Shown one piece after another: positions 1-60,879 of a stretch of DNA of 60,879 bases. A model generated the notes under the pieces. That model saw nothing but the letters and a program-made list of their open reading frames with translations. It ran no database searches and was not told where the DNA came from. Both the position numbers and the translations under genes were made by a program. Position 1 is the first letter of the stretch, and the number at the start of each line of letters is the position of its first letter. This DNA comes from Pelomyxa schiedti (lineage: Eukaryota > Protista > Evosea), in the NCBI GenBank assembly GCA_020536535.1, contig JAHLWZ010000883.1, forward strand, positions 1-60,879, read 5' to 3'.

Positions 1-182
1 TGCTACTAGCTAGCTATAGAGTGTGGAGTTTGTGAGAGCAAATTATTATTGAGTTGGAACACATATTTAATGGAAGGAACTGCTGGAATGGAAGGAACAA
101 ACCTTTTGCCAAAATCGGGGAGGATGAGGAGGATGGCGTGGTATTGGAGGCTCTATGTGGTGGCACTGACTGCATATGATGG

Positions 183-357
183 AAGCAAGCAAGCTCTCAG
201 TCTTCGTATTGCACATTTCATTTAAAACTTAACAAACATGAAGTGCCACTTGCCGTTTTTTTCCTCATAAGTAAACACGCTCTCCATAGCGGCGGCTCAG
301 ACTGTTGAAGTGTGAAAAATGCAATGTACAATGGGAAGAATGAGAGCTTGCTTGCTT
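183..357. repeat. Imperfect inverted repeat / fold-back (41-bp arms)
   Basis: 183-223 aagcaagcaagctctcagtcttcgtattgcacatttcattt matches the reverse complement of 317-357 (aagcaagcaagctctcattcttcccattgtacattgcattt) at 36 of 41 positions; the outer 17 bp match perfectly. Confidence 0.85.
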
Positions 358-1867
358 GGTCTATTATACCTTGCGTTTGTTGTTGTCTTTTGGGTGGTAT
401 TTTCTTCGTAGGTAGGATTATGGGATGCGTTGGGGTGCTGCCCAGACACTGCGCCTCATCTTCTTTTCGTGGCGGTTGTGGTGTATTATGATGAAATCCG
501 AGGGGTTTTGTGTTAAATTGATTGCATGTGGGGTAAATATTTTTGTGTTCAAGAAACGTGGTGGCCGTTGTTGGTTGGTTATTGTTGTTGAGCTGGAACG
601 GGTAGCCAAGGTGGCCGTGTGGTAGTGGATGAGTTGATTGTTGCTTGTGCGTGATTGGAGTTCATGAAGGTAGATGTGTTCGAGGCAGCGTGATCATCGT
701 GACGGCGTTGTTCCGTCCTCGCGTGCACGGTCCCATCATCGGGAGTGACTGTGTCCTGCTAAAGATTCGAGTTAGCGAAACCAACACACGTGGGTGAGCA
801 AAACGACGACGAAAACAACGAAGGGGGGAAAAAACGACACGAGAGATCGGTATGTGTACCTGTTTCACATGTGCATCGAGGAGCGATATCGGGTTCGCGT
901 TTCGGCAAAGTAGCCGTCGCTCGCGTGCGTGTCACTTTGGTTGGTTTTGGTTTTGGTTTTGGTTTTGGGTTTGTTAAAATTTTTGGTTTAAATAATCTGG
1001 GGGAGGGATAATTACTGCGAAAAGAAAGGTGACGCCTGCCAAAACGGCAACTGTTACAGTTGCTCCGCCCAGTTGTGCGTACAATTGAATAGACTCTGAG
1101 ACTTACACTGGCAATCACCGCATACTGGTGGGTCTTCCACTTCCGTCAGACTCGGAGATCAGGCTCCAAGGAAGACTGCGGAGTAGATCTTGATCATCAA
1201 GAAAATTCATCGCCCAACAATGTTCCGTAGGTTGTCCAAGCGACGTTCAGCAAGAGCCCGTATGTTACGGTGTGCATGTAGTGCCATGGAGACCGCCGCT
1301 CTGATCGCCACACAGTCAAAGTCGATTGTGGGACCGTGCGTGAATTGTAACCTGGCTAGTGCACGTGTTGGGGGGTGGGGTTGTTGTATGTGGCTATTGC
1401 GTCGCCTCACACCCAGCCACTGTCTCCCGGTGCCTAGGAATTGTGGGGACACACCGCGCCGTGCTCCCACATCGGCCGAGATCGGTGCACCCTCGATTTT
1501 ACGCCAAACTCTCTCAACGAGTTTGTCCCATAATTGGGCCGAAGGGTGGCCATAAATGTACGTTGTGGCTGACGGGACAAACCCACGGCACAATCGCCCG
1601 TTGTTGTCATCGTCACGGTCGTTCGGCGTGGTTTTCCGTTTGTACAGGAATTTAATTACTCGGAAAAGCACTTGCCAGTGATGGTTCATCACGCCCAGCT
1701 CTAGGACGTATGTTGTTGAAGCCAGTCCTCAATCAAACAACAAAGGAAGGAGTTGTACGCACCATTTTGTGGGCAGGTTGTTGGGTTTGTTTGTTACGTC
1801 CAAAAAAAAAACGGTGTAGTACACAATGTTACAAAAAAAGACTAAATGTACAGTCAGAATATGTGAG

Positions 1868-4800
1868 TTACAGTGATGAGGCTGAGGGGTTGTATTCCCA
1901 GATGTTGAGCATTGAATCCCAACCTACGGAAACAATGCTGCTCTTGTTGGACCTGTTTGTTTGTGGGGTGTTGGTACCAATTTTGAGAGTTAAATGAGAT
2001 GAACCTCATTGAGGTGATGCGGTCATGGTGACCTCGGAGTGCATGTGGCCTTGCACCTGGTGTTTTTCTGTCCCAGACGGTGACAGAGCCGTCTACACAA
2101 CCGCTCACGATAAATCTAGTTTGGTGTTGGTACAAGAGAAGTTGGCAGGAAACAACTTGCTGGCGAACGGTACGAGATGTGTTGCGGCGGCAGAGTGCCC
2201 CTCTAACGTCGTTGAGTTTACCCATTTATGGGGTTGGCCTTCAAGAGGCGACCAGACCTAAGCGTAACTTGGTTCCGTCCTCATGAAATAGGGGAGAAAA
2301 AACCTTCACAGTCGAGTCGGAACTTGCTGAGTAAATGGTTTGGTTTGTAGAATCCCAGTGTACATCATTAATTGCTCCAGTATGGGACTTGAGTGTGCAA
2401 ACACACTCTTTGGATGCAATATCCCACATCTTTTCTTAACTCAGACACAAATACGAGTGAAGTATGCATACTTTAAGGGTACAATCACTACTTCCACTGA
2501 GCAACATTTGTTTTACTGTCCCTCCAGTAGAAATAGAGGCTTCACTTGTAGTGATGCACTGTACCCAATCGGTGTGGCCTTCAAAAAGTCCATGGACACA
2601 CCCACTTCTTACATTCCAGACACTTTGCAAACCTTAATTTTTGGAAGTAGGATATTTTTTTCCCTTACCCAATTGTTGAGTCTCTGCTGCCACTGGTAAG
2701 CCATTCTCCATCAAAATGGAGACAACATATGCCTCCTTGGTGTCCCTTGTAGCGTGCTACGTTTTTCTTACTCCTGCGCAGGTGAGACTACGAAACATTG
2801 ACAACTTGTAACCTGTAATCCCACATGATTATACTGCGATCAAGAGAAGCACTCAGAATGAAATTATCGGAGAAAAGCAAGCAACTCACAGGACCCTAGA
2901 TGTAATGAATGTACTTCCAGTTACACGAGTTGAATTGTTCTGGCTACCTTATGCCCTTTAAATGTCCTGGAGAGATGAAGTTTGGCAGTGTCCCACGCAA
3001 TGATTGATTTGTCATATGATCCACTAATTATGAGGTTGTTGCCAGGATCACAATCGAGGCAATTTACCCAGTCTACTTCTGGTAAAAAGAAATTACAGAC
3101 ACGGAAGCTAACCTCTGTGCTCGGTAAATGTAGTGATGAGATTTTTGTTTTGTATACTCTTCGAATTGTAAGGGTTTGTTTTGAAAGAAATTCAGTACCC
3201 ATAATTTTACAGTATGGTCACATCCACCAGTGGCAAGTAGTCTTACTGGGTGCTGAATTACACATAATGCCGGTTGTTCGTGAGCTTTAATAGCATGGAG
3301 TGTAAACAATTCTTGGGAAGGTCTGAAAGAAAACAGATTAAGGACACAGAAAATGTTGATGAAAATAGGTCATACCCAGTAAGGGCGTTTGCAGTTTCTA
3401 GTCTTTTTGGCTTTGCTAAAAATTTTCCCATGTTTCTCACTGTTGTCATCCAAGGCTACTACTGGTAAGGAGGAAGTTCCCAAGAACGATTTGTGACCTT
3501 AGCATTGCTGGAATCCATAAATGAGGAGAGGGACAAGCACCATTCACCCGGACGGTTTTGGGAGGAACCAACAGAGACAAATGTGTTCTATGAAATCAAT
3601 TAAAGAAAACCAGCCAAAAGGGGAAAGAGTACTGATCGAAGATCCTCCTTATCGTCCTCCTACAGCAAAAGAAAAAAAAAATGAGGATGAAGAGATTAGT
3701 TCTTTTTGGGTGACACACCACATGAGTATCTTCAACTTTAGCTGGTAAATCTTTTGTCAGAAGTTGTAGCCTGCTGGAGCGCTCCTCGTCTAACGAAGTT
3801 GAGATTCCCATTTTGAACACAAATCTGAATGAAGTTGGTGATTATTTGTTTGTAATTGTGTGCTAGTACTTCTTCAACATGGCAACGGAAACAGATAATT
3901 CATTCATTTTGCACACTGGACGATGTAAGTGACTACTCACGAGCTAAATAAGTTGTTGTAGTTCGGAACTAACCAAGAGAGTTTATCAAGTCAAAAATAG
4001 TGTCCCGCTCTTTTTCAATATAACAAGCTTTTTCCTCTGCTGAAAGACTGTCAATTGCTTGTAATGCAGCCGTGATGTCACTTCTGTACAACTTTTTGCA
4101 CTTGTCAGCAGCTTGATCTGACCGAATAAGTGAGAAAGGTTGCGTGAAAAAATCTGTTTACTGAAGAAGAGTTCTTCCCAAAACATAAGATTTTTCCACA
4201 TTTGATTACTTCTCAGCCGTGCCTGGTCAGAGACATTAGAGATTATACAGAAAAGATGAGAGAGACTGTTAAAAATTCTTCTTGGGAATCTCTAAGGCGA
4301 TGGTAGACAGGTAAAATTTGATCTAGAAATATTTGTACTGTCTCAACATCCTAGAAGGAATTCCGTGACTTTGATCCGGAGTGGTTGCTTCAAACCTTTT
4401 CTTTTACAGCCTCTGAAATTGCAGCAGTAACAAGTTCAACCAACAATTGAAAGCTCTTTTCCGACACTCTGCCAGGAGGATCCTTTTCACGTTATTACGT
4501 TTTAAGAGTAAACACCGATTAACTGATTGGAACTGGCTTGTTATAAGAGATTGGCCAAACGACAGTCTATTGCATTGCTGCTTGAAGCTGTCAATGAGTT
4601 TCGAAGTGTCTAGGAAGGTTCAGATTAAGGTGCTTCTTCATGGTCACTTACCTGTTTGAGAAAAAGGTGGACCCTCGAGAAGGGGATCTTTTCGAAAAAA
4701 ATAGGAGATTGCACTATTTATAAGAGGAAGCACAGAGATAGAACTCTGCAAGGCAGATGAACCTAGAAGCTACTTTAAGAGTGTTTTATGAGAGGGGAAA

Positions 4801-7800
4801 GAAACTGCTTGCACTTGAAGGATCCTCAGATGGTGCAAATCGCATCTAAGGGGAATTACAAACCAATCAGCGGTAGTTGAAGAAAGAACCTTATAACGTG
4901 TGGGAGACCGACTAGAGTATGAAGTGGTTGTAGGTTCATCTGAAAGTATTTGTTTATTCGCCATCTAAGTCCTGAGAAATACCTGCTGCATCTCGCGGCG
5001 GGGGAATTACTATTGGATGCCTGCCATGTCTATTTACAGGAACTCCACTGTGTGTTCTATTTGGTGCAACTGATTCTGCAATTTCCATCAGAGACGGTGA
5101 ATGAACTCCAGATAAAATCCAATCATCGAAGATGTTTGGTTCAAGTCCACAGTGTCCTTCAAGAAAAACGGAGAAGGACTGTGTATCCACAAACCGTTCC
5201 ATGAATTTCTAGTGAAATGATGAGGGTAATCCACGAAAGAAATGATACAGTGCAATCGGGTCTTGATTTGAGGAATGCCTTCTTATCGAATATTGTTAAT
5301 GGCTTCGGGATAATACGAATATACAAGTAGTATTTTTTATAGTCTCTAGTAGAAAATTAGTGTTTCCCCCTTGAAAGATGATCTTCAACTTGAAAACTGA
5401 TGTGAAAAAAGCGAAGAACGCTATTTGGATCAAGTGATTGTCAAAAGAGTTTGGCACTTGTACTGGGAAGATGTTTTCACAATTGCAAATATTTGGTAGA
5501 AGCACTTGGTCCAACTCTGTGTACCAGACTGAGCATAAATAGCCTGAATTTGAATAAGCATACGTTCTCTTAATAAGGTGAATTCAGGTTGTGGCCAACA
5601 GGGCAAAGGTTGGGGTAAAGACAGGGTGCCAGTGTCTAGATTGCATATCACCAGTTCCTGGATGATGTTGGTATGATTTTTGTAAAAAAAATGTTGTGAT
5701 TGTGAGCAAAACCTTTTGTATTTCGGGTTCCCTCTCAGTTAAGTCAGAAGTGACCCCAATTAAGAATGGTGTTGGTGAGCACATGAATCCAGAGAGCTGC
5801 TCTGGAAGTAGTGGCACATAGACGTGGAGCCACTTGAAAGGAAACATTAAAGAAGTGATAGACTCCGCCACAAAAAAAAGGAGTGCACTGTGCCTATTTG
5901 AGTCAATAAGTCTCCCAAATACTGGGTTTTAGAAACTACTTGCTAATAAGAAGAACTTTCTCTTCTAACATCAAGCAGCCAAGGAGTGTTAAAACGGAGT
6001 CAATTTTTAAACACCGGAATAAAAGAAGTAGAGGAGCCTGGAGAGAAAAGAAAAAAAAAGAAATTTAGAAGAAAAAATTTCACAACTCCCGAGATGAGAA
6101 AATGTACATCAATTGCAGGCAAATCACCAATAGGTGGTAAACTAATGGTCATTTCCTGTCCTTGTGTATATTGTATGCATATTGGATGGCGCCCAGGGGT
6201 GGGTGGTGGTACTTGAGAGTGTTACCACAAATTGGAGGGGAAGAGGAGAAAAAAAAAAAAGAAAACCTTTAAACAGTACATGATTTACAAAAATATCAAG
6301 TGGCATAGGTGGGTGAAGGTATGCATTATAAAACATTTTAAGCCACTGCCTTGGAAAAATGAGTGACAAATGTAGAAAGTAATTGTGGAACAGATTATAC
6401 CTGAAAAAAGAATAAAAAGTGTATCTTGAAAAAAGGCAGAAACACTTGGGAACAAAGAATTCGGGAACTGGCTTAGGAGGGGCTTTCCTGAAGTCGAATA
6501 AATAAATAGTTTCACAAAATTTGTGTTTCTACCCCCCATGTTGTATAAGTTCTGTTACAAGTTCCTTTGCGAGTGGCTCGAAAAAAGTAAGACAGGTCAC
6601 ATAGTTTCTGTAATAAATAAGTCTACATACTACTTACTCAAAACAGACCTCCTGCCATCAACCGCCGTCAGTACCACAGTATTTAGAGTTGGTGATGGAC
6701 ATTTTCTGTGCAATTTTACACCTTCCGGGAGACAGAACTTGCAAAAAAGTGAGACGAGGAATGGTAGCAAGGAACCATACTAGCCACAGACCAGCAGAAA
6801 AATCTTTTGCGCTCATTTCAGGATACTGTGTGATGATTGGACTGTAGGTCATACTTAAAGGATCCATTTTTTGCTCTCCTTTCGTTGAGGTCAGACAAAA
6901 AAAAAAAAATGCTCGGGAATAGGGAGGACCTGAATGAAGCCTCTCCTCAAGTTCTGATAAAAAATCGCCATGACTTATTACAAAGAAACAATCAACTAAC
7001 ACCTTCAACAGGCATTCCCTTCAGTTAAAGGGAGAGGGAAGACAAAGCCATACATTTTCACCCTGTGTCCTAGAGCCTCTTAAGTGAATCACAGGCTCTT
7101 TTTGAACAATAGGCCTTACAGTTTCTGAAATTATGTTGATTTGAGTTGCATGTAAAATGGTTCATACTGCTAGTTCGTGGTGGTGTGATAGATTTTGGTG
7201 GTGTGACAGATTTTGGTGGTGTGGAAGTTGGATTTGAGGTTGTATCAGTACTTTCACTATCCACTGGTCTGGACTTGGTTCTATCAGTGCCTTTGTCCTG
7301 GTACAGTATCAGAGAATTACATGAAACGAAATGGAAAGGAAGTCACAGTGGTGGTTGTAGGTGGATCAGTTTCATCAGTAACCGTTGTCAGAGTCCCTGT
7401 AGTTAGTAAACATGATAAGAAGAACAGGGCAAAAAGATAAAACTGACCAGGAGGTTTTTCTGGTACTGGTTCTTTGGGAGGGGGCTTTGTACTTTCAACT
7501 ATCTTTGCCAACCTCAAACCTTATGAAAACATTATATTAGGCCACTCTGCTAGACGCCATTTACCCAAATGAAGGTCTCCAGATACAGGTTGATCTTCTT
7601 TTCTCCTCTTTGAGAGAGGGTACCACTGGTCACGCCTTATTGCTGTAAGATCTTGTATTCGCACTGTTACCTTGTAGTTTTGTTGGTTGCCTGTGTTACT
7701 TCTTATATCTAATAAAGAAGACATGAGGAGGAAGAGGTCTCACAAGTCCCATTGGAACTGCAGTTGACATAATATTGTGATGAAAAACCTCTAATTCAAT

Positions 7801-8293
7801 CTCTCTCGAGGTGTCATCAAGAGGGCTACTCAAAAAGTGAATTGATATTAGGGTATATTTTTTTGTACATTTGAAAGTTTTGGGTCCATACTGGATCCTG
7901 CAGCTCATTAAACCAGTCAATAAACAAAGATGAGGATACCAAGGTTTTCTTTATGTTCTGAGTTTTGAAGCGTTGAGCCTTTTGCCCAATTGGCAAAACA
8001 CACAGAGAGACATAAGGATTTGCGGTGCCTTTCAACCTCGCAGAAAGATTTCTTCCCTCGATAACTTTATGTGTTTTTTGTAGGGTTGGTTTCAACATGA
8101 TATTCAACCTTTGAATATGAGCATTATAATTACCGTCCAAATGAAGCAATCGTTTCTGTGTATTCGACACCGGTGCCACTCCCCCTTGGCTCGGAGACGA
8201 GACTGTAGTAGTGCTTGTAGCTGTGGTAGTTGAGGACGAGGCCGTTGTAGTACTCGTCGTCGGAGTTGGTGTTGGCGTCGTTTGTGATGCCAT
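1868..8293 (-). CDS. C2-DENN-WD40 protein (Rab GEF-like), multi-exon
   Basis: C2: VIEGRNL..ANPYVSL..FKTQNIKKTL/DPVW. DENN: FPFKWLHVYVPLLP..CSPTPFLIGV. dDENN: ERFVDTQSFSVFLE. Several WD40 repeats (GHTDWVQC, SGSYDKSIIAWD, SASSDSTVKV). Spliced last exon ends ..NIWEYNPSASSL* at 1868. Confidence 0.85.
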
Positions 8294-8569
8294 TTGTGTG
8301 GTGTTTGGTGTTATTATGTCCGAAGTGGTTTTTCTTGGTCCTATGACTTCACGGGCAGAGCGGATCTTCGTTTTGCCAACAGAGTCACCTCCGTACTGTG
8401 GAAACAGTGGATCTCTCGTGATTACGGATCTACGGCCTTTGTGCGCTTGCTGTATCGACGCCGATCAAAAAAGACGAAGGGAAAAAAAAAAAAGATTTCC
8501 GGAACTCAAAATAAGAAAATGATTTCGTGCAATGCAGGTTTTTCGATTTAGAAATAGAACAGCGAAAAA

Positions 8570-11500
8570 TTAGCCGTAACCAGTAGTCGTGCTGCGCATT
8601 CCAATGACTGGGTATGTGTAGGTGTCAGGCGCAAGGCAACGAGTGAGAGCATGCAGCCTCTTGGTTATATGCCTGCCATCTGCAGGTGCAAACGGAGACA
8701 TTATGGGTTGCGGAGATGCCGCCGTTGCCGTTGGTGTTGCTGCAGCAGATTCTTCTGTTGATGTCGATTCCGTTGTTTCTGCAGGAGATTCTTCTGTTGT
8801 TTGTGCCGGCGGGGGTGTCTTCTTGCGGCTGAATAGAGACCTCCTTGTCTTTTTTTTTTCCTTCTCCTTGGTCGATTTGGCAGGCGCGGCGGATTTGGAG
8901 GGGGAGGAAGCGGCGGGCTTTGGTGCCACGATCTTGGGTGCGGTGTACAGAAACAGGCACTTGTTTATCGTCGAATCTGGCAGAGCCTCGGGGCTGGCGA
9001 ATTCAGTGGGATCAGAACGCTCGAGCCCGGCGCGGATGCCTTGGCTTCTTTGCTCGTCCATTGAGCGGTGTGCCTCCTGGCTTATCTTTTCCCACTGATT
9101 TATGTTATTTCGGCAGCGGAAAAGAAATTAGGGGTTGCCAAACCTGGTCTGCAATTGGTTTTTGGTAAGTTGTCAAAGCTTGACGGTGGCTAGCTCTTGA
9201 CTCCTCACTTACTATAAACCTAGGTATGAAGCTTAGAATTTTTGCCCCACAAAGTGAGGGAAAAGTACTTGTCAAGAACATTTGCAAGGGCATTCGCAGT
9301 GGAAACCATCATAGGACCACAGTTTGCAACGCTTAGTGTTCTTAGGTGAGTGCATGATGAATCGAATGTAAACTGGTCTACAGGGTAAGGTTCAAAATTC
9401 TGGAGAAGATTAGAAAAGAGCTAAGAAATTGAAATGCACGCACATCCCAAATGGCATATCCCTCTCTGCGCCATGTGAACCATGGTCTCCTCGTCCGCTC
9501 CTCCCCTCTGGCACCATGTTTGAACTCCTTTCCGTGTGGGGTCCTTGAAAATATTAATTTTTTTTAGTCATCTCCTTAATGACAAGTCGAGTCATACTTT
9601 GTTACTTCCACCTTAATAGCTTCAAATCCCTGCAAAGTGATTCCAGTGGAGCCATCGAGATACAATTGTTTAAGAACTGGAGCGTAATTGATAATACCAG
9701 CGACATATTCCCCAGTGATTGTTGTGCAGTTCAATATTCTACATTTCCGCAAGCGGGGAAATTTGGTGTTAATAGCAGATGGCTGTGGAGGTTCCACTGT
9801 GGCTTTGGGCTCGGAAACTACCGTGAAGTCTTCAATGGTGTTACTGAGTGATTGGAGAAAGTTGGTACAAATTGGCTGAAGACTTTCTTGGGGTAGAGCT
9901 GAGACATTGATGTACAATGTAGCAATAGAGGTACACTTGCGGAGTGAGGTGAAAAGCAAAGGAAAGTGGGGAGATGTGAGGCAGGACTGTGACAGTTCAA
10001 GAGATAGAGATAGAAGTTGAGGTAGCTGCGGAAGGGTGGCATAAATTTGATCAAAGGGAAGTGCTGGATTGGGGTTGGAAGTGAGGCATAGTTTACTTAA
10101 ATGGTTTGTGGGATTGAAATGGAGGAAAGGAACTCGCAAGGAGACTAAATCGCTTGGAAATGAAAATTGCACAAACTCAGCAGGAATCCTAGTGTAACAC
10201 CACTACACAATTTTTAGACCTCAAATGACAAATGCTTTTACCTCAAAAGTTTTCAACTTTGGAAAACTCATAATATGTTGGAACGCAGAGAAACTCAGGG
10301 GAACATCTCCAATGCTGTACACTAGAATTAGTAGATATATATTGAAAGGTGCTCAGTTTACTAAAGGGCCTCAAGGGTTGCTTCAGAGTTTCTGAGTGCA
10401 TCAATTATATTACTCTCCGATAAGTGCGAGCATCCTGCAAGATCCTCAAGATGACGTTAACAGAATGATATCACTTCCCTTTAAATACCAATTCTATGAA
10501 ATGTGCACCCTCAACTGCAAGGGCCTCCAAATTGGAACAGTGTCCAAGTGACAGGTATTTTAGTGCAGTTGACATTATCCTGACATTTCGCAAGCCTTGT
10601 GCATTTTGAATTGAAATAGCTGGGAAGCTGACGTCTAATATGGCACTGTGCAGCCCTGAAGTCCAGTCATCTTTACCATGTGGCAGTGCCAGCTGGGATT
10701 TGATTTTCTTCTGTTCTTTCTCTGCCCTAGTTCCTGAATATAGACTAGGCAACCACAGGCGTTGCTCAGGAATGAATCGGAAGTTAAGTGGGCTGTCATG
10801 GATTTGGAAATCAACTAGAGCCCGGCATCGAATAACAATAGAACCAAGGTCCATTGGTATCTTTACATGTGGGCCAACAGACAGAGTCCGCGCTCCGGGC
10901 ATATTGATTTCCCCAGGTATAATATTTGGGCCTGTGCACAAGCGAAGAGACTTAATAGATGGCATGGAGAAAAGACCAAGGAACAATTTTGGGTCCAACA
11001 TAGTCTCGGTTGTTGTGGTTGCTTCTGTTGGTGTGGGTGTTTCCTCATCTTCTTCGTCTTCAGCTGTTTGGGTGGTTGGGCACACTGTAGGTACTGTTTT
11101 TTTGCAGCACCAGATGGTAACAGTTTCAAGAGCAGGTTGCTTAAGTAAATTCTTGACTTGGTTCAGGTGTTTACATTCTACAATAGAAACTTCTACTAAG
11201 GCACCGTTGGCTGGCAAATGGACCATAGTCAAGTCATCCATGCATTTTAAATTCAAATAAACGAGCATTGAGAGTGCAGAAACTTCGAGTTTGGGTCCCA
11301 CACTTACTGATATTAACTCCAGAGTTGAGATGTTTGTGCAGATTTTTGTGAAGACTGGGGCGATAGTAGCACCATCTAAAATCTGGGCCAAAGATAAATG
11401 AGTCAGACTTAGTTTTGAGAGCTCTGCAATCTTGGTTGCTAGTGCAGTGTTTGGCCTAATGATGTCAGTCTTGTTGAACGTTATATATTATACAACTTAG

Positions 11501-12015
11501 CATCTCTTGAGTGTAAAGAGGAACCCTCACTCATGACTAGTTTCTGTAAACAGCTGCACAATGAGAACTATGGTAAACAAAAGAACTCATACAATGACTT
11601 CGGGCCAGTAGCTTCGATTTCCTCAAGAGGGGTTCGCGCAAGTATAAGCTCACTTAGGCGAACATTTTTATCAACGTTGATGGTATAACGGGAGTATTCA
11701 CCTGATTTGATGTTGTAAAAATTAGAGAAAACTAATACAAATAAGAAGAAACCATCTGTGATTTCCAAACGAGATATGGAAGGTGCTGTTACTGAAATGG
11801 GACTTTTTATTGCTTGGCAATAATTCCAGTAACCAACCGTGAGATTCCTCAACTTCTGGCAGGAGGGTTGCACTGTTTCAAGAATGGAGCCAATTTCCGT
11901 CACATGAGTGACGGCATAAAGAGATTCCAAAGTAGTGGCAAAAGCCAAAATCAAAGGCTTGAATGTTGCTGGAGTTTTACAGTGCCTGCAACCCAACTAA
12001 GCAGCGACTCTCCAG

Positions 12016-12071
<56 letters not shown>

Positions 12072-12911
12072 CACTTACAGTGGAAGCCACAACTGCTTCA
12101 CTGCTGGAACTCCCGCCTTTACTCCATATACTCCAAGTGTAGTGTGCGCATGTAAACTGCGTAACTTGGGACAGCCAGAAAGATTAAGCTAAGGAATGTT
12201 AGAGTAGTGCAGCCAAGGAAAGACAAGCCTGAATTGCAGCTTTTTCATATGTCGGCTGACCATAATAGTCACTCCCCGATTCATAATGGGCTGAACTCAA
12301 ATGAAGAACTTCTAAATTAGGACACCCTAACTCCAAAGACCGATTTCCCTACTATGTGTTTGGGTGGAGAACTTGTCGGAGAAAGTTTACATTGTGAACA
12401 ACGTCGTCACAATCGACACTACAGTCCATTGCCCAGAAATAAATGAGGGATTTGGCAGCAAACTTCCTGGGAATGGTGAATGAGTCCAGTCTCAGAGTCG
12501 TCAAAAAAGGGAAGTGGTTGATTAAAGCATCAATAGAAGCAAGTTTGTGTGCAGATATATGTCGCACTGTCCTGGAAGACAGTCCCAGGGATCCCATGCC
12601 AGCATTAAATCCCGCAGGAAATTGAACAACAGTGTAATTTTGGCGCTAAAGGGAAGAAGTTTACACAAGTAAACACATACCAAATACAAAATAAACAAGC
12701 AAACAAAGGGAGGGGAAAAAAAAAAAAAAAAAAAACAAAAGCTAACCGAAGTAACTGACGTTGCAGAATCGTCTATAACAAGGCGAAGGAGGAAAGGCTG
12801 GCACAGGGCGTATGTGTTGTGGCTGCATAGGGCCAGCTGCAACACGTCGCAGCTGGACAAGTACCGCAACATGAACGTGCACACGTCGTTGTGCTGCAAC
12901 AACACCTCCAT
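8570..12911 (-). CDS. F-box-like / leucine-rich repeat protein, multi-exon
   Basis: N-terminal F-box-like segment (MLRYLSSCDVLQLALCS) followed by many LxxLxL-type repeats across consecutive minus-strand exons, and a low-complexity basic C-terminus. That all exons form one gene is inferred. Confidence 0.65.
12016..12070. repeat. Poly(A) tract, 55 nt (poly-U in an intron of the minus-strand LRR gene)
   Basis: Directly visible homopolymer. Confidence 0.95.
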
Positions 12912-13233
12912 CTCTCACACACCACCCAAGGGTTTGTTTTTTTCTTTTTTGTGTTTCGTGGAGGTCCGCGTTTCGTGGCTGTTGAGGTTTTTCGGTTTCG
13001 GCCGTTGTTCTCGAGTGGGATGGTTCAAATAATCTTAACCAGAGGACTCTGTGGTAGTAACACCGGGTCTGAGTCCTTGTTATTTGCAGGTAATTGGCAT
13101 CCCTCCTCCTTTGGTCATGCAGAGATTCAACAATCACCTCTAATTATTATGATGGCCGAAATTGGGGAAAAGAACAAGACAGAAAAAAAACACAGAAAAC
13201 ACCCAAGAAAAAAAAAAAAGAAACGGTTTTGAC

Positions 13234-15132
13234 ATGTCGAACGACTCAGTTGTAATCAAAGTGACGATGGATGGCAATCAATGCCAAGCAGTGGTGCCTT
13301 CGTCTTTGTCCTACCCGGATCTTGTTAACTGGGTCAAGTCCGCTTTTAAGCTACCACCCACGTTCCCTGTTGCTCTCTCTTACAGAGGTTTTTTTTTTTT
13401 TTTTCCCCTTGTGTCGTGTTGCTTGCACAATAACAATCACTTAAACCCGTTTTTTTTTTTTTCCTTCACCAGATGATGAAGGAGATAAAGTGACATTGTC
13501 TACCACAAACGAACTAGCTACGGCAATGCAGATTGCCAAACAACAGGGAGCGGCATCTCTTGACGTCACTTTGTCACAAATGATGCCGAGGACCACAGCC
13601 TCGTCGCTGTTTCCCACGTCGTCGCCAGTAGGCCTCAGTGTCAGTCCTCCCACAAGTCTACCAACCACCTTTCCTTCGTTTTCTTCGCCCGGATCTTTTA
13701 CGGCTGTACCTCCAGTCAATCCTCTTACTCTGTCCATCTCGCAGCAACCGTTTGTTCATGGGTTCCCAACGGTGGTTTGGGGTTCCCTGGTGCCAAAGGG
13801 TGTTAACGCCCACGCGGCAATGGCAGCAATTTCTGCATCAAATTCTGTTGGCGCTGCCTGTGACAACTTACGCCAAGCGGTGGCCAGGGCTATTTCCGGA
13901 AAACCAGGTGCATATTATTCTGTGTTGAATGTTTTGGTCAGTGACTGACAACCTTTGCTCAGCAGTGGAGCATGATGCCAAATGCGACTCTTGTCAACAG
14001 CGTATTCTCGGGATATGCTACCATTGTACACAGTGCCCAGACTATGTAAGGCTCCAGTATCTCCCTCTTTTAATGACAATTTGCAGGACTTATGCGAAAA
14101 ATGTGAGTGTATGAATGGGGGCAATGGCCAACTTCATAATGCAGATCATATCTTTACAAAACATTGGAGCCCGAGACCACAACTGTACTGTAGTTTTGTT
14201 TTGCGCAACACTTTAACATTCCATCTTAGGCCCGAACATATTCCTGAAGCTTCAGTCCCGAACTCAACACAACCAACACCAAGTCAAATTCCAACATTCG
14301 CGCCCCCAATTGCAACGCCTATCATTCCCGCTACATTCCCTTCTCCTTTTCTACCTGCCCCACCAATAGCAACCCCCATCTTATCTCCTTCTCCTATTAC
14401 TCCGTCAATGTTTTTCCCGAGTTATGTTGCGCCACCGGATTCCGATTCCAGTCCTACGTTCTCTGCCCAGTTTCTGTCTGACAAAACCATCCCAGTAAAC
14501 CAACCCTCTTATTTAAGCGTTCTAACACACACCAGGAGGGTACTATTATTGACAGGAGCAAGCCACAATTAATCAAACTGTGGCGTTTAAAGAATACAGG
14601 CTCTAACGCATGGCCCGAAGGTACTTTCAATGTGGTACTCTTTTATTTACAGTGTTTCCCATTCAGGGTGCAAACTCGTTTTTGCTGAAGGCCAGCCACC
14701 CGGGTGCCGCACGCGGCTGTGTGTGCCACAAGCAGAGCCTGGTGCTCAAGTGGATGTTGGTGTTCAGATTATGACCCCCTCTGCTCCAGGGAAATACAAG
14801 ACAGTATGGAGGCTTGTTGACAACCACGGAAGAGCATTTGGCCCAGCACTGAGTGCTTCCTATGTGGTTCCAGGTAGTGACATGAGTGGAAGTGGGATTG
14901 CAACACCCCACTACCCGCAAGATAATGCCCAGGCTTTCCCCGCCAAGCACGAAGAAATGTTGTGCCAACTGGAAGGTATATCTCGCCCTCTAAACACTAC
15001 CTACCCCACCCTTACCATCTCGTTTCAGAAATGGGCTTCCACAACAGAGAATTACTAGTCCAACTTCTGGCACAGTATGGCTCTGTTCAGGACGTTGTTT
15101 CAGCTCTACAGGGAGGGGATTGTGGGATGTAA
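13234..15132 (+). CDS. NBR1/p62-like autophagy receptor (PB1-ZZ-FW-UBA)
   Basis: PB1 (LSYR/DDEGDKVTLST), ZZ finger (CDSCQQRILGICYHCTQCPDY/DLCEKC), FW/Ig-like domain (KLWRLKNTGSNAWP; PGKYKTVWRL..GRAFG), UBA (LE/EMGFHNRE). Junctions read through GT-AG introns. Confidence 0.85.
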
Positions 15133-15248
15133 AATTTGATTGATTGTTTCGATGGTTTCCAACCAAACGCAACGACAGCCTTCTTTCTAGTTTTCGTAGT
15201 AACCGCAATGTCAGTTAGAAAAAGAAAAATTGCATTCTGTGTGTTGTG

Positions 15249-17104
15249 ATGAGTTGTGAACACACGAAGGCCTTTGAGTTGTTAAGGCAGTTGGTATTCT
15301 AGTTCTCTACCCCTTTGCACTTCCCAAACATGGTTTGTTAACTGGCCGTTTTCCCTAAGCTAGGTTCAGAGTGTTGTGGCAGAGAACAAGGTGGGTGTCA
15401 TGACATTGTGGGGGCAGACAATACAATTGGGGAACCAACGTTTTTGGCTTGTCTCCCAGTTTTGTTGAAAAAGTCCCTCTCTGTGGGTGCGTTGGGGCGC
15501 TTCATGAAACGTATGTAGACATTAACCAAGTATGAGTAGTATATAGAAACACTAAGCTACCTTTTATTTCTGATTCATTTAGTATGCAGTGCTGAGAACT
15601 GCGGCCCTGGGAAGTTAGAATGCCTCTTGAGCCTTGTATCCCAGCAACCACATGTTCCAAACTCAGGCAGCACATGTGACATATGCTCTGTATGTCAAGC
15701 TTACATTGAGTGTATTTTGAAACATGGTAGGTCAACACCAGCTTTGAGTTTGGGTTCTCATCTAGACAGGCAACAGACCAATAACCCTCAGTGAAGAGGA
15801 GCGGACAGAGTTAGAAGATATTATGTCCCAATGGATCTCATACCTTTCAAGTGCCAAATCGGTCTATGTGTCCCAAGAAAAGCTCATGGAAGAAGTTCAA
15901 TTGTCAAAATCTCTATCTTTTATTGGAGATAAGTCCCTGAAGGAGTGGGCGCTGTCTCTCTCACAGTGCTGGGGGTCACACTACAGGACCATAAGAAACA
16001 ATATGTCTCCAAATTGTCCACTTCTTCATACTCCGAACCCATATGTTGCTACTCAAAACGACACATGGTTTTACTGGGACTCTTTTTTTGTTGTTCTGGG
16101 ATTATTGGTTGTTCCTACCCATTTAATTTTACCATCTTAACTACATTTCCTAGGAGTGCCAAATGTTTGAGACCTCCGGGGGAACTATCCAGAATCTATT
16201 GAGGTGCATTTCTCAGTTTAAGAAAGTTCCCTGTGGTGGATCAGTCGAGATGATGGACTTCACGCACCCTCCACTTCTTCCACTTATGGTAAACGAGTGG
16301 TGCAAGCGTAATTTTTTCCAGGGAAAGTTTGAAGAGGCTCAAAATCTTGCCAGAATTGCTTTACCACTGTTAGAGATAGAACATACCAGTTGGATTTCCA
16401 CTGGGGGAACTCATTGCCTTGCTCAGTGGGCTGGAGGACCTCCACCAGGATATGGATCGTTTTGTGAACGCCCGCATTGCACATCAATTAGTCTGAACAC
16501 GATCATTTTCGTATCAGAGGTCTGTATAGCTGACCTAGGCAGTCTAGTTCATCAGGCCAGTGAATACTCTAAGTTTTGGGAATATGCCCGTCAACGAGTG
16601 AGTGTCCCAGAACAATGTTTTTCTTTCATTTATCTTCAGGCAATAGACATTGGAACACATCTATGGAATGAAGATGAAGTGTGCTGGGAGGATATCTGTC
16701 CGCCGGAAGCAGGGCGTCCTAGCACGTGGAACGAGTACGCAATGCAACTAATTCCGCTGTGGGCTCAGTCATATTTGAGTCAGCCACCATGGGGTCTTCA
16801 TCCAAACCACCATCTATCTCGTGTTCGTGCTATTCGAAAGCTCTTTGATAATGAGGAGGAAGTTCCATACAGTTTTGTTAAATCCACCTGTAAAGATGCT
16901 CTCAACTGGATGGAGCAGGAAGATGCACAACCATGGTTGATGTGGTTTGTGGCTCATTCACTGCGACGAATGTCCCCGCAAGTGTCGAAGTCTTTTGTAA
17001 GTGACTGGCTTCAATCATTTTATCAGAAAGCCCCAGCAAGACAATACTCGCCTTGCACAGTGGGACTACTGTTAAATTTGCTTAGCGAAAATGCTGACTT
17101 AATG
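15249..17104 (+). CDS. Degenerate trehalase (GH37)-like domain, probably spliced to the downstream nucleotidyltransferase
   Basis: LLHTPNPYV..FYWDSFFVVLGLL, NLLRCISQF..VP..HPPLLPLMV and SLN..F..E follow the GH37 motif order. Intron 16108-16153 joins ORFs 15823 and 16163. Upstream exons were read back to ATG 15249. Confidence 0.7.
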
Positions 17105-17147
17105 GTAAGCCAAAAGAGAACGTACTCTATGAATAAATTTAGTCCAG

Positions 17148-17969
17148 GAATTCCCTATAAGTGACCCGCTTATTTCTACTTTTATTATGACCCTGGCAAG
17201 TAATCTCCGCCGAGTTCTTGGAACTGGACTTCATGGTGTCTATCTGACAGGCTCCGCTGCAACTGGATCATACATCCACGGAGTTAGTGATATTGATATT
17301 ATCTGTGTTTGCAATGACCGGCTGTCTTCAGACCGTAAGGCCGCGGTTTCTATGTGTGTGATCAGCACTTCATCTGCAATGCACATTGAGAAAGTCGAAG
17401 TGGACGTTTATTCGCTTTCGGCAGTGCAAGAAGGGTCACCTGAATTTGAGGTGAAGGTAACCTACTTCGGAGAGAACAAAGACTCCAGTATCACCAATAG
17501 TCTGGAAGAGTACCTTCGGCAAGGGGGCAAGGACTTTTGGCTTGTTATGGACTATGAAAACACATACCTGAATGGAGTGGCAGTTATGGGACCTCCTGCC
17601 AGGAGTATTTTCTCTAGAGTAAATCATGGCAAAATGGTTCAGTCCATCACTGGTGCCATTACGTTACTTCTGGAGAGAGTATCCCAGCCCACAGTGAAAG
17701 TCGACATGCTATGCAGTGCAATACTACACATCTGCAGAGGGTGGTACTGGATTGTGACAGGCCTTCTATCTCCAAAGGTGTTCTGTGCTAAATGGGCCTT
17801 GCTTATGCTCGTTGGTTCAGCAGAATCATGCCCACAAAACTTGGAATTCCACAGTGTTGTTTCTTCTGCGGTGCAGTCAAGGACTTGTCCAACAACCCAC
17901 CTCAGTCTTCCCTCTGAAACAGTTGCATCATTTGCCCGCTATGTTCTTAGTGTAATCCCAAACTACTGA
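17148..17969 (+). CDS. AadA/ANT-like nucleotidyltransferase (Pol-beta NTase plus DUF4111-like helical domain)
   Basis: LRRVLGTGLHGVYLTGSAATGSY..GVSDIDII (GS..DxD motif), third acidic strand VEVDV, GVAVMGPPARSIF, and ILHICRGWY..TG..SPK..AKWAL. Confidence 0.8.
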   Translation, partial: EFPISDPLISTFIMTLASNLRRVLGTGLHGVYLTGSAATGSYIHGVSDIDIICVCNDRLSSDRKAAVSMCVISTSSAMHIEKVEVDVYSLSAVQEGSPEFEVKVTYFGENKDSSITNSLEEYLRQGGKDFWLVMDYENTYLNGVAVMGPPARSIFSRVNHGKMVQSITGAITLLLERVSQPTVKVDMLCSAILHICRGWYWIVTGLLSPKVFCAKWALLMLVGSAESCPQNLEFHSVVSSAVQSRTCPTTHLSLPSETVASFARYVLSVIPNY

Positions 17970-18065
17970 GGTGTTGTTTTGGGGCACAAAAACGCAAGAA
18001 TGTCAAAATTTACTCGTTTCTTATTCGGGTACTGGCTATTGCTGTTCTTTACAAACATAGTTTCT

Positions 18066-19259
18066 TTACAAACGGAACTTCTGCACCTGCTGGCTCTTTG
18101 TTCTCCCCACCTCTCTCAAGCACTTCTGCATGAGCCTGCCGTTGGCCGGCGCGTTGTAGTTAATCGCCGGCCGGCCATTTCTAACCCCACCAAGAGCCAC
18201 AGGCCTCGGGGCCACGGGCCCCGGCCCCGCCCCCAGCCGCCGCCTCCTGGGCTCCGGGGCCCCGCCCAGCGTCTTGGTCGTGCTCTTGCGCATCATCTCG
18301 TCCTCGGCGCGGGACTTCATCCGCTTGGCCAGCAGGTCCCGCTCGGACTCGCGGCCGCGCACGTCGGCCCAGTACGCGGACCGCCACGCCGCCGCGTCGG
18401 GCTGGCTGCCCGCGTCGCTGTCCATCATGACGCCGTTGCGGTGGCACAGCGCCGCCCAGTGCCTGCACGTGTCCAGGGTCCCGGGGGCCAGCGAGCCCTC
18501 CAGCCGCAGCAGCTGCGCCGGGCTGCAGTGGATCAGCAGCCGGTCGATGAGCTCCGCCGGGAGCTGGCACACGCCCTCGAGCCGCATCGCCGCCATGTTG
18601 TCCATCACGCACGCCAGCGCCATGTCTGCCAGCCGGGGAATCCCTGCGTCGTCGGCTTCGTTGCTGCTGCTGTTGTTGTTGGAAGCGGCGGGGCTGTCGT
18701 CCGAGGTGCTCGATGGTATGGTTAGACTGAGCGGGGGAGGAGGGGTTGAGGTGGCACGCAGCCTTGTTGGTGGCGGCGGCATGGAATTGGTATTATGGGT
18801 TGCTGCTGTTGCTGCTGTTGCTGTTGCTGGTGTGGTGCTCACAACCTCGGTCACAACAAATGAAGTTGTCCTTGCAGGGGTAGTCGTCGGAGTGGTTGTG
18901 TTCGTGCTAACTGGGTTCGGGCGACCCGGCGGCTTGCGCTTATGGGAGACTATCGTGCTCAGGATGTTGTGGTACACGTTCCTCGGCACCTGTTGTTCGG
19001 GGGCCGAGTGGACCTGCAGAGGCCTAGGCTTGTGTTGTTGGCCCACAAGTCCGGTTTGGTTGCTCTGGCTACTTTGTGGCGGCTGGGATGAAACAGTGGC
19101 CCTTGCAGCGGACACGGTACGCGCCTGGGGCGACGTGCCGCGAGTAATGGTGTTCCTGTTGACTACAACAGCGGAGGTCGTTCTGGGTTGCTGATTATGG
19201 GTGGGCAGGGGGCCTCGAGCAGGCGGTGGTGTTGCACGTCGGAGTTGCGGGGAGGCCAT
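18066..19259 (-). CDS. Elongin A-like protein (intronless)
   Basis: BC-box-like IPRLADMALACV, then LPAELIDRLLIHCSPAQLLRLE..DT..HW..LC..WRSAY, preceded by a low-complexity N-terminus. Confidence 0.75.
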   Translation of the reverse strand: MASPQLRRATPPPARGPLPTHNQQPRTTSAVVVNRNTITRGTSPQARTVSAARATVSSQPPQSSQSNQTGLVGQQHKPRPLQVHSAPEQQVPRNVYHNILSTIVSHKRKPPGRPNPVSTNTTTPTTTPARTTSFVVTEVVSTTPATATAATAATHNTNSMPPPPTRLRATSTPPPPLSLTIPSSTSDDSPAASNNNSSSNEADDAGIPRLADMALACVMDNMAAMRLEGVCQLPAELIDRLLIHCSPAQLLRLEGSLAPGTLDTCRHWAALCHRNGVMMDSDAGSQPDAAAWRSAYWADVRGRESERDLLAKRMKSRAEDEMMRKSTTKTLGGAPEPRRRRLGAGPGPVAPRPVALGGVRNGRPAINYNAPANGRLMQKCLREVGRTKSQQVQKFRL

Positions 19260-19329
19260 TGTTGCGAAAAAAATTTTGTTTTTAATTAATCAGAGCCCCA
19301 AGTTGGGCGAAATCTACAACGTTGTAGAT

Positions 19330-20267
19330 TTAGGAGTCCGGGTACCAGTCGGCATCCTCGGAGAGCTTGCATACTCCGTTGGTGTTGCCATACTGCTTCA
19401 TTGCAGGAGATGTCCACCCGCCAAAGGCAACAAAGTCATTGAAGTTCTTTACGTTGTTCCACGACGCGTACCTGTAATTTAAGGGTGCGAAGGGTTAAAG
19501 ATTGTGGTGGGTAGAAAATTGAGGGAGTTGCTTATTTTTTTATGTATTTGAGGTAGATTGGGGGGGGGGGGGGGGGGGGGGGGGGGCGAAGAAGCATACC
19601 AGAGCGGGAGGGTGTTTGCGGAGGTGCACGATCCCATAATCACTCCCCACTCGTATTTGCTGGAATATACACCCATTGAGAGGTTCAGGGAATAGCCGGC
19701 CGTCATTAGATCCTCCAAGAACTCGCAGTTGAGGTAAAACTTTGTGGAAGAGGTCTCCCATGAGCAACCCGTGGAGGGGTTCTCCTCTATATCGAACCAC
19801 ACCATGCCATATTCAGCCCCAGCCTCAGCTAGATAGTCAACCATATCCGAGACCTGTTGTTTGGCAGACAATTCTCCGGTAGCAGCTGCGGGAAAAAGTG
19901 TATACTTTTAGGGGAAACCAAAAGGAATGGCAAAGGGGGGTGCAGTACCTTTGCCATAACAGGGGAAGTGGTATACATCACGGTACTTAATCCCAGCATT
20001 CTTTGCGTTGAGCAGTGTGGGAGGTGCGTTTGTGTCCACAGCACCATAGGAGTGGTATGCCCTCACTATGGCAAAAGAATAGGAGTAGTTTGTGACCAGA
20101 CAAGAAAAAGTGTCCTGGCTTCATTTGGGTTTGTTTTGGGGTGAGTTTAGAAACGCAGGTATTTGATTTTACCTTATCAGTGAGGCTACATCCAAACCAC
20201 TAGCACACTCGGACACCGTTGCCGACAGAAGCACAATGCACGCCGTAACCAAAACCGAACTCTTCAT
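19330..20267 (-). CDS. Secreted GH25 (Lys1-like, protist-type) lysozyme
   Basis: Signal peptide MKSSVLVTACIVLL; GLDV; FAIVRAYHSYGAVD; DVYHFPC; MVWFDIE; GVYSSKYEW; PLWYA; FGGWTSPAMKQY. Confidence 0.85.
19560..19586. repeat. Poly(G) tract, 27 nt, in a lysozyme intron
   Basis: Directly visible homopolymer. Confidence 0.95.
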
Positions 20268-20383
20268 CAACTCCTTTTTAGAGAGAGTTTTTATTGCGGT
20301 TTTCGAGATGGTGCACTTCTTCTTCGAAGATTAACTGAAGCGCTTCTATTCCGTATCGGTGCGGTTGCTTCGCGTTGGAGGGA

Positions 20384-22392
20384 ATGCACCAGGAGAGTAT
20401 GCAGTTTTGTTTTTTTTTATCCCGTTTGGAGCCTGTCGTTTAAACACCCACAGGGCCGTGCCGTCCCACGTGCAGGTGGCGTGTGTGCAGCCTCATCGTG
20501 GTCTCTGTTGTGTTCTTGTCTCTGCAAATCGTGCTGCTCGGTCTATGGAGGCCCTATACTCCCACAATCGCGCCCCCCGGGCGCGCTGCAACCACATCCG
20601 GCTCCGCGGACGCCAAGGGCATCGCCAATTTCCTTGTATCCCTCATATCTTCCGTTCACAGTGACCACAGCCCACCAAACCTACAGCAACAAATCCAACA
20701 ACAAAGCAAGCAGGAACAGAAACAAACCCAGGAGCAGGAACAAAAGTCAATACAGCAACAACAAATAGCAGTAACCGGAATTCACATTGCTGAAGGAGAC
20801 TTGGGCAACGACTCGAGCCTGGTTCCGGTTATTGATGCGTTGGCAGAAAACCGTTTCCGCGTGGTGGATGCTTGGTTCGAGTCAGACCCCTGCTCGGGGA
20901 AGCCGGTGAAAGCTTCTTTCCTGGTGTTTCACACAGCCGGTCTGGTCCATCTCGCGTTCCAGTGTCACTTCCTCTTGAAAGTCACCTCCGAATCGAGCAC
21001 GGGTCGAAGCCTGGCAACGACTTTCGCCAACTTGAGTGCCACTCACAACAAGGAATTCGTGGAATTCCACACAGTGACCGCGTCGAGGCTTGCGCACCAG
21101 CCTGCCTCCGCGCCCTCGATCAATGTGAGATCGTGCCCAATTCCGGCAGTTGTTGCCGCGGCCCTTCCGTCCATGGACCCACAATTGTGGAACAGCAGTT
21201 TGACTGATGCAAGGCCGAATGTGTATGTTAGAATCCATCCGCCGGCATCCTGGGGTGCATTTGGTGACAAGCCGGGAGCCTCTCAGTGGTTTCATCTGCT
21301 CGTTGAAAAGTCGAGTCCAGCAGCAACGGCAAACATTTCTAACCCAAATTGCCACTATCCACCGTGGATGGCTCACTACCAATTGAGTGCTGTAATTATG
21401 TTCAGAATATTTGCAGAGGACTCTTTCCACATCACGTTGTATGAATTAATTGAATGGATGGAATCCCTTTTCCTGGCAGGTACTCCAAATCTTCCGTCAA
21501 ACACGGAAAACACCCTACCTTCTTCATTCTGACTGGCAACAAGGTGTAGAACACATATACGCATATGACAACTACATGTTTTTACAAGAATCTCAATTAC
21601 CGCAACTCGACTATTATATTAAAAGAGGGCTCCTCACTTACCATCCATGGCCATACAAAAAGGCACTGAAATACGCCGCAACACAAAAAATGGCCTACAC
21701 ACATTGCCTGTACAAGTACCACTACACATCCGAGTGGCAATGGCAAGCAGATGTGGATGAGTACCCTCTGATACATGCTGATCAGACCCCCGGCTTTTTG
21801 CTGCGCTTTGCACAGCGCCAACCTAGAGGCGTTTACAACGTTGGTACTGTGAATTCCCTTATTCCATTCTCAATAAAGTTCAACAGCTCCTGTTTTACTC
21901 TGTTTTCTATGGAAGAAACATCTCACAGAGCCAACTTCCCTCCCCAGAAGAATGCAATAACCAAAATTCGTGCCACCCATGGTGCAGTAGACCAACTCTT
22001 ATTGAGAGATTCCACATACGGGCTAACCCAATGAGATCACTCAGGTTTGTTTCACATGCACACCATCAGATTCCACCCGCAGTCCCAATCTAATCTACAT
22101 CTTTCAACTGATAATTCAAATAAGATGGAAACCTCTGTATAAACCAGCAGTTATGTCTGAGGCAGCTGTACACTTAATGACTGGGGCTGTTGGGCACGAT
22201 ATTCCATTTGAAGAGGGCTGGCTTCTTCATTACTGGGGAGACCGCTGTAGCGTGAGTGAATGTCGCATTAGGGATGAGAATACATCCTCTGTGTGGGAGG
22301 TAACACTCAGACAGACACTGGAAAGGAAATTTTGTAATATCTCAGCCGCGGACTCGTTGTTGTTGTTCAATATAACTCGTGCTAATACATAA
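20384..22392 (+). CDS. Type II membrane glycosyltransferase, GT92/GT-A-like
   Basis: N-terminal TM segment; LIEWME..LA/GVEHIYAYDN; AYTHCLYKY..SEWQWQADVDEY (DxDE motif). Confidence 0.75.
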
Positions 22393-22416
22393 TTTTTTTT
22401 TGTTTGTTTACTCCCG

Positions 22417-23438
22417 TTACAAATCACACACACGCCTTGCTTTGGCAGCTAGGTATGGGGGTCTAAGAGCTCTTGTTGCAACACTGAGCCCTTTTTCTAT
22501 ATTCTCTGGTGTGAGGCCAGCATAGTATTTTCCAGACACCTTGTGCCACAAGTGTAGTCTGTTGGAAGAATTAATTAGTGTGGGATGGGGGAAATGCATG
22601 ACTACTTGCACCCAAGAATTCGGAAGTTCCGAAGTAATCGAAACTGGGAGACCTTAAATCTGACAAAATCAGATCTATGGGCTGGTGCAGAAGTTACCAC
22701 GTCTCCAGCTTTTGAGGGGATAGTCACCAAAATTACTTCATTGATCAGTTCCAGGGCTGCACTCCACCAACACCCTGTAGCGATGCCTGGAAAGGCAGAG
22801 TCCTGGACATAGAGCCGGATTCTAGCATTTTCTCCTTGATGAAGTCGGATGGCCTGAATTGCAAGGTACTCAATGAAACTTGAGAAAAACCTAAATTAAA
22901 AAAAAAACCAATGAAGAGTCAAATCACAACCTTAGAGAGTGTGGATCTGTCTTTATCAAAAAGAAAGTGTCTGGAATTCCCGGCTTGGTTTTCGCCTCTG
23001 GCACAGGAAATTCCCCAGCAGTTCCCTTGCATGTGGTGTTGTAGTAAACGTCAAAGTACTGGTCTGAACGAACAGAGACGTACACGGGATCCATGGTAAT
23101 GACGCCCCTTGGAATGCGGGACTGTGCAACATAGCTCGACGATGAAGATGAAGACGCATACGCAGACTCTGAAAGAATTTCTGCTGTTGCTTGTCGACTT
23201 TTCTGGAAGTCGAAAGCGAGACGTTGTGGAGATGAAGAGAGTAGAGAGACTGCATGCCCAGAGTGCATATGATGACAGTTGCTATAGCCACAACGAAAAC
23301 CCCTTTGGAAGCACGCATCGCCCAGTTGCTGTAGCCACAACGGAATCCAGAATTTCGTGTTTGTGCAAGGACCTTTCCCGATTTGTCAGAAGGGTGTGTC
23401 GACTGAGACCCCTTGCTGCCTTGTCTCCCTGCTCCCAT
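22417..23438 (-). pseudogene. GT32-like glycosyltransferase, apparently lacking the DxD core
   Basis: TM anchor (GVFVVAIATVIICTL); IPDTFFLI; FIEYLAIQAI; GCWW; AHRSDFVRF; then directly LHLW. No GGxYxDxD segment, and the TM and catalytic parts lie in different frames. Confidence 0.5.
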
Positions 23439-23750
23439 CTCACTTTCACCCCCAAGGGGGGGAAGAAACTTTCCATGAGTCTGCAGAGAACCAGGACGAG
23501 ATAAATTTTTGATGTGCCGTTCCTTCCATCAAGATTACAAAAGAAAAGGGGATGTTCAAGCGATTCGGTGGGGGGCCACAGCCAGTGGCGGCCAACACCA
23601 CGACGAAGGATACACACGATACGTCGTCTGTCAGCAGCCACGATGTAAACTCACTTGACCTTTCGTAAAGTGAAACCACACCAACTCACGCGCACGCACA
23701 CACACAAAAAAAAGGCGGAACCGGTACCGCGACGTGGAGACGAGGAAATA

Positions 23751-26700
23751 ATGGAAGAGCTGAGCCCCCTGTATGACCACGAGCTGTCTGATGTGGTGAC
23801 TTTCGTACTCGACAAAGTGCTGGGAGGAGAGTCTGGGGGTTCTGCAGGGGCGCCGCCGCCGTCTGCTTCTTCCGATGAAAGCATAGACGGAACTTGGTTG
23901 GAAAATGTATTGTGGGAGCACGAGAGGGCGTGCAATGTGGTGGACACCGAGTTGTGCAAAAAGGTTGAGGAAAACTACTCTGAATTTGGTGTGGCTCATT
24001 TCATTTTATCACATAACTTTGTACTTACCACAGTGCCCACAATACAAAATAAAATCAAATACAAATAGTGGAAGGCATGCAACGTATTCACGAGGTTGGA
24101 ATAAATCTCCAGCAGTCAGGGATAATGTGTCAAGTGGGACAGAGGTCCCTAACAAGAGCAAAGAATGATCTAGCTTGCTCATGCATCAAGTTGACTGCTT
24201 TATATAGGAGAAAATTGCGCTACACTGTGTGTGATGTAATTACTGCCCTTGTATCTCTCAGATATCACCTCAGGCCATGATGACAAGACTTCAATCAATT
24301 TCAGCCACAGTTAAGAAAATGCAAGAATTAGAAATTGTCATGAGGTAGAAAACCATCAGATTTCTTGTTCTCACTGTATGCAGGGAGGGAGACAACCCCA
24401 GAGCAATCATGTTGTGCTCTGAACTTCAGGCCATCACTGGTGGAGAATTAGTTCCACCAATACCAGAACTTAGAGGCATCAAATGTGTGAGTCTCATGGC
24501 TAAGACTCTTGAGCACAAGAACACACTACTACAAGTTACCTTCTTTGATACAGGATGGATGTCTGGTTAAACTTGCACAGGAAAGACTTGATGCCTCCCT
24601 GTACAAATCATGCAAAGCATTTTCTCCAGAAACCTACGAAACAGTCCTCAAAGCGTAAATTTTAGATCACAAGAAATGTGTCACTTTTCTAAATAGTGCT
24701 TTGTAGCTACCAAACCCTACGGAATATGTACCAAGTACTTGAAAAAGTCCAGCGATGCTTTATGGATTCAGTTGATGAGCAAATGAAACATGTCATGCTG
24801 ACTTTTATACTCTCTGATGCCTCAAAGGATCCTGAATCCCTCAAGAGGTACCTTTGTCTGTGATTGCACCTATTGATGTAGAATTGTATTACAACAGGGC
24901 AGATATTCCTCACCTACAAGGACTTGTCAAACTATATGATTTTGCCAATTGTTTGATAACAATTTTGGAAACTGAAGCTGAAGTGATGTGGAACTATTAC
25001 TCAATGAAAAAATGGCATGAAGACTACCTGAAACTGGTGTAAGTGCTTCTCATTCGGCAACTGGATTGCTAATAGGATTTTATTCTTAAGAAATGAAGAG
25101 CAAGACAAAAATATGCAAGAGTTACTTGATGGCCTTGAGAGGCATAGAAAGAGACTGTGGGATAAAATGCAGAAGAGAGTTGCAGAAATGCTAGATTCTG
25201 TTCCCTTGAGTCGGTTTCAGGTAACAACTTTATCATTTTGATTTTGTTTTGGAAATTCTCTAGGTTGACGATGTTTGCAGAATGCTGGAAGCTGTCCAAA
25301 AGGCAACTTTCCTTTAAAAAGATTTTACACTTATACAAGTCCAGTTCGCTGAAATAGGAATGGAATTTAGCCAGACTTCAACCAGCTCGCTTGTGCAAAC
25401 ACTAAAGAGGCAAGGTAAAATGTACTTCGAGGCTTACCACAAATCAAGCTTAGAGGTAAGCTTCGCCAGTTGAGTAGTAATTTAACTGTCCATATTTTAG
25501 GATATCAAAGCAATGATTGGGAACGAGTCCTGGTCTAGAACACCAGTACAGATATCCGTTTTTGGTTTGTTCTATGAGTGGATGGGGTTCTGAAGTTGAC
25601 AGCACCTAGACATTCCAAATATTAAGCCGTTTGTCAATTCTGGTGGGAATTCCCAGTCCGATACCTCAACACATACTGTTCGCACTGATCAGAGTGTCTT
25701 TGTCTCCTGGAAAGCGAACGGCAACCCTATCAAGATGTTCTCCCAAGAGATGGCACAACAAGGCAAGTTTTTGTGCTTAATTTGTTTCTTCATAGTTTTT
25801 AATGTAATGATTGATTTGTGTTGGCTTAGACCAAGAGGACGAAGCTGAGCATGATGACACCGAAGAAAAGGAAAATCCAGAGCTTAAGAAGGATTGGATA
25901 GAAGAAGATGATGCCATTGAGCAAGAACAACGTACCATCTGCGTTTATTAAATCAAATTTCAACACAGATATTTGCAGACACAAAAAAGGTGGATACTAG
26001 TAACAATGTATCTGAGCAGATCATTGCAACAGTCACTATCAACATAGCACGTACTATTGGCAAGTATTTACATATGCTCCGTGTTTTGGAATCCATAAAT
26101 CTGGATGTATTTGGAGGAATCACACAAATATTCGACTTTTACGTGAGGTTTTTCTGATACCAGCTTGTATTAAAAGAACTCTAGGTGCACAGTATTTACT
26201 CATTTTTTGGAGGAGTACCAGGTCAAGCACAAGACACGGCATCAACAGTGTCTGCAGGTAAATACTCCCTCTTCTTTGTACTTGCCCTAACCAGAAAATG
26301 TCTAGGCAAGTCCCTCCTTGGGTTGTTGACCAACTTCCAAATCGTCAAATCAACACAGCAACCCACTCCTGCAACAGAGTCTATTCCAAAAGCTTCAGGT
26401 AGTGTGCATAGACCACAGACAAGCAAATGATTGAAGCTAATTATTTCCTCAGAGTTTTTGGGACTATCAAAACTTTCTTCCATGATTGATATACACAATC
26501 CTAATACCTTATACTCTCTGGCCCATAGAATAGTCGGAATTGACTCGCTCCTTTTCCTCAAGCACGTTTTGATAACTGTCAAGCCTGCGTTGCTTGTACC
26601 TCTTATCATTTCTTTCTTCTCGTCTGAATATATGCACAGTGTGTGTTTAAGGGAAACCCTGGACCAGTGAACAAATTTTATAGCGATTCTGTTGATGTTA

Positions 26701-28243
26701 TTGATACCCTTCGCTCAGTCATGTACAGAAATGTTTCTACTGCCTTACTGAATGTGTGTTGCCCGCAGCTCTTTTAAATCGCCCTAACAACTTTCAGTTG
26801 GATAACCTTCCTGCAATGATTTTCCGTACACGGTGGGAGGGATCAGACTCTGAGCATGCCTATGTTAGTGAGTTCTTTCTTTTTTTCTTTACTTATTGGT
26901 GATTAATCTCCCTGTGAATGACTTCAATCAGACGTTGTGCAAAAAGAGGTGACACAGTTTTCACACAAATTTGAAGGAATTTGTGCCGAAGTCAAGGTTC
27001 CACAGCCCACTAGTCGCCTTATTTGGGAGCATGTGTGCTTACATCTCATGGATTTGCTTCTTGATGGGTTCTCACGTGTAACAAAGGTGAATTCGACTTT
27101 CTGTAACATGTTGCTTAGTTTTTGTACTCAACGAAACATAGTGCCCCTTTGAGTCCAGAGCAATAATGTCCCTCGATTTGCAGAGCATAGTAGGTACCCT
27201 CGAGACCCTGTCACATATCAAGTTCTTTCCCCGTACAATAACCTCTGTATAACAAAAAATTTATCCAAGGCCGCCACCAGGCGCTAAAATTGTAAATGAT
27301 TATATAAAGGCATTTTATCTGGCAGAAAATGAGTTTGTGCCTTGGTGCAACAGTCACACTGTGTGCATATTATCTATTCAGCACTGTCCTTATTAACGAA
27401 TAGGAGTTCACTCAACGACAACTAGTCAATCTTTTCCAGTGCAGTGCCAGTTATCAGACTAAAAGCAGGCAGCACAAAGATGTACAGGTTGTGATCGAAG
27501 GTATTTGCAAAGGACGAGTACAGCGTCCTTTGTGGTACGTTTTGCAAGCACAACAGCATTCAAATACAGCCGACCTGCGGCTCCTTGATTTGATGCAACC
27601 AACTATTAATACCAGTACTACCACACCAACAAACACCCCGGCTTCTGCTTCCTCTTCTACGCTCCGACTCCCTTCAGCTCCTGTTGGTGTCCGAAGAAAC
27701 AGTTTTGATGAGACCGCTGCAAATGAAAATCCAGCTGAGGAAGAAAACGAACTGCCATTCTCCCAAACTGTTCATGCCGCGCTTGCTGCCGGAGAGCCAC
27801 TGAACTCTCCAAACCCAGGTCATGACGCAACACCAACGGCCACCACATCCGGGTCTGCATCAACAACCCCAAACACAACTGCCATCACTCCAGCTTCAAC
27901 AACAACACCCACATCAACAGAAACACCATCCACCAGCACACCCACACCCACAGCACTACCCACACCGGCCACAACAACACCCACACCAACCGCCACAGCA
28001 CCAGCTTCCGTACCACCACCCACACCATCCAGAACATTGACGGGTCTATCCAGACTGACAGCAATTGCAACCGCACTGCCCAGTGTCACCACCTCTGGCA
28101 CACAGCCACCCAGGACATCAACAAACCCAACAGCACCCCCAACACCAAGCCACGCCGCTTCATCACTCTTTTCTACTCTGGGATTCGGCATTGGCAGAAA
28201 CACAACAACACCTGCTTCTCCGGCTAGAAGGTCACACACATAA
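23751..28243 (+). CDS. VPS50: Syndetin / VPS50 (EARP subunit) with a Thr/Pro-rich tail
   Basis: N-terminal ENYSEF/VEGMQRIHE; C-terminal LLDGFSRVTK/C..ESRAIMSLDLQ and VNDYIKAFYL..EF..W...H/EFTQRQLVNL. Confidence 0.8.
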
Positions 28244-28334
28244 ATCATAAACATCCCTTTAGCCTCATTTGTTTGAAAAGATGACACATATGATAAAAAT
28301 GCAACAGACAAATATTTTTTTTTCTTTTGCCATT

Positions 28335-31300
28335 CTAAGGTGTTTTTTGTGTGGAGTCCAACTCCAGACTATTTCCAGCTGGGGTCCAGATGTTCCCCCA
28401 TTCATCCTTGGTCTCTGGTGCCATTGGAGAGGGCCACCAGTTGAATTTCCTTGTGGTGTAAATAGAATGAAGAAATACAGAAGCAATACCGGCTGAAGTA
28501 CAACAGCACAGGAACAATCAGGCCTCTTATTATAAAAGTATCTAGAAGTACAGCGAGGCACAAGAAAAATCCCAGTTGCTGCAGAATGAATAGGTTTGCT
28601 CTTGGCTATTCATGAGTATTAAATACCTGCAAAGCTGTTTGCCGCGAAACTAGAAGGCCACTGAATGCAACTGCCATAATAAAACCGGCACCAGTTATAA
28701 CACTTCCCTAAGAAAGTGGTGAATGGTGAAGTAGTTGAGGCATTACAACGCACAGTGAAGTAATAGCCATTTCTTATGGAGGCAGTGACAGTGAAACCCA
28801 TTTTTCGGAATTCAGTTACTCTACTGAATAGAAATACATCATAGTCAACTCCCAAACCTAGTGATTGTAAACAGATAGTCTTGTTCTAAAAGGGTAAGAA
28901 CCAACAATCACAGAGAACACTATTAAGGGTGGAAACCAGTGCAGACCCTTATCTAATATGTAGCCATAGACAAGTGTGGCAAAACCATAAACCCAACCCA
29001 CTGTAAGTCCAAGTGTGAAGACCATCCTAATTGGAAGGAAAACACTTTGGAACGCCAAAGCTGCAAGAAGAATCTGTCGTTGTACATTAGAGTGGAAAAG
29101 GTGGCGAAATTACATACTACAACAGCGCATGTTACGCCCACCATAATGGGGAAGTTCTCAAATACAGCACTCGCAGCGTCATACTGAGCAACCAGAACAT
29201 TGTCAAAATACCATTCATATGGATGGGAAGTGTTTCCGTTATATTTCGGGCCTTCCAAAATGTCCCTAATATCACTTATCCACCTGTCCGTCTCAGGTCC
29301 ATTGGGATTAAAGCTGACCATCACATTGATCAAGGAGGATGTGGGAGTATTATAATCATTTATCAAAGTGCCGAATATGTATTTGTAGGCGTCAGCATAC
29401 TCCCCAGTGGTGGATGGATCGAGAAGGTACTGTGATGTAACGTAGTCAATGGGAATCCCTGATAAGAACGCAATCCCCTGAATGCCAGTAGGTAGAACCC
29501 GGTACGAAGTAGAGACGTTGAGGATGTCAGAGATGAGCTGTTGAGATAGGGAAAAGAATTCCGGGGTGTTTATATTTGCTGACGAATTCTCTTTCTGCTC
29601 TGGGAATATGTGGAATGGGTACAACATTCCGGGAGGGAAGTCCTCTTCCATATCATGCACAGTCTTCATAGATGGAAGGGAGTCTGAAAAAACAAGTGTG
29701 CCGTCGGTGGTATAGCTAAATTGCGTAGAAAGCGCAATAAATGGAATTAAGAAAACGATGCTGATCACTAATATCGGGATAGCACTTTTTGGAGTAGTGA
29801 GGAGGATGCTGAGCTTAAACCAAATAGATCTTTGCTGTTCTGCAGCCTTACTCTCGTTAATGAATGTATTTCATCAGCAGGCTTTATACCTTTTCCTCTG
29901 GAGACAGCATTTTTGGCCTGGCCCGGCAGGATTCTTTACATGGAAGAAGCCCATTGATTGAGAAGAACTTTGGGAATGCAAGCAACAGTGCCGGTGTCAA
30001 ATTAAGATTGATAGAGATTGCAAAAGTGAGGCAAACAGCGGCAGCCAAGCTGAGGCTAGTCAGTATTTCCAAGCCCAACAATAACTAAGAAATCATTAGA
30101 GACCGAAGAAAACCGGCATCATACAATGCCAAGAAATGTGAGAGTTAATGTCGTCCCACTGATGAAAACAACTTTTCCTGCAGTATCCAGCATAACTTTC
30201 ACAGCTAAATTTCTCATCTCAGGTGAATCTTCACTACATAGGGTTCGCCTGAAAAATATTTATTTACCTAGAGTACCTATTTAAGATCTCCTCCCGATAA
30301 CGCCGCAGCAAAAATAAAGAGTAATCTTTTTAGACAGAAAAACCAATGAGTGGAATAAATATTACTAGAGGATGTTACCAATTGACATGGCAACAATAAG
30401 GGCCATCCTTGAATTGAACAGTAAGTTTGGTGTTGTGTTAGATGTCCAAACTACATAATGGCTGGAACATAGCCGGCCACGTCAATCTGTTTCGCAATTG
30501 CATAGACTACAGCAAATGAAAGAGACATGGTAATGGCCAAATTCACCAACGGAAGTATAATTAGCACAATGGATCTGAGCATAAGTAGGAGTACCTGAAA
30601 GGAGTCAGCCAATTTCTTCATTGGGGGTAATGGAAGGCACCAACCACAAGTGCAATTGAAATCGAGATACAGTCAGAAATTATAATTTCTTTCTCAGCCT
30701 GCTCGAGGAAGTCTGCCATTAGTACGTTTTGTCCCGTTCTTTGTATAGTGATATTGACATCTATGAAATGGTCAATGTCTCCTTTTTTTCTAGAGAGTGA
30801 CCTTTGGGGTACTCGTCCAGGAAAGACAGTATCCAGTCTATAAAATCATTTCCCTCGCTAGTTTGCTCCGAAGGAGTCACGATAGAAATTATGGTGGAGT
30901 GTTGGTCGGTTGAAACAAGACCATCTTTGGGTCATAAATTGTACATTCATCGCAACAGGAAGGAGGAACTACCACCAATAATTCCTAAGCCCATGTCATA
31001 GAAAGTGTAATAAGATTGATAGTCCTACAAAGAACGGTGTAGGGTGAGGCTGATAATTAAGGCACAGGATACACGTGGATAATTTGGGTTCTCGAAGGCA
31101 TAGACGCGATCATACAAAGAATATGTAAAGTTCTGAGTGTAGTTGCAGATTATTGTGCCTGGGCCAGCATCGATTTTGGTCATGTAAACAAGAATGACTG
31201 TCATTCCTGCGAACTCTGGAAACAATTCATTGTATTTCTGATAAGCTGTATAGCCCTTTTTGTCCAAAAGAAGAGTTAGAAATCCAGCGTTAGAAATCCA

Positions 31301-31742
31301 GCAGTAAAGCAGCTTTTTGAATGTATTCCCTTCTCAAAACAAACTCTAAAAGGGACTTTGGGTTACCAATGTCCCCTTGGGTGCCTTGAAGTCCAGTTTC
31401 GTAGCACTTAGCAGCTTTGGTGCCCAGACAATGGAAACAGCCAGACCAACAACCCACAGTACAATAATAATATATCTGCATTTCATCAACACCTTGAAGT
31501 ACACATCACTGAGCCTCTGCACCAACTTTGATCCACAAGTACTCCCAGAGCTAGCTCCAAGTCATTAAAAAAAAACAGTAAAAAAAAACTCGCACTACAA
31601 AGTTGGAACACAGCTGGAGAATGAGAAAAAGTGTTAACTGACAGCCCAAACCCACATTTCTTACACATTTTGATTTTTATCGCACTTACCTTGTTTGTTG
31701 GGACTTGGTCAACAACGGCTCTGTTGAAGTAGGCGTGGACAT
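28335..31742 (-). CDS. MMPL/RND-family membrane transporter, multi-exon
   Basis: YSLFLLRRYREE, AGKVVFISG, AFQSVFLPIRMV, GVDYDVFLFSRVTEFR, LDTFIIRGLIVP and NWWP: two MMPL-type repeats. Inferred first exon MSTPTSTEPLL. Confidence 0.8.
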
Positions 31743-31874
31743 TTCGTACACAGCCGAAATCGCGAAAAGCTCTTGAATTTATTCTGTTTCCAGTCTTTCA
31801 TGTTTTTTCGTTTTGTTTTTTTTTGTTGAGAAAGAGCCGTCTTTACAAAGGTGTTTGTTTGGTGGTGGTACTCT

Positions 31875-34800
31875 TTAGGAGTCGTCTGAATCGTCGTCGG
31901 AATCAGCCTTGTCCTTTCCTTTGTCCTCAGGTGATGATTTGTTGTTTGTGGGTGTTGTTGCTGTTGGGGTGTCCACGGCTTCGGCGTCTGCTTCTGCTTC
32001 TTCTTGTTGTCTGGCAATGGACACAAAAATCTGCTCCAGAGTGGGTTGGCAGACACTGTATTCGAGTATCTGCAGCTTGACTTTGGCGCTTTCAATGCCG
32101 GCGAATACCGTGGAGAGGGACCCTCCTTGGTTTGGAATAATATACTTGAGTCTCTCGACGTGCTTCTCGGCAATCTCTGCCCCTTTGAAGGTAGTCTGCA
32201 CCCATTGTTCAACATCCTCAACCCTGTTATAGGTTGGGTTTTTTGGCAAATTATTGCTCTAGTGTGCAAGTACCTCTCCTCGGTTGTCTTAATTTCTACA
32301 AAAAGAGAGTTGCCAAAGCGGGTCTTTAGGTGTTGTATTGATCCGAGGCATCTATCGCTTTTTATGAAGGCAAGGGTGGACAAAATCCATACCTAAAAGA
32401 GCCCCCGACAAGAATTCCAACGCGAGTACACAAGGCCTCAGTTTCTTCCATGCTATGGCTGGTAATTACGATACTCTTAGTTAATGCCGCTTTCCTATTT
32501 CATTTAGTTCGGCGAATACAAGTGAGGAAAAAGTACTGAATTACAGTCCACATTGACCGCCGGGCTACTGGATCCATACCGGAAGATGGTTCATCTGAAT
32601 ATTTCAGTTTGAATATAAACACTTGTAAGCTCACCAAGGAAAACGACTCGTGGGGCTCCAATTAAGGCTATGGCGAGAGACAGCTTTCTCTTATTTCCTC
32701 CACTGTAAGCCTCGGCGACTTTGTCAGCGTAGTGTGAAAGGCCAGTGAAGTCAATAAGTTGTTGGACTGCTGCCTCAATCAGTGTAATGGGTATTCCTTT
32801 CAAACGGCCAAAAAGTCGCAGATGTTCACGACCAGTCATCTTATCCAAAAGAGGGTCAAACTGCGGGCAGTACCCGACCTCTGATTGCATGACATTGAAG
32901 TCAGTAACAACACTATAGCCAGAAATCCTGATCGAGGTTACAAACGCTTAAGTATTTTTGGCTAAGAGCCAAAGGAATTACCAAGCATCCCCTGATGTTG
33001 GAGTCAGATCATGAGTCAGCATACTTAGTGTCTACAAAGGTGAGAAAAAGAAAGCAAATATATTTTCCAGTACCGTTGTTTTTCCAGCTCCATTTGTGCC
33101 CAGGAACCCAAAACATTCTCCACGCGGTATTCCGAGTGTGATATTATTCACGGCCACCTTGGCATTCGAGCCAAAGCCAAATACCTTCCGCAAATTGTAT
33201 ATTGTGATGGCATCCAAATTTGACGAGCCTGGTTTGTGTGCTGTGGGAAGTGAGCTATCAGCTTTTAGAGGTGCGGATTCAGAAGTGGGATGCTTGGTAG
33301 AAAATGCACCAGAAAGCATGTCGGTAACACGCTTCCTTTCCTTAACTACATCTTCATCTTCCCCGGAGTGGAGGCCCAGTGCCGAAAGTGCAGTATTGGA
33401 TGTGTGGCTCATTTCAACGCCAGTGGTATCTCTGCCACTTTTCGAGCAGGATCTACAGCAGTATTTCATCTTCCGATACACACTTACAATAATCCACTTG
33501 AAGAACCCATTGTCAATACACAGAGTAACAACAAAATAAAATAGTCCTTCCACAAGCAATAAGGTGAGAGATCGGCCTGCAATATCCCAATCAAAAGCAT
33601 TTCTTGTCACCCCAAGAACTTGATCCATTGACTAGAAGACCACTCTTAAAGCATTTACTTTTCAGGGGAAACTTACAGGAGCGGAACTGAGGTTAATAAG
33701 ACCCTCTCCAAAGAGGTACGGTGGGAATATTCTGTATAGGTGTTTAAGATCCGGGTTTATATCCATAGTCTTCGGCAGTGCTGGGAAATTTCAGTAAAGA
33801 TAAGTGTAATCAAGTTGTAATGATTACTGTCTAAGATCACAGAAGCAAGAACTAAGCCAAATCCAAAAATAAAAGTAATGCCAGCTATCCCAAGCTGCGC
33901 ACCCATAGCACTAGTGAACAAAAAGGAAAGTGTATACGAGACACATAAAGCTGTTTATTGGTTTTAAAAATGAGAATTGTTGGAGAAGTGAAATCAAACA
34001 TGTAACGCCATAAAAGAAAATAAGTAACGCAGTGGCAAAGAATCTGTCTACTGTTCCCACAAAAGAGTCATTTCGATAGATACCAAACACTACCATGACC
34101 TGATGAACAGTAAGAAACTGGCAACAGGTTGAAGTCAAACCAAACAGGTCACTATGAAAAAGCAAATCGTATCCCACGCAATGTTGGCAACCCAAAAACT
34201 GGTTTTGTTAATATTGGGTAGGAATGAGTGAAAACTCAGTTTACCTGTATATATTTACACCACAGGTCATTTGCAAGTGTTTCGCTTTCACAGCCCGTTC
34301 TTTGACAATGAAAATGACAAAATTGGCTGCCACAAAGCTAAAGGGGACAAGCATGAACAAGGCAGCAAGAGCCGATAGAAGAGTTGCAATATCTTGCTCT
34401 TCTTGGCCTGAGAGGGGAAGAGGCTGACTTGACACAATCATTCTGACAACATCCTTAGATAAGCCACTAGCAATTGCCAAAGCTGACTGACACAGCTCGT
34501 TTAAAAACACTGGAATTGCATGTGCCGAGGTGACGTTGTGCAAAAGAGTAGCTGCCACCGGACCAGGTGCCGCTGGACTGTAAAGAAAATCTCCAAATGC
34601 AAAGGCTCCAAAGCGATTCATTGGGTGTGAGGAAGCATTAAGCAACCATTCACTGAGTTCTAGGGAGTCGGTTACTGGTACAGCTGTAGAGGTGAGATTG
34701 GTGGTTTCGAAGAAGGGCATGAATGTCGGTGCGCTAGGGGAATACTGAGCGTAGGTCATCTCGGATTTATCGGGATTGTTACGGTGGAGTTCCATATCTT

Positions 34801-37800
34801 CGTGATGTTTGCCAAAGAGAAAGGTGAGAGAGACATACCAAATATTGCTGGTGTAAGGTACAGTTTGGGGCCTTTTGAGGGTGAACGTGGGATTAAAGAA
34901 ATAAAAAATAACCTGCTGGGTCAATTTTAATCTTTAACATAAGAAGAACTAAGGCTACAGTTATGACAGGAACAAGTAACTGTTAAACGTGAGAAAACAA
35001 AAGGAAATATAAAAAATATAAAATTATGTAGTTAACACACTTGAAAAAGGATTCCTTTGGTGTCCCTTCTTGAGGTGATAAATCTCTTTTTCATCATTTC
35101 TTTGAATTGAACCCAGGGATTTGCTGCTTTGTACGGCTTATCCCACTCCATGACATCAGGTTCTTCATCATCAAAAGTGTCGTTGGATTTAGGTGACTCA
35201 GGAACTAGCTTGTCTAAACCGACGTAAGAGAATTACAAGAATAAGAGTTTCGGGAAGGAAAGCATTCTTTTATGAAAGCGAAAACCTGGAAAGCAGCAAC
35301 AAAAAGGTTTTCCAGACTGTTCATCTTGCTCTTCAAGACGTTTTTCGTTTTCTTCCGCAAGTTTCAAAAAGACCTTTTTTTTTGGTAAAGGAGGTGCCAA
35401 TAAAGGGTTCCAACCTGCTCCAGTGTCGTCATTGTCACACCATAGCTTTCCAATCCAATTCCTTTTCGCAGTTTTAGTCAGGAAAAAAAATCATTTTGTT
35501 CACAACTTTCTTCTTTGGAATCCAGTATTTTGAAAAGTTGTGCAAATGAACCCACTGCGGCAAGTGGCAGACAAAATGTAATTTCCCGCTTATTTGAAGC
35601 TGTGAGCCTGGAGTCGGGGATAACAGAGGAGACGACATTGCTGATTGCGCTATCTTCAGCATTTTCCTCTTTGGCGATTGTGAGAGTGTAACCCAGTCCA
35701 TACCGAGTCTTAAGGCAATTGAGATTGAATGTTATCAACCGAGGAAAAACCTTGAGAAACAGAGAACTCCCAACACATTGTAACTGACCAGCAGACATTA
35801 CAGCAATCCTATCTCCAAGAAGCTTTGGGGAAAAAAGTGAGTTTCTCAAGGACAAAAAAGTGGTCAGTCCTACATCTGCTTCATCCATATAGTGTGTTGT
35901 GAGTAAAATGACCCTCTCTTTTTTACATTGCCGAAGCAAATCCCAAGTAGCTCTTCTTGAGTAAGGATCCTGCCGGGTTATTGGTCAAAAAGGAAAAGAT
36001 GTAAAATGACAACCATTCCACTGGTTGGCTCATCAAGAACAACAACTTTTGATCCTCCCATCAATGCCATCCCCATGCACAACTTGCGTTTCATTCCTTT
36101 CAAGTTTAATCTTCCACTTTTTTGTAGAAAAAAATTACCTCCTGAAAGATGTCCGGCTTTGGAATGTTGTTTTCCTTTCAGCCCCACAAGCCTGACCATT
36201 GCCATAGCGGCAGAGTCTACTGAAAAGAAAGGGACTCCTTTCATAATTCCAACCAAAACCAGATGCTCCTTCACAGTCAACTGAGGGAAAATAACATTCC
36301 TTTGCGGACAGACACCAAGAGAGCGTCGTATTCTACCCATGTCCGTTGTTACAGAATTATTGCCAATATAGCAGTCACCAGATGTCGCTTGTAGGAGGCC
36401 CGTCAGCATAGAAATAGTTGTACTCTTTCCTGTTATGGTATAACTCTTTGTCATTGAGATTACTACAATGGAAAGTAGTACCAGCTCCATTGTGGCCAAG
36501 AAGGCAAGTGATTTGATCACTATACATTGTGAGGTACAAGTTGTTCACAGCAAGTTTGCCATCAGAATATCTTTTTGTAAGATTTCGTATTCTGACAACA
36601 GCTTTCTTTGCAGAGGTAGAGTCAACTACTTCAACAGAGTCTCCAGATTCAACTTCATCATGTTCAAAACTCAAATCCCAACGATGTCCACGCCAGTATT
36701 CTGAAGAGTTTGAGAGGAATTGAAGTTACACATTCAAACCTGGAGTGCATAAAAAGTAGGGTGGTTTGTGAATGCCATATTGGCTTGGTAGAACATGTTC
36801 CAGGTACCATGCAATGAGACTGTACAGGGTGATATCAATTGCCAGTATTACAATACTAACAACGAATGGGTAGGGCCCATCCCACATGTTATATCGGTTG
36901 ATTCCCTGTTGGGCATATTCATAATTGGCAACTTTTTTTTTCCCTAAGTAATGAGGATGAAGAGCAAAAGACATACGAGAATCGCATCCAAAGGCAAACG
37001 CTGAAGGAGATAATAGACTTGTAAACAATTTTGCCGGAATCAACTGATCCTCAGAGGAGCTCATAAACAAATACCTTGGAATGACAGCAGCAAATAAAGC
37101 AAGGGGGCACACAACCCCTGCAAGTTTGGCACGGCTAAATATCGTGGACATCATCACACTAATTGCAAGAAGTCAAACAAAAGAATTGTGGAGAGAAATG
37201 TACAACCTAAAAGCCAAAATGGAAAGCAGGAACAGGAAGTTGAATATGAACATTAGTATACCGCTTGTATTTGGGAAGAAAGTGAGACACTCAAGAATAG
37301 TTTCAGCCAGTGCAGTAAGGCCAAATACAATAATGTAAGTCTTATTGATATTTAGTGGAAATAGACAAACAAAAGTGTGCACACCAAGCACCAAGAAAGA
37401 GAGTTTACCCATCTGGGCAATGGAAAGTGAGTAGTCGTTTTTTAGAATAAGAGGAAAGGAAAACCGTACAAGGGCATTCCCATCATTCTTAAGGTTTCTG
37501 GGAGGATAAGTAAAAGTTGAAAACAAATGCAAGAAACCTTTAATGCAATTCTCTTTTTCTTCTACAATTTCCTTGACCAGTCTCGATGCAGGGTACAAAG
37601 TGGTCAGCACCATTACCATGCCTTGTGGGAAGTAAATTCATTTTTGTTGGTTTTGGAAACAAGATAACCTAGAAAAGGCCCAATGAACAGATAGAAAATA
37701 TTGTCAGTGTAACTAAATATGAAGGTTACAAAAAAATGAAGGTTACAAATTTAATTCCAGCACACAAAGTACCTTTTGATTGGAAAAGGAGAATAGAAGA

Positions 37801-39103
37801 GTGTTCCTCCAAGCATATCTGTCAGATTTGTTGTATCTTTTAATAAATTAGCTTTTATCAACTTTTTTTTGAAGGTGCCCACATTCTGCCACCATGGCTT
37901 GCAGTGTCAGAAAGCCACTAAAGAAGTAATACAGAAAAGTAGTGTCCATCCCCTGCAGAAGGGAATTTACAGTATCAGCAGTATAGGGCACTAGTGCATG
38001 TCACTTATTAAGACAGGTCCAATAAAGCATACCTTGTGTCCAGTTGAGTCGAATGTTATAGTCTACATTTCCACCAGTAATATTTAAATCATAGAACACA
38101 ACTACTGCCCAGGTTTCCCCAGGGTGTTCGTGAACCCAATCCAAAGCCTCTTGTTCCGTAGGAAAAGTTCCACCAAATATACTACTGAAATAAAGACTGG
38201 TACCAAGCATATATTGTTCAAAATTGTCGACTTCCTCTTTGACAATTGCAGTTGATTCATCACCACATGCAAAAAATAGCTTCCCCATGCGAATTAGATT
38301 CCCAAAGTCATCTATCATGGATTGCATATAGGAAGGAAGGTCTTCATAGGTGCTGTTGCCAATGAAGGCATCGTATAGCATGTAATGGGCCGTCATGAAT
38401 TCATCAAAACCAAGCAGAGGCATTGGTCCAGTGTAGTTCAGAGCGTCCAATAGATTGAAGCATTGAGGGGGGTATGACTGATTACTGGGAAGGTCTACAA
38501 ACATTCTAGGATCAACACATACCATACCCTGTATTACCACTATTAAAAGGAGGAGAAAAATGATCATTTTTCGAGACAACAGAAGAAGGAGGAAGGTCGA
38601 AAAAAATAGGCAGAAAGGGAAAACAAAAAAAAAAAAAAAAACAGGGTGACGACCTCTGGAACTGCAGGAGGGAAAGTAGTATTGACATATATCTGGGCAG
38701 GGTGATAGTCATTACCAGCAGCAAAATACCCAGCCAGAATAGGGCCAATCAAAAGCAATGGGGAGAAAATCTCAATCAGGGTGAATACAATATTCCTCAG
38801 CTTGATCAGCGCGCACTTCTTGAACGCGGCCCATAATTGCAAAACGGCCACGCCCCCGGTGCCAGCGCCGCTGAGCCCCACCTTCATGTCCCTCGCCCTC
38901 TGCTGCTCCAACTTGGTGTCCTTGTCACCAATGAGGCCGGCAACGTGCGACTTTGCGTCGGGAGGCGGCGTGGTTGCTACCGTCATCGCTCCCATAATCC
39001 GAGGCGACGCCGAGCCAGAGCTGGACGTAGAGGAACCCCCAGAGGAAGACGATTGCTCCGGCCCCTCCTGAGGCAGGGGACTGCCATCAACGCTGCTGCT
39101 CAT
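31875..39103 (-). CDS. ABCA-subfamily full transporter
   Basis: NBD1: [30 protein letters not shown]2: [26 protein letters not shown]. Also [12 protein letters not shown] and two TM domains. Confidence 0.95.
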
Positions 39104-39635
39104 GGTGTTGGTGATGATGTGGGTGCCTGCAGGGATCTACACAGTGTGGGTTGGGTTGAATAGGTTAGTTGGTGAATCTCTATGTGCTTAGGAAAGAAGA
39201 AAGAACCTTGTTCAACGTTGGAGAGTTAGCCTACTTTTCCAGGATTTGTGTAGTTTCTTGTTGATCTTGATGGCTGGTGTAATTATTAGGCTTGGAAGCG
39301 TCTCCCTGGAACTCTCCTTATGCTAAGGGGAAATGATCTGTGATGTCACGGAGCCCCATTTGAGGGAGTGACTCACCTCGAGCCTTCCAGGCCCCGTCCA
39401 GCCAGAGAGCCAGTTTCTGTTCTTGCTTATTACAGTAAAGCTTGGGATTCCATTGGAATCCATGAATGCTCCGTCGTGAATGCAAGGTACTCTTCTTCCA
39501 TTGGATGATGCATACACGATTCTTACGTCGTGCCCCAGGACAGAAGGAAGATATTTCTCAGGCTCGATGGAGACCTCCCCCAGCCATTCATGTAATGGTC
39601 GTTGTCAGCGCCGCTTCGCAATAAAAACAAACCAA

Positions 39636-42600
39636 ATGTTCGGCAACATCTTTGGCGCTGCAGCTCGCGTGGTGTCGAGCAAACTGTCCACGACCACAGC
39701 CCCCACAACACCCACGTCGCTGACGTCGTCCAGCGACGGCGGCGCGGACTCCAAGGACATCGAGGCCATGCTCGAGAACGAGGACGCGCTCGGCATCGCG
39801 GCGGCGCTGCGCTCCACGCCGGGCGACGCGCCCTTCCACGCCACGTGCTGCAAGGCCGTCGCGTCCCTCGCGTGGCGCGTGCCCGTCGCCCGCGCGCTGG
39901 CCGACGCCGACGCGGCCGCGGACGTCGTGGCCGCCGTCGTCGCCGCGGCCAAGGCGGACGACGGCCACCCCCGCACCCTCAAGTACGCCTGCCGCGCGCT
40001 CGGCCGCATCGCCTACCACCACGCGCCGCGCCTGGCCTCCTCGCTGTGCGGCACCGTCGTCGCCACGATCGTCAACGCGATGACGGGCCACAAGGAGGAC
40101 GCGCGGCTGCAGCGCGAGGCGTGCCTGGCCATCTCCAACATCACCGTCGGCGGCGCCGACGCGGTCGCCATGGCCATGCGCTACGGCGTCGTCGAGGTCG
40201 TCATCCAGGCGATGCACATGCACGGCGGCGACCGCGGCGTGCAGGAGCACGGCTGCAGCGTGCTCGTCAACATCACCGCCGCGGGCCGCGACAACACCGC
40301 CGCCGTCGTGGCCAGGGGCGGCGCGGCGGCCCTCGTCGGCTCCATGCGCGAGCACCCCTGCGACGTGCTCGTGCAGGAGCGCGCGTGCTGCGCCCTGGGG
40401 AACGTCACCTTGCACTGCAGCAACGAGGTCGCCGGCGAGATGCTCGACTGTGGGATCGTCGAAATCCTGATCTCGGCCATGAAGAACCACAGCGACAGCG
40501 ACTCGCTGCATCTGCCGGCGTGCCAGACGCTCAAGAACCTGACTCGCTTCCCGTCTACTTCTGCTCGCGCTTTTGAGAAGGGCGCGATGATCGCAATCTT
40601 CAACTCCATACAGCTGCACAAGGGCGTGGAAGAGAGTGCTCACGCCGCCGTCGCGAACCTGTTCGGGGCCATGGATGCTAAATCCGAAGTGAAGAAGACG
40701 ATTGTCACCAGAGTGTTGCAGCTGTGCTCCGAACTGATGGGCTGCCCTCAGAGTTCAGCGAGTATTACCACTACCACTACCACTACCACGCGCTCTGATC
40801 AATCTCTGCGCTGCAGTAGCGGCGGTAGCGAGCCTCCAGGGACTGGGGATTTACCTGAGGTTTCCTATTCTCTTTATTGGACGGTACCAACCGCACCCGG
40901 TTCAGAACAAAGTAACGGCGGCTATGACTGACCAAAAAATACCTAGTGACATGAACGGACCTAAGGAACCCTCAATTGGGACAGAAAAACTTCTAAGAGA
41001 CAAGGTTGGCCACTACTTCTGCCTTCATGTGCATTTACCTCCTTTTTCGAGTAGCTCTTAAAAGCAAAGGTGCATCAGCTTGAAGAAGAAGTAGAAGTAT
41101 GTTTGCCATTGTACATCATTTCCTTAGGCATCTGACAGAGATTAACATCTGCCAATTCCTCACTGGTTAAAGAATTAGAAAATACGCGACAGCAAACCGA
41201 GGTACCCTACCTTTTTTTTTTTTTTTTTTGTTTCTTCCTCATTCTTTGAAGGCTTCTCAGGCGCAAAAGCGATCTCGATCTGTGTCACCAATGATTGTAC
41301 CCCAAGAAACAGCAGTAGATACTGAGCTGGTGCCTTTGGCACGGCAAGTATTTTCAGCTGGATTGAAGGATATAGAGCCCTTTCCTTCACAAGAAAACAG
41401 CTCTAGTGGAGTTCTGGTTACTAAGCAAAGAGTTTATGCCAGAAAGTTGTTGAAAACTCTGTGCCCATCAAATTTTGAGCTCTTTCTAAGAGATATGGAG
41501 GTGATATAAAATACTATTTTCTAAGATATTGCTATGATCAACTGTTCCCTTTGTAGGTAATCTCAGAGCTCCGGCACCCAAATATTTTACAGTGTTTTGG
41601 CTTGTCTTCTTTGACAAGCAATATCGTCATGGTCTACGAGCCTGTTGGATGTAGTTTGAAGTTCATTCTGCAGGTTTAAAACACACACTTCAAGACACAC
41701 AACAAACAAAATATTACTGACTCCTTCACAGAAAAACAATTAAAAAAAAAAAAAGGCACATCCTCACTTCAGTAACGCACATACACCAACACTATTCTAC
41801 AGAAGCAATCTTTGGCTGTTGTTGAAGTTAAGTGCTTGGCTCTTGGAATAGCCAAGGGGATGGAGGCACTGCACAAGTTTGGCTTTGATTATTATGCTTA
41901 AAATCTCATCTATCCCAGACTTAAAATAATGCACGGGGAACTGAACAGCAGAAGTGTAATGTTAGACCAGTGGGGAAACCCTAAAATCTGTGACTTTGGT
42001 TCCTTGACCTTCCCACCCAACATCTTTTGTTGACCTCTGACACAGGTCTATCCATCTTTGCATCTGGAAGCACTCCAAACCAAGAGGAATTTGCGTATCT
42101 TTCTCCTCAAATGCTGGCATGTTCATATGGAATTCTCGGTATTGTGTTCAACCCTGCCATTCTCAAGTAACATGATGAACTTCTTCCAGCCGACGCGTGG
42201 CAATTTGCGGTTCTAGTGTGTGAAATGTTAGCTGGAAGAGTACCACAGGCAACCCCAATTTCACTGGACTCGGAGATTGCATCTTTCCCTCCTAAATCCA
42301 AACAAGGTTAAATGTCCATTAAGTTCCAATTTCTGCTTTTATTCACTGCCGACTTCAGAAATACAAAAAATTTTGCAAGAGGACAGACTGAAAATGGGAG
42401 TTGTTGAATGCCTTACAAGAAGGAAGGCATGTCTTAAATTACTGTCTGAGACGGTGGAAGCACAGTCAAATCCCACAATAACGGATGTGTTTACCCATTC
42501 GATTGCTTTATGCTTTGCCATCCCTGGTTTGATTCTCCTCACACCCCAACAGCTTCCAATCAAATTCCTCTGACCAACAAACAGAAGAAGACCGCATCCC

Positions 42601-42775
42601 CTTCTGTACACTGGTACAGCTTCTCAATGTCTGTCACACAACTCCCACAGCCGGTGTAACTACCGTGGTAACAGTTCATACACCTTCTTCTGTCACTACA
42701 CTACTGGATACTACTCGTCCACAACCTTCCTGCCTTTGTCTGACCAGAATTTTGCCATTCATACCAAAGAATTAG
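39636..42775 (+). CDS. Armadillo-repeat protein with C-terminal TKL-like pseudokinase domain
   Basis: ARM repeats (LQREACLAISNI, VQEHGCSVLVNI, VQERACCALGNV). Kinase motifs YARK, LRHPNILQCFG, IMHGELNSRSVML, PKICDFG, AYLSPQ, DAWQFAVLVCEM. Confidence 0.75.
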
Positions 42776-42827
42776 ATGTAAACAAAAAAAAGGAGTACAA
42801 AAATAGCGGTTTTTTTTTTGCAATATA

Positions 42828-43934
42828 TTATGACTCTTGTTCTTCCTGTATGTACACATGTGGTTTGGAGAGGGCTTGGATGTCTTTCTCGAGTGCATTA
42901 AGTTGGTTCTCTAGTTCTTCCTTCCTGCAAAGCGTCAATAACGAGATTCTCGTTACGAGAAACGGAATTAGAGTGGGATCCACCTGCGACGGCTTGATGG
43001 TGTGTCAACAGTAATAGGCATTCTTATATACATTGTGTTGACTTCCTCCCACCTTGCTTTAAGTTGTGCTATTTGTACATTCTTCTCCTCCATAGTTAAT
43101 TCACGAATGATGGGGCCACTTTTGGTACCTGTGCTTGCTGTTGAGAACTGCTGGAATTTATTTGGGTTTATGTACTTGTTTGTTTTTGAATTTCTAGCGC
43201 GGCTATGTATTCTTTTTCTTCCGTTATTTCGTTCTGCACTTGCTCCATGTAAGCTGGAATTTTGCCATAATCCTTCTTCTTGAGATAGTTAAACTCTTCC
43301 TTGGTAACTTTTTTTGGAGCTACGGAGAATTGACAGTAAGTTGTACACCAGGAAAGAAATAAGTCAAATGACATAATACTGAGGAGTGAGGGGAAGAACC
43401 ATCTCGAATCGCCTCTACCTTGTTGTCCTTGACAAAGTTCTTAGAAGTGGGCTTGGCCAACACACCACTTTCATTCACTCTAGGCACAGGTGGCTTAACA
43501 CTGCGTGGTATACCTACACCAAATATAATATAGGGTGTGCATTAGTCCATCTGTTCAATGCAACATTATGAATACAAAAAAAAAAAAAAAAAAAAAAAAC
43601 AATGAAACAAGAAAACAAAGTGCCAACTTTGAGTGGTGGCAGTAGTCGACGACCGGGCATTGCTGTTGTTGGTGGAAGCTGTTGGTCGCCCGATAGATTT
43701 CCTTGGCACTCCGGCGCCTTTCCTGAGGAACCCGGTCCTTGGGTCGGGCTTGGAGGCGCCCGGCGGGGGCCCTATCGTCGCGGCGGCGCGGCGCCCGCGG
43801 CCCGACGCGGCAGCTAGGTCGGCGGCGTACTTTGAGGGCCGTGGCGGACGCCGCGTGGCGTTGCTGGGTTCGGTCTGCGACCCTCCTGGGACGAGCGCGT
43901 AGATGCTTTCTTGCTCGTCCTCGTCGGCGCTCAT
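42828..43934 (-). CDS. ENKUR: Enkurin (axonemal microtubule inner protein)
   Basis: ESIYALVP..RPSKY; NYLKKKDYGKIPAYME; C-terminal ELENQLNALEKDIQALSKPHVYI. Confidence 0.8.
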
Positions 43935-44184
43935 GGTACTGGGCGTTTTCCGGGAATTTATTGGGCCCCCGGAAGCAGTGAAGTGGGTATACCAGAGGAG
44001 ACCCATCAACATTGTGAAACGTGGGATGAGCTGTCAGCTGGTACCTTGTTGTGTTCAATATGCCCTTTTTACTCCAAGAAATTAAATTCCTTGTCCTTTG
44101 TTTCATTTTTTTTTAATCTTTAGCCCAAGTTTCTAAAAAAATAAAAGGACTACCTCACAGGCTCTTTTGTTTTACCATGTTACA

Positions 44185-44969
44185 TCAACAGAGAGTGGTG
44201 GGGCTGCCATGGCCAGCACACAACAGAGTGGCACGCAGGTCTTTCAGTCTTTGTACTGAAGAATACAGAGTAGTAGCATACTTTGGTGAGTGGCAACCAA
44301 CAATGTCCCCTCCAAACCATGTATCTCCACTGAATAGCAGTCCACTAAGTGAGGCAAGTTCAACCAAAAAAATGTGTTAGTGTGCAAGGGAAAAAATGTA
44401 GAACACCCTAACTAGTTCTGCTCCCATAAAGCAATTGAACCTGAACTGTGGCCAGGAACTGATATCACCCTCAGGGCCCAAGTGTCATTCTGTACTATAT
44501 CCCCATCATTAGCAATTCTCTGTGGGGTCAGCCCAGCACCCCTGCCATCAACTGCTGACATGCACAGCTCGAACTTAGATAGGTTCAAATGTGCTCTCCC
44601 TTCCTTTGAAATAAGGTACATATACATTTACTGCCACGTTTCTTGTTACATATGAAAATGAGTGGCTATGTTCTTAAACAGACACATCCATAGAGAACAC
44701 AGTTTGGTGAAGAACTAACCCCTCTTTGTGTACTTGTCAAATTCGACCAGGTGGTCGCCGTGGCAGTGGGTTACAATCAACACAGCAGATGAAGCACGGG
44801 CCAGCTCGGCCTCTGGGAAGAACCCACAGTCAATTACAATGAGAGGCTCCCCGCTCAAAACGTAGGTGTTGCTGCGCAGCACTCCCTCGTCATCGTCGTC
44901 TCCTTGTTGATACACAACCACACGGCCTCCGCCGGGGCTGCGGTACACTTCCGACCCACCACCAATCAT
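44185..44969 (-). CDS. Metallo-beta-lactamase-fold hydrolase
   Basis: SNTYVL, IDCG, THCHGDH (HxHxDH), PGHSSGS, LFSGD, AGHG. Confidence 0.85.
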
Positions 44970-45066
44970 CACAATTTTTGTCTCTGAAAGTGAATTGTGG
45001 TGGGAGCTGCTGTTATGTTCAACTGCTGAAAAGAAAGCTGATATTACAACACCTTTGCATTACGTT

Positions 45067-46296
45067 TTAGGTTTGGAAAGCAACAATGCGGGCCTGACAC
45101 ACTGGACAAGTTTTGTTGGTGGACAGCCACTTGTCAATGCACACAGAGTGGTATGAGTGGAGGCACGGCAGCGTTTTGATCGTTTGGCCAAGCTTGAATT
45201 TGCTCTGGCACACTGCACACCTCTGCAATTTGTCGGTCCTATTGTACGTGTAGGTGGGGAGCAGGTCCAGCAGCATTGTGCCCACCCCAACTTTGACAAT
45301 GGTATCATCCAGCGCAAGTAACTGTTCATAGGTGGCATCCTCAGGCACAGGGTCACCATCAAACCGTTGAGGGGGAAGCGCGGGGCCCCTTACTCCACTG
45401 GAAGCTGTTGCAGTGGAAGGCTGGGAAGGAGTGGGAGGTTGGAAAGGAGTGGGAGGTTGGGAAAGCTGCTCTCGCCGTATCCGCTGTAGCGGTGGCGGTG
45501 GGTCTCTGGCGCGCGTGTGCGGGATGTAGATGGTTGAAAGCGGGTTCAGTTGAGCCGCGTGGAAAACAGGGGCAGACAGCAGACTCTGCGGCGGGATGCT
45601 GTTGCCGCCGTTGCTGATGATGCCGATGATGCCCTCCGGAGGGGGTTCCGCCAGCCGGTCCAGCGCAACGGGCAGAACCGCCCCGGGGCCGCTCACCAGG
45701 CTTCCTCTCCCAGTGTCGCCAGATCTCCCAGCCTCCATGCCGCGCTCACTCCCGCAATATCTCCCTCCATGCCCTCCACCACCATTTCTGCGCGCAGCGC
45801 CCTCTTCCTCGTCCTCGGTTCCGTCTCCTCCGTCTCGCTCGCCATCTGAACTTCCATCCTCACCATCACCGCAATCGCAATCGCAATCACTGCCACTGCC
45901 ACTTCCACTGGCACTGCCACTTGCGCTGCTGCCGCCGTCGGTGCGGGTGCCGCAGCCGCCGGTGCTGCGCCAAGCGTGACGGTTGCCCCGTTCTTCTCCT
46001 CTTCCTCCTCCTCCTCCTCCTCTTCGGCGGTCGCAGTCGCCATCGCAACTGGCGCTGTAACTTTCCCAGTCGCTGTGGCTCCCACTGAAACTGCTGCAAC
46101 TACTGAAGCTCTCGTACGACCCATAATCTCCTTCGTGGTCGTTGTACGCGTCGGGCTCGTTCGCGTCGTGGCGGCCGCTACAACGGCAACCGCATTCCAC
46201 GCGACGGCTATTACTCTGTTGTACGGAGTGCGCCTCTGTGAAGGCGGACGAGGCGGAATTATGGTACAACCGCTCCCCTGTAGGGCGACGATCCAT
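45067..46296 (-). CDS. RING-H2 E3 ubiquitin ligase (intronless)
   Basis: TYEQLLALDDTI..VG followed by CAVCQ..LPCLHSYHSVCIDKWL..KTCPVC. Confidence 0.9.
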   Translation of the reverse strand: MDRRPTGERLYHNSASSAFTEAHSVQQSNSRRVECGCRCSGRHDANEPDAYNDHEGDYGSYESFSSCSSFSGSHSDWESYSASCDGDCDRRRGGGGGGRGEERGNRHAWRSTGGCGTRTDGGSSASGSASGSGSGSDCDCDCGDGEDGSSDGERDGGDGTEDEEEGAARRNGGGGHGGRYCGSERGMEAGRSGDTGRGSLVSGPGAVLPVALDRLAEPPPEGIIGIISNGGNSIPPQSLLSAPVFHAAQLNPLSTIYIPHTRARDPPPPLQRIRREQLSQPPTPFQPPTPSQPSTATASSGVRGPALPPQRFDGDPVPEDATYEQLLALDDTIVKVGVGTMLLDLLPTYTYNRTDKLQRCAVCQSKFKLGQTIKTLPCLHSYHSVCIDKWLSTNKTCPVCQARIVAFQT

Positions 46297-46398
46297 TTCC
46301 GAACAGAAAATCCAAGTTGGAATAAGCTCCAATAAATTAGTTGCTGCATCTTCATCTAAAGAACTACACTAGCCTAATGCTGGCAATTAACCCCAAGG

Positions 46399-46924
46399 TC
46401 ACACCCCATTCTCTGCTTGTGAATTGTCAGTTGACACAGCAGTTTTCAGAGAGGGATTCCTGGAAGGGTGCCCATACTGCTCCAAATTTGACAGGCTATC
46501 ACCCCACTCCTGCTCTTCCACATACAGCTCGAAATTCAATGAGCTCAGAAGCTCCACCTCCAGCAAGGTGAGGTTCCTGGGCCTCAGGCCACAGGACATT
46601 GCCACCCCTGAGTGGTGATTGAACCCATCAACGAGGAGCTTCGAGGCAACCAGCACCGACGCAACCAAACACTTGTGAACTGTGTGAGTGGTCAAGCTGA
46701 ACTGACCTCCTCTTTATCAACTTGTCGATGAAGACACACGCCAGAGGGAGGGCCTCTTGAGGTACTCCCCAGTGAGTCGTCCATCGAGAAAGAAGCATGT
46801 GGAGGGGCAGTGCGGGCGCCTGTGGAGTGTAGAACGGAGTGGCTTGGGTGTCTAGATCAGCAGAAGTATCATTTGTGTATTTGGACACCAAGAAAAGGAG
46901 GTAACCAGCAGTCTTGTCCTCCAT
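46399..46924 (-). CDS. PHO80/cyclin-U-type cyclin interrupted by a +1 frame change
   Basis: ORF 46628-46942 has TPF..PALPL..LSRW..LACVFIDKL. Overlapping ORF 46399-46695 has TVHKCLVASVLVASKLLVD..G..LTLLEVELLSSLNFELYV. Confidence 0.75.
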
Positions 46925-47147
46925 TCCCTTTGTTGTTAACAACGTAATGGCTACCCCACTTGTTTTTTTTTTCTGTTTTGTAGGTTTACGTTTGGCTGAA
47001 ACTTAAAAGCTGCCCGAGGTTCCGTTTGTTGAAGCGCCAACGGCGCAAAAAAAACGAACTAATCGGCTTAGGAGATTCCCCATCGGTGTATTTTTGAAGT
47101 TTCGTTGTTTCGGAAAAAACGGTGACACAAGAGATCCCTTGACATCT

Positions 47148-50024
47148 CTAACTCGGAAACATGAAGTCGTGGTAATCAACACAAACGGCAAGAGCTGCCG
47201 GGGAACACCTGTGATGAGAACGCCAATGTGAATAAAAAGAGAGTCGGTAAGGGGAGAGGTAGAGGACCTCAAAGAGGGCACAAAGACGAGAAGTAGAGTG
47301 TGAGTGTTCATCTTGTTTTCTGCTGAGTGATCAACTACTTGTTTCAGGATGCGACTCAGGTGCTTTTTTTTGTTTGTTTGTTTGTTTGATTGATTGATTG
47401 ATTGATTAGGAAGCAGTAGAAGATGGTTGGAACTTACTCTGATAAGAGCAAGGTTGTTGGGAGGGAGTGTGAAAAGGGAGTTCTTCATCGACTGGAGAAC
47501 ACTTTCAGGGAGGTGTGGAAATTTAGAATTATCCTCTGGGGAATGTAAGGGTTGAAAAAAAGAAAGAAGGGCCTGCTTACCCATGAGTTGTGTAATCGTA
47601 TTGCTGATTTGGGAAGGTATGAGGGGTTGAGGAAGTTCACGTAGGTATGATTTGACAAGATTCGTTAATGTATGTACATCGAAATTGGCCAAATTCACTG
47701 TACGTGCTTTTTTTTTGTTTCAAAGGTTCATAATTTGAGCATTTGTTGTGGTGCTATGATACCTTGTTCCAAGGAACTTTTCAGTAATTGAAGTTCGGTC
47801 ATACAACCTGAAATGCGGAAAATTCCCTCCTCTTGTAGTCCTTGTGCATGTGAGGGGTCTAGTCATGAAAGACAAAGCAATTACCCCTCAATGATAATTG
47901 CTGAAAGGCGTTGTACAAGAACAGAGGAATTTCACTGTGTGGATATCTCTTTCTCTGATCTGACATAACTGTATCTAATGGAACACCAAATATTTGTTTG
48001 TACACTGTTCGTGTTGTGCCTTCAAGATCAAAGGACAATCGGAGGTTTGCGCTGCCGAAAGTAAGTAGGTAAGAGATGATAGAGTTCTTACGCCAAGTAT
48101 TCAAGCCACTCAGAGAGGACAGCTGGGGAGTCAGCTGCAATAAGACATTCTCCCCGTGTACTGCTGATTGGCGCCGCATAACCCTGTCGGGCCTGTCAGA
48201 AAGATATTTGTTTCTTGGAAGAGACTTTTGATTTCCATGTCTTAAGTCCTCCTTCAGCTGATGAAAGCACAAAACTGGTTTTTTTGATATTTTTTATTCT
48301 TATCTGAAATTGGTTAAAGAAAAATAAGAGGGCGGAATAGGTACATCGGAAGTTAACGGAACCATTCCTTGAGGAACGTGTTCCTAAAAAAAGTGAGAAA
48401 AGAAGGATAGGGCTCGATTACATTGGATTTGTAATAACACAGACAATGATTGTATAACACAAAAAACCGGCGTTTAAACATTTTTAATATATCTTCTCCT
48501 TGTTTCAAAAGCCATCCGGCTTTGCATGTTTCCTTGAACAAATCAGCTCCATCGAATTAACGTACAGTTCATTTTTACCGGGAATTTGGCCGCGGGCTGG
48601 AAGAATGAACCATACAATTTCGCTTTATCATGCTCCCTTCCAACCTGAAAATTCACTTGGAAGTCGATGTATGTTTGCTTGTATTGGGGCTATAAAAGGT
48701 TATCTATTATCTAGCCACAGTGAACAAACTGAGGTGCTATAGTCAAGTCCAAGAAAAGTACAGAAATATGCCCACAAGCAAGGCAATTCAGAAATACAGT
48801 GCCAGGCACTACACACCTATTGGGCATTCAATGGTATTCTGGGTACTGCAGATGTAAGTGTACTTGAGTTGTTTTTGCCAAATCAGTTGGGCCCAGAAAA
48901 CCAAAGATAAACACAACTATGGTCATGGGTAAGTTCACCCCAAATATATTCTGTTGTGGCAATCTTTTGGAAGTTGAGAAATACTGGTAGACTCTGTGAG
49001 GGGTACTTCAGTAAATCGATGGTGAAAGGTAGTGTTGGAGAGAAATCTTTCCATGGTGTATTGTTGGAGAAGTGAAGCACAGACTGACCTTGTCAGAGCA
49101 ATAAACATTTTAGTTTTCCAAAAAAACCAAACTGCATTGAAATTTGAAAATGGCATACAACAGGTTTCAATCGGCTCGGGGCAGTCGAGGGTGACTGAGT
49201 TTGCGTGAGTGGAGGGCTTTCGGTATTTCCTCTACTTCACAACTATGAGAAACAAAAAACGTCAATCAGCTTGATACCTCCTCGGAACGCTATGGGATTT
49301 CCTGTAAGACATCAACCAGTTGAATTGGGGTATATTTGAAGGGGCTTTGGATGAAGAGGAAGTGAAAGTTGTCTGAGTGCAATTCAGTAGCTTGGAATAC
49401 CAAATGTCAAATGACGACTTGTCATATGCCACAATGTGCATTCTACAAACCTGTGAATTGAGTTTTGAATAAACTTCAAAACCACTGGGAGATACTTCGT
49501 ACTTTATCTGAACGAAAATAAACGAGTTCAATCTCGTTAGGGCAATCTTGTGGCTTAGTGACACATGTCGAGGGGTGCTCAAGAAAAATTACTTCCTCCT
49601 CCTGGACTGGATTAGGCTTGGTGGAGTCGCTCGTGTAAAAAGGATTGGCGAAGGAGGGCTGTTCGGTGAGTGTGGTAATTTTGACTTTTCCAGCGTTCGG
49701 TGTGGGTGGTAAAGGGTGAGAAGGTATTGTAGTTTGCCTCCGAGTGGAAGAGGTCGGGGACTGCGAGGCCGAAGAGACGGCAATCGCCGTTGTGGTCGAA
49801 TTAGGCGCAAGCGATAGGTGCATGGACACTGATTGATGACAACAGTCAGTCTTGGTGCACTTGAGCACCTTGTACCGCGTAGCCAAAGCGAAGTAGTATC
49901 GTTCAGTTTTCGACATACTCAACGCAGCATAAGTCTCCGGTGTTGTCGCAGTTGTGGTTGTCGCAGATCCGGTGTCGATGGGCACACGAACGCCGACCTC
50001 GCCTTGGACAAGCTCGCCAAACAT
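47148..50024 (-). CDS. PH-domain RhoGAP, multi-exon
   Basis: PH: KAGWLLKQGE..FKRRFFVL. GAP: IFGVPL, EGIFRISG, DVHTLTNLVKSYLRELPQPL, HSAENKMN. Confidence 0.85.
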
Positions 50025-50112
50025 TTTTTTTTGTTTTTGTTGTGTTGTTTCGTTTTCTGTCTGAACATCTGGATCGTTCTGTGAAACGCCTTTTCATCTC
50101 TTTTGAAAGAAA

Positions 50113-51365
50113 ATGATGGGTGTCGTTGGAATTGCGTCGAGTGGGGAGCTCTTGGGTCACAACGAAAATGTCTCTCTTCAACAAAGTCTGATGAAACTTG
50201 GGTGCAGATCTCAGGTTCGTTTGTCTCCATTTCTTTTGGGCGTACTCTTTCAACACAACAACAACAAAAAAAAAGGTTGTGGATTGGCAAAATCCCGAAG
50301 TGAATTGGGCTTCGTTTGATTGTGTGATAGTGAGAACAACGTGGAACTATTCTTGGCACCTGGAGGAATTTCTTGCATGGGCCAAACGTGTGTCACAAGT
50401 AATTTCAGTCATTTATTTGCCTTTGTCGTTAGTTTAAAGGTCTTAATCTTCATTCTTTTTTTTTTTTTCTAGGTGACTAAACTGTTCAATACTTATGAGA
50501 CACTTTTGTGGAACTCTACAAAGACATACCTGAGAGAGCTTGAGGAAGAAGGAATCAGTGTTGTGCCTACTGTGTGGGCAGAAAAGGGTTCTAGGACCGT
50601 TCTATCGGAAGTGATGAGCACAAAAGGCACGCACTGACCTTGAAATGTGGTTTATAACAGATAAGACAGGGTGGAACAGAGTGATCGTGAAGCCCACTGT
50701 AAGTGCTGGTTCCAGAAATACACATCGCATTCCTTCTGACTGTTCCACAGAACAAGACTTCTCTAACTTGGTAAACCAACCCTCTTTTCAACGCACAAAG
50801 GTGAAGTTCTTTCGCAGGTTGCTGAGAGGGACATGATGGTACAACCATATATCGATGCCGTGGAAAGCAGAGGAGAGCTTTCTCTTCTATTCTTTGGTGG
50901 AAAGCACTCCCATACTTTTTGGAAGATACCCAAACCAGGTTTGGCAAACAAAGAATAATGACTAATAACCCAAACTCACCTCAACTCTCTCCCGCAGGCG
51001 ATTTCAGAGCACACCCGAAGTACGGAGGCACATTCACATATGAACCCAACACACCCCCTGAGGCCATGGCCATGGCTCATAGAATCCTCGCCGCGGCCAA
51101 CAGAATCCTCATCAAAAAGTACTCTCTGTCACCCTTGCTATCTCCCCAACTCACGTTCTACGCCCGCATCGACTTCCTTGTCATCCCCAACAACAACGCG
51201 GACATGTCATCACCATCATCTTCTTGTTCCTCCTCATCATCATCATCCTTTGCCCTCTCTGAGTTGGAGGTGTGCGAGCCCAATTTCTACTCGGAACAAT
51301 ATCCCCCGTGTGCAGATAACGTTGCCTCTGCTCTACTCTCCATTATGGGGCATTCTGGTCCCTAA
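50113..51365 (+). CDS. ATP-grasp ligase (RimK/DcsG-like bacterial type), multi-exon
   Basis: VVDWQNPEVNWASFD..VRTTWNY, WNSTKTYLREL, IVKPTVSAGS, MVQPYI..VE..GELSLLFFGG, GDFRAH..YGG, YARIDFL, ELEVCEP. Confidence 0.85.
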
Positions 51366-51642
51366 ATCCTCAAGACTCTTGAGGAGGCACAAACACATTG
51401 AATTGAAGACACCCTCTCTTGGGTTTTCCCACTCAAAAAAGGGAAGAGGCCGAGACGAGGCTTCATCCCTGTCACTTTTCTTCTCCCAATAAGACTTCTG
51501 TTGTAAGGACCCCTTTTGGCCCTGACTCCAAGGACGTTCGGTGGAGGAAAAGCCGGCGGGATCGGGGAAAAAATTCCATCTGGTTTCCGGTAAGAAGAGC
51601 GAAACGAAACAAACACCACACAAACAAACAAAAAAAAAAAGA

Positions 51643-54600
51643 ATGAGTGTTTGTAGTCTTTGTACATCGGCAGTCGTAATCGTAGTAGCGTGTCTGTTGG
51701 CGATTGTGGGAGTGGCCAGGGGAGCTGACCTGATTGTGTATGACGACGCACTGGAGAATGGATTTGACGACTGGAGCTGGGGGACATACTCCCTCACAAA
51801 CTCCAACCCCGTGCATGCTGGCTCCGATTCAATAAGGTTTGTTTTTTTTTTTTTTTTTTTTTACTTGCTTTATATCTTTTCCCGCCTTTGTCTTCTTCTA
51901 TGAATGCATTACTGACTTCTGTTCCTTGGGGAAAACCACAGTCAGCTTGTTAATAACTATGAAGGGTTGTTCTTCCAAGCTTCATCGTCTCGTTCTGTGT
52001 CTTTGTATAGTTCACTTGAATTCTGGATTAAGGCCGCTACTCCAGGTGGCCAGTCTCTATCTGGTATGTTACCACGTGTTACTGTTTCTTCTAATTCCGG
52101 GGCTCAGTTTCCGTTCGTGAAACCAATGGCGGATCTGTTGTAAAAACAGCCACTGTAAGCAGTATTCTTGAAGGATACTCCTCAATTCCAACAAATGCCT
52201 GGGCAAAAGGCGTACTAGATCTGAGTGCGACTCCCGGTAATTTTCATTTCCACCCGTTTCATCCTCAACAAGTAAACAGGAACATTTAGTAGTGTATGGT
52301 TCCAAGCTGATAACAGTGCAAATGAAGGATATGTCTATATTGATGATATTCTTTTTGTAGCTAGTAGTGGCAGTGAAGTGGTTAATGGTGTGTTGATCAA
52401 GTAATTTTTCTCCTTCTCAGTGCTACTAGGTGACTCATTTACTGTTGAGGTTGACTTAACGCGGAATCGCCGGGTCATAAACAAAGAGATTTATGGAGTA
52501 AATTTTGCCGACGCATCAATGATGGCATCTGGAGGGTTCCTCTGCTTACCATTTTACTGAAGCTTATTGTTGGCAGTTATACTGTTAACAGAAAAGGTGG
52601 CAATTCTGAGACAAGATACTCATGGGAATATGACGCCTCCAACAGGGCCAATGACTGGTTTTTCCTCAACATTGCTGAAGGTCTTCCTTATTTCAAGATG
52701 ATTTAATTTTTTGAAAGAAATTAAATATCACAGAAACTGCTGACGTTGAAGCACTTCCATCTGGATCAGCAAATGATTTGTTTGTAGAATTAACGCAATC
52801 TGCAAATGCGTATGGCACTGCTGGATTTACTTTTCTAATTTTGTTGTTCTAGGGAACCAATGCTAACTGTTCCAATGATTGGATGGGCCCCAAAGAGTAG
52901 AGATTTGACTTGGTCCTACAGTATTTACAAGTATGGCTCGCAAACCAATTCTGAGTGCCAGGAAACTGGATGGGCCTCCTGGTGCCGCTCAGACGCAGGA
53001 AATGGGATCAGTTCTTCAACTAATAAAGAAGTTGTGCCTATTTTCAGTAATGGGAGACTAAAGTTTACAAATAGATAACATCAAATGACAAAACGGATAC
53101 GAGCAAAGCTGTAACAAGTGCTTATGCAACGGGTCTCATTAATCACTTAACAACAGAATTTGGCTTGGCTGCAGAGGGAGGTGTAAAATACTACAGGTTG
53201 TTTACCCTCTTTATTACTTACTCAGATTTTCTTTAGTCTTGACAATGAAATGACCCTTTGGGACTCCACACACTTTGATGTGCACAATACCCCTGTTTCA
53301 TATGACGATATTTGGTCAATCACTGTCGACTACGCTACCGCAATAAAAACTGCCGACCCAAATGCTATCACCTTTGGTAAACAGCTCAAATTTTCAGTTG
53401 AAAAGTAACCTCTTGCAAAGGTCCGGTTGCGTGGGGTTGGTGTGCTTACTTCTGGTCTGGAGTGGACGATTGTGGGTCAACTCCAACAGACAGAGAGGCA
53501 CATGGCGATGTACCTTTGTTGGAATGGTACACACAACAAGTGTGCGATCACACGAGCTTGCGCCTTGTGGATTATCTTGGTCATTATTTCTTATTTCTGT
53601 GCTTTGCATTTATCCCACACCAGACATCCACTATTACCCACAAAATGACGAATATTCCGATGATGAAAGCACAGAAATCTATACAAGAAGGCTTGAGTCT
53701 GTCAAGAGCCTGTATATTTATCTTAACTTTATACAAAACATCTAATCTACTCAGCTATGATCCTACATACGTTGACCAATCTTGGGTTGCTTCTGTTGTA
53801 ATGCTCATACCAAGGATGAAAACCATAATTCAAGACCACTGTCCTACCATGAAATTATCTATCACTGAATACAACTTTGGAGGAATTTCCAATTCCAATC
53901 TTACCTCTGGTGCACTAGCACAAGCTGAGGTAGTCTTTCAGCACTCAATGCATAGTACTTACACTGCCACCAAATCAGGTACTGGGTATATTTGGAAGAG
54001 AGGGAGTCGATCTGGCTACCCGGTGGACTGCACCTGCTGTTGGCTCTCTCATCGAAGATTCCTTCCAGTTATACCTGAAGTACGACGGCGTTAATGCCAT
54101 ATCCGGAGAGAGTGTATATGCTGAATCCACATCGGTACAAATATTCTGACTTTATCAACCCGCCTAAGTTACAAACAAACAAATCCCAAAGGTCGACGAT
54201 GTTGGAGCCTACGCAATCCACAACCAGGACACTAACAAACTCTACGTTGTGCTTATCAATAAGCTCCTGACAGCCAAAACCGTGAACATTTCAGTGGCTT
54301 CTGGCCAAGTGTCCTCTGTATCTGGAGCCTATGGCTTCGATTCCACCCACAGTCTACAACAGCTCACAGGGATAACAACCACCTTACCAAACGGTGACAT
54401 CAACGTGAGACTATCCACCTCCTCCGCTACTCTCGTCATCCTGAACTGCATTGCTACCGCTAGCACCAGTGAGCACAGCACGAGTACAAGCACTCACACG
54501 AGCACTACAACAAGCACGAGTGAGGAACCAACAAGCACAAGCACAAGAACAAGCAACAGTGATAGCTATGGTGGGAGTAGCAGTAATGGGAATAGCCATG

Positions 54601-54692
54601 CTCATTTGAGTGAGAGCACTTCCTCTGCAACAAAAGGCACAGCGATAGGAACTCTCTTTGTTGTGTTGAATGTCTTTGTGTTGTTGGTATAA
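51643..54692 (+). CDS. GH44 endoglucanase/xyloglucanase-like protein with signal peptide, N-terminal putative carbohydrate-binding module, Ser/Thr stalk and hydrophobic C-terminus
   Basis: IYGVNF, RKGGNSETRYSW, MLTVPMIGW, YSLDNEMTLWDSTHFDVH, DIHYYPQ, LSITEYNFGG, GALAQAE/VLGIFGREGV. Confidence 0.85.
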
Positions 54693-54782
54693 AAAAAAGG
54701 GTTGTGTCCTCTGAATTCTCTTTTTTTTTCAAATCCTTCTTGTACATTGTTCTACCGTGGGATGTCACCCTAGGATGACAGT

Positions 54783-55628
54783 CTAAAAAGAATTCATGAT
54801 TTGCTGTTTGACAGAGGTAAAGTCAGGTGTGGCCGCTACTCTTGCTTTGAGAGCCTCGTACTCATCACGTGAGAAGACGCCTAGCTTGTAAAGCTCCTTG
54901 AGGCGTTGAAGCTTGGCAATTGGGTCGGCAGTGCTGAGGGACGAAACAACCGATGTCGCCGTCATGGCTGATGTCATGGTTACCGCCGCTGGTCCCTCAT
55001 CCCTTTTAGGCCCGCCGTGACGGCTAATTGGAGTCAGTAAAAGCCAATAGTTCGTGTAGATGTAAATTTAGCAGAATTTTTCAATAGTAGCGTAAGGGAA
55101 AAGAAACGAAACTTGTCCCTAATGTCTTTGCGTGCTGCCAAAACGTCCTTCCGGAACTGTTCCGGATCTTTGAGGTGAACAATTGTTGCCTCAGGCATTG
55201 GGCTTCCAGCAGTTTGCACAGCTACACTCTTCAGCCCATAGCAATCCAAGCAGCACCCAGTAGTGAGAGTAACATCAGTAACATTCTCCAAAGGAATAGT
55301 AACCGTCTTCTTTGCCAATTTGCAGCAGCAATCCGTATACATCTATTGCGATGAAATTAAACAAAACAAACAACAACAAACAACAAAAAAAAAAACCAAA
55401 TTAAAAAAAATATGAAACCTCTCTGTGCTCGATTGTGTCAGCATTGACCCTCGTTCTTATACCCTTCACGAGCTCTTTGTAGGTGAATATCTGAGGTACT
55501 ATTCCCCAGGTAACGCAACAAGTGCACACGGCCGCGCAGCACATGTAGCTCTCGAACTTCTCCGCAAGTTCGTAGTTCTTCCACGGCCCATTGTCCGTGT
55601 CGTCGTCAAACACTTTCATTTCCGTCAT
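54783..55628 (-). CDS. Bacterial-PH (bPH_2-like) plus SHOCT domain membrane protein
   Basis: TIPLENVTDV..YGLKSVAVQTAG..IVHLKDPEQFR; SHOCT-like KLQRLKELYKLGVFSRDEYEALKAR. Confidence 0.7.
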
Positions 55629-55953
55629 CGTTGTGGTTTAGAGCGTTGCGGGGTGTTTGTTTTTGTTTTTATTTTTTTTTTTTGATGAGAAGTTTTTCAA
55701 CGGCTTTTTTTCTTTTTCTGTGTGACAAATGAGAAGATAAATGTGAAGTCGCTTGGACTTTGGTAACCGAAAGACATCACTGGACACCGAGTAACATCAA
55801 AGAACTTAGCAGCCTTACACTTACAGGGTCCATCAGCACTCAAGTACATCTGTCAAGATAGAGGGCACGAGAACTTATGGCATTAGTTCAGAAGCCATAC
55901 CTCCGCTCAACTATCTCAGGTGAGTCAGGGCTATCTCACAAAAAAAAAAGACG

Positions 55954-57180
55954 ATGATTCGTGAAGCCGTTGTGGTGCGTACGGATTTCGACACAAGCAC
56001 CAGCGGCCCTGTCTTCAGGCCCCTCGTCCTCCCTTCATCCCCTTCTCCCTCTTCTTCGTCCCATAATCACCAGCACCGCGGCGGCACCCCCACGAAACCG
56101 ACTGGCACCCCACAAAGCGGCGGCACCACTACGGCGGTTATGGGAACTCCCTTGAGGCCTGTGTCATCGTCGTCTCCCTACGTCCCTTGCAGCGGGATCG
56201 ACGTGGCACCGGGCAACAATTTTCAGTTTGGGTTTGGGTGCAACGCAAGCCCGATTGGGGTTCGCGCCGATGCATCTTCTCCCATAAGCTCGCCGGCGAG
56301 GCCCCCCCACGTCACAAAGCGGCTGCGTTGCAGTCTACACCCTGCGTTGGTGCAACATGCCGCGAGGCTGCACGATTCTCGCGACTCTGTGTTTTACGTT
56401 GAGACTGACAAACTTTGGGTGAGGCAACAGCAACAAAAACTGGAGTTTTTTCAGTTTTGTCACTTTCATGCCCATAATTTTATCACTATAAAAATACAAT
56501 AAAGAAGGGATACAGACTCACAAACACGAAAGACAGAAATTGGAAAGATAATTGAGGAAGGCGGCTGTGTTCTTTTTGCCCCCAGTACTTCAATGAACTC
56601 TGGACAAGCCCAAAGACTTGCACACAGAATGAATGTAATTATTCCATCCCCTCCTCCTTTTGTTTTCAGTATCTCACTGAATGAATTCTTCTAGAAAGCT
56701 CAAGGCATCGACACCACACTTTGCATACAACCGCACACAGCTTCTGATGATATCCCCCAAAGAACACCGACACAAGAGACTCAAAATGCGAAGGAACCTC
56801 CCAATACTAGACAAGGGGAGACTGAGGGGAGTTCCGACCCAGAGTGAGTTTTCATTGCATCTGCAGACATGGGACTCACGAAATATAGGTTCGCCATAAA
56901 ACAAAGCAAAGAATACCAAGAGCTTCTGCGCATATTTGAGGAAGTAGCTTCCCGGCTTAAACTACTAAGCAACTAATTCTATCTAGTTACGCGAACAGTA
57001 TAGACAGCACACACACGAAATGGTAGAGAAAGCAAATAAAGTGAAACAAGTAAAGGACTCCTAGCATTTAGTGCGAGACTCACTTACTCACAGGCCATAT
57101 TTGCAGATCAAGGCGTTGTGCAACAATCCACTGAGGAACTTTCCTTGTCAGTAGAGGAGGACTCTAATTTGTCACACTGA
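55954..57180 (+). CDS. Hypothetical protein, multi-exon
   Basis: ATG-initiated low-complexity first exon rich in SP/TP sites, followed by short exons. No family recognised; 3' end uncertain. Confidence 0.45.
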
Positions 57181-57361
57181 AAGAAAGTAATCCTTTTTCA
57201 GTCTTGGCTTTTCTCTTTTTTTTGTTTTGAACTGAGGCATGTGACACTAATTCCCTGCACCACTGCTTCTTAAGATGTAATTTAACAATCTACTGGCACA
57301 AATTGCAAAAAAATCCCGTTCGTCCCCGTTCTTTTTGTGTTGTTGATTGTCGTCGGGGGCG

Positions 57362-59683
57362 ATGAGCAGTACCACGGTCCACGCCGACAAGTTTTTACAC
57401 CAACAACACCAAGAGCGTTTGGGTGTTGGCGAAACGCCGGAGTCTTGCTACCTGTTTGTCGGCCAGTTTGGCAGAATACTGCTGGAGCAGCAGTCGAAGA
57501 GGCCCCGCGTCGTCTTCCACCCCCCGCCACTCCCCACTGTGCTTTCGCCGGTCCCGTCGTCGCCCCCTTCCTCCGCGCTTCCCGTCTCCTCGCCGCCTCC
57601 CCTGTCTTGCTCCTCCTCTGGCACCCTCCCCTTCACGCCTTTTTCGTCTATTCCCCCGACGCGGCCTGCTTTGACGGCGCTCCCTGCGTGTGTTGGACTG
57701 GGATTCATGGATTGCACTGAGCATGTGGCCAGGAAAATGCCCCCCTCAGAGCTCCTGGCACTAGAATTGGACTACGTACTTGACCACGGGCCAGGTGGGA
57801 GGCTGTATGGCGTATCAAACAAGCAGTGCCCTACGGGTGCACTCACTAGTCCGGGCACTGTTGCTATTACGACCAGTACAACGGATGGCAGTATTAGTGT
57901 GGGTGATGGTGACAATTCTACTGCTTGTAATCTGGAAGGGGTTGGTACTGCTATCGGTGGCTATTTACCTGGAGGCAATTCTCTTTGTTTTCCCTCGTAT
58001 CCAAATGGAGGCTACAGTGCTACTACCCCTTCTTTCACGGTACTGGCTGATTCCACCGGTACAGGAGCTCCAATTGACGACAAAGCCCCCCCAAGCACTG
58101 TGCGGAATGTCTCAGGAACAATAGTGTCAACCACATTACCGCAACTTCAGTCCCATGTAAATGGCAAAAACGATTACACCTCAAGTGACAATCACACCAC
58201 CGACCAGTATCCTGACATCCATTCGAAGAATCATTTGAGAACTGATAATTCCAACAGTGAGACTAACCGCGGAGTTTCTCGCACCTCTAGAGATAGAAGG
58301 AACCCTCTCCGAAACAGTGGGAATGATATTTCCTCATTCCACAGAGTTGCACATCTCAGAGACTCTAAAGCACATAGACACGATCGGGATCACAGTGGTA
58401 CGGTTTCACACCCAAAAATAAAAGGATTAATTAAAGAAACCCAGAAAGACGTCAGTCACAAAGACATGCCACATCGTATTCCCCTCTTCACAGCTCGGTT
58501 ATTTCACCAGAGTTGTCATCCCCTCGCATTAGAAATGATTACAGCCAACACTTTGTGGACACTGGGCAACGCCCCCAAAACTTTATCCGTGACATCGGAC
58601 TCAAGGACAGATTCTCTGAATACCCCAAACTGGAAAAACTTGTGAAGCTGAAGGACAGAGCTGTAGAGGCTTCTGCCCCACCCGCCATGTGGCTGTCTGC
58701 AGATTTACTCACTTTCGACTTGGAATCCTTGGGAAGCAAATTTGATGTGATATACATTGATCCTCCTTGGGAGGAATATGCAAGGAGGACTGTGGCTGTT
58801 GGTGACCTGGACAAAAAGCTTTTTTGGACATTTGAAGAATTGGTGTGTGACTTGGATTTTATTTGGCGGATGCATCTTCAGCTAATGGCTAAATTTGACA
58901 GCAAACGTTGAAGATAAAGAATATCGCTGAGAAGGAATGCTTTTTGTTCATGTGGTGTGGATCCACTGTGGGCCTGGAGCACGGTAGAGCACTAATGCAA
59001 CATTGGGGGTTTAGGAGATGTGAAGACATTTGTTGGGTGAAAACGAACACAACTACAGTGGTGATCTATGCTCCCTGTTCCGTGCGTCTTCTCACCACTT
59101 AAAGAACAGGGCATGCAAAGAACCTGGTATGGTTTTCCAGTGCACAAAAGAACACTGCCTCATGGGGATAAAGGTTGTCCCTTTATGGTTATCGTATTTA
59201 CTAAATGCGAGTTCTAATAGGGTACTGTGAGAAGGAACCGAGATGGTGTTTACGCTATTCCTTTCTTTTCTCCTCTTTTCTCACCACAAAAAGGACACAT
59301 TATACACTCTAATATTGACACTGATGTAATTGTGTCTGAAGAGCCGCCGCCTGGAAGCCTGCAGAAACCAGAAGAGCTTTATACTATCATTGAACACTTT
59401 TGTAATGGCAGGAGAAGATTGGAACTATTTGGTGATGTTCATGTGCGTTTTCATCCCACGTATTATTCACTCATTCACATTTAGAACATCCGTCGCGGTT
59501 GGGTAACCATTGGGAATAAGCTCCTCACTACATTCTGGGATCCCAAAAAGTACCAGTCATTCTTTGTTGATGGCATTTATGTGCCCACTTCCTCAGGTAG
59601 CGTTTTCCCACCACCCAAATAACCCTAACACACAAATAGAAGTTGAAGAGTTGAGACCCAAGTCACCAACCCGCAATTTTTAA
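57362..59683 (+). CDS. METTL14: m6A methyltransferase subunit METTL14/MTB (MT-A70 family)
   Basis: [101 protein letters not shown]. Confidence 0.92.
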
Positions 59684-59723
59684 AGGAAAATCAAACAAGG
59701 GAATCCTAGACTTCAGTTCACTT

Positions 59724-60583
59724 TCACGACTTCTGGAGGGGTTTGTTAGAGCAGAATTTTAACTTTTGGAGCCAAGCAAACCTGCAAGAATTTCGCAGCA
59801 ACTGGGTGGGAATCCTCCCAAGAACAGCTGAACTCCTTGTTCTTGGCTGCTATCTCGGGAGTAGTATCGCAGTCCACAAGGGCATCAATGCCCACTGGGG
59901 GGTCTGTGAAAAACACCCTCGTCCACCAATGCATAGCAACGTTCTCCATTGTGTATTTCTTTACTTCGATGTGCACTACCCTCCTAGTGGCATCCCAGTC
60001 CTCCAGTCCCCAGCATGATTCCTACAGAATTAGGATAAGAGATAGTAGTATCTACACCACACTGTACATAGGTGCGGTACCATAAACAATCAATATTAAT
60101 GGCAGTTAATTGAGCAACAGATACTAGTAGGATAGAAACCACGTACCAAGTCCTCGGGGTTTTCGTTGACCGGGTGTGTCAAGTCCCCATCAACATAGCA
60201 CCCCGAAGCCGACACGGGCACCGACGACGAAGACGGGGGCGCGGGCCTTGCTGCCGGCCTTACGGTCAGGTGCGCCGGGGTGTTGCGGTTGTAAGGGGTG
60301 AGCCTGACCACCAGGTCGCGGGCGCGGGTGCCCGACGGCACGAACACGCAGACGTGGAGTTCCTTCTTGGTCTGCCCCCAGATGTGCGTGGCACACTGCC
60401 CCCCGTTGCGTGTGTACTTGGCCCTGTGTGGTTGTTGTTGTTGTGGTTGTTGAGCACCTAGGGTCTGTGCGCGTTGGCGTGTGGTTGGGGTCCGTCGTGG
60501 GTGTGCGTCATGCAGGGCACAGTGGTGGCTTTGTTGTGGACAGAGGGACAAGCGCACAGTAGTCGTGTTTTCGGGAAATCCAT
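59724..60583 (-). CDS. CS (NudC/p23-like) domain protein
   Basis: NGG..HIWGQTKKELHVCVFVPSGTRARDLVV..VDGDLTHPV..IEVKK..WW. Start and end are inferred through splicing. Confidence 0.7.
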
Positions 60584-60601
60584 CACTTTTGTGAAGATAA
60601 A

Positions 60602-60761
60602 ATTTGGCTGAATAAAATAATCAACAGACCGGAACGCAGTCATTTTCGTTATCGTCGCTCAGGATCGGCGGTCTGGTGTTTTTTTTATTCCGCCATTTGG
60701 CTGAATAAAATAATCAACAGACCGGAACGCTGTACTTTTCGTTATCGTCGCTCAGGATCGG
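60602..60761. repeat. Direct repeat (2 x 67 bp, period 93) whose spacer is an inverted copy of the unit's start
   Basis: 60602-60668 and 60695-60761 are nearly identical. 60669-60695 reverse-complements 60605-60631 at 23 of 27 positions. Confidence 0.9.
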
Positions 60762-60879
60762 GCCCCCCTCACTAATTATTTTTCTTTATCGTCGGATTCC
60801 AACGCGCCTACATATAAGGAAACTAGATCTCTCCACAGGGCCTCCAAACAGGGAAATAGGCGTAAGAGATCGAATTTAG

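What the first reader, a model, noticed from the sequence alone, without database searches (positions are those of the whole stretch)
15249..17969. Degenerate trehalase fused by splicing to an AadA-like nucleotidyltransferase
Seen: the two ORFs are only 22 nt apart. A GTAAGC donor at 17105 and a CAG acceptor at 17147 define a 43-nt intron, typical for this genome, that joins ..ENADLM to EFPISDPLISTFIMTLASNLRRVLG.. exactly in frame and supplies an N-terminal helix for the NTase. Known: GH37 catalysis uses the Asp in SGWDFSSRW and a Glu in the C-terminal GGGEY region. Both segments appear absent, and NG.R.YY..RSQPP has become CGGSVEMMDFTHPP, while the NTase GS..DxD..D/E motif is intact. Inference: a pseudo-trehalase barrel acting as a sugar-binding module for nucleotidylation of a sugar or aminoglycoside-like compound. 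I know of no described protein with this architecture. A nearer AG at 17142 would give a trehalase-only product, so alternative splicing could switch the fusion on or off.
Basis: partly seen in the sequence, partly recalled or inferred. Interest (0 to 1): 0.78.

Follow-up and report, generated by a model that had tools for sequence, protein, structure and literature searches.

The report
Dead trehalase fused to nucleotidyltransferase
In a free-living anaerobic amoeba, a trehalase gene that has lost both catalytic acids is likely spliced onto a bacterial-type nucleotide-transferring enzyme with an intact ATP site, giving a two-part protein whose join still lacks RNA proof and whose target is likely not the antibiotics or trehalose first suggested.

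Summary
A 43-nt GT..AG intron (17105-17147) joins a GH37 trehalase-like frame in frame to an AadA-fold nucleotidyltransferase (NTase) exon. The public Pelomyxa schiedti model (739 aa) uses the same join, but it is a prediction. Neither of two RNA runs covers the junction or the trehalase half. The barrel is predicted to fold like a trehalase (Z 34) yet lacks both catalytic acids, keeps 4 of 15 TreA active-site positions and has two active-site loops cut out. The NTase keeps 7 of 9 AadA ATP/Mg residues but 0 of 4 streptomycin/spectinomycin determinants, so it is not an ANT(3'')/(9). No second protein with both domains appeared among the 149 best hits (of 799). No trehalase lay beside 52 bacterial relatives of the NTase. 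Best reading: a lineage-specific fusion of a structural pseudo-trehalase and an active NTase of unknown acceptor (0.5). Main rival: two overlapping genes, the NTase starting at ATG 17102 just before the same intron (0.2). New architecture from known parts, a single case; interest 0.48.

The parts
15249..15293 (+). Inferred, no homology or RNA support
   Evidence: Open spliced frame with a 66-nt GTATTC..AAG intron at 15294-15359; 116 nt after the upstream gene's stop, like the 96-nt gap at the 3' side
15360..15510 (+). Possible exon; its last 7 nt (ATG 15504) are the start of the public 739-aa model
   Evidence: GC 0.50
15511..15582 (+). Predicted intron, 72 nt, GTATGT..TAG
15583..15726 (+). 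Exon: N-terminal region of the trehalase-like domain, Cys-rich, low model confidence
15727..15769 (+). Predicted intron, 43 nt; uses a CAG 4 nt past a TAG, the same layout as the junction intron
   Evidence: needed for the frame
15770..16107 (+). Exon: trehalase-like, up to the degenerate signature 1 (YWDS kept, PGGRFRE lost)
   Evidence: Pfam Trehalase E 3.8e-6
16108..16153 (+). Predicted intron, 46 nt, weak GTTGTT donor (16111-16156 is an equal-length alternative)
16154..16597 (+). Exon: barrel core. Asn196, Arg205, Gln207, Arg277, Glu279 equivalents lost; about 50-residue loop deletion; catalytic Asp312 aligned to Ser265 (16457-16459)
16598..16639 (+). Predicted intron, 42 nt, GTGAGT..CAG; removal restores the trehalase alignment
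16640..17104 (+). Exon: C-terminal half of the barrel. EKY/GGGEY loop cut to 37 residues against 60-93 in relatives; no Asp or Glu between residues 434 and 460. Ends in ATG 17102-17104
17105..17147 (+). Junction intron, 43 nt, GTAAGC..CAG; alternative AG at 17142. Predicted, not seen in RNA
   Evidence: no bridging contig
17148..17969 (+). Intron-free exon: AadA-fold nucleotidyltransferase, 273 aa. Ser502 (17253), Ser513, Asp514 (17289), Asp516, Glu550 (17397), Arg663 (17736), Lys676 (17775) match AadA Ser36, Ser46, Asp47, Asp49, Glu87, Arg192, Lys205
   Evidence: RNA-library contigs cover 17287-17952 and 17673-17969

Best explanation
The locus is likely one spliced gene whose product joins a trehalase-like barrel that lacks both catalytic acids to an AadA-fold nucleotidyltransferase that keeps its ATP and magnesium site, and the enzyme half would transfer AMP to a hydroxyl group of an unknown acceptor, likely not streptomycin or spectinomycin, while the barrel likely serves as a folded scaffold or regulatory module rather than a trehalose clamp. 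Shown: the open frames, splice signals, lost and kept residues. Predicted: both folds. Inferred: a bacterial-type NTase gene landed directly behind a eukaryote-type trehalase copy; a phase-0 intron joined the end of the barrel to the natural start of the NTase; the barrel then lost its active-site loops but kept its core helices. Two-metal transfer with Glu550 as base is inferred from AadA.
For: In-frame 43-nt intron within the 41-80 nt range of 12 RNA-backed introns, with intron-like GC. The donor sits where the barrel ends and the acceptor where relatives of the NTase begin. The public model makes the same join. As two genes the reading frames would overlap and the NTase promoter would lie in the last barrel exon, whereas the flanking gaps are 116 and 96 nt. 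The dead barrel has no stop in 466 codons; neutral substitution left 0 of 300 runs stop-free at 80%, 60% and 30% identity and 4 of 300 at 90%, and its best hits are about 30% identical. An upstream position in a needed fusion explains this. Losses lean to charged/polar columns (7 of 26 kept) over hydrophobic ones (13 of 23 kept; no significance test run). Models: barrel pLDDT 81.6, Z 34.2, rmsd 4.0 over 413 residues to Arabidopsis trehalase; NTase pLDDT 94.3, best match AadA, TM 0.71, E 2.3e-12. 7 of 9 ATP/Mg residues kept, 0 of 4 drug determinants (PMC6065190). Two further runs carry the whole stretch in one unspliced contig, so it is not a mis-join of this one assembly.
Against: No RNA contig crosses the junction or covers the trehalase half; only 17287-17969 is covered. 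The public model probably comes from Augustus/PASA/EVM (PMC8887013 methods passage; the link to this record is my inference) and I cannot tell whether RNA backed this intron. No second protein with both domains: 0 of 149 best hits (649 weaker hits not listed), none in two 'longer' searches, none in metagenome scans. The barrel model was folded on a trehalase alignment, so its fold is partly built in. Residue mapping is by sequence alignment only. The junction intron skips a TAG 5 nt upstream; the closest skipped AGs among RNA-backed introns are 8 and 10 nt. The barrel's branch is very long (2.66 against a median of 0.71), which also fits relaxed constraint. The scaffold role has no direct evidence.
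Confidence: 0.5

Rival explanations
1. Two overlapping genes. The NTase has its own start at ATG 17102-17104 as a one-codon first exon before the same intron, and the pseudo-trehalase ends alone at 17164 (intron retained) or 17160 (AG 17142). The gene predictor merged them.
For: The codon before the donor is ATG, and Met plus the exon gives 37 residues up to the GS serine, the usual length in stand-alone relatives (most 31-46). RNA-library contigs cover only the NTase. All 32 NTase hits lack a trehalase domain, and the Cryptococcus cluster members are 260-325 aa stand-alone proteins.
Against: Needs a promoter and 5' UTR inside a coding exon and same-strand overlap. The NTase contig start at 17287 has no template-switch loose end, though such ends are seen at 13241, 13743 and 20058, so it marks no start; 3'-biased partial cover is common here, and the neighbouring elongin-A-like gene has none. 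A lone dead trehalase then needs its own reason to stay open.
Confidence: 0.2
2. The fusion is real but the barrel is a passenger: the NTase borrowed the trehalase gene's promoter and start, so the frame must stay open while the barrel drifts without a role.
For: Only 33 of 69 conserved columns kept against 43-69 in 80 relatives; longest branch in the tree; Cys content 4.5% against a 1.2% median; no conserved partner elsewhere. An open frame is required in any upstream half, functional or not.
Against: The deletions fall on the two active-site loops and spare the helices; core hydrophobic columns are kept more often than charged ones; a useless 466-residue leader could have been deleted in frame.
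Confidence: 0.17
3. One reading: the barrel still binds a sugar or sugar-like compound (glucose, trehalose, a validamycin-like inhibitor) and presents it to, or allosterically controls, the NTase.
For: The 4 kept positions (Trp159, Asp160, Gly310, Trp447) are, from recall of the TreA structure, on the catalytic-subsite glucose side, so a one-sugar pocket may survive. Phosphorylase kinase subunits carry inactive glucoamylase-like barrels that likely bind acarbose (PMC10978961 passages). AadA-fold enzymes act on sugar-like hydroxyls.
Against: Arg152, Asn196, Arg205, Gln207, Arg277, Glu279, Glu511, Phe518 and Trp520 equivalents are lost and the covering loops are deleted. 0 of 4 aminoglycoside determinants kept. 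0 of 52 bacterial loci of one related NTase subgroup have a trehalase within up to 4 kb.
Confidence: 0.13

Closest known systems
GH37 trehalases (PF01204): Arabidopsis TRE1 (7E9U/7E9X), E. coli TreA (2JF4/2JJB)
   Same: Pfam 95 bits; predicted barrel Z 34.2 and 32.8; YWDS, PP, LN, WN and W447 anchors kept.
   Different: Asp312 and Glu496 absent, most ligand residues lost, two loops deleted, no clear signal peptide, and followed by an NTase.
AadA / ANT(3'')(9) and ANT(9) aminoglycoside adenylyltransferases (5LPA, 7UY4, 6XZ0)
   Same: Two-domain NTP_transf_2 + AadA_C fold, TM 0.71; Ser36, Ser46, Asp47, Asp49, Glu87, Arg192, Lys205 kept.
   Different: Trp112, Trp173, Asp182 and His/Asn185 not kept; about 26% identity; NCBIfam scores far below cut-offs.
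Uncharacterised AadA_C (DUF4111) NTases of Actinomycetota, Chloroflexota and Bacillota, with stand-alone members in Cryptococcus
   Same: Best sequence hits (profile 148 bits; Atlas 0.97); share Trp for Asp130 (22 of 31) and Arg for Tyr231 (18 of 31). PMC6065190 section 9 describes 122 such enzymes as likely having another function.
   Different: They are stand-alone proteins of about 250 aa; the amoeba domain is a long branch with no supported sister.
Phosphorylase kinase alpha/beta subunits (inactive glucoamylase-like barrels)
   Same: An analogy only: a glycosidase-fold barrel without detectable hydrolase activity acting beside a transferase (PMC10978961).
   Different: GH15-like, separate subunits of a kinase complex; no homology to this protein was tested.

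Membership tests
GH37 trehalase | Family profile match and (alpha/alpha)6 barrel | tested here: met
   Pfam PF01204 95.2 bits, cut-off 21; Z 34.2, rmsd 4.0, 413 aligned, model built on a trehalase alignment
GH37 trehalase | Catalytic acid Asp312 in SGWD | tested here: not met
   Aligned to Ser265 or His251 by the pairwise match; the only acid in 244-278 is Glu268. Sequence alignment only
GH37 trehalase | Catalytic base Glu496 (EKY) and the following GGGEY loop | tested here: not met
   Aligned to Gln440, loop shortened to 37 against 60-93 in 49 of 80 relatives scored; no acid in 434-460
GH37 trehalase | Signature motifs PGGRFxExYxWDxY and QWDxPNxWxP (PMC9450901) | tested here: not met
   Only YWD of motif 1 and one Trp and the last Pro region of motif 2 remain
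GH37 trehalase | Trehalose hydrolysis | not testable with these tools
   needs an assay
ANT(3'')(9)/ANT(9) aminoglycoside adenylyltransferase | NTP_transf_2 + AadA_C fold | tested here: met
ANT(3'')(9)/ANT(9) aminoglycoside adenylyltransferase | Mg/ATP residues Ser36, Ser46, Asp47, Asp49, Glu87, Asp130, Arg192, Lys205, Tyr231 | tested here: met
   7 of 9 kept; Asp130 is Trp597 and Tyr231 is Arg711, as in most of 31 relatives (list from PMC6065190)
ANT(3'')(9)/ANT(9) aminoglycoside adenylyltransferase | Drug determinants Trp112, Asp182, His/Asn185 (and Trp173 for streptomycin) | tested here: not met
   Phe573 (Asn576 in the pairwise match), Met653, Ser656, Leu640; an Asp lies one residue off at 652; criteria from PMC6065190 section 9
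ANT(3'')(9)/ANT(9) aminoglycoside adenylyltransferase | NCBIfam curated cut-off | tested here: not met
   best 54.5 bits against 193 (PRK13746); ANT_3pp_I 41 against 375
Single fused gene | A transcript spanning 17104/17148 together with upstream exons | tested here: inconclusive
   two low-depth RNA runs of one sample, contigs only, no cover at 15152-17286

The most novel reading that the evidence does not exclude
A GH37 pseudoenzyme whose surviving one-sugar pocket senses or holds a carbohydrate ligand and steers a horizontally acquired AMP-transferase: a sugar-sensing or sugar-detoxifying AMPylator built from a dead trehalase, possibly switchable by the nearby acceptor at 17142. It would also give a first handle on the acceptor of the large uncharacterised AadA_C group.
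Probability: 0.13. Interest if true: 0.78.

Novelty: new variant of a known kind. Interest (0 to 1): 0.48.

Why it matters
If the transcript is fused, it is a domain pairing I found nowhere else (0 of 149 best hits; no paper in the searches) and a clear case of a GH37 trehalase turned pseudoenzyme. It shows how an intron-rich eukaryote can bolt a bacterial-type enzyme onto an old gene with one short intron. It also points to the AadA-like enzymes that lack the antibiotic determinants, whose real substrates are unknown. Its weight is limited because it is one gene in one species, with no junction reads and no known substrate.

Tried and rejected
RNA junction: runs X3 and X4 (contigs, one sample) give no cover at 15152-17286, which proves nothing either way. 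No whole genome is held, so paralogues (an intact trehalase, other NTases) could not be sought. Word-index searches with the NTase found only the protein itself or nothing. Metagenome scans: none for the NTase; one hit for a barrel exon, L003, was a chance 8-residue match in a membrane-transporter-like frame and was dropped. A mixed alignment of both families (A1) misaligned the halves and was not used, so no full-length model was made. A two-domain complex prediction could not be run because the queue was full, and the wide VIA search of the NTase model was not run because the machine was busy; domain packing is therefore untested. Trees gave no supported sister for either domain, so no donor is claimed. 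Bacterial neighbourhoods of one NTase subgroup showed no trehalase (0 of 52) and no shared neighbour in more than 5 loci once other frames over the NTase gene are set aside. The AATAAA inside the junction intron was rejected as a sign of a separate 3' end, because the RNA-backed intron 21840-21886 holds one too. Template-switch ends gave no usable start motif. The Atlas search with the whole protein gave only trehalase-type clusters under 0.8. The supplements of PMC8887013 (2 files) do not mention this gene or trehalase. Earlier-findings look-ups returned nothing.

Full report
Source and setting. A protein search returned the window's own product as a named record, hypothetical protein Pelo_13433 of Pelomyxa schiedti, 739 aa, one member in its cluster. 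Mapping it back gives exons 15504-15510, 15583-15726, 15770-16107, 16154-16597, 16640-17104 and 17148-17969. It lies between an NBR1-like gene (stop 15132) and a convergent elongin-A-like gene (stop 18066). Runs X1 and X2 each hold the whole stretch in one unspliced contig, with no listed difference from the window between 15407 and 17969. One of them may be the window's own source, so this argues only against a local mis-assembly or a stray bacterial piece.

The junction. The intron is 43 nt with a near-consensus donor and GC 0.35. Twelve GT-AG introns backed by RNA contigs in 12300-27800 are 41-80 nt (12 of 15 listed joints, 3 non-canonical dropped, 4 not shown). The acceptor falls where stand-alone relatives begin: 29 of 32 have at least 30 residues up to the GS serine, and only 1 has 25 or fewer, so a start at ATG 17187 (23 residues) is unlikely. 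The splice is therefore probably real. But the codon before the donor is ATG, so the same splice would also serve an independent NTase gene. RNA does not decide: X3 and X4 cover 17287-17952 and 17673-17969 only, without a template-switch end, and nothing of the barrel. The alternative AG at 17142 gives MSRNSL* from a 38-nt intron, shorter than all 12 references. The genome paper names Augustus, PASA and EVM for gene prediction and reports 7.43 introns per gene (PMC8887013, passages; both supplements searched with no mention of this gene). I infer the record comes from that pipeline, so its agreement is a second prediction, not proof.

The barrel. Pfam Trehalase scores 95 bits. The model (85-sequence trehalase alignment, pLDDT 81.6, pTM 0.85) matches Arabidopsis trehalase at Z 34.2, rmsd 4.0, 413 residues and E. 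coli TreA at Z 32.8; the alignment biases it towards that fold. Against 80 relatives it keeps 33 of 69 conserved columns (relatives 43-69, TreA 60), or 29 of 72 by a gap-free count, split as 7 of 26 charged/polar, 9 of 21 Gly/Pro and 13 of 23 hydrophobic. Asp312 and Glu496 are the catalytic pair (PMC9450901 and PMC7658089, passages; PMC7411730, passages, describes the two subsites). They align to Ser265 and Gln440. The span holding the first is 72 residues against a median of 122 (55 of 80 scored, minimum 75); the span holding the second is 37 against 60-93 (49 of 80 scored); 434-460 has no acidic residue. Glu268 is the one acid near the first site and its position in space was not checked. 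Of 15 TreA active-site positions (list recalled, mapping) only Trp159, Asp160, Gly310 and Trp447 remain. The barrel is very likely inactive, and a trehalose site is unlikely; a one-sugar pocket is not excluded. The frame has no stop in 466 codons, whereas neutral substitution gave 0 of 300 stop-free runs at 80% identity or below. That shows continued translation, not that the barrel itself has a role.

The NTase. The model is confident (pLDDT 94.3) and its 13 best matches are AadA and ANT(9) chains, TM 0.62-0.71. PMC6065190 (passages and section 9) lists the ATP/Mg residues and the drug determinants. Mapped through a plasmid AadA, 7 of 9 of the former and 0 of 4 of the latter are kept. The two changed ATP residues follow the majority of 31 uncharacterised relatives. 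That paper suggests such enzymes have another function. The best hits are unnamed or actinobacterial proteins at 25-35% identity, with a stand-alone cluster in Cryptococcus. A bacterial origin is inferred; the tree names no donor.

Is the pairing found elsewhere? The HMMER scan of 1.84 billion representatives gave 799 hits; of the 149 best besides itself, 117 were trehalases and 32 NTases, and none scored with both profiles. A true second fusion should have summed both scores and ranked near the top. Two searches of longer proteins returned only this one (weak tests). In 52 bacterial loci of one related subgroup no trehalase lay within up to 4 kb; that subgroup is not shown to be the closest. 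Literature searches, seen as listings only, for trehalase + nucleotidyltransferase + fusion (5 papers), inactive/trehalase-like/GH37 (3 of 5 listed), DUF4111 (6), Archamoebae + trehalase (0) and Pelomyxa + transfer + fusion (1) showed no such protein; the library lacks most subscription papers. An analogy exists in phosphorylase kinase, whose glucoamylase-like barrels show no activity (PMC10978961, passages).

Verdict. One fused gene is more likely than not (about 0.8 summed over three readings, against 0.2 for two genes), mainly from gene packing, the exact fit of the intron to both domain ends and the open dead barrel. It works like an AadA-type two-metal AMP transferase but is not a member of ANT(3'')(9)/ANT(9), and it descends from GH37 but fails the catalytic tests. 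New architecture from known parts, one case, junction unproven: interest 0.48.

Noticed in passing
window 13234-15132 (+): NBR1-like gene (Pfam N_BRCA1_IG, E 1.2e-11) with six RNA-backed introns; its transcript runs to at least 15151.
   Followed up: partly
window 18066-19289 (-): Elongin-A-domain gene (E 2e-7) with a long low-complexity N-terminus, GC-rich; no RNA-contig cover in either run.
   Followed up: partly
window 19479-20058 (-): Gene with the deepest RNA contigs in the stretch and a template-switch end at 20058. Looks like a GH25 lysozyme from recall; the one fragment scanned had no Pfam hit.
   Followed up: partly
window 15675-15695 (+): CxxCxxC motif at residues 34-40 of the barrel's low-confidence N-terminus; the barrel has 21 Cys in 466 residues against a 1.2% median in relatives. 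A metal site is possible but untested.
   Followed up: no
window 15249-15510 (+): The longer start fits gene packing and exon-like GC but adds no trehalase profile score. Run X2 differs from the window at 15365 and 15406 in this stretch.
   Followed up: partly
window 16108-16156 (+): Two donor/acceptor pairs 3 nt apart give the same intron length (46 nt) and differ by one residue; both donors are weak.
   Followed up: no
window 22466-23424: Several diverged contigs with loose ends lie here in RNA and DNA runs, suggesting a repeated or paralogous sequence.
   Followed up: no
P0143 (834 aa): Another fusion of this NTase family: the NTase at the N-terminus followed by what look like glycosyltransferase family 2 domains (recalled from motifs, not scanned). 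It is a separate hint that the family can pair with carbohydrate-active domains.
   Followed up: no
P0066 cluster: Stand-alone members of the same NTase group occur in Cryptococcus, so other eukaryotes carry it too.
   Followed up: no
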